Source of the DNA: Paraclostridium sordellii
GTDB lineage: Bacteria > Bacillota > Clostridia > Peptostreptococcales > Peptostreptococcaceae
Direction of reading: 5' to 3'
Assembly: GCF_000953675.1 (NCBI RefSeq)
Contig: NZ_LN679998.1
Location: 1,819,963-1,843,962 of the forward strand
DNA length: 24,000 bases
In this document: positions 1 through 24,000 of the stretch, piece after piece
Layout of the letters: each line of letters starts with the position of its first letter
How positions within the stretch are numbered: the stretch's first letter is position 1
Translations under genes and position numbers: made by a program
The notes under the pieces: model-generated
What the model saw: the letters and a program-made list of their open reading frames with translations, nothing else
Database searches by the model: none
What the model was told of the DNA's origin: nothing

Positions 1-1437
1 TATAGAATCTATAAATCCATGAGAAATTAATGTATTGATAAAAGTTTTTAGTTCCTCTTGTGAATAATCTTTCATTATCCCATATGTAGATAATTTATCA
101 AATCCAAACTGTAACACTTTTTTATTTTTAGATCCTCTCAATACATCTATTATCATAGTTATTCCAAAACTTCTTTTCATCCTAGCTATACATGATATAA
201 CTTTCTGTGCATCAAGAGTTTTATCAATCAACTCTCCTGTATCTAAACAATTACTACAATTATTACAATTGCCTTCAAATTCTTCTCCAAAGTAATTAAT
301 TATACTTTTTCTATAACAATCATTACTATATATTATATCTAACATTTCTCGCAGTTTTTTATATTGTAGATTTTTTCTATCTGGATTTTCACTTCCTAAT
401 TCAATCAAATATTTTTGTATATGAACATCACCTGGAGCAAATAATAATACACATTCACTTTTTTCACCATCTCTACCAGCTCTACCTATCTCTTGATAAT
501 AGTTTTCTATACTCTGAGGCATATTATAATGTATAACATATCTAATATTTGGTTTATCTATACCCATTCCAAAGGCATTTGTAGCAACCATTATACTTAC
601 GTTGTCTTTTGTAAAAGCTTCTTGATTTAATCTTCTTTCCTCAATTCCTAAGCCAGCATGATATTTAGAAGCACTATATCCTCTTTTAATTAGTCCTTCA
701 TAAATTTTATCTACTTCTTTTCTTGTTGCAGTATAGATTATACCACTTTCACTTTTATGATTTTCTAAATAAGATAGTAAATACTTATTTTTGCTAGAAG
801 ATTTTTCTATCTTAATATTAAGATTTTCACGATTAAACCCAGTTATAAACAATTTAGGATTGTCTAATGTTAATAACCTTATGATATCTTCTCTAACTTC
901 AATAGAAGCAGTTGCTGTAAATGCAGTTACAATAGGCCTAGACTCTAAGCTATTTATAAAACTAGAAATTTTTCTATAACTTACTCTAAAATCATGTCCC
1001 CATTGCGATACACAGTGAGCTTCATCTATAGCAATTTGGCTTATAGTTTTATATCTTATTATACTTGTAAATTCATAAGAATCTAATCTTTCTGGAGCTA
1101 TATATATGATTTTATATTCGTCTTCTTTTATTCCATTTATTACCTTGTTAAAATCTAAACTAGATAAAGAACTATTTATTAAAGTAGCATTAATTCCCAT
1201 AGATTTTAAAGTATCTACTTGGTCCTTCATTAAAGATATAAGAGGTGAAATAACTATTGTTATACCATTTAACATAAGTGCTGGAATTTGATAACAAATA
1301 GATTTTCCCCCACCAGTTGGCATTATTGCTAATATGTCATTTCCATTTAAAATGTTATTTATTATTTCTTCTTGACCTTTTCTAAATGTTGTATATCCAT
1401 AATATTTTTTCAATATATCTAATGATTTTAAATTCAT
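1..1437 (-). CDS. recQ: ATP-dependent DNA helicase RecQ (N-terminal ~479 codons; C-terminus lies beyond the window start)
   Basis: Minus-strand frame is open from the ATG at 1437..1435 (SD AGGAG 8 nt upstream) to the window edge. This explains its absence from the ORF track, since there is no stop inside the window. Translation starts MNLKSLDILKKYYGYTTFRKGQEEIINNIL. It shows helicase motif I MPTGGGKS, motif II DEAHCVSQWGHDFR, motif VI QEIGRAGRDG and the RecQ-Ct Zn cluster CYRKSIINYFGE..CNNCSNC. Confidence 0.9.
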   Translation of the reverse strand, partial: MNLKSLDILKKYYGYTTFRKGQEEIINNILNGNDILAIMPTGGGKSICYQIPALMLNGITIVISPLISLMKDQVDTLKSMGINATLINSSLSSLDFNKVINGIKEDEYKIIYIAPERLDSYEFTSIIRYKTISQIAIDEAHCVSQWGHDFRVSYRKISSFINSLESRPIVTAFTATASIEVREDIIRLLTLDNPKLFITGFNRENLNIKIEKSSSKNKYLLSYLENHKSESGIIYTATRKEVDKIYEGLIKRGYSASKYHAGLGIEERRLNQEAFTKDNVSIMVATNAFGMGIDKPNIRYVIHYNMPQSIENYYQEIGRAGRDGEKSECVLLFAPGDVHIQKYLIELGSENPDRKNLQYKKLREMLDIIYSNDCYRKSIINYFGEEFEGNCNNCSNCLDTGELIDKTLDAQKVISCIARMKRSFGITMIIDVLRGSKNKKVLQFGFDKLSTYGIMKDYSQEELKTFINTLISHGFIDSI

Positions 1438-1503
1438 TTTATCAACTCCTAATGAATAAAAATTGTATATTTTAAGAGACGTTATTCTCATAACAAAAGT
1501 TTT

Positions 1504-1548
1504 CAAAAACAAGAAAACTCCTTAAATATGCAAGCATACTTAAGGAGT
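1504..1548 (-). terminator. Intrinsic terminator downstream of the cold-shock gene
   Basis: Inverted repeat ACTCCTTAA (1517-1525) / TTAAGGAGT (1540-1548) with inner pairing TATGC/GCATA. On the minus strand it is followed by TTTTCTTGTTTTT. Confidence 0.7.
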
Positions 1549-1570
1549 GTTATATACTATATTATATAAA

Positions 1571-1771
1571 TTATGCTAAAGTAACGTTAGCAGCTTGAGG
1601 TCCTCTAGCACCTTCAACTATTTCAAAGTTAACAGCTTGACCTTCTTCTAATGATTTGTATCCATCTCTTTGTATAGCTGAGAAATGTACGAATACGTCA
1701 TCTCCACCTTCTACAGATATAAATCCAAATCCTTTTTCATTGTTAAACCATTTTACTATTCCTTGTTTCAT
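1571..1771 (-). CDS. Cold-shock protein, CspA family (66 aa)
   Basis: [33 protein letters not shown] carries the RNP-1 (KGFGFI) and RNP-2 (VFVHF) motifs. ATG start with SD AGGAGGA upstream. Confidence 0.95.
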
Positions 1772-1831
1772 TATGGAATCCTCCTAAAAATTAAAGCACA
1801 ATCTTTCAGCACTTCTTTACTATTTACTATA

Positions 1832-1860
1832 ATAATAGCATATATATTTGTTAAATACAA
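1832..1860 (-). promoter_or_regulatory. Putative sigma-A promoter of the cold-shock gene
   Basis: Minus strand reads TTGTAT (1860..1855), a 17-nt spacer, then TGC-TATTAT (extended -10, 1837..1832). It sits about 60 nt upstream of the ATG. AT-rich background makes false positives likely. Confidence 0.4.
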
Positions 1861-1904
1861 GCGTTTTACCAAATAATTGTTTAAAATATTGATTAATTAG
1901 TAGT

Positions 1905-4900
1905 TTAGTTGCTTATGAGATTAATTAATTCTTCTTTAGATAACATTTTTATTAAACTTTCGTTTTTAAAATCTTCACTTATTATGCTTTGAATAAGCTC
2001 TTTCTTGTCTTCTTGAAGTTTTAATATATTTTCTTCTATACTTCCTTTAGCTATTAATTTAATAACTTCTACTACATTCTTTTGCCCATATCTATGAGCT
2101 CTATCTGTCGCTTGATTTTCAATAGCAGGATTCCACCATGGGTCAAAATGAATAACTACATCTGCAGATGTAAGATTTAACCCAGTTCCACCTGCTTTTA
2201 ATGAAATTAAAAAGACTCTTATATTTTCATTTTTATTAAACTTATCTACCAAATCAACTCTCTCTTTTGGATTTGTTTTACCATCTAAATAAAAGTATTG
2301 TATATTTTCCTTTTGTAATTCATTACCTATATTTTGTAATACTGATGTAAATTGAGAGAATATAAGTATTTTATGATTATTTTGTATATTATCTTTTACT
2401 ATTTCATTTAAAACATTTATTTTACCACTATCACCTTTATAATTATCTACTTTTATAGCTGGATCTAAGCAAAGTTGTCTAAGAGTTGTTAAATATGAAA
2501 GAATTGTAATTTTATCTTTATCAAAGTCAGTTGATTTCATTTTTTCTTTTATATCTTCCACGTATGTTTTATATACTTTCTTTTGTTCTTCTGACATTTC
2601 TATAAAGAATTTCGTTTCAATTTTGTCAGGAAGTTGCGATAAAACTTCTTTCTTCAATCTTCTTAGCATAAATGGTTGTATTTGTTTCTTTAAATTACAT
2701 AAACTTTCTTGATTCTTTATGAATTTTTCTTGAAACTTATTTTTTGAGTATAAGTATCCAGGCATAATAAAATCAAATATAGACCAAAGCTCTAATAAAT
2801 TATTTTCAATAGGCGTTCCTGTAAGAGCAAATTTAACTTTAGCATTAACTTGTTTTACAGCTTCTGAATTTTGTGAATATGGATTTTTTATATTTTGAGC
2901 TTCATCTATTATACAATAATCAAATGTAAAATTTTGTAATTGATTAAAGTCATTTTTTAAAATTGTATAAGTTGTCAAAATAACATCTTTACTTTCAATT
3001 TGTTTTAATAGTTCTTTTCTTTCATTTTTATTCCCATGTAAAACTAAAACATCTAAATCTGGTGCAAAAGTTTCAAATTCATTTTTCCAGTTATATATAA
3101 GAGAAGTAGGTGCTACTACTAAGCTTTTCTTACCTTTTTCTGAAAGTAAAAAAGATATAGTTTGAATAGTTTTTCCTAATCCCATTTCATCAGCTAATAT
3201 CCCTCCAAATTCCATGTAGCTTAGAGTTTTTAACCATTTAAGACCCTGTAATTGGTATTCTCTTAAATTTGCATTTAGTTCTTTAGGAGCATCTATATTT
3301 ACTTTACTTATAGTCTCAAATTTTTTTGATATTTCATTTATTTTTTCTAAACCTTCAATAAAATTAAACTCATTTTCTTCAATAAAGTTTTTTAAGTATA
3401 AAGAATTCTCATTTCCTAAATTATAAGAAACCTCATTTATATTATTATTCTCATTAATATTTATATCATTTTCTACTTTTCTATCTTTAACATCTTCAAC
3501 TAATTCTAAGAATTTAACCATTTTTTCTTCTTCTAAATCTATATAACTTCCACTATTTAACTTATAGTATTTTCTTTTATTTCTTAGAGCAGACAGTATA
3601 TTTTCTATTTCTGATTTTTCTACATCATCTATATTAAAGTTAAATTCTAAGTAATTTTGTTTATTTAAATTAAAACTTGCTTTTATATCACTACTTTTAT
3701 AAACTTTAACTTTTTTTAGTTTATCTGAATAATATATTTCTCCGAATTTCTTAAGTTCATAAATTTTTTCTTTAAAAAACTCATAAAGTTCATCGGGGCT
3801 AAGTTTACAGATAAGTTTCTCTCCAGATCTTTCAAATCCATATGAGCAAACTATATATTCTATTTCATTTTCTTTTTTAAAGTTTCTTATTATATAACCC
3901 TTATTATTATTTTCATTGTCATCTTTATATATATAATCAAGAAAACAAGTTATACCATGATTTGATTTATCAAAATAAAAATTAACATCTAAATTATTTC
4001 TTATTTGATTTTCTAAAGTTTCATCAAATCTTATATTGTTAGATGCCCTTTTAAGTACAGGTAAAAGACCATTTAATAATCCATCTACATCCTCATTTTT
4101 AAATTCTATTTTTTCATTCTCACATAAAACATCATAAAAAGGTATATAATTATAGCATTGTTTATCTGAGATAAGATATATAATATTATTGAAAAATAGT
4201 ATATCACCCTTATCATTTAATTTTATAATTTTATTACTATTAGATTGCAGCATTAATTTATTTTCTGATTCACTTATAAAGAAATCTAAGTCTATATCAT
4301 CATGTTTTACAATGCTTGAAATATCTGTATTATCATAGGTAAATAAAATTTCCTTATTTACTAACGTAGATAATAATTTTTTTAGTCCACTTTCATGTAT
4401 GTTTAAATATTTTCCATCTATAAGTTTAATGTCATTTTTTGATTCTTTATATATCTTTTGATCTATATTTATATATTCTTCCATTAAATTTACAATTGCT
4501 TCATCTTCTTTAGAAAAGTAATCATTTATAGGGTTGTATTCAAAGTCTTTTCCGTATTTTATATTATTTTTTTCTTTTCTTGAATATATAAATTCAGGAA
4601 TACTTTTTAATACATACATTCTTTCATTACCAATTTTAAAGCTAACTTGATAATAGGTCCCTATATTACCCTTTTTTTGAGAAAGATACACATCTATATT
4701 TATTTTTCTACTTTTGGTCAATCTTTCCTTTGCAAGACGAATAATTTGTTTAGATGGATCTAGTTCTTTTTCCTTTTTCTTTTTATCTTGTTTCTGTTTT
4801 TTTATTTGTTTTTGTAACATATCTATATAAAGCAGAAAAGTTGCTACATTGTGTTTGCATATAAAATTTGAGTTTTCCCCTTCATTGTTTATAAAATCTA

Positions 4901-5135
4901 TGCAATTGCATCTAGCCTTTATTATTTTCTTTCTTTTCAAATCTATTTCAAGTGATGTATAGTAAATTTCGTTTGAGAAATCTGCACCTATTATTCCATC
5001 AATTGTAAGTATACCATTTTGTATTTGTGGAGTAACTTGATCTACTATTCCTTTTTTATAGTAAGTATAACCTCTAGCCCACATAGACTTTGTTGTACTT
5101 TCCATTACTACATCTATTAATTCTTTAAGTTGCAA
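1905..5135 (-). CDS. SWIM zinc-finger / SNF2-family (Swi2/Snf2) helicase, YwqA-like
   Basis: SWIM signature CxC-x14-CxH (CNCIDF..ICKHNVA, aa 79-98 of the maximal ORF). SNF2 motifs present: LADEMGLGKT (I), IIDEAQNIKN (II), LTGTPIENN (III), QATDRAHRYGQ (VI). The ORF is open to a GTG at 5144, but the SD GAGAGGTGA (5141-5149) overlaps that codon. The in-frame TTG at 5135 is correctly spaced, so it is the preferred start. Confidence 0.85.
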   Translation of the reverse strand: MQLKELIDVVMESTTKSMWARGYTYYKKGIVDQVTPQIQNGILTIDGIIGADFSNEIYYTSLEIDLKRKKIIKARCNCIDFINNEGENSNFICKHNVATFLLYIDMLQKQIKKQKQDKKKKEKELDPSKQIIRLAKERLTKSRKINIDVYLSQKKGNIGTYYQVSFKIGNERMYVLKSIPEFIYSRKEKNNIKYGKDFEYNPINDYFSKEDEAIVNLMEEYINIDQKIYKESKNDIKLIDGKYLNIHESGLKKLLSTLVNKEILFTYDNTDISSIVKHDDIDLDFFISESENKLMLQSNSNKIIKLNDKGDILFFNNIIYLISDKQCYNYIPFYDVLCENEKIEFKNEDVDGLLNGLLPVLKRASNNIRFDETLENQIRNNLDVNFYFDKSNHGITCFLDYIYKDDNENNNKGYIIRNFKKENEIEYIVCSYGFERSGEKLICKLSPDELYEFFKEKIYELKKFGEIYYSDKLKKVKVYKSSDIKASFNLNKQNYLEFNFNIDDVEKSEIENILSALRNKRKYYKLNSGSYIDLEEEKMVKFLELVEDVKDRKVENDININENNNINEVSYNLGNENSLYLKNFIEENEFNFIEGLEKINEISKKFETISKVNIDAPKELNANLREYQLQGLKWLKTLSYMEFGGILADEMGLGKTIQTISFLLSEKGKKSLVVAPTSLIYNWKNEFETFAPDLDVLVLHGNKNERKELLKQIESKDVILTTYTILKNDFNQLQNFTFDYCIIDEAQNIKNPYSQNSEAVKQVNAKVKFALTGTPIENNLLELWSIFDFIMPGYLYSKNKFQEKFIKNQESLCNLKKQIQPFMLRRLKKEVLSQLPDKIETKFFIEMSEEQKKVYKTYVEDIKEKMKSTDFDKDKITILSYLTTLRQLCLDPAIKVDNYKGDSGKINVLNEIVKDNIQNNHKILIFSQFTSVLQNIGNELQKENIQYFYLDGKTNPKERVDLVDKFNKNENIRVFLISLKAGGTGLNLTSADVVIHFDPWWNPAIENQATDRAHRYGQKNVVEVIKLIAKGSIEENILKLQEDKKELIQSIISEDFKNESLIKMLSKEELINLISN

Positions 5136-5167
5136 CTTTCTCACCTCTCATTTTTTGGCATCTTTTT

Positions 5168-5176
5168 ATTATAGCA
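5168..5176 (-). promoter_or_regulatory. Putative extended -10 (TGCTATAAT) for the SNF2 gene
   Basis: Minus strand reads TGCTATAAT about 25-30 nt upstream of the candidate start codons. No good -35 element. Confidence 0.3.
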
Positions 5177-5214
5177 TATTTATTTAACTTATTTGTAAAA
5201 ATAATTTTTTACTA

Positions 5215-5263
5215 AAATAAAATAAAAACAATGAGTGCTATCTCATAAGATATCACTCATTGT
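5215..5263 (-). terminator. Intrinsic terminator of the esterase gene
   Basis: 10-bp stem ACAATGAGTG (5228-5237) / CACTCATTGT (5254-5263), immediately after the stop codon. The minus strand continues TTTTTATTTTATTTT. Confidence 0.75.
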
Positions 5264-5265
5264 TT

Positions 5266-6024
5266 TTATTTTATTTCAGCTTTATTCTGATAATTGCTTT
5301 TTATAAATTCTAAAATCTGTTCAAATACCTCTTCGTGTTTTGGCCCTAAAGTTAAGCTATGTGTCCCCTTTTCTATCCATACGAGTTCTTTATTTTTGCT
5401 TGCGATTCCATTGTATAATGCGTATGCACTTTCTTTTTTAACTTGAGAATCATTTTTATCTTGTATTATCAATGTATCTGAATTTATACCTTTTAAACAA
5501 CTACTTGCAGCCCTAGACGCAAGATACAATTGATAGACTGAATGTATAGGAAATACATTATAATTTAACTTATATTTTCTATAATCATCATCAATATAGT
5601 TGTTTGTACTTTTCCATTCAGTATACTTTTTAAAATATTTTAAAATGCCCGTATATTTTACCCATCTATTATTAGGTTTAAGTGCACACGCTAAACATAT
5701 AAGTTTATCTACATGGTAGTTAGATGCTAACATTAAAGCTAAAAGACCTCCCATAGAATGTCCTATTACAACTACTTCTTCACATTCAAATAATAACTCT
5801 TCATATGCCTTTTCAACATCATTATACCAATCTATATAAGATACTTTTAGAAGTTCGTCATGATTAGTTCCATGTCCACTTAAAAGAATAGAATAAACTG
5901 TATATCCATTGTTATTTAAAAATTTAGCTAATGGATACATCTCTGCTGGCGTACTAGTAAATCCATGTATTAATAAACATCCAATTTCATTTCCAGCTAA
6001 CTTATATGATTTTTTAAAATCCAC
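5266..6024 (-). CDS. Alpha/beta-hydrolase, Est-type carboxylesterase / monoacylglycerol-lipase-like (252 aa)
   Basis: LLIHGFTSTP oxyanion region and GHSMGG nucleophile elbow. C-terminal D (KNDS) and H (GTHS) are catalytic candidates. GTG start at 6024 with GGGGAGA SD upstream. Confidence 0.75.
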   Translation of the reverse strand: MDFKKSYKLAGNEIGCLLIHGFTSTPAEMYPLAKFLNNNGYTVYSILLSGHGTNHDELLKVSYIDWYNDVEKAYEELLFECEEVVVIGHSMGGLLALMLASNYHVDKLICLACALKPNNRWVKYTGILKYFKKYTEWKSTNNYIDDDYRKYKLNYNVFPIHSVYQLYLASRAASSCLKGINSDTLIIQDKNDSQVKKESAYALYNGIASKNKELVWIEKGTHSLTLGPKHEEVFEQILEFIKSNYQNKAEIK

Positions 6025-6110
6025 GCTATCTCATCTCCCCTAATAACTCTCAAAATAATTACCAATTTATATATATAATTTATTTGATTTCTAAAATTAA
6101 CCTTTTTATA

Positions 6111-6139
6111 AGTATATCATTTATTAGGTTTTCTTACAA
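6111..6139 (-). promoter_or_regulatory. Putative sigma-A promoter of the esterase gene
   Basis: Minus strand reads TTGTAA (6139..6134), a 17-nt spacer, then TATACT (6116..6111). Confidence 0.35.
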
Positions 6140-6147
6140 TTTGAAAT

Positions 6148-6174
6148 AGCCTGTGTAATTTTTTACACAGGCTA
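6148..6174 (-). terminator. Terminator of the aminotransferase/ECF-S operon
   Basis: 11-bp stem AGCCTGTGTAA / TTACACAGGCT with a 5-nt loop, 4 nt after the stop codon. The T-tract is weak (ATTTCAAATT). Confidence 0.65.
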
Positions 6175-6177
6175 AAT

Positions 6178-6708
6178 TTATTTAATGTATTTTTTTAATA
6201 TTTTAGCTATAGGAACACCTATAACAATCCCAATTATTATTTGAGTTATGTTTCCTGGAATAGATGCTAGTGCTTGAATTTGATTTCCATACAAAATCAG
6301 TTCAGTTACAAAATATCCAAAAATCATCCATACTCCTGATACAATTATAGCTATGATATTTGTAAAAATATTATTCCCTTTTTTTCTATTTGACCAAGCA
6401 ATAGTTCCTATTATATATCCCATAATACCTCTAATTATAAAAGTAAATGGTGCCCAAATTACCCACTCTGATAGTAAATCAAATAAACCCATGCCAAAGG
6501 CTCCTGCAAAAGCTCCTTTTTTCTTTCCAAATACTATTGCAGATATAAATAACATAGTATTTCCTAAATGAACTAAACCCCCATTAGATGTTATGGGTAA
6601 TCTTATATTTATAAATCTTGTAGCAACAAATACTAATGCTATAAGTAAAGAGGTTTCTACCAAATCTATTGTTCTAATTTTTTGATTATTTTTATTTAGA
6701 GCTTCCAT
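6178..6708 (-). CDS. ECF-transporter S (substrate-capture) component-like membrane protein, substrate unknown (176 aa)
   Basis: About 6 hydrophobic helices. Size and pattern (TxLLIALVFVATRF.., GAFAGAFGMGLFDLL, final basic tail) are typical of ECF S components. Start is 17 nt after the aminotransferase stop, with SD GAGGGGGGAGA. Confidence 0.55.
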   Translation of the reverse strand: MEALNKNNQKIRTIDLVETSLLIALVFVATRFINIRLPITSNGGLVHLGNTMLFISAIVFGKKKGAFAGAFGMGLFDLLSEWVIWAPFTFIIRGIMGYIIGTIAWSNRKKGNNIFTNIIAIIVSGVWMIFGYFVTELILYGNQIQALASIPGNITQIIIGIVIGVPIAKILKKYIK

Positions 6709-6725
6709 TTTGCAATCTCCCCCCT

Positions 6726-7868
6726 CTATTTATAGTTTTTATTAAACAATTCAACCAAACACCCATTTCCAATAAATCCTAATTTACTTAAACTTATATC
6801 TAGTATATTTAATATATATATTAATCTTTCTAGTCGTGCATTTTCACCCATATGTCCAATTCTTAAAATTTTATCTTTATACTCACCTAATGATGTTCCT
6901 ATTATAATATTATATTGTTTCCTTATGTACTCGCTTAAATTTAAAGCTCCTATATTTTCAGGTACTAAAACTCCAGTTACAGTATTTGAATAATCTGAGT
7001 CTAAAAATAATTCTAGACCATACTCTATAAGTGCTTTTCTAAGTGCAATAGCAATTTTATTGTGTCTATTTAAAACATTAGTTACACCCTCATCTAGTAT
7101 ATTATCTATTGCAACATTCAAGCTTAAAATATCACTAATTGGCATTGTATAAGGAAATTCCTTTATTTCATAATAATTTTCCCAAATTTTAAGATTACAG
7201 TAAAATCCCATAACATTACTTTTTCTATTTTTTATACATTCTTTAGCTTTTTCACTTATTCCAACAATAGTTAATCCAGGTTGAGCTGATATTGCTTTTT
7301 GAGAAGCTCCTAGAATAATATCTATTTTCCATTCATCAACTAAAAGTTCTTCTCCTACCATGGCAGAAACAGAATCAACTACAGTAATTATTTCGTATTT
7401 ATTTAACATTGTGCAAATATCTTTTATATTATTTAAAACTCCTGTTGGAGTATCACAGTGAACTATCGTTGCATATTTAAAATCACTATCCTGTTCTAAA
7501 AATTCCCTAAGTTTACTTGTGTCTACACCATTTTTATAAGAACCTCTAAAAAAAACTACTTCTCCCCCATACATTTTAACAAAGTCTGAAAACCCATTTC
7601 CAAATATTCCATTATCTATTACTAATACTCTATCTCCTTTTTCTGTTAGTGATGCACATGCAGCTTCTAACCCTAATATTCCTTCACCATTTAATATGTA
7701 TATATCATTTTTTGTATTTATTATTTTCCCAATTTTATCACAAGTACTCTTATAAAATTCAACAAAGTCTCCATCTACATCTGGATTTGTTGTTATACTT
7801 GATCTAACCTGTCTAACATTTTCTTTTATATTACTTGGGCCTGGCATATAAGTTATTTTACTATTCAT
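6726..7868 (-). CDS. Class-V pyridoxal-phosphate aminotransferase (serine/alanine-glyoxylate or serine-pyruvate type), 380 aa
   Basis: Class-V layout: the N-terminus begins with the ..MPGPS.. motif, then HCDTPTGV, VDSVSA and the PLP-lysine motif GASQKA. SD AAGGGAGTGA upstream of the ATG. Confidence 0.8.
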   Translation of the reverse strand: MNSKITYMPGPSNIKENVRQVRSSITTNPDVDGDFVEFYKSTCDKIGKIINTKNDIYILNGEGILGLEAACASLTEKGDRVLVIDNGIFGNGFSDFVKMYGGEVVFFRGSYKNGVDTSKLREFLEQDSDFKYATIVHCDTPTGVLNNIKDICTMLNKYEIITVVDSVSAMVGEELLVDEWKIDIILGASQKAISAQPGLTIVGISEKAKECIKNRKSNVMGFYCNLKIWENYYEIKEFPYTMPISDILSLNVAIDNILDEGVTNVLNRHNKIAIALRKALIEYGLELFLDSDYSNTVTGVLVPENIGALNLSEYIRKQYNIIIGTSLGEYKDKILRIGHMGENARLERLIYILNILDISLSKLGFIGNGCLVELFNKNYK

Positions 7869-7988
7869 AAATAATCACTCCCTTTTAAATATCTACACTT
7901 AAATTTTATATGATTTTTTTATTTAATGATACACTTTGAATTTATTTAGTCTTTGTATCCATACAATAATTATTAAAATTAAACTTCA

Positions 7989-8022
7989 TAAAAAAATAGA
8001 TGCATATACATGCATCTATTTT
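7989..8022 (-). terminator. Intrinsic terminator (palindromic, potentially bidirectional)
   Basis: Stem ATAGATGCAT (7996-8005) / ATGCATCTAT (8010-8019), flanked by an A-run and a T-run. The minus strand ends in TTTTTTTA. Confidence 0.7.
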
Positions 8023-8100
8023 CAGGGTTAATGTTTTGTTTTTAGGGTTGTAATATTAATTATTCGGGAGGTATTTATCCTTTAATTAAATACTACTATT
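8023..8100 (-). ncRNA. Candidate C-rich small RNA or structured 3'UTR ending at the 7989-8022 terminator
   Basis: Minus strand reads ..ACCTCCCGAA..(24 nt)..ACAACCCTAAAAAC..(9 nt)..TTAACCCTGAAAA and then the terminator. That is three C-triplets on one strand in about 50 nt of otherwise very AT-rich spacer. There are few complementary G-runs to pair them. No ORF fits on either strand. Confidence 0.25.
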
Positions 8101-8155
8101 TGCTTATGAATTTCATATGAACTTAATATGAATAATTCTAAAATTTAAAAAAGTA

Positions 8156-9037
8156 TTAATATGGATTTGTAGACATGTAAATATTAAACTTAGAACTATC
8201 AGATATTTCTTTAGTATCTGCAATTAAGTATTTATCTATATCTCTAACTCTTACTATATATTCATCTGGAGTTTTTAAGATAATTGTATCTCCACTTAAA
8301 TTTTCACCCAAAAATCTACTAGCTTCTTCTAACTCTTTTGTATCTGCAATTAAAAGCCTATCATCTTTAACTCTTACATAATATCCACCTTTTGTCTGAA
8401 TTACATAACTATTATCTAAAAATTGAAGAATAGTAAATTCTTCATTTACAGTTTGATTAAATTCAGTTGCAGCTAAATAACTACCTCCACCATTTATAGC
8501 CGTTACAAATCTTTGTTGCGATAATGAAATTATTACAATATTATCGTAAGCTATTTTAGTTACTTCTTTTATTTTAAATTTAGTTCTTTCATTTTCAGTT
8601 TTAGCTTTAGCATCTAAAATATTATCCTCATTAACCTGTATATAATCATTATTTTCAGTTTGTAAAGTAACTTCTTTATCATTTATTATATTTAATTTAA
8701 ATTTAGTAGCATCATATTTATTCGTTTCTACTGCAAAAAGTTTTTTAGTCTTATAGTCTAATTTAACATAATATCCTTCCTCTGTTTGTATTAAAAATTT
8801 TCCATCCAAGTGTTTTAGTATAAATCTATCTGAAAGTTCTACAGTGTCTATTTTGGCTGCTAATTCATTAAACTCGCCATCAACAGATACGTACTTTTCA
8901 TTAAAATTAGACTTTATAGTAATTAGCTTATTTTTTTTATCAGTTATATCTCTTACGGCACTTTTATAGGTATCTTTTTCTATAACTCCACTTTTATATA
9001 AGTATTTAAGATACATTAAATGCATGTTATTATTCAA
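8156..9037 (-). CDS. Cytoplasmic protein with two tandem beta-trefoil (fascin-like) domains (293 aa)
   Basis: Two ~120-aa halves, each with a 3-fold internal pseudo-repeat. Compare FILKHLDGKFLIQTEEGYYVKL..KLFAVETNKYDATKFKL with FTILQFLDNSYVIQTKGGYYVRV..LLIADTKELEEASRF. No signal peptide. TTG start at 9037 lies 6 nt after the SD AAGGGGGGGA. Confidence 0.5.
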   Translation of the reverse strand: MNNNMHLMYLKYLYKSGVIEKDTYKSAVRDITDKKNKLITIKSNFNEKYVSVDGEFNELAAKIDTVELSDRFILKHLDGKFLIQTEEGYYVKLDYKTKKLFAVETNKYDATKFKLNIINDKEVTLQTENNDYIQVNEDNILDAKAKTENERTKFKIKEVTKIAYDNIVIISLSQQRFVTAINGGGSYLAATEFNQTVNEEFTILQFLDNSYVIQTKGGYYVRVKDDRLLIADTKELEEASRFLGENLSGDTIILKTPDEYIVRVRDIDKYLIADTKEISDSSKFNIYMSTNPY

Positions 9038-9122
9038 CCGAAATCCCCCCCTTATATGTCTTAATATAATCTATGTTGATAATTTAAATTTGTAGTATGT
9101 CCATAAGTTATTACTTGTTAAC

Positions 9123-9162
9123 TAAAAAATAGTTCAAAATAAATTTTCTTATTTTGAACTAT
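9123..9162 (-). terminator. Intrinsic terminator of the DUF3298-like/small-membrane-protein unit
   Basis: 14-bp perfect stem ATAGTTCAAAATAA (9129-9142) / TTATTTTGAACTAT (9149-9162). The minus strand then reads TTTTTTAG. The stem includes the TAG stop codon (9159-9161). Confidence 0.8.
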
Positions 9163-9395
9163 TTGAATTCTTTAATACCTTTTAACTTGTATAAATTATA
9201 AATATTTATTAAAATAATGACTGCATTAGCTATAGCAACAGGGTATGCATAAACTTTAACACCATATATAATAAATAAAAAACATCCTATAGAATTTATT
9301 ATTCTAAGTCTTATAATAGATGTCATCATTAATGATATAGCTATTATAATAGATGCTAAGTATCCAACATACTCAATATAATCTACACTAAACAT
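9159..9395 (-). CDS. Small (78 aa) multi-pass membrane protein, SemiSWEET/YgjV-like in layout
   Basis: Almost entirely hydrophobic, with 2-3 predicted TM segments. ..FLFIIYG.. and ..PVAIANAVIILINIYNLYKLK resemble TM2/TM3 of PQ-loop/SemiSWEET-type proteins, but no PQ motif is present. SD AAGGAGA upstream. Confidence 0.4.
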   Translation of the reverse strand: MFSVDYIEYVGYLASIIIAISLMMTSIIRLRIINSIGCFLFIIYGVKVYAYPVAIANAVIILINIYNLYKLKGIKEFK

Positions 9396-9460
9396 TTTTA
9401 TTATCTCCTTTTTTTATTATTACATTTAGTGTATCGTTTTTTTATCTTAATATTCATAGT

Positions 9461-10135
9461 TTAAATATGAATATAGTCTTTATTAAGATAGTCTTTAAAC
9501 TCTTTGATTTCTAATCTGATTTTAGGTATACAAATATATTCTGGATATTTTTCACTTTCTTCCAAGTATATTATAATAAAATTATTAGTTATATAAAATT
9601 TTTGATTTTCACTGATTCCTTCAAAACCACTTTCTGTATGAAAAAGTAAATTTTTATTTTTTATATAATTATTTATAAGCTTTTTATAGTCTACGCTTCT
9701 TATAAATAAATCCTTTAGCTTTAATTCTTTTCCTTCTAATATATCCCAGTTATAACTTTTTAAAAAAAATTTTTTATTGAATCCTTTAGTAATTATAAAT
9801 ATTTCAACAAGTATACTTATTGTATTTTTTTCATTATATGTTACAAAAAACTGAGTATACCCTTCAACCTGATATTTAAAAGCTTTTTCTTTATAAATTT
9901 CTTCATGTTCTAATGCAATCTTTTCTAGTAATTCTTTAAATTTTATCGCATCATTATATATTTTGTTATTAATGTTTTGTATATTATATATTTTATAATC
10001 TTTATTATATAGAGATTCGCTAGATATATTTATTTGAGGATAGTTAATATCGTATTTTATCAACTCACTATTTTTTGTAAATTTATTTTCAAAAAAACAA
10101 AATTTTTTTTCTCTATATTCACAGGTTTTATACAT
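9461..10135 (-). CDS. DUF4163/DUF3298-like (RsiV/PdaC-ectodomain-type) protein without TM or signal peptide (224 aa)
   Basis: The pattern ..IKYDINYPQINISS....INNKIYNDAIKF.. followed by ..NWDILEGKELKLKDLF.. matches the characteristic 'I.YPQi......iN..I' and 'd..tGk.l.L.DLF' layout of these domains. SD AGGAGGA upstream. No terminator before the next gene. Confidence 0.45.
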   Translation of the reverse strand: MYKTCEYREKKFCFFENKFTKNSELIKYDINYPQINISSESLYNKDYKIYNIQNINNKIYNDAIKFKELLEKIALEHEEIYKEKAFKYQVEGYTQFFVTYNEKNTISILVEIFIITKGFNKKFFLKSYNWDILEGKELKLKDLFIRSVDYKKLINNYIKNKNLLFHTESGFEGISENQKFYITNNFIIIYLEESEKYPEYICIPKIRLEIKEFKDYLNKDYIHI

Positions 10136-10203
10136 AATAATCCTCCTAAAAAAATAGGTTTTATTTTAAATCTATGATAATTATTACGTTTTATTGAATA
10201 AAA

Positions 10204-10227
10204 AAAGTATAGTAAAAACTATACTTT
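10204..10227 (-). terminator. Intrinsic terminator of the histidine-kinase gene
   Basis: Stem AAGTATAG / CTATACTT with loop TAAAAA, flanked by A7 and T7 runs. The stem includes the TAG stop codon (10219-10221). Confidence 0.7.
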
Positions 10228-11523
10228 TTTTATATGGCATGGAACCTTTATATTAAACTCAGTTTCAATGTCATCACTATACACTTCTATAGTACAATTA
10301 TATGATTCTAAAATTCGTTTTATAGAATATAGTCCATACCCTCTATTTTTTCCTTTTGAAGAATACCCAAGTTCAAAAATTTTATTTAAATCTTCTATTT
10401 TTCTTCCATTATTTTTAATAGATATATTGTGATAATCTTCTTCTTTATAAACATCAACATGTATGTATTTATAATCATCCTTGCTTTTTTTTAATTCATC
10501 TATTGCATTATCAATTATATTTAATAAAATAGCACTTAATTCAGAATCTGAAAGTTCAACTTCTTCTAATAAACTATCTATACATGAAGTTAACTGAATA
10601 TCATATTTTAAAGCTCTTCTATTTTTTGTATTTAAAACAGCATCTATACATGAATTACCTGTACTAAAATAATTAAATCCACTAGTATCATCGGTTGAAA
10701 GACCTAGTATATAGTTTTTTGCATCTTCATTTTTTCCACTAGTAACTTGCATCAATATAACTTGTAAATGATTCATATAGTCATGTCTTTGAAGTCTAAG
10801 AACATCTACTGTATCTTCCATTTGTTTTAAGTTATTTTGTATCAAATTTATTTCCATATCATTTAAAATTCTCTTTTTATTATAATTTATAAGTATTAAC
10901 ATTAGTGCTATTAATATTAGTATAAATGAACAAGTTAAAAATAATATTAAAAACTGTTCGGTATCAAATTTTAAATTCCTATTTTTATATATAAGTAACA
11001 CAACAATTCCAATTATAATTATAATAAATGAACTAATATAAAATACCAATCTTTCTACTTGTTTACTTCTATATAATTTACTATTATTATCTATCTCTTT
11101 CAAAAACTTCTTATACCTAAATAATCTTATAATTATAAACATTACACATATAGGAATGTAATAAACTAATATCTTTAGTACTTGATTTTTTAATATAAAA
11201 TCTAAGTTAACTCCCATTAAATTTATAAATAATATTGATGTCATCTCTAAAAAAAGTAACATTGTCATGGTTATAATAGTAGCTATACAACATCTAAGAA
11301 TACTTGATTTTGAATATATATATATCATTGCAGCTACTACTATATTTGAAATTATGGAGTTTAATCCTATTGGAGTAATATTTCTTATAAAAAAACATAT
11401 AATTGCATATATTACCCCCATATAAAATATATCTCTTTTTCTTATATTTTTTTCTATAATTATACTCAATCCACTAAATATTACTATTCCCTCTGGTATT
11501 GCCATGAAAATAAGTTCTTTCAA
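10219..11523 (-). CDS. Orphan multi-TM sensor histidine kinase, AgrC/HPK10-like
   Basis: About 6-7 N-terminal hydrophobic helices. H-box LRLQRHDYMNHLQVI (His271 of the maximal ORF), N-box LLNIIDNAIDE, G-box GYSSKGKNRGYGLYSIKRIL. The start is unresolved. The ORF is open to a TTG at 11595, but a strong SD AAAGGGGGAGGTG lies inside it at 11536-11548. In-frame candidates after that SD are ATT 11529, TTG 11523 and ATG 11505. Confidence 0.8.
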   Translation of the reverse strand: MKELIFMAIPEGIVIFSGLSIIIEKNIRKRDIFYMGVIYAIICFFIRNITPIGLNSIISNIVVAAMIYIYSKSSILRCCIATIITMTMLLFLEMTSILFINLMGVNLDFILKNQVLKILVYYIPICVMFIIIRLFRYKKFLKEIDNNSKLYRSKQVERLVFYISSFIIIIIGIVVLLIYKNRNLKFDTEQFLILFLTCSFILILIALMLILINYNKKRILNDMEINLIQNNLKQMEDTVDVLRLQRHDYMNHLQVILMQVTSGKNEDAKNYILGLSTDDTSGFNYFSTGNSCIDAVLNTKNRRALKYDIQLTSCIDSLLEEVELSDSELSAILLNIIDNAIDELKKSKDDYKYIHVDVYKEEDYHNISIKNNGRKIEDLNKIFELGYSSKGKNRGYGLYSIKRILESYNCTIEVYSDDIETEFNIKVPCHIKKV

Positions 11524-11663
11524 GTTAATTTTTGACACCTCCCCCTTTATTATTAATGTTAACATATTTTTAACAACACTTCTATATTTCAGCAAAACAT
11601 TATATAATTTGATAAATTTTAATATATGTATAATAACTTGTTTTGAATTTCATATAAATAAAA

Positions 11664-11686
11664 AAAGAAGATTAACTATCTTCTTT
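11664..11686 (-). terminator. Intrinsic terminator of the ykvI-like gene
   Basis: Stem AAAGAAGAT / ATCTTCTTT with loop TAACT. The minus strand continues TTTTTTTATTT. The hairpin overlaps the TAG stop codon (11676-11678). Confidence 0.7.
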
Positions 11687-12734
11687 TTAAAATTATAGAT
11701 AAAATTATTAAAACTCCTATTGATCCTGATATAGGATACATAAAATTAACTAGATATGAAAAAGGCAAATTGCCAGCTAAAATTCCTAAAATCGTACAAC
11801 TAACTGCCATTATATTAAATTTCTTAGATTTTTCCATATAACAACTACTGCATACATTCCATAATAATGGAACTGCTGTTGTATATATTCCACCTATTAA
11901 AATTAGTGAAAATAGGTTTCCAACAATAGGAGAAATTTGTTTAGCCATATATAAAGTAGGTATTTCCTTATTATATACATTTGATAAATCAGATAAAAGT
12001 GCCAGGTTTATAGCCATTGCCGATATTACAAGTATTGATCCTCCAATTATCCCAGCATATCTACATCCTCTTATACTTTTTGCAGTTTTTCCTGCTCCTA
12101 CTAAAAAAGGTGCTGCAAATATTATATTTAATCCGCTATATACTAAAGATGATAAAACCCAGCTGTTTATAGGTTTTATTAAATTCAAAGAGTTTACAGT
12201 GTAATTTAGGTTATCTAAGTTTGTATAGTTATTAGTTATAGTTATTATACTTACAACAATTGCAACTATAGCTATCATAGGACCTATATTACCTAATATT
12301 TCTAAAACTTTATTAATACCCATTATAACTGATACCATAGAAATTAGTGCTAATAAAATGCACCCTACAGTCTTATTAATTCCATAGTATTCATTTATAG
12401 TTGCTCCAGCCCCTGATATCATTACTACAAAACTACATAATGAAAAAACAGGAATTATTATTTTAAATATGTTGCCTATAAAATCTCCAAATAAATAAAC
12501 AAAGATATCATTACTGTATTTTAGACTAACGGATTTTCCTATTTCAAATAATTTAGTTCCACAGTACGCCATTATTATTAAACATAAAATTCCTAATAAT
12601 ATACTTTTGCTCCCATGTGATGAAAAAAATTGTAATATCTCTTGTCCAGTAGCAAATCCAGAGCCTATACATACAGATATATAAGCTCCAGATAACAATA
12701 TAACTTCTTTTGTATTTTTAAAAATTTCAATCAC
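11676..12734 (-). CDS. YkvI-family integral membrane protein (APC/spore-germination-permease-like), 352 aa
   Basis: The N-terminal GAYISVCIGSGFATGQEILQFF motif is typical of YkvI, followed by about 10-11 hydrophobic segments. No ATG lies near the 5' end. The ORF starts at GTG 12734, but the SD TAGGAG overlaps that GTG. An in-frame ATT at 12725 is correctly spaced, so the start codon is uncertain. Confidence 0.65.
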   Translation of the reverse strand: MIEIFKNTKEVILLSGAYISVCIGSGFATGQEILQFFSSHGSKSILLGILCLIIMAYCGTKLFEIGKSVSLKYSNDIFVYLFGDFIGNIFKIIIPVFSLCSFVVMISGAGATINEYYGINKTVGCILLALISMVSVIMGINKVLEILGNIGPMIAIVAIVVSIITITNNYTNLDNLNYTVNSLNLIKPINSWVLSSLVYSGLNIIFAAPFLVGAGKTAKSIRGCRYAGIIGGSILVISAMAINLALLSDLSNVYNKEIPTLYMAKQISPIVGNLFSLILIGGIYTTAVPLLWNVCSSCYMEKSKKFNIMAVSCTILGILAGNLPFSYLVNFMYPISGSIGVLIILSIILKRR

Positions 12735-12851
12735 TCCTATATATTAATAATTTAATTCTTTATTAATAATATATAAGACAAAGTTAATACATATTACTTT
12801 TATTTAAAGTTATGATATAGACTTAATTTTCTATTAATTTATTTCTAATAA

Positions 12852-12887
12852 AAAAATCTGGAAATTTTAAAAAATTCCCAGATTTTT
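12852..12887 (-). terminator. Intrinsic terminator of the U32 gene
   Basis: Imperfect stem AAATCTGG(A)AATTTT / AAAATTCCCAGATTT, flanked by an A7 run and a T8 run, directly after the stop codon. Confidence 0.7.
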
Positions 12888-12888
12888 T

Positions 12889-14130
12889 TTATAATACATT
12901 TATTGATGTTATAGGCTTTCTAAGCATATAATTTTCTTCTACCTCAATATCTAATTTCATTTTTACTATTTGCTTAGCATGAGGTGCTGATTCAATTGGC
13001 TCACCATCTTCATTATACATTTCTAAAATAGTTGCATACATAGTCTCTTTATACGGTCCTATTATTTCTATCTCATCTCCAACAAACATTCTATTTCTTT
13101 GTTCTACTATAACTAAATCATTTTCTTTATCATGACCTCTGACAACACCTATAAAATCATAATTTCTAACATATGAAGCAGATTCGTAATTTTGATCTTT
13201 AGTAGATGTCTTTCCTAAGTAAAAACCAGTACTAAAATGTCTATGACTACCTTTTTTTAATTCTTCTAACCACATAGGATTAAACTTCCAATTTTCTGGA
13301 TCTTTTATATATTCATCTATTGCCATTCTATATGCTCTTACAGTAGTTGCAACATAATAAGCAGTTTTCATTCTTCCTTCTATTTTAAAACTATTTATCC
13401 CACTTTCTATAATTTGAGGGACATACTCTATCATGCACATATCTTTCGTATTAAAGAAAAATTCTGAATCTATATCATCTAATACTTTTTCATAATCTCC
13501 ATTTTCATTTTCTTCAACTAAAGTATATTTCCATCTACATGATTGAGCACAAGCTCCTCTATTTGCATCTCTCCCTGTAGTATAATTACTAATTACACAC
13601 TTTCCTGAATATGACATACACATAGCTCCATGTATAAAAGCTTCTATATCCATATCTTTAGGACTGTTTTCTCTTATTTCTTGTATCTCTTTAAAAGATA
13701 ATTCTCTTGCCATAACAACTCTTTTAGCTCCTTGATTATACCAAAAAGTTGCTGAAGCAGCATTAGTTGTACTAGCTTGAGTACTTATATGTATTTCCAT
13801 ATTAGGTAAAACTCTTCTTACTACACTAAATACTCCTGGATCACTTACTATAACAGCGTCAACACCTATTTCATCTAATTCTTTTAAATAAGCTTCTAAC
13901 TGTTCAAACTCTTCATTTCTAGGTATTATATTAACAGTAACAAATACTTGCTTACCTCTTTCATGAGCAAATTTTACGCCTTCTGCCATATCTTCTTTAT
14001 TAAAGTTTTTAGCAGCAGATCTCATTCCAAATATTTCTCCTCCTATATATACAGCATCTGCTCCATATATAAAAGCTGTTTTTAGTCTCTCTAAATCACC
14101 TGCTGGTGCTAATAATTCTATCTTTTGCAT
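12889..14130 (-). CDS. Peptidase-U32-family protein (collagenase-like annotation; Fe-S hydroxylase-type, RlhA/TrhP/UbiU-like), 413 aa
   Basis: N-terminus MQKIELLAPAGDLERLKTAFIYGADAVYIGG is typical of U32. Cys motif C171-x6-C178-x15-C194-x3-C198 (CMSYSGKCVISNYTTGRDANRGACAQSC). SD AAAGGAGAA upstream. Confidence 0.85.
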   Translation of the reverse strand: MQKIELLAPAGDLERLKTAFIYGADAVYIGGEIFGMRSAAKNFNKEDMAEGVKFAHERGKQVFVTVNIIPRNEEFEQLEAYLKELDEIGVDAVIVSDPGVFSVVRRVLPNMEIHISTQASTTNAASATFWYNQGAKRVVMARELSFKEIQEIRENSPKDMDIEAFIHGAMCMSYSGKCVISNYTTGRDANRGACAQSCRWKYTLVEENENGDYEKVLDDIDSEFFFNTKDMCMIEYVPQIIESGINSFKIEGRMKTAYYVATTVRAYRMAIDEYIKDPENWKFNPMWLEELKKGSHRHFSTGFYLGKTSTKDQNYESASYVRNYDFIGVVRGHDKENDLVIVEQRNRMFVGDEIEIIGPYKETMYATILEMYNEDGEPIESAPHAKQIVKMKLDIEVEENYMLRKPITSINVL

Positions 14131-14164
14131 AGTTTCTCCTTTATTAAGATGTTTTATCTAAAAT

Positions 14165-14209
14165 ACCCTCTTTAAAATTAGTTTCTATATACTTATCTTT
14201 AAAGAGGGT
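14165..14209 (-). terminator. Hairpin between the Cho-like gene and the U32 gene (terminator or leader element)
   Basis: 12-bp stem ACCCTCTTTAAA (14165-14176) / TTTAAAGAGGGT (14198-14209). The minus-strand tail ATTTTAG is a poor T-tract. It lies 137 nt after the upstream stop and 35 nt before the U32 ATG. Confidence 0.45.
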
Positions 14210-14346
14210 TGCTATTATTTTATTATGATATTTTTTCAAATCTTTTTATACCCATAATTAAAATTAAATAATCAATTTATTATATAATATGTTGAAACTA
14301 TTTAATTATATCAAAGTGTTCATATAAAATCTAGTTTAGATTTAGC

Positions 14347-15360
14347 TTAATATTTTAATAACAGTCTATTTATTTGTTTGATATCTAATTTATCCGCTTG
14401 AAAAAATTTACATTCACTTTTAGTATTTAAATAATTATATATTATTTTTGATAAGTCTATATCATCTTTTATTAAACATAAATTTTCTTTATTAAATTTT
14501 TTTAAATCTAAATAACTTAAATTTAGATTATCTTTTGCTATGATTTTAGAATATATTTTCTCTATTCCTTCAAATATATATAATTTAATTAAATTTTCAT
14601 CAATTTTAATACTACATATAGTAAATTTTTTATTTTTAATAAAGTTTATAACCCTAGTTCTATTTATGAGACTTTTAATATTTTCAATATCTTCTTTATA
14701 TTTTAATGCTTTTTCAAAATTTAGTTTTTCAGTCTCTTTTTCCATTTTAGTTATCAATCTTTCTATTATTTCTAAATTATAACCATTCAAAGTGTCTATA
14801 AGTTTTTTTATAGCCAAGCTATATTCTTCTATATTTTCTTTTCTACATGGTTCTAGACAAATACCTATATCGCCTTTTATACATCCTTTTAAGCTTTGTA
14901 TACCTTTGCATTGTCTTATTTTAAAATGATTAGATAATATTTTAGCGATATTATCTAATTTTTTAATATGACAATACGGTCCAAAATATAAACCATTATC
15001 TGTCTTTTCCATAGAACATTCTAATAATGGATATTCCTCATTAATATTTAACTTTAAATATGCATATGCTCTATCATTTTTTAGTAGTGTATTATACATT
15101 GGATTAAACTTTTTTATTAAATCACATTCAAGTAATAATGCATCTAACTCTGTATCAGTTTTTACAATTTCTATATCATCAATAAACTTGACCATTCTTA
15201 CAATCTTTTTTGAAGGTGCATAAGAAGGCATAAAATATTGAGTTACACGATTTTTTAAACATTTAGACTTCCCTATATATATAATATTTTTATATTTATC
15301 TTTCATAATGTAAACTCCAGGAGTTTGAGGTAAAAATTTTAATTTTTCTTTTATATTCAT
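14347..15360 (-). CDS. Truncated UvrC paralogue (Cho-like): GIY-YIG nuclease + Cys4 region + UVR domain. The C-terminal RNase-H-like endonuclease and HhH domains are absent (337 aa)
   Basis: Strong UvrC N-half pattern: PGVYIMKD..NIIYIGKSKCLKNRVTQYF, TELDALLLECDLIKKFNPMYN, LKNDRAYAYLKL. Cys cluster C151-x8-C160-x7-C168-x3-C172. UVR-like helix FEKALKYKEDIENIKSL. The protein ends about 260 aa short of full-length UvrC. Confidence 0.8.
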   Translation of the reverse strand: MNIKEKLKFLPQTPGVYIMKDKYKNIIYIGKSKCLKNRVTQYFMPSYAPSKKIVRMVKFIDDIEIVKTDTELDALLLECDLIKKFNPMYNTLLKNDRAYAYLKLNINEEYPLLECSMEKTDNGLYFGPYCHIKKLDNIAKILSNHFKIRQCKGIQSLKGCIKGDIGICLEPCRKENIEEYSLAIKKLIDTLNGYNLEIIERLITKMEKETEKLNFEKALKYKEDIENIKSLINRTRVINFIKNKKFTICSIKIDENLIKLYIFEGIEKIYSKIIAKDNLNLSYLDLKKFNKENLCLIKDDIDLSKIIYNYLNTKSECKFFQADKLDIKQINRLLLKY

Positions 15361-15369
15361 ACTCTCACC

Positions 15370-15415
15370 TTTATATACTGATATAATATTAGTAAATATT
15401 ATATCAGTATATAAA
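15370..15415 (-). promoter_or_regulatory. 21-bp perfect palindrome (4-nt loop) abutting the SD of the Cho-like gene; candidate operator/promoter or 5' stem-loop
   Basis: TTTATATACTGATATAATATT (15370-15390), loop AGTA, AATATTATATCAGTATATAAA (15395-15415). Each arm contains TGATATAAT (an extended -10 consensus). On the minus strand the hairpin is followed directly by AGGTGAGAGT-ATG. No U-tract. Confidence 0.5.
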
Positions 15416-15439
15416 TTATATGGCTAATAAAAAACTATA

Positions 15440-17554
15440 TTATAATATATATTTATATATATTATAATAAGCTGCTGCAGACCAACTAAAGTTTGTAGCA
15501 TTTAATCCTTCTCCTGTTTCAGGATTGTAATTCTCTCTTATTGGCTCCTTTTCCATAAGACCCTTTGCATTATTAAATAGCTTTTTAGCTATTATTTTTG
15601 CATCTTGATAATATCCATAATTTTCAAGACCTTCTATCAAAAATAATGCTTGGTCTAACCAAACAGGCCCTCTCCAATAATCTATAGGATTATATTTTTT
15701 ATTATTTTTGCTTACTGTTGGTATAGGCATAAAAGTATTAAATTTATTCTTATCCATTATATTGTCTCTAACTTTTTTAGCTTGTTCATATGTAGCAACA
15801 TTTGCCCATAGAGGAATAAATCCTTCACATCCTTTTCCACTATTAATCAATAGTTTCTTTTTTTCTAAACTCCTTCTTATGTCATAATAGTATCCTGTTT
15901 CATCGTCATACATATACTGATTAATGTAATTTTTTATTTTGATGGATTCCTCAATATACACCTTGCTTTCTTTTTCTTTTCCCAATTTTTTTGCAATTTT
16001 AGATAAAATTAATTTTTCTTTATATAAATATGAATTTAGATCTACAGACTCTTGATTTATAGTGTAACCTATAACTGTTCCATTATCATCTACACTTTTA
16101 TTTACCTTAACTTTATACTCATCTGATTGTTCTAGGTCAAACCTAATAGCATTATCCATTCCACTCTCCCAGGTTGTTGCTAAAATTATTTCTTTTTCAG
16201 AGTTATTTTTTTCGTCTATCATAGCTCCATATGATACTACCGCGTCCTCGCCACTACATCTATTTCTATACCACCAATTATGATACCTTGTTAATTTAGG
16301 ATACATCTCCTCTAAAAATTTTATATCGTTACTTTTTTTATAAATTTCATAAACTGACCAACTAGCTAATGGAGGTTTGCTATTTCTATCATTCCAATTA
16401 AATCCCATTCCACCTCTAGCTGTTGACTTATTAAAAAAAATACAATCTATCAAAGCGCCTTCATCATAAGGTCTTAATTCATCATCTTTAATAATTTGAT
16501 AATCAAATATAGATTTTATATTTTCTTTAGCAATTTCTACATCAAAATCAGCAATTGCAACAGAATGTTTAAAAGAATCCCATGCCCATAAACCATTAAA
16601 ATAATGATATGTAAAAGATGGTGTAATTCCTCCGTGTTTTAATGCCCCTGCACTACTTCTGTAGTTGGTGATTAATGTATTTATACACTTAACCGCTACC
16701 TTTTTATATTCATCCGAAATATTTTTCTTAGACTCCACAATATCTATATACTTTTTCCACCTCTTAGAGTTTAATTTTAAATAACTATTGGGATTTTTAA
16801 ATACTTTTTCAATAATCAATTTTTCATTTTCATATTCTTTTTTTGAGAAAGTATATGATTGTGTAGAGTAGATAGTAAAATTTTTTTTAGGTTTTATTTT
16901 TTTATTTAAATAAGTTTGATAACTATTTTCATATATAGATGTTATCGTATCTACTGAATTATTAATTTCAAATCTCATTTCTTTATTAGATAAAAATGAA
17001 CTTTCATCTAATATATCAGAAAATAAAACTTTAATTCCATTTTGTATTTTCTCTAATTTTAATTTATTAGATTTTAATTTATTGTCTTTTAAACTAAAAT
17101 ATTGATTAAATATCTCTCCTTTAAAATTAATATTTAAATCTAAGTCTTCTAAAGTATTATTTTTTATAGTAGTTTTTATTAATGCACTCCTAGGTGATAT
17201 AAATATTAATTCTAACTCTAATGTCATATCATCTAGTTTATAATACTGATACAATTTTCCTGGGTAGTAATCAAATTTTACATTTTTAGATTCACCTAAA
17301 TTATATTTTTTATTATTAATATTATTTATAAGTTCTATATTACATATATCATTTGATAAATTTATAGGATATTCTTGTGCTAGTATTAAAGGGCCTTTAA
17401 ATCCTCCATACGATAATTTATTTTCTAATTGAGGAAGGTAATAACCGTGCCATGCTCCCATATCAGAGAATGTATTATTTTTATTGTTAAGATTTTTATC
17501 TAATAAATTTATTTCAGGATTTGCAGATATATTTAATAAATTTTTATATTTCAT
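15440..17554 (-). CDS. GH63/YgjK-like (alpha/alpha)6 glycoside hydrolase (trehalase/glucosidase-like), cytoplasmic, 704 aa
   Basis: C-terminal catalytic-domain patterns: WAWDSFKH, GFNWNDRNSKPPLASW, TWESGMDN, DYWRGPVWLDQALF, NYNPETGEG. The N-terminal half is a beta-rich domain, as in YgjK. Start reassigned to ATG 17554 (SD GGAGGA 6 nt upstream). The Lys-rich 22-codon extension to 17620 in the ORF track is probably not translated. Confidence 0.6.
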   Translation of the reverse strand: MKYKNLLNISANPEINLLDKNLNNKNNTFSDMGAWHGYYLPQLENKLSYGGFKGPLILAQEYPINLSNDICNIELINNINNKKYNLGESKNVKFDYYPGKLYQYYKLDDMTLELELIFISPRSALIKTTIKNNTLEDLDLNINFKGEIFNQYFSLKDNKLKSNKLKLEKIQNGIKVLFSDILDESSFLSNKEMRFEINNSVDTITSIYENSYQTYLNKKIKPKKNFTIYSTQSYTFSKKEYENEKLIIEKVFKNPNSYLKLNSKRWKKYIDIVESKKNISDEYKKVAVKCINTLITNYRSSAGALKHGGITPSFTYHYFNGLWAWDSFKHSVAIADFDVEIAKENIKSIFDYQIIKDDELRPYDEGALIDCIFFNKSTARGGMGFNWNDRNSKPPLASWSVYEIYKKSNDIKFLEEMYPKLTRYHNWWYRNRCSGEDAVVSYGAMIDEKNNSEKEIILATTWESGMDNAIRFDLEQSDEYKVKVNKSVDDNGTVIGYTINQESVDLNSYLYKEKLILSKIAKKLGKEKESKVYIEESIKIKNYINQYMYDDETGYYYDIRRSLEKKKLLINSGKGCEGFIPLWANVATYEQAKKVRDNIMDKNKFNTFMPIPTVSKNNKKYNPIDYWRGPVWLDQALFLIEGLENYGYYQDAKIIAKKLFNNAKGLMEKEPIRENYNPETGEGLNATNFSWSAAAYYNIYKYIL

Positions 17555-17651
17555 AAATATCCTCCATTTCTTTTTATATTTAATACGCATTTTTTTCTTT
17601 TTCTCCTTTTTCTTTTTCAAATAATATATTAGGTATTAGTATAGTTTTATT

Positions 17652-17695
17652 TATAGTTTATATATTTAGTGGTATATTTAAATATATAAACTATA
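17652..17695 (+). promoter_or_regulatory. 16-bp inverted repeat directly upstream of the rhodanese SD
   Basis: TATAGTTTATATATTT (17652-17667), 12 nt, AAATATATAAACTATA (17680-17695). The SD TAGGAGG starts at 17697. Composed purely of A/T, so a chance occurrence is possible. Confidence 0.3.
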
Positions 17696-17709
17696 TTAGG
17701 AGGTTTTAT

Positions 17710-18534
17710 ATGAAAAATTTTGTAGATTGCTGTTTTATCTCAGATTTTAAAAATATAGATAATCTATTTTTAATAGATTGTAGGTTTGACTTATTCGATC
17801 CTGATTTAGGGTATAAATTATATCAAATTGACCATATTCCAGGTGCTTTTTATTTAGATATAAATAAAGATATTTGTGGAAAACCTTCTATACATGGTGG
17901 TACGCGTCCACTTGCTGATATCAAAATTTTATCAAATAAACTTATAAATATAGGTATAACTATGAACTCCACTATTGTAGTCTATGATGAAAAAATATAT
18001 AGTTCACCTAGACTATTTCTTCAGTTAAAATACATGGGATATAAAAATGTATATATATTAAATGGAGGATTTAATGCGTGGAAATCTAATAATCTACCAA
18101 CTACATGTGAAATTCCAAAACTTAATTATAATGGATTCTTCAAAGAAAATTTAAACGAAAGTTTAGTTTGCAATATTGAATATGTTAAAAATACCATTAA
18201 CTCTAATGAAATTGTTTTAGTTGACTCTAGAGATAACAATAGATATACTGGAGAATTTGAACCTCTATACTCAAAGCCAGGTCATATACCAGGTGCAATA
18301 AATATTCCTTGGCATAATAATATATCTGCTAATGGTTATGTAAAAAGTTTAGATGAGATTAGTAATAATTTTTTACCATTAAAGGATAAAGAAGTTATTT
18401 TATATTGTGGATCATGTATAGAAGCTTGTATAAACTATGTGTTATTAGATGAACTTGGCTATAATTCTAAGGTTTATATAGGAAGTATGAGTGATTGGAT
18501 TAGTTATAATGATAATATAGTTGAAAAACTATAA
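17710..18534 (+). CDS. Tandem-rhodanese sulfurtransferase (thiosulfate/3-mercaptopyruvate sulfurtransferase-like), 274 aa
   Basis: Two rhodanese-like halves (..IDCR....GHIPGAFYL.. and ..VDSRDNNRYTGE.....GHIPGAINIPW). Active-site loop CGSCIEA in the C-terminal domain. SD AGGAGG 7 nt upstream of the ATG. Confidence 0.8.
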   Translation: MKNFVDCCFISDFKNIDNLFLIDCRFDLFDPDLGYKLYQIDHIPGAFYLDINKDICGKPSIHGGTRPLADIKILSNKLINIGITMNSTIVVYDEKIYSSPRLFLQLKYMGYKNVYILNGGFNAWKSNNLPTTCEIPKLNYNGFFKENLNESLVCNIEYVKNTINSNEIVLVDSRDNNRYTGEFEPLYSKPGHIPGAINIPWHNNISANGYVKSLDEISNNFLPLKDKEVILYCGSCIEACINYVLLDELGYNSKVYIGSMSDWISYNDNIVEKL

Positions 18535-18607
18535 ATATTTGAGTTTAAAATATTATAGTAATATGTTAAAATATCATAGTAAATTTACAATATCAAAGGA
18601 GACAGTC

Positions 18608-19138
18608 ATGAAAAGAGAATTTTTAACTAGTGAAAAAATTTTTTTACAACCAACTAAATTTGCAGATTTATTAGTAGATAGTTCAGGATATGTTGACTTA
18701 CATGAAAAATTATCCTCTAGTGATTTAGAATATAGCGATGATAAAGTTTTTGAGGTAGCTCCAAGTGGGTTTGTAGACTTTAATCAACATCTATATGAAG
18801 ATATAAACCACATGAACTCTATAAGCTGTGGTATATATCTAGAAAGATCCCTAATAACTTTTAGAATATTCTTATGGGGATCAAGAGGCGAAGGTTTTGA
18901 AATATTTAAGCATGTCTTAAGAGGTGATGAAATAGACTCTTTAAAATCTATTGAAGATATAAAATTTTATATGCATAAACATTTAGAAGAACTTGAAGAT
19001 GGTATATTAAAAACATATAGTATGAATGCACGCCATTCATTTGAACAACTTGGAATGGGTATAGAAAGCAAAAAGCTTCCGTTACATAGCATACTTCAGT
19101 TTATGAGTATAGATAACAATTTATCTGATTTTAGGTAA
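18608..19138 (+). CDS. Hypothetical protein (176 aa), no recognisable family
   Basis: Start reassigned to ATG 18608 (SD AAAGGAGA 6 nt upstream). The track's start at 18521 overlaps the rhodanese gene and has no SD. A strong terminator follows. No motif recognised. Confidence 0.6.
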   Translation: MKREFLTSEKIFLQPTKFADLLVDSSGYVDLHEKLSSSDLEYSDDKVFEVAPSGFVDFNQHLYEDINHMNSISCGIYLERSLITFRIFLWGSRGEGFEIFKHVLRGDEIDSLKSIEDIKFYMHKHLEELEDGILKTYSMNARHSFEQLGMGIESKKLPLHSILQFMSIDNNLSDFR

Positions 19139-19140
19139 TA

Positions 19141-19169
19141 AAAAAAGCTGTTAATCAACAGCTTTTTTT
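19141..19169. terminator. Bidirectional intrinsic terminator between convergent genes
   Basis: AAAAAAGCTGTT-AATC-AACAGCTTTTTT. A perfect stem flanked by an A6 run and a T7 run, so it serves both strands. Confidence 0.85.
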
Positions 19170-19171
19170 AT

Positions 19172-19915
19172 TTAATTATATAATATACCCATTTTTATTT
19201 TATCTTTTAAATCCTCATTTAAAGCTAATGTGAAAATCAAATCGCACTTACTATCTATTTTACTTTGTATATTTTCAAGCATTTCATTTAAAATTGATAA
19301 AACTTCTTCAATTTTACAGTAATCATTTCCTAAGCTTATAAATACTATTCCTTTTTTCTTAGTAAGTTCTTCATTAGTTTTTATTATAGACTCAAATAAT
19401 GATTCAACTAACTCATTATTATCCATAGATTTATCACTTTCAATAAATCCGTGAGCTAATCCTTTTTCTTTTGATAATATTTCTTTTAGATCCGTTAAGT
19501 CTATATTTATAGTACAATCTTCTGAAACAGATTCAACCATAAGATTTATTAACTCGCAAATTAAATCCCTATTTTCATCATTTATAACAAACTCTGCATT
19601 AAAATCAAATTCAACTTTCTTTTCATCATTGTTAACATCTAAACCTATAGATACTATTCTTCTCTCTTTTGCCATAAAGTTTACAGCTTTCACTATATCA
19701 CATGTTCTTTGTTCTTTAGAGTTATATGTTATAAATACAATTTCTATTTCATCAAGTATTTTTGCGGCATAATCCTTATCTATATCTTGATTAATTGATA
19801 TCTTTTCGGTAGATAGTATATTTTTATTATTTTTATAATTTACTATATATTCTAAACTTTTTATTCCATCATCACTTACTCCAATTACTTTTGCATATTT
19901 ATTATTAAAATCCAT
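19172..19915 (-). CDS. Compact FtsZ/tubulin-fold paralogue with degenerate nucleotide-binding loops (247 aa)
   Basis: By-eye alignment to FtsZ. AKVIGVSDDGIKSLEYI aligns with IKVIGVGGGGNNAVNRM (T1). IVFITYNSKEQRTCDIVKAVNFMAKE aligns with [26 protein letters not shown] (T4 signature lost). FVINDENRD aligns with IVIPNDRIL. INIDLTDLKEIL aligns with INLDFADVKTIM (T7). KGLAHGFIES aligns with KGSALMGIGIA. KGIVFISLGND aligns with QGVLMNITGGT. DLIFTLALNEDLKDKIKMGIL aligns with NMIFGSVINENLKDEIVVTVI. SD AAGGAG upstream of the ATG. Confidence 0.55.
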   Translation of the reverse strand: MDFNNKYAKVIGVSDDGIKSLEYIVNYKNNKNILSTEKISINQDIDKDYAAKILDEIEIVFITYNSKEQRTCDIVKAVNFMAKERRIVSIGLDVNNDEKKVEFDFNAEFVINDENRDLICELINLMVESVSEDCTINIDLTDLKEILSKEKGLAHGFIESDKSMDNNELVESLFESIIKTNEELTKKKGIVFISLGNDYCKIEEVLSILNEMLENIQSKIDSKCDLIFTLALNEDLKDKIKMGILYN

Positions 19916-20106
19916 AATATTACTCCTTAAAATTTTTAATATTTTTAGTAAAAATTCTATATATTTACTATTATTAACCTTTTATGATTTCTTAGTATTA
20001 TATTACTAAAATAACACTTCTTAGTAAAGTATTGATTTTTATAGAAAAATTTATAATATTATATAGTATAATTTACAATTGCCTACTGAATACGCTATAG
20101 ATAAAT

Positions 20107-20144
20107 AAAAAGGTCTATCAGTTAATAATTTGATAGACCTTTTT
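20107..20144 (-). terminator. Intrinsic terminator downstream of micro-ORF A
   Basis: AAAAAGGTCTATCA (20107-20120), 10-nt loop, TGATAGACCTTTTT (20131-20144). The minus strand ends TTTTTATTTAT. Confidence 0.75.
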
Positions 20145-20207
20145 AAGTATTTATATTTTCGGTGTGCAATTTTTATCCTCCTTGGATAATCAATTTAATT
20201 ATCATAA

Positions 20208-20291
20208 CTATTCAACTTCATAATCCGGTGAGTAATCATAGTCTTTTTCCATCTCATATCCAAAATACTCTAAAGTAATGTAGTTTTCCAT
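20208..20291 (-). CDS. Micro-ORF A, 27 aa: MENYITLEYFGYEMEKDYDYSPDYEVE
   Basis: ATG 20291..20289 and TAG 20210..20208. SD AGGAGG (core 20300-20304) lies 8 nt upstream. Paralogous to micro-ORF B. Below the 60-aa cutoff of the ORF track. Confidence 0.6.
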   Translation of the reverse strand: MENYITLEYFGYEMEKDYDYSPDYEVE

Positions 20292-20443
20292 ATATTTTAC
20301 CTCCTATTTTTACAAGCTATTAATTGATTTATCATATATAAGTTATATCTCATATATGTATTTTGATTTTTCATATTCTTTAAAATTCATATATTGAATT
20401 GTTTTTTTTATTTACTTCATTTTCTAAATTAAATTCAAATTTT

Positions 20444-20524
20444 TTATTCAGTTTTATAATCAGGTGTATAATCGTAAAGTAAGTCTAATTCATATTCAAA
20501 ATATACTATTTCATTATCTTTCAT
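20444..20524 (-). CDS. Micro-ORF B, 26 aa: MKDNEIVYFEYELDLLYDYTPDYKTE
   Basis: ATG 20524..20522 and TAA 20446..20444. SD GAGGAGG (20531-20537) lies 6 nt upstream. Its C-terminal 19 residues align without gaps to micro-ORF A (11/19 identical). Confidence 0.6.
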   Translation of the reverse strand: MKDNEIVYFEYELDLLYDYTPDYKTE

Positions 20525-20645
20525 AAAATCCCTCCTCTTTTTTTGCAAGTTATTTTTATGATTTTTCATTATATTTAAATTATATGCAAGATGTATAAAA
20601 AAATTTACATATCTTATTTCAAAATTTTAATTTAATTATTTAAAT

Positions 20646-20674
20646 AAAAAAGATATGAAATTTCATATCTTTTT
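20646..20674 (-). terminator. Intrinsic terminator of ldh
   Basis: Perfect palindrome AAAAAGATATGAAA/TTTCATATCTTTTT, 8 nt after the ldh stop. The minus strand continues TTTTTTATTTA. Confidence 0.8.
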
Positions 20675-20682
20675 CTTACTTT

Positions 20683-21627
20683 TTATTTTAAATTAAGTTT
20701 TTTAATATTTTCTTTCATAATATCTATAGATTTATCAAGTTTTTGTTTCTCTTTTAACTCTAATGGTAATTCTATTATATTCCTTACTCCATTTTTATTA
20801 ACTATACTAGGTACAGATATGTATACTTCTTGTTGTCCGTACTCTCCATTTAAATATGACGATACCGTTAGTATAGTATTTTCATTTTCAAGAATAGCTT
20901 TTGTTATAGCAGTAAGGCCCATACCAATTCCATAATATGTAGATTTCTTTCTTTTAATTATCTCATAAGCTAAATTTTTCACTTCTTTTTCTATTAAATC
21001 TAAATCTTTAAAAGTTATATTTTGATTATTTCTAGATACTATCTGGTAAATTGGTTGAACACCTTGCATTGCATAACTCCACGCTACAAACTGAGAATCT
21101 CCATGTTCTCCCATTACATAAGCATGAACATTTTTAGAGTTTACATCTAAAATTTCACTTAATATATATCTAAGTCTAGATGAATCTAATGTTGTCCCAG
21201 ATCCAATTACTCTGTTTGATTTATATCCAGATAACTTAAATGCTACATATGTCATTATATCCACAGGGTTCGTAGCGATTAATAAGATACCATTAAATTT
21301 AGTTTTGTTTATCTGGGAAATTATATCTTTCATTATTAGTGTGTTTTTATTTAATAAGTCTAATCTTGTCTCTCCTTCATTTTGTATAGCTCCGGCAGTT
21401 ATACATATTATAGATGCATCATCACAATTTGAATAATCTCCTGCATATATTTTCATTTTTCTATTTCCAAAATTTAATCCATGATTTAAATCCATAGCTT
21501 CTCCTATAGCTCTATCTTTATCCTTATCAATTAAAACAAGTTCTTCACAAGTTCCTTGATTCACCATAGAATAAGCATAACTCATACCAACCATGCCAGT
21601 TCCAATTATAACAACTTTATTTTTCAT
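20683..21627 (-). CDS. ldh: L-lactate dehydrogenase (314 aa)
   Basis: MKNKVVIIGTGMVGMSYAYSM (Rossmann GxGxxG). Also LIDKDKDRAIGEAMDLNHG, ITAGAIQNEGETRLDLL, IATNPVD, GSGTTLDSSRLRY and VMGEHGDSQF (catalytic His). SD GGAGGAAAA upstream. Confidence 0.92.
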   Translation of the reverse strand: MKNKVVIIGTGMVGMSYAYSMVNQGTCEELVLIDKDKDRAIGEAMDLNHGLNFGNRKMKIYAGDYSNCDDASIICITAGAIQNEGETRLDLLNKNTLIMKDIISQINKTKFNGILLIATNPVDIMTYVAFKLSGYKSNRVIGSGTTLDSSRLRYILSEILDVNSKNVHAYVMGEHGDSQFVAWSYAMQGVQPIYQIVSRNNQNITFKDLDLIEKEVKNLAYEIIKRKKSTYYGIGMGLTAITKAILENENTILTVSSYLNGEYGQQEVYISVPSIVNKNGVRNIIELPLELKEKQKLDKSIDIMKENIKKLNLK

Positions 21628-21797
21628 ATAAATTTTCCTCCAAATTATATTTCTAATATATAAATTATTCCCTAAAGTTAAGTTATAAATGCTTTTATAT
21701 ATTAGAAATTTTATAACTTGATAAAAAGTAAAATATATAAATACATGGCTTTTGGATATGCTAATTTATTCTCTAATATTTTGAAAATAAATTAATA

Positions 21798-21834
21798 AAG
21801 GGTTAGATCAATATAAAATTCGAACTAACCCTTT
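21798..21834 (-). terminator. Intrinsic terminator of the thioesterase gene
   Basis: Stem AAAGGGTTAG (21798-21807) / CTAACCCTTT (21825-21834). The minus strand continues ATTAATTTATTTT. Confidence 0.7.
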
Positions 21835-21852
21835 GTTAATTTATATGTATAA

Positions 21853-22359
21853 TTATAACTCTATATATTCCAATTCTTCTTCATCTTTTACTTCTAACCA
21901 CTCTTTTTCAATATCATTTTCATCTTCTATGATTCTATTAACTGGCATTTTCATGTATTTTCCCGTAGCTGTTACTGCTATTTCTCCATTCGGAAGTATT
22001 ATTTCACCACTTCCTTCAAACAACTTTCTAGTATCTCTTGTTATTCTTCCAACTACCTTTATAGTACAATCCGTAGGTACAGGTTTCTTATATTTTAAGT
22101 CTAGTGAAACTGTAACTCCCCAAACTTCACCATCTAATATAGTTATAGCTCGTCCTATAGTTTCATCAAGTATAGCTGCCGACATACCTCCGTGCATTCT
22201 TCCTGGATAACTTTGATGCCATTCTTTTGTATCACATATTGCTAATAATTCATCGTTTTCCAATTCATAAAATTTGGCCTTTAGTCCCAAGTCATTGTCA
22301 ATCCCACAAACTACACAATGGCTACTAATGTTTTGTTTTTTTAATATTTTGTGTTTCAT
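21853..22359 (-). CDS. PaaI-family hotdog-fold acyl-CoA thioesterase (168 aa)
   Basis: N-terminal HCVVCGIDNDLGLKAKFYE, then QSYPGRMHGGMSAAILDETIGRA, the typical PaaI/4HBT core. SD TGGAGGCAAA upstream. Confidence 0.8.
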   Translation of the reverse strand: MKHKILKKQNISSHCVVCGIDNDLGLKAKFYELENDELLAICDTKEWHQSYPGRMHGGMSAAILDETIGRAITILDGEVWGVTVSLDLKYKKPVPTDCTIKVVGRITRDTRKLFEGSGEIILPNGEIAVTATGKYMKMPVNRIIEDENDIEKEWLEVKDEEELEYIEL

Positions 22360-22440
22360 ATAGTTTTGCCTCCAATCTTATATAGACTAACTCCCCTTAA
22401 AACATTATAGCATAACAAAAACTTTGATGTAATTTAAAAA

Positions 22441-22471
22441 ATGACTAAGGTTATTTAATAACCTTAGTCAT
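22441..22471 (-). terminator. Intrinsic terminator of the rbs operon
   Basis: 14-bp perfect stem ATGACTAAGGTTAT / ATAACCTTAGTCAT with a 3-nt loop, flanked by A5 and T5 runs. Confidence 0.85.
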
Positions 22472-22482
22472 TTTTAATTCTT

Positions 22483-23376
22483 TTATTTTGTAACTAATTG
22501 TAATTCTACAGGTATAAAATCATCTACTTTTTCGCCATTTAAATACTTATTGGCAACTTTTACAGCTGTTTCTCCTATTAGTATTGGTTGTTGTGCAACA
22601 GTTGCAGCCATAGTACCTTTCTTAACAGCATCTACAGCATCATCAGTTGCATCAAACCCAACCACTAATACATTATTCATATTAGCATCTTCAAGTGCTT
22701 TTGATGCCCCTAAAGCCATTTCGTCATTTTGAGCAAATACAGCATTTATATCACCCTTAGATTGAATTATGTTTTCCATAACACTAAGCCCTTTTGTTCT
22801 ATCAAAGTCAGCAGATTGTTTTGCTATTATTTTTAAATTACTTCCTTTTATTCCATCTTCAAATCCTTTACCTCTATCTCTTGTTGCTGATGAACCTGCT
22901 ATACCTTCAAGTTCAACTATATTCCCTTTATTACCTAACTTATCTATTAAAAATTTAGCCGCCATATCTCCACCAGCTATATTGTCTGATGCTATATGAG
23001 ATAATACTTTGCCTCCATTAGAAACTCTATCTACTGTCATAACAGGAAGATTTGCATTATTAGCAATCATAACTGATGCTACTGCCGAGTCAGAATCTAC
23101 AGGGTTAAGTAAAACTAAATCTACATCTTTTACTGTTATATCTTCCATGTTAGATACTTCTTTTGCTGGATCATTTTGAGAATCTAAAACTACAACTTCA
23201 TATCCAAGTTCTTTTGCTTCTTTTTCAACACCCTTTTTTAAATCAACAAAGAAAGGATTGTTTAATGTCGATACTATAAGTCCTATTTTTTTAGTTTTTT
23301 TATCTGTTTGGTTACAACCAACCAACATAAAACTAGCTAAAACAATAGTTAAAATTATTGAAAGAAATTTTTTCAT
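22483..23376 (-). CDS. rbsB: Ribose ABC transporter substrate-binding lipoprotein (297 aa)
   Basis: Signal peptide with lipobox LVGC. IGLIVSTLNNPFFVDLKKGVEKEAKELGY and ..AQNDEMALGA.. are typical of RbsB/PBP type I. It lies immediately downstream of an RbsC-type permease gene. Confidence 0.85.
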   Translation of the reverse strand: MKKFLSIILTIVLASFMLVGCNQTDKKTKKIGLIVSTLNNPFFVDLKKGVEKEAKELGYEVVVLDSQNDPAKEVSNMEDITVKDVDLVLLNPVDSDSAVASVMIANNANLPVMTVDRVSNGGKVLSHIASDNIAGGDMAAKFLIDKLGNKGNIVELEGIAGSSATRDRGKGFEDGIKGSNLKIIAKQSADFDRTKGLSVMENIIQSKGDINAVFAQNDEMALGASKALEDANMNNVLVVGFDATDDAVDAVKKGTMAATVAQQPILIGETAVKVANKYLNGEKVDDFIPVELQLVTK

Positions 23377-23391
23377 TATAATCTTCCTTTC

Positions 23392-24000
23392 TTAATTACT
23401 TTTTCTATCAAGTAATACAGCTATTAATATAACTATACCTTTTACCATCATTTGGTAATATGATGATACATCTAAAATGTTAAGAGCATTACTAAGTACT
23501 CCGATTATAAGTGCACCTATTATAGTCCCACTTATTTTACCTTTTCCTCCAGTTAACTTTGTTCCACCTAGAACAACTGCTGCGATTGCATCTAATTCAT
23601 ATCCTGTACCAGCTGTAGGTTGAGCTGAGTATAGTCTAGAAGTTATTATAATACCTGCTATAGCTGATAGTATACCACTTATAGTGTATACCCATATTTT
23701 TATTTTATCTGTATTTAATCCCGATAATTTTGTTGCTTCTTCATTTCCACCTAATGCATATGTGTATCTACCCATTTTAGTATGATTTAAAATATAATAA
23801 CATGCTATAAATACTACTACAGTTATAACTACAGGTGCTGGTATACCAATTATTGTTCCTCCACCTATTTTACCAAACGACATAGCTAATGCATTACTTC
23901 CTAAAGTTATAGGCTTCCCATCAGTAAACACTAATGTAATACCTCTAAATATTGTCATTGTTGCAAGTGTAGCTATGAATGGTTGTAACTTTCCTTTAGC
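23392..24000 (-). CDS. rbsC: Ribose ABC transporter permease (C-terminal ~202 codons; N-terminus beyond the window end)
   Basis: The frame stays open past the track's Met (23958) to the window edge (..AKGKLQPFIATLATMTIFRGITLVF..). GGNEEATKLSGLNTDKIK and the hydrophobic pattern are typical of RbsC/AraH-family permeases. Confidence 0.85.
   Translation of the reverse strand, partial: AKGKLQPFIATLATMTIFRGITLVFTDGKPITLGSNALAMSFGKIGGGTIIGIPAPVVITVVVFIACYYILNHTKMGRYTYALGGNEEATKLSGLNTDKIKIWVYTISGILSAIAGIIITSRLYSAQPTAGTGYELDAIAAVVLGGTKLTGGKGKISGTIIGALIIGVLSNALNILDVSSYYQMMVKGIVILIAVLLDRKSN

Follow-up and report, generated by a model that had tools for sequence, protein, structure and literature searches.

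A miniature FtsZ homologue of Paraclostridium sordellii, a predicted pseudo-GTPase with a retained T7 loop, represents an undescribed family of Peptostreptococcaceae

The minus-strand gene at 19172..19915 (stop codon included) of the window, by which we mean the whole 24,000-nucleotide stretch of Paraclostridium sordellii DNA that was analysed, encodes a 247-residue protein, here called mini-FtsZ, that belongs to the FtsZ/tubulin superfamily by homology and by its modelled two-domain fold. The reading frame starts with ATG and its product ends in ...GILYN; its assignment as a putative FtsZ-derived pseudo-GTPase draws on the ORF listing, fold and profile homology, and dN/dS. Judged from its sequence, the protein has lost the nucleotide-binding motifs, and neither GTP-dependent polymerisation nor GTPase activity is predicted. 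The family is undescribed: it has no Pfam or NCBIfam match at threshold and is absent from the FtsZ/tubulin surveys that we compared, RefSeq calls the protein 'hypothetical protein', and a literature search found no FtsZ-like protein described in Peptostreptococcaceae or P. sordellii. The original prediction, which had recognised no described family, stands in this respect.

That prediction had proposed a miniaturised FtsZ from an alignment made by eye, and in profile and structure comparisons the similarity to FtsZ lies well above chance. Residues 117-243 match the NCBIfam model TIGR00065 (ftsZ) with an E-value of 1.5e-7 and 31.1 bits (cut-off 295 bits), and the match to Methanocaldococcus (M. 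jannaschii) FtsZ in the PDB has an E-value of 0.002 with the single sequence and 7.7e-5 with the family profile. Full-length profile-profile alignment to canonical FtsZ with hhalign gives a probability of 98.4-98.6% (E 1e-14 to 7.7e-16) and spans mini-FtsZ residues 3-246 and E. coli FtsZ residues 8-312. When the AF2 model (pLDDT 91.4, pTM 0.89) was submitted to Foldseek, the best 50 PDB matches were all FtsZ, with E-values of ~1e-11 and TM scores of 0.72-0.74 on the query. The N-terminal domain has five strands, compared with six in FtsZ, and is without H2/S3, H5 and H6. The Pfam thresholds are not reached: PF12327 scores 14.6 bits against a 27-bit threshold, PF00091 (Tubulin) gives no match to mini-FtsZ at E<=10 and never matched in the 36 family members, and none of the 36 passes a Pfam threshold. 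IF2_N matches over residues 37-57 in 12 members (E 0.04-0.1) are regarded as chance because these residues fall on a loop and a helix of the FtsZ fold. A plasmid or phage tubulin of the TubZ/PhuZ type was also considered and rejected; the best viral matches (phage FtsZ, E 3.5e-6; PhuZ, 1e-3) are weaker than those to cellular FtsZ, the context is chromosomal, and there is no significant PHROG or PADLOC match.

Relative to FtsZ, the nucleotide face is altered. The T1-equivalent loop GVSDDGIK (residues 12-19; 19859..19882, minus strand), conserved in the family as GxGEDGI, aligns with E. coli G17-N24 (GVGGGGGN) and has S/D/D in place of glycines G19/G20/G21 (GVSDDG vs GVGGGG). The T4 equivalent, TYNSKEQRTCD (residues 63-73; 19697..19729, minus strand), replaces the tubulin signature GGGTGTG. 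Here hhalign pairs NSKEQRTCD with GMGGGTGTG, placing K67 E68 Q69 R70 T71 C72 D73 on E. coli G105 G106 G107 T108 G109 T110 G111, and no glycine occupies a tubulin-signature position in the family alignment. Deletions in the same alignment amount to about 15 and 19 residues (T2/H2, and T3 with the N-terminal part of H3), twice 7 residues (T5/H5) and 18 residues (the H6-H7 loop and N-terminal H7), leaving the protein without a T3 loop and without the start of H7. The last of these corresponds to E. coli 172-189 and takes out L178, F182 and D187 (numbering checked on E. coli K-12 ftsZ); we take F182 and D187 to be guanine contacts. At the other end, the protein stops right after S10, at N247 (aligned with E. 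coli A312), an invariant last residue, and it has no C-terminal linker or tail and no membrane anchor. The disappearance of the glycine-rich loops, the missing H7 segment and the absent linker and tail had all been foreseen, and the pairings proposed at T1, T4, T7 and the C-terminal strands hold in hhalign; at T6 the pairing shifts by one residue.

The GTP-binding loops had been described as erased. The glycine motifs are indeed lost, but what replaces them is other conserved sequence, not drift. The former T2/T3 site holds a rebuilt loop, NQDIDKDY (residues 42-49; 19769..19792, minus strand), which sits between the deleted segments corresponding to E. coli 41-55 and about 63-81 and begins the most conserved stretch of the broad family (residues 42-55), where identity at D46 and K47 is 90% or more. 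Further conserved parts of the former nucleotide face are T1 and the segment from the end of H4 through S5. One pairing in this region is ambiguous, the single strand 35-41 corresponding to either S2 or S3. As read from the alignments, the nucleotide face is not merely erased but rebuilt as a conserved acidic site (GxGEDG, NQDxDKDY), which may have a ligand or partner of its own.

On the opposite face, the T7 loop and the start of H8 (residues 136-145, INIDLTDLKE; 19481..19510, minus strand) align with E. coli FtsZ such that I136, N137, D139 and D142 pair with M206, N207, D209 and D212 (INIDLTD vs MNVDFAD). Residues 136-142, 144 and 145 are invariant in the 36 close members, L143 being the one that varies, and in the broad family conservation of D139, D142 and E145 stays at or above 90% even where overall identity falls to about 30%. 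The retention of N-x-D-x-x-D noted originally thus applies in full to the window protein and its close relatives; in divergent members both aspartates are kept but the asparagine varies. The C-terminal strands also align in hhalign (mini-FtsZ IFTLALNEDLKDKIKMGIL vs FtsZ VIGTSLDPDMNDELRVTVV), and I136 and V205 preserve the hydrophobic character of E. coli M206 and L272, the latter aligning at the start of H10.

The gene lies on the chromosome between ldh and a rhodanese gene. A ribosome-binding site, AAGGAG (19923..19928, minus strand), was read from the sequence 7 nt upstream of the ATG and is invariant in six species. In the upstream spacer, compared in the same number of species, the sole strongly conserved segment is a block that contains a probable sigma-A-type promoter at 20000..20028 (minus strand), with a -35 element TTTACT (20028-20023), 17 nt of spacing and a -10 element TAATAT (20005-20000). 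The promoter overlaps a TAGTA-N6-TACTA palindrome in relatives, and the block lies 5' of the mini-FtsZ gene only within the Paraclostridium/Paeniclostridium clade. No sigma-E/F/G/K-like promoter was seen in it by eye, and for this reason the suggestion of a role in asymmetric septation is unsupported. Downstream, a hairpin terminator at 19137..19172, with an RNA fold of -16.7 kcal/mol (z -7.8) and a U run behind it, is common to the gene and the convergent gene at 18521-19138. On the other side, the terminator at 20106..20145 (minus strand; -20.9 kcal/mol, z -7.7, also found in the terminator scan) closes the upstream micro-ORF unit and isolates the mini-FtsZ gene, which is monocistronic in the window. 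The micro-ORFs, which the original prediction would have profiled together with the gene, belong to a separate transcription unit with a strong terminator at its end. An Rfam search of the window gave no match at the gathering threshold, and no division or sporulation gene lies near the mini-FtsZ gene within these 24 kb. A defence or phage gene was considered and rejected: PADLOC gave no match, and the single PHROGs match was faint (E 0.007) and fell in a family of unknown function.

Members of the small mini-FtsZ family occur in Peptostreptococcaceae only, in a clade that includes pathogens and gut commensals (P. sordellii, Paraclostridium, Romboutsia, Terrisporobacter); none was found in C. 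difficile. About 40 species carry the gene intact, and it recurs across assemblies of P. sordellii. A dN/dS of ~0.1 (0.06-0.17) against six Paraclostridium/Paeniclostridium orthologues indicates purifying selection. A 290-residue variant with an internal duplication (P0020) was left out of the family profile.

Comparison of 40 genome loci, with a called ORF of the family in 39, revealed a recurrent neighbour. In 30 of these loci, and in Metaclostridioides and Intestinibacter, queT (PF06177, E 1e-41) directly precedes the gene in the same orientation, at a distance of 3 to 178 nt, while other neighbours change; about 30 species show this arrangement. In these relatives queT is preceded by a terminator and by an element that resembles preQ1-I by sequence pattern only, its Rfam preQ1 match of 11.6 bits being far under the 39-bit gathering score. 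The link is missing in the window and at all Paraclostridium/Paeniclostridium loci, as well as in Peptacetobacter and three divergent lineages; in Paraclostridium bifermentans queT is located elsewhere, followed by a metallophosphoesterase gene. A tblastn search for a queT remnant found none in the 770-nt spacer ahead of the gene, elsewhere in the window or in L001-L006. The queT link is thus not obligatory for the mini-FtsZ gene. Across the loci compared, genes for division or sporulation do not recur as neighbours.

The GTP on the top face of an FtsZ subunit is hydrolysed only on contact with the bottom T7 loop of the next subunit (PMC7010359). Our preferred, still tentative, reading is that mini-FtsZ is a pseudo-GTPase whose T7 face is offered to the GTP face of canonical FtsZ, which it would modulate by sequestration or by GTPase activation. 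It would not polymerise alone. Its T7 face would dock on the top (N-terminal, minus-end) face of canonical FtsZ, where GTP sits, in a monomer or at a filament end, and no FtsZ would add onto mini-FtsZ itself because its own top face is without nucleotide, T3 and the H6-H7 loop. The occupied FtsZ would be barred from joining a growing plus end, and its GTP would be exposed to D139 and D142, so that hydrolysis would probably be stimulated. The net result would be a T7 donor that acts in trans to tune how FtsZ assembles and turns over: a high dose would sequester FtsZ and activate its GTPase, and a low dose might seed extra short filaments. For a binder of the N-terminal (minus-end) face of FtsZ, either nucleation and stabilisation or sequestration has been predicted (PMC11938149). 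A more elaborate and rather doubtful version would make mini-FtsZ a nucleotide-free 'half-subunit' on the minus-end face, a trans GTPase-activating cap or seed giving lineage-specific Z-ring control in Peptostreptococcaceae, with the rebuilt acidic pocket as a regulatory input that is possibly tied to 7-deazaguanine status in the queT-linked genera.

Two features sit uneasily with a T7 donor. The conserved former nucleotide face is not needed by it and hints at another ligand or partner, and the queT adjacency suggests a different process. The lack of a conserved division or sporulation neighbour and the variable asparagine of NxDxxD in divergent members were also counted against the model. 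Both main features would be explained if the FtsZ fold had been re-used for a purpose unrelated to FtsZ, which we consider unlikely. The acidic site (GxGEDG, NQDxDKDY, TY) would then bind a new ligand or partner, such as a cation, a cationic 7-deazaguanine (preQ1 or queuine) or the QueT/ECF transporter itself, and T7/H8 would be conserved for structural or allosteric reasons. This is consistent with queT lying immediately upstream in 30 of 40 loci against a changing background, with the preQ1-I-like element and terminator ahead of it, and with conservation being highest at the former nucleotide face, which is acidic, not glycine-rich. However, the window and every Paraclostridium/Paeniclostridium locus are without the link, P. 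bifermentans having its queT next to the metallophosphoesterase gene instead, and Peptacetobacter and the three divergent lineages lack the link too. The queT-linked genomes moreover all come from one bacterial family, so that the gene order may be that of an inherited operon. The riboswitch match stays far under the Rfam threshold (11.6 vs 39 bits), and the re-use reading offers no reason why the two catalytic T7 aspartates are invariant.

That the bottom (T7/H8) and top (residues 12-19 and 42-55) faces are both conserved is also what a self-complementary interface would show, and the fold is that of a filament former. Mini-FtsZ might on these grounds form a nucleotide-independent homodimer or head-to-tail homopolymer, T7/H8 resting on the acidic/K47 top face of the next subunit, and serve as a static scaffold that does not act on FtsZ. 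We think this improbable: T3 and the H6-H7 loop, which build the top face of the FtsZ longitudinal contact, are deleted, two acidic faces (D139/D142 vs D15/D16/D44/D46/D48) would need bridging cations, and there is no membrane anchor or tail for recruitment. Far less credible is a GTP-binding, self-polymerising FtsZ paralogue with unusual motifs. The overall fold, the invariant T1 glycine G17 and the retained strand ahead of the T6 Asn-Asp position would fit, but bulky or charged side chains stand in for all five glycines of GGGTGTG and for T1 G19-G21, the deletions take out T3 and the H7 counterparts of E. coli F182 and D187, and PF00091 does not match even at E 1-10. Motif loss and shrinkage could finally look like decay, yet a functionless relic of an ftsZ duplication is barely conceivable, being contradicted by the selection analysis (dN/dS ~0.1), by intact genes in about 40 species and the P. 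sordellii assemblies, by the conserved ribosome-binding site and promoter block, and by the compact, high-confidence fold.

With canonical FtsZ (TIGR00065; PF00091 + PF12327) mini-FtsZ shares the two-domain fold, the order of elements, homology over residues 3-246, the T7 N-x-D-x-x-D, H8 and the C-terminal S7-S10 domain. It differs in having no T1/T4 glycine motifs, T2/H2, T3, part of T5/H5, H6-H7 loop, linker or C-terminal peptide, and in its size of 247 residues compared with 383 in E. coli FtsZ. Two other divergent, formerly unnoticed branches of the FtsZ-tubulin superfamily, FtsZl1 and FtsZl2, were likewise recognised through remote homology, one in Proteobacteria and the other in diverse bacteria and archaea (Makarova & Koonin 2010, PMC2875224). 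Both retain the GGGTG(S/T)G loop that mini-FtsZ is without. FtsZl1 is close to a mirror image of mini-FtsZ, with no recognisable T6-H7-T7 or FtsZ C-terminal domain and with coiled-coil and alpha-helical C-terminal extensions, and FtsZl2 has a C-terminal region of about 300 residues and occurs in Proteobacteria only, whereas mini-FtsZ has no extensions and comes from a Firmicute (PMC2875224). Membership of either group was rejected, the signature being absent, T7 and the C-terminal domain present, and extensions lacking.

By function, the closest precedent for the proposed mechanism would be plant ARC3, a chloroplast division inhibitor with an FtsZ-like domain that acts on genuine FtsZ and does not form rings. 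ARC3 directly inhibits Z-ring assembly, and a study cited in a reference list is reported to find enhanced FtsZ2 GTPase activity (PMC12232670 and the ARC6-ARC3 preprint). Unlike mini-FtsZ, ARC3 is a large eukaryotic protein of several domains (middle domain, MORN) under the control of ARC6 and PARC6. The negative FtsZ regulators SulA, MciZ and MinC, the three with a mapped binding face that PMC11938149 compares, are also small and cap or sequester FtsZ from a polymerisation face, but they bind its C-terminal/bottom (plus-end) face, while a T7 donor would take the opposite N-terminal nucleotide face (PMC11938149); nor are they FtsZ homologues. Should FtsZ be its target, mini-FtsZ would be a regulator of a new kind, bacterial and built from FtsZ itself, and, if it does engage the nucleotide face, a natural probe of filament polarity, nucleation and GTPase activation. 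If it instead serves a queT-linked process, this would be a case of the FtsZ fold taking on work outside the cytoskeleton.

Surveys of the FtsZ/tubulin superfamily lean on the GTP-binding domain or the signature motif (PMC9871819, PMC2875224), and the family was overlooked because it is invisible to both. It contradicts the survey result that FtsZ is a universal, single-copy protein in Firmicutes (PMC8136486). More distant motif-poor FtsZ-like proteins of 235-460 residues, P0080 and P0082 from Romboutsia and the metagenomic P0083, P0088, P0098, P0103 and P0078, have likewise lost the T1/T4 glycines and kept the D-x-x-D of T7 (E-x-x-D in P0098). Their profile matches to the mini-FtsZ family are weak (E 4e-7 to 9e-4); they are far more divergent, some are longer, and the P0080 type occurs in a few Romboutsia species only.

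The gene for the 247-aa protein, here called mini-FtsZ, runs from its ATG over 19172..19915 (-), as the original prediction had placed it, with an AAGGAG ribosome-binding site 7 nt 5' of it. Many Paeniclostridium (Clostridium) sordellii assemblies carry an identical protein, labeled "cell division GTPase" in ENA versus "hypothetical protein" in RefSeq. Single-sequence searches detect its C-terminal half alone: Pfam FtsZ_C gives E 0.042, under threshold, and NCBIfam TIGR00065 (ftsZ) matches residues 117-243 with E 1.5e-7 (31 bits vs a cut-off of 295). M. jannaschii FtsZ in the PDB is matched at E 0.002 with the single sequence and at 7.7e-5 with the family profile. Profile-profile comparison spans the whole protein (98.4%, E 1e-14, against seven canonical FtsZ sequences); against an E. 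coli-headed alignment, residues 3-246 match E. coli FtsZ 8-312 (98.6%, E 7.7e-16). An AlphaFold2 model with 36 family members as input was confident (pLDDT 91.4, pTM 0.89), and FtsZ accounts for all of its 50 best PDB matches (E ~1e-11, TM <=0.74 on query), models of phage FtsZ and PhuZ matching much more weakly (E 3.5e-6 to 1e-3). The resemblance noted by eye is thus real homology, and mini-FtsZ is by fold and homology a member of the FtsZ/tubulin superfamily. It falls short of canonical FtsZ in the defining features of T1, T4, T3, linker and tail, and in the family score cut-offs.

Residues were mapped through the profile-profile alignment with E. coli FtsZ, whose numbering was verified on K-12 ftsZ. 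T1 reads GVSDDG where E. coli has G17-V-G19-G20-G21-G22, and in T4 K67-E-Q-R-T-C-D73 takes the place of G105-G-G-T-G-T-G111. The T2/T3 segment and the part of H7 predicted to be missing correspond to gaps at E. coli 41-55 (T2/H2), about 63-81 (T3 plus the N-terminal end of H3) and 172-189 (H6-H7 loop plus the N-terminal end of H7); two gaps of 7 residues each lie in T5/H5. With 172-189 go the equivalents of L178, which we take to be a residue of the top (nucleotide) face, and of F182 and D187, presumably guanine contacts. The N-terminal domain of the model has five strands, with H2/S3, H5 and H6 missing. The chain stops at N247, directly after S10, and therefore has no linker or anchor-binding peptide, again as anticipated. 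H8 and the complete S7-S10 domain are retained; in T7, I136-N137-I-D139-L-T-D142 pairs with M206-N207-V-D209-F-A-D212, and V205 pairs with L272. M206 and L272 presumably sit on the bottom polymerisation face of FtsZ. In PMC7010359, M206E and L272E are described solely as second-site mutations on top of L178E.

When 23 sequences from across the family are aligned, conservation is highest at residues 42-55 (NQDxDKDYxRxLLD), the former T2/T3 site, followed by T7/H8, the stretch from the H4 end to S5 (MAxERRxxSIG) and T1 (GxGEDG); H7, H9, H10 and the T5-like loop vary. The GTP-binding loops had been called erased. Their glycine motifs are indeed replaced, but because 42-55 and T1 rank among the most conserved segments, the nucleotide face is, on the evidence of this alignment, turned into a conserved acidic site and not decayed. 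As for the retained N-x-D-x-x-D pattern, both Asp are kept, but the Asn differs (S/Y/A/E) in divergent members; D139, D142 and E145 are constant.

An exhaustive run of the family HMM against 1.84 billion representative proteins gave just 67 matches at E<=1e-3. Roughly twelve full-length clusters at 50% identity form the family proper, the other matches being fragments, genuine FtsZ and other motif-poor FtsZ-like proteins. Genome and cluster look-ups found the family in Paeniclostridium, Paraclostridium, Romboutsia, Terrisporobacter, Asaccharospora, Faecalimicrobium, Peptacetobacter, Intestinibacter and Metaclostridioides mangenotii, all Peptostreptococcaceae, and found no member in Clostridioides difficile. 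All of 36 members stay below every Pfam threshold, and PF00091 was never matched; hence the family is missing from Pfam- and motif-based superfamily surveys (PMC9871819, PMC2875224), and FtsZ has been scored as a universal, single-gene family in Firmicutes (PMC8136486). From that universality a canonical ftsZ is presumed in the P. sordellii genome. The literature searched gave no description of the family, in agreement with the original prediction, which had recognised none. FtsZl1 is its mirror image, retaining GGGTG(S/T)G without T6-T7 and the C-terminal domain (PMC2875224).

One family member of 290 aa, P0020, has ~47 residues duplicated internally (VRALLDG...LNSSN repeated), which is an artefact of assembly or else a genuine tandem duplication. 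Another FtsZ-like paralogue (P0080, P0082; ~302 aa), without T1 and T4 glycines and with a VDYED T7, is limited to a few Romboutsia (R. ilealis, R. faecis, R. maritimum and Romboutsia sp. Marseille-P6047; 7 clusters). Unrelated-looking metagenomic proteins of 235-460 aa (P0083, P0088, P0098, P0103, P0078) have degenerate T1/T4 and keep a D-x-x-D T7, which in P0098 reads E-x-x-D. Such "T7-only" FtsZ derivatives may recur outside the mini-FtsZ family.

GTP hydrolysis by FtsZ requires that the T7 loop on a subunit's bottom face touch the GTP pocket on the top face of its neighbour (PMC7010359). The FtsZ plus end is the bottom, C-terminal face, which SulA, MciZ and MinC bind, and a protein attaching to the N-terminal face should either sequester FtsZ or promote filament nucleation or stability (PMC11938149). 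The bottom face of mini-FtsZ is intact and highly conserved, with both catalytic aspartates present, while its top face, predicted to be unable to hold nucleotide, has lost the parts into which a T7 loop would fit. The simplest reading, which we advance tentatively and at somewhat less than an even chance, is that mini-FtsZ acts as a T7 donor on canonical FtsZ. Beyond retention of the T7 face, we infer that it would present this face to the GTP-binding side of canonical FtsZ, would not itself be extendable, would bar the bound FtsZ from plus-end addition and would probably trigger hydrolysis of its GTP. That D139 and D142 do not vary speaks for catalysis rather than binding alone. Plant ARC3, with an FtsZ-like domain, inhibits Z-ring assembly (PMC12232670) and is a precedent for a regulator derived from FtsZ, as proposed for mini-FtsZ.

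The conserved top face, together with the adjacency of queT in other genera, could also be accounted for if the fold had been re-used and the rebuilt acidic pocket held another ligand or partner, possibly tied to queT; this we consider unlikely; it leaves unexplained both the T7 aspartates and the lineages without queT. A homodimer or homopolymer formed without nucleotide is rather improbable: conservation on both faces would suit it, but deletions have removed the contact elements of the top face, and the two faces are alike acidic. The motif losses contradict a still functional GTPase, which is very improbable indeed. Seven orthologues compared in pairs give dN/dS of 0.06-0.17, which means purifying selection and contradicts a relic in decay, a scarcely credible reading.

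In the window the mini-FtsZ gene is a monocistronic unit: a terminator hairpin at 20106-20145 (-20.9 kcal/mol, z -7.7) closes the upstream micro-ORF unit, and another hairpin (19137-19172; -16.7 kcal/mol, z -7.8) lies 3' of the stop codon. The sole well-conserved upstream block in six species, ~60 nt at 19979-20044 (-) (AAAAATCAAYACTTTACTA...TTATTTTAGTAATATAnTACTAGAAA), contains a putative sigma-A-like promoter (TTTACT, 17 nt, TAATAT; 20028-20000) and three TACTA/TAGTA half-sites that may form an operator; the remaining spacer diverges, and the queT-linked homologues are without the block. Two paralogous micro-ORFs, MKDNEIVYFEYELDLLYDYTPDYKTE (20444-20524) and MENYITLEYFGYEMEKDYDYSPDYEVE (20208-20291), both (-) and each with a strong RBS, encode acidic, Tyr-rich peptides with the common motif YFxYExxxxYDYSPDYxxE. 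The pair is kept as peptides directly 5' of mini-FtsZ in four loci (L001, L002, L005, L006), and a fifth, L004, matches one peptide, not both; no maturase or transporter gene adjoins them. A convergent ORF at 18521-19138 (+), of <=205 aa (176 aa in relatives), has no match in Pfam, PHROG or PADLOC and adjoins mini-FtsZ in the Paraclostridium/Paeniclostridium clade only (neighbour cluster c17, 7 loci). The window neighbours are metabolic (L-lactate dehydrogenase, thioesterase, rhodanese, glycoside hydrolase), with no division or sporulation genes among them.

The family gene was called in 39 of 40 fetched genome loci, and in 30 of the 40 a QueT (PF06177) transporter gene lies directly 5' on the same strand, with gaps of 3-178 nt. 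An example is L007 (5441-5944 with 5974-6720), and about 30 loci of L007-L039 are alike; the added Metaclostridioides and Intestinibacter loci (L041, L042) also have queT directly 5', and the other linked genera are Romboutsia, Terrisporobacter, Asaccharospora and Faecalimicrobium. Genes around the pair change between loci, and the pair looks like an operon. A conserved element and a terminator lie 5' of queT (AGACAGTTCGnAAnCCTCCTGTCTnTAAATAAAACTACGG at L007 5263-5309, with equivalents in most Romboutsia-type loci), the terminator 5' arm CCGTAG being pairable with the ACTACGG tail of the element. The element looks like a preQ1-I riboswitch but reaches just 11.6 bits in Rfam, well under the 39-bit gathering score; Terrisporobacter loci have another leader. 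The queT link is absent from the window clade, the Paraclostridium bifermentans queT being located elsewhere, with a metallophosphoesterase after it, and is also missing in Peptacetobacter and three divergent lineages. Since it is not universal, we treat it as a lead and not as the function of mini-FtsZ. In the Peptacetobacter locus L038, a purine riboswitch (RF00167, 76 bits) at 1046-1146 (+), ~5 kb 5' of the homologue, fronts an unrelated gene.

Follow-up and report, generated by a model that had tools for sequence, protein, structure and literature searches.

Among the described systems closest to the locus analysed here are very small peptides of spore-forming bacteria, including SpoVM (26 aa), a basic amphipathic helix, CmpA (37 aa) and SscA, which is described as hydrophobic and already serves as a spore-display anchor in Bacillus. 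CotC is a Tyr/Asp-rich coat protein with D-Y-D-Y-type strings, and CotC/CotU, at ~66–86 aa, are Lys-rich and basic overall. Other points of comparison are MciZ, a basic 40-aa FtsZ inhibitor made in the mother cell in dependence on sigma-E; the leader peptides TnaC and MifM, whose N-terminus is free to vary; and the microviridins, with their core K-Y-P-S-D-W-E-E (pattern TxKxPSDx(E/D)(E/D)). Open reading frames (ORFs) under ~30 codons are discarded by common gene callers and, to our knowledge, the small-protein complement of Paraclostridium sordellii, a highly lethal toxigenic pathogen, and of P. bifermentans, an emerging one, is essentially uncharted. Spores of P. sordellii have unusual outer structures: their exosporium is balloon-like, and their tubular appendages are chemically resistant. 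In Bacillus subtilis, SscA is a 28-aa inner coat protein needed for the assembly of CotB, CotG and CotH (PMC13417171); together with the SpoVM of Clostridioides difficile (PMC5607322), it sets a precedent for very small coat peptides.

How does the present locus compare? Within a 24,000-nucleotide stretch of the P. sordellii genome (the window), the gap between ldh and p247, a gene for an FtsZ-like protein, measures 767 bp (19916..20682) and holds no ORF of 60 aa or more. Its minus strand carries two short ORFs, B and then A (Table 1), each preceded by a GGAGG-type ribosome-binding site (RBS), 8 nt from the ATG for A and 6 nt for B. The last 19 residues of the predicted peptides align without gaps, with 11/19 identical and 15/19 positive (BLASTP E 4e-7, for a single comparison), a similarity far beyond chance, and at four of the 11 identical residues the codons are synonymous but not the same (GAG/GAA, TAT/TAC, TAC/TAT, CCG/CCT). 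By count, the net charge is −8 for A and −6 for B, and tyrosine makes up 22% and 19% of residues, respectively. The gap, the two ORFs with their good Shine-Dalgarno (SD) sequences, the gap-free alignment, the codon differences (by codon listing) and the acidic, Tyr-rich composition had all been given in the preliminary description of this DNA, and each is borne out. Signal sequences, transmembrane segments and cysteines are absent from both peptides. The ~60 bp 5′ of ORF A are in turn paralogous to the ~60 bp 5′ of ORF B, which argues that the duplication copied the whole promoter–RBS–ORF cassette and not the coding part alone.

Table 1. Features of the ldh–p247 gap, in the direction of transcription of the micro-genes (positions are those of the window)
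Feature	Position	Strand	Details
ldh terminator	20645..20675	−	Hairpin + T-run seen in sequence; separates ldh from the micro-operon
−35-like element GTAAAT	20603..20608	−	Consensus GT[AG][AG]A[ATG]; 16 nt upstream of the −10-like box, same spacing in 6/8 aligned lineages
−10-like box CATATAAT	20579..20586	−	GCATATA[AT]T in all Paraclostridium/Paeniclostridium lineages; GCATATCAT in Faecalimicrobium
Second −10-like TATAAT	20568..20573	−	With TATACA (20597-20592) a sigma-A-like promoter, 10/12 matches
Box ACTTGCAA	20543..20550	−	Just 5′ of the ORF B RBS; conserved
SD of ORF B, GAGGAGG	20531..20537	−	6 nt before ATG; read from sequence
Micro-gene B	20444..20524	−	26 aa + stop, MKDNEIVYFEYELDLLYDYTPDYKTE; B-type, C-terminal end K-x-[ED]
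TATGAT box upstream of ORF A	20331..20336	−	ATATGAT in 7/7 two-copy species; possible −10 of an internal promoter
Box GCTTGTAA	20310-20317	−	Paralogue of ACTTGCAA, before ORF A
SD of ORF A, AGGAGG	20300..20305	−	8 nt before ATG; read from sequence
Micro-gene A	20208..20291	−	27 aa + stop, MENYITLEYFGYEMEKDYDYSPDYEVE; A-type, C-terminal end EVE
SD of mini-ORF C, AGGAGGA	20176..20182	−	Perfect; invariant in 7/7 two-copy species
Mini-ORF C	20143..20169	−	TTG start, 8 codons (M)HTENINT, stop TAA; pattern M[HY][TP][ET][NS][IL]NT
Intrinsic terminator of the micro-operon	20100..20145	−	16-bp stem vs 0.0 expected

The tandem recurs, in the same B-then-A order and with the same lengths of 26–27 aa, in at least seven Paeniclostridium/Paraclostridium species: besides P. 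sordellii, both ORFs are open in P. bifermentans, P. dentum, P. benzoelyticum, P. tenue, P. hominis and a Paraclostridium metagenome-assembled genome (MAG). Orthologues of B were found in six other species and those of A in seven other lineages plus Faecalimicrobium, and every two-copy species has kept both paralogues. A more distant relative (L009) has a single copy, and so does Faecalimicrobium, where the cassette lies in a different genomic neighbourhood, flanked by a methylmalonyl-CoA decarboxylase operon and a convergent 2′-5′ RNA ligase gene, and retains the same promoter boxes as well as the ACTTGCAA box. A box of this type precedes both ORFs in all species, and likewise the single copies in L009 and Faecalimicrobium. 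RBSs are strong and canonically spaced in nearly all species and copies; before ORF B the site is conserved in most species and weak (TAGGA) in the Paraclostridium MAG. At the syntenic sites of Romboutsia, no family member lies beside PspA and the RNA ligase, and the 42-aa ORF found there is unrelated.

Searches beyond this clade returned little else. Among 1.84 billion representative proteins there were five matches, all of them family members, and no larger protein with the A/B motif. Neither Pfam, NCBIfam nor the PDB contained a homologue of the peptides (for Pfam and NCBIfam even at E = 10), and the exact 26- and 27-aa products were absent from a 15-billion-protein collection: A is missing at its true length, and existing annotations of B all use an incorrect start. 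A word-indexed protein search with the concatenated A and B sequences found only a stop-loss variant of A. Such absence from protein databases is to be expected, since gene callers discard ORFs of this length. Scanning genomes with the strict pattern [DLN]Y[DG]Y[ST]PD[YH][EK] gave five loci; as this pattern missed Faecalimicrobium (YDYAPDY), the true distribution may be somewhat wider. In metagenomes, a looser pattern of invariant residues yielded three real loci and one chance match. None of 56 pattern matches on viral contigs was confirmed by tblastn, arguing that the family is not phage-borne. Full-text literature searches found no paper with the A/B motif strings, nor one on small tyrosine-rich spore coat proteins of Clostridium. 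The predicted peptides thus constitute a new and taxonomically narrow micro-protein family, confined to Paeniclostridium/Paraclostridium and Faecalimicrobium, all of them spore-forming clostridia.

Are these ORFs genes? The preliminary description had taken them for paralogous peptide-coding micro-ORFs under selection on the peptide, and comparison with related Clostridia strengthens this claim: frames, lengths and tandem order are kept in seven species, and substitutions are biased to third positions. Specifically, variable sites of ORF A fall on the three codon positions in the proportions 9/7/21 (4/4/15 within the last 19 codons); dN/dS is ~0.05–0.3 for ORF A where dS is not saturated, and 0.09–0.58 for the concatenated ORFs. 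The B–A spacer is barely alignable across species, while the lengths and frames of the ORFs are kept. Within the peptides, the first 7–8 residues vary and the C-terminal 19 are constrained ([YHC]F-x-YE-x4-Y-x-Y-x-PD[YH]-x-x-[ED]). B can also be read as a 41-aa product from an upstream ATG, and is annotated as such a hypothetical protein in some genomes (EPZ62674.1, WP_278308670.1); a stop codon breaks this extension in other strains, so the 26-aa start is the correct one. In some strains, stop-loss variants add two or 12 residues (P0001, P0045), and a free C-terminus may therefore not be strictly required. As judged from these substitution patterns, A and B are genuine peptide-coding genes under purifying selection.

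The two genes are predicted to form part of a three-cistron micro-operon on the minus strand that would comprise a promoter, ORF B, ORF A, mini-ORF C and a terminator. Upstream, hairpins homologous to the ldh terminator were detected at two other loci (L016, L007), and no terminator was detected between B and A. Downstream, RNAalifold supports the micro-operon terminator with 14 pairs, four of them with compensatory double changes, and the stem opens with the T of the TAA that ends ORF C. Mini-ORF C itself, which had gone unnoticed before, is conserved in seven species with a start codon alternating between TTG and GTG; its coding signal is ambiguous, variation being roughly equal at codon positions 1 and 3. 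With its own conserved promoter boxes, RBSs and covariation-supported terminator, the predicted micro-operon is an autonomous unit. A and B arose by duplication of the whole cassette, and purifying selection has retained both in Paeniclostridium/Paraclostridium. Because the cassette moves as a unit, has its own terminator and sits among unrelated neighbours in different genera, its products are likely to act in trans; the probable mode is attachment of their aromatic/acidic C-terminal segment to a partner or matrix. That A and B are real, selected peptide-coding genes with a trans-acting product is, in our estimation, very probable.

What might the peptides do? They would be free, strongly acidic and Tyr-rich, and they share with SscA, SpoVM and CmpA the ~3 kDa size class and the organization as stand-alone genes with their own promoter, which annotation has repeatedly missed. 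If small sporulation peptides are taken to be products of fewer than 40 aa from a stand-alone gene, A and B resemble them on both counts, with 27 and 26 aa and with promoter boxes, RBSs and a terminator of their own. A further likeness lies in the conserved −10 box, which resembles promoters of mother-cell sigma factors. However, there is no sequence similarity between these peptides and A or B; a net charge of −6 to −8 and ~20% Tyr set the latter apart from the hydrophobic SscA and the basic SpoVM; and whereas the known peptides are defined by sporulation-specific expression, A and B show a resemblance at the promoter only.

The GCATATA[AT]T box is invariant across the aligned Paraclostridium/Paeniclostridium lineages, and CATATAAT is, together with CATATTAT, among the −10 boxes of mother-cell sigma factors in C. 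difficile, where the −10 quoted for sigK P2 is identical to the box of the micro-operon and sigma-E promoters include GTAATA-N16-CATATAAT (Saujet et al. 2013, PMC3789822). The −35/−10 geometry of the micro-operon matches that of such sigma-E promoters. With position weight matrices (PWMs) for sigma-E, -K, -F and -G built from the promoters that Saujet et al. 2013 tabulated for C. difficile, the −10-like box scores 8–13 bits for sigma-E/K, within the range of true sites, and it is the best sigma-E or sigma-K match upstream of the first ORF in seven of eight lineages; the sigma-F/G matrices choose other, non-conserved positions. Several points weaken the assignment. Equally high sigma-E/K scores occur inside genes and upstream of ldh in this AT-rich DNA, the background probability per position is only 1e-4 to 2e-3, and the models are not specific here. 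The −35-like element is devoid of the diagnostic ATA (sigma-E) or AC (sigma-K), the −10-like box also contains a sigma-A TATAAT/TATATT, and the sigma-A-like TATACA-18-TATAAT lies 10 nt downstream, its −10 hexamer reading TATAAT, TATAGT or AATAAT within the clade and degraded to TACAAA in Faecalimicrobium. We treat the sigma-E/K assignment as a lead only, one that is not statistically secure.

The Tyr/Asp content of A and B is shared with CotC/CotU and would suit oxidative Tyr cross-linking in the coat; CotC/CotU are, however, longer and basic, and the likeness is compositional only, Pfam and NCBIfam giving no homology of A or B to any coat protein, CotC/CotU included. The spore-coat-type role put forward in the preliminary description stays compatible with the sigma-E/K-like box, with the promoter assignment insecure and CotC/CotU homology missing. 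As a working model, the conserved GT[AG][AG]A-N16-CATATA[AT]T promoter would drive the genes in the mother cell during sporulation, and the peptides would serve as small assembly or cross-linking components of the spore envelope, either coat or exosporium. Timing and envelope role we infer weakly, and the reading in full (trans-acting micro-proteins, sporulating mother cell, spore envelope) is offered tentatively, as possible rather than probable. Also weighing against it are the low-confidence structure prediction for peptide A (pLDDT 60) and the stop-loss variants. A more specific version would make A and B a lineage-specific structural or morphogenetic part of the outer spore structures of this clade, made by the mother cell and Tyr-cross-linked, with ORF C and the ACTTGCAA box providing translation-coupled control of the cassette; to this we give a very slender chance. 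If true, it would introduce a new class of ~3-kDa acidic, Tyr-rich spore-envelope blocks that has no counterpart in Bacillus or C. difficile.

Irrespective of function, A and B form a clean, comparatively validated family of micro-proteins that are too small to pass the length limit of gene callers, and we regard the finding as a solid annotation correction and a lead rather than a mechanistic discovery. Consisting of a promoter, an RBS, 27 codons and a terminator, the compact cassette is duplicated and genus-restricted, and hence easy to delete, tag or overexpress. Should the link to sporulation prove true, the family would represent a new, chemically distinctive tiny spore component and a very small natural spore-display anchor; should it prove false, the family would still be a defined target for studying the role of very acidic, Tyr-rich peptides in Gram-positive cells.

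Rather than building the envelope, A and B could be cytoplasmic regulators which, like MciZ, Sda or SpoVM-type micro-proteins, bind and modulate one particular protein, here through the aromatic/acidic C-terminal segment, the two paralogues having diverged for two sites or partners and the target being, perhaps, FtsZ or the degenerate FtsZ-like p247. A role next to the FtsZ-like protein had been raised in the preliminary description, and the neighbour indeed has an FtsZ fold (AF2 pLDDT 89.8; Foldseek matches to FtsZ at E 3e-12, TM ~0.7) and keeps the T7-loop N-x-D-x-x-D residues. Gene order is ldh, micro-operon, p247 throughout Paeniclostridium/Paraclostridium. A conserved C-terminus behind a variable N-terminus would also suit folding on a partner, as would the structure prediction for peptide A (AlphaFold pLDDT 60: a low-confidence helix, a disordered C-terminus and no confident autonomous fold, a model uninformative by itself); a further point in favour is the retention of both paralogues in every two-copy species. 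Yet adjacency inside one close clade amounts to inherited synteny and carries little information, and it is broken by insertions before p247 in P. hominis and L009. No FtsZ-like neighbour lies within 8 kb of the Faecalimicrobium copy and, conversely, p247 homologues on three contigs (L010–L012; 41% identical, relatives named Romboutsia) have no A/B-type peptide within 4 kb. MciZ is likewise a micro-protein, and the A/B genes adjoin a gene for an FtsZ fold and possibly possess a mother-cell promoter; but MciZ is basic and A/B are acidic, A and B show no sequence similarity to it or to another known regulator, and the linkage to the FtsZ family is lost outside the clade. Overall, we consider such a regulatory role rather unlikely.

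Ribosomally synthesized and post-translationally modified peptides (RiPPs) are a second alternative: A and B would be precursors carrying Tyr radical-SAM cross-links or ester/amide macrocycles, matured by an enzyme encoded elsewhere in the genome. Short peptides with a highly conserved aromatic/acidic C-terminal ‘core’, in two tandem paralogues, would fit, and Y-S-P-D-Y-E-x-E resembles the microviridin core, albeit as a resemblance only: the shared feature is a short acidic segment of aromatic-S/P-D-aromatic-E-x-E type, a loose likeness. A Pfam scan of the 19 larger ORFs in the 24-kb window revealed no ATP-grasp, radical-SAM/SPASM, YcaO, protease or ABC exporter gene, and no RiPP maturase, protease or export gene was present within 8 kb of the Faecalimicrobium copy or in loci L001–L009; in addition, the flanking genes change from one genus to another. 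The only Ser/Thr of the conserved segment, that of YDY[ST]PDY, is replaced by Ala in Faecalimicrobium (YDYAPDY) and by Ile in some P. sordellii strains (YDYIPDY), and no Lys column is conserved in the A/B alignment, so that the donor set of the microviridin type is absent. With only ~8 residues, the would-be leader is also the least conserved part, the reverse of the usual leader/core pattern, and there is neither a secretion signal nor an export gene. Unlike graspetides, A and B thus have no nearby ATP-grasp ligase, conserved Lys, fixed Ser/Thr or recognisable leader; nor do their loci show the adjacent radical-SAM/SPASM maturase and the conserved leader with variable or repeated core that mark radical-SAM RiPPs. 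The lack of a nearby maturase in every genome examined and the replaceable Ser/Thr disfavour this reading and weaken the precursor role suggested earlier; its probability we judge to be low.

Might the ORFs act in cis instead? As leader or arrest peptides, another of the roles initially suggested, they would control read-through by C-terminal stalling together with translation of ORF C over the terminator stem. The 19 conserved residues approximate the length held within the ribosomal exit tunnel, the N-terminus varies, and in all two-copy species the stop codon of a mini-ORF with its own SD falls within the terminator stem; in Faecalimicrobium, another SD with a 5-codon ORF occupies the same place beside the terminator. 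p247 follows co-directionally in most species. TnaC, with 24–27 codons (MifM is longer), shares the size, the conservation confined to the C-terminus and the terminator immediately downstream. However, the unit ends in its own terminator, and the next downstream gene runs convergently in L009, P. hominis (L013) and Faecalimicrobium (L018/L024), which leaves nothing for read-through to regulate in these three lineages. Moreover, a conserved promoter-like region seems to belong to p247 itself, RNAalifold predicts only the terminator hairpin and no alternative antiterminator on the stretch that runs from the A stop codon through the terminator, and Rfam gives no match. Two serial paralogous leaders, each with an RBS and conservation at the peptide level, would be unprecedented and set the pair apart from TnaC and MifM. 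These points make a leader function highly unlikely. A Tyr-sensing leader peptide, considered separately, was dropped, the downstream genes being convergent.

That A and B are not translated at all, their conservation reflecting a non-coding RNA, a DNA element or an antisense gene, is exceedingly improbable: all species have an uninterrupted antisense frame over both ORFs and the exact products are missing from the 15-billion-protein collection, but Rfam returned no match at the gathering threshold or even at E = 1, ORF length is preserved between diverged flanks, and third-position excess and low dN/dS in the sense frame coincide with strong RBSs at canonical spacing. An antisense gene in particular was rejected, as 21 of the 37 variable sites of A would fall on its second codon position.

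ORFs A and B, the paralogous micro-ORFs in the gap between ldh and p247 (the gene of a 247-aa FtsZ-like protein), are real, selected and autonomous peptide genes. Reading the minus strand of the region and listing every ORF of at least 20 aa returned both with exactly the coordinates and lengths of the preliminary description, in a 767-bp gap devoid of ORFs of 60 aa or more. Strong Shine-Dalgarno (SD) sequences precede them, AGGAGG for A (8 nt upstream of the ATG) and GAGGAGG for B (6 nt upstream). Their last 19 residues form a gapless alignment (identity 11/19; BLASTP E 4e-7), and the codon listing bears out four synonymous-codon differences at identical residues. Since the ~60 bp upstream of A also resemble those upstream of B, the duplication took the whole cassette of promoter, ribosome-binding site (RBS) and ORF.

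Features of the ldh-p247 region (window coordinates)
Feature	Position	Strand	Remarks
ldh	20683..21627		upstream border of gap
ACTTGCAA box	20543..20550	minus	immediately before RBS of B
ORF B	20524..20444	minus	26 aa
GCTTGTAA box	20310..20317	minus	before RBS of A; paralogous to ACTTGCAA
ORF A	20291..20208	minus	27 aa
mini-ORF C	20169..20143 (20182 with SD)	minus	(M)HTENINT, eight codons
p247	19172..19915	minus	247 aa

Does selection act on the peptides? Among eight orthologues of A, variable sites are distributed 9/7/21 over codon positions 1/2/3, and 4/4/15 within the last 19 codons; for B, the distribution is 14/10/16. The proposed peptide-level selection is upheld by Nei-Gojobori dN/dS ratios of ~0.05–0.3 for A where dS is unsaturated and of 0.09–0.58 for A and B concatenated. 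The ORFs align codon for codon; the B–A spacer and the flanks are barely alignable. F10, Y12, E13, Y18, Y20, P22 and D23 are invariant, also in members found later, and the N-terminal 7–8 residues vary. The antisense frame, open in every species, was considered as a gene and rejected: working from the sequence, third positions of A are second positions of that frame, so that 21 of the 37 variable sites would strike its most constrained position, and it is thus not coding.

Both ORFs were present in all six P. sordellii strains fetched. The ldh protein is identical across several NCBI assemblies, and the p247 protein served as the anchor for reaching other species. The syntenic gap of P. bifermentans holds both ORFs in unchanged order, and a one-genome-per-species scan run with the aligned peptides extended the set to P. 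hominis, P. dentum, P. benzoelyticum, P. tenue and a Paraclostridium MAG. All of these keep the B-then-A tandem, with 26–27 codons apiece and a clear RBS at every ORF except one. A more distant relative (L009; p247 70% identical) carries a single A-type copy immediately after ldh. Among 1.84 billion representative proteins searched exhaustively with HMMER, only five matched, every one a family member; one pointed to Faecalimicrobium ([Clostridium] dakarense), whose single copy, MNENTSLVYFGYE[DG]ELDYDYAPDYEVE, has unrelated neighbours: a methylmalonyl-CoA decarboxylase operon on one side, a convergent 2'-5' RNA ligase gene and then PspA on the other. No family member was found at the syntenic sites of Romboutsia, nor were peptides found within 4 kb of the p247 homologues of L010–L012, and a metagenome scan with the invariant-residue pattern yielded only three more real loci. 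The family is therefore real but narrow, comprising Paeniclostridium/Paraclostridium and Faecalimicrobium within reach of pattern-limited scans.

ORF A is absent from annotation altogether. In some P. sordellii annotations, B is called from a non-conserved upstream ATG as a 41-aa hypothetical protein (window 20444..20569, minus strand; EPZ62674.1, EPZ55893.1, WP_278308670.1). Other strains have a stop within this in-frame extension, so the upstream start is probably mis-called and the start of the 26-aa form is the one to retain. In a collection of 15 billion proteins, the exact 26/27-aa products were not found, and B occurs only as the 41-aa hypothetical. Two metagenomic stop-loss variants were seen, one of A with two added residues (P0001, ...EVEQL) and one of a bifermentans-type B with twelve (P0045, ...KTEWNEIKNKFVLKK); either the C-terminus permits lengthening or these copies are decaying.

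The hairpin terminator on the ldh side belongs to ldh itself. The first ORF is preceded in every lineage by GT[AG][AG]A[ATG]-N16-(G)CATATA[AT]T, in Faecalimicrobium as GGAATC-N17-GCATATCAT, with a second box (TATAAT/TATAGT/AATAAT) 10 nt further downstream. An ATATGAT box of its own and a duplicate of the TTG[CT]AA box precede ORF A, and the corresponding CATATA box is decayed. The ACTTGCAA/GCTTGTAA box, which may be an operator or RNA element, occurs in all species and with the single copies of L009 and Faecalimicrobium. A box of this type could be a -35 in Faecalimicrobium (TTGCAA-17-TATAAT) and abuts the RBS in two-copy species. No terminator was detected in the B–A interval.

Downstream of A lies a mini-ORF, C, that the preliminary description did not list. 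It combines a perfect AGGAGGA, a 6–8-nt spacer and a TTG or GTG start, alternating among species, and follows the family pattern M[HY][TP][ET][NS][IL]NT; its substitutions lack clear codon phasing. The stem of an intrinsic terminator starts with the TAA stop of C; 4 of the 14 pairs in this terminator show compensatory double changes. ORF C is present in 7/7 two-copy species, L009 has no counterpart, and Faecalimicrobium has a different, SD-led 5-codon ORF (MLVLK) at the same place beside its terminator.

Which sigma factor might read the promoter? For the mother-cell sigma factors of C. difficile, CATATAAT and CATATTAT are given as -10 boxes, and the published promoter table includes GTAATA-N16-CATATAAT (Saujet et al. 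2013, PMC3789822). With two-block PWMs made from the sigma-E, K, F and G lists of PMC3789822, which are unspecific here, the conserved box scores 8–13 bits (training medians: E 10.6, K 13.4) and is the best E or K match upstream of the first ORF in 7/8 lineages. Scores as high or higher are also reached within genes and ahead of ldh, the -35 is without diagnostic ATA or AC, and a sigma-A reading (TATACA-18-TATAAT), which matches at 10/12 positions, is equally possible. Sporulation-specific expression is therefore a lead rather than a result. High sigma-E-type matches were also seen in intergenic DNA at 12775, 15422 and 21651 (all minus), 24–62 nt upstream of a 352-aa unknown protein, a GIY-YIG protein and ldh. 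They mostly illustrate PWM unspecificity in AT-rich DNA; the match preceding the gene of the 352-aa protein (AGTAATA-16-TATATATT) may be genuine.

What is the role of these peptides? A and B constitute a bacterial micro-protein family that is new at the sequence level, and the type of object is familiar: unannotated, conserved, lineage-restricted small ORFs. Even at E = 10, neither matched anything in Pfam, NCBIfam or the PDB; Rfam gave no match either, and a literature text search for the motif returned nothing. Most plausibly, the products act in trans. Our best, tentative explanation is that they would be expressed in the mother cell and contribute to spore-envelope assembly or cross-linking, a chain that, taken whole, is possible rather than probable. 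SpoVM and the 28-aa SscA (PMC13417171) are of similar size, and CotC/CotU have a similar Tyr/Asp composition. P. sordellii spores bear a baggy exosporium and resistant tubular appendages absent in C. difficile (PMC5628289). Such structures match a lineage-specific spore component only loosely; the appendages are strain-variable, whereas the peptides were found in all strains examined.

Alternatively, though this is unlikely, the peptides could be protein-binding regulators, possibly of FtsZ or p247. The FtsZ-like label is correct given weak matches to the C-terminal half of FtsZ (TIGR00065 E 1.5e-7; PDB FtsZ E 0.002), the predicted fold (AlphaFold, 22-sequence alignment, pLDDT 89.8; top Foldseek matches FtsZ alone, E 3e-12, TM about 0.7, roughly 14% identity) and a T7-loop N-x-D-x-x-D invariant in 22 homologues. 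p247 has no Pfam match, and on inspection its glycine-rich T1 and T4 (GGGTGTG) nucleotide-binding (GTP-binding) motifs are replaced; it could cap FtsZ filaments or raise FtsZ GTPase activity, itself non-polymerising. Against regulation, the peptide–p247 linkage is clade-level synteny only, interrupted by insertions in two lineages (L009, P. hominis) and absent in Faecalimicrobium. A RiPP precursor with an unlinked maturase, as previously floated, is quite improbable: no maturase or export genes (ATP-grasp, radical-SAM, YcaO, peptidase-exporter or similar) were found near any copy, the Ser/Thr of YDY[ST]PDY is replaceable (Ala in Faecalimicrobium, Ile in some P. sordellii strains), there is no conserved Lys, and the 'leader' of 8 residues is variable. 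Cis-acting leader peptides, as suggested, or arrest peptides fare worse, as the unit stops at a terminator of its own and, in L009, P. hominis and Faecalimicrobium, a convergent gene comes next. That A and B go untranslated is hardly credible; the remaining probability falls to something else.

The named p247 homologues come from Paraclostridium and Romboutsia. Within the clade, the interval that separates p247 from the micro-operon is a variable site of insertion. P. hominis has an inserted HAD-family (Hydrolase_3) gene there (L013 8193-9020, minus), and in L009 (1896-2728, minus) the Hydrolase_3 gene appears as two adjacent fragments with an FAD-binding oxidoreductase. A 176-aa protein without a Pfam domain is always convergent to p247 (window 18521..19138, plus, as a 205-aa TTG-start version in the ORF list; L001 8491-9021, L013 10030-10560, L016 9314-9844). 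Its P. hominis and P. tenue counterparts are 78–79% identical, and it may function together with p247.
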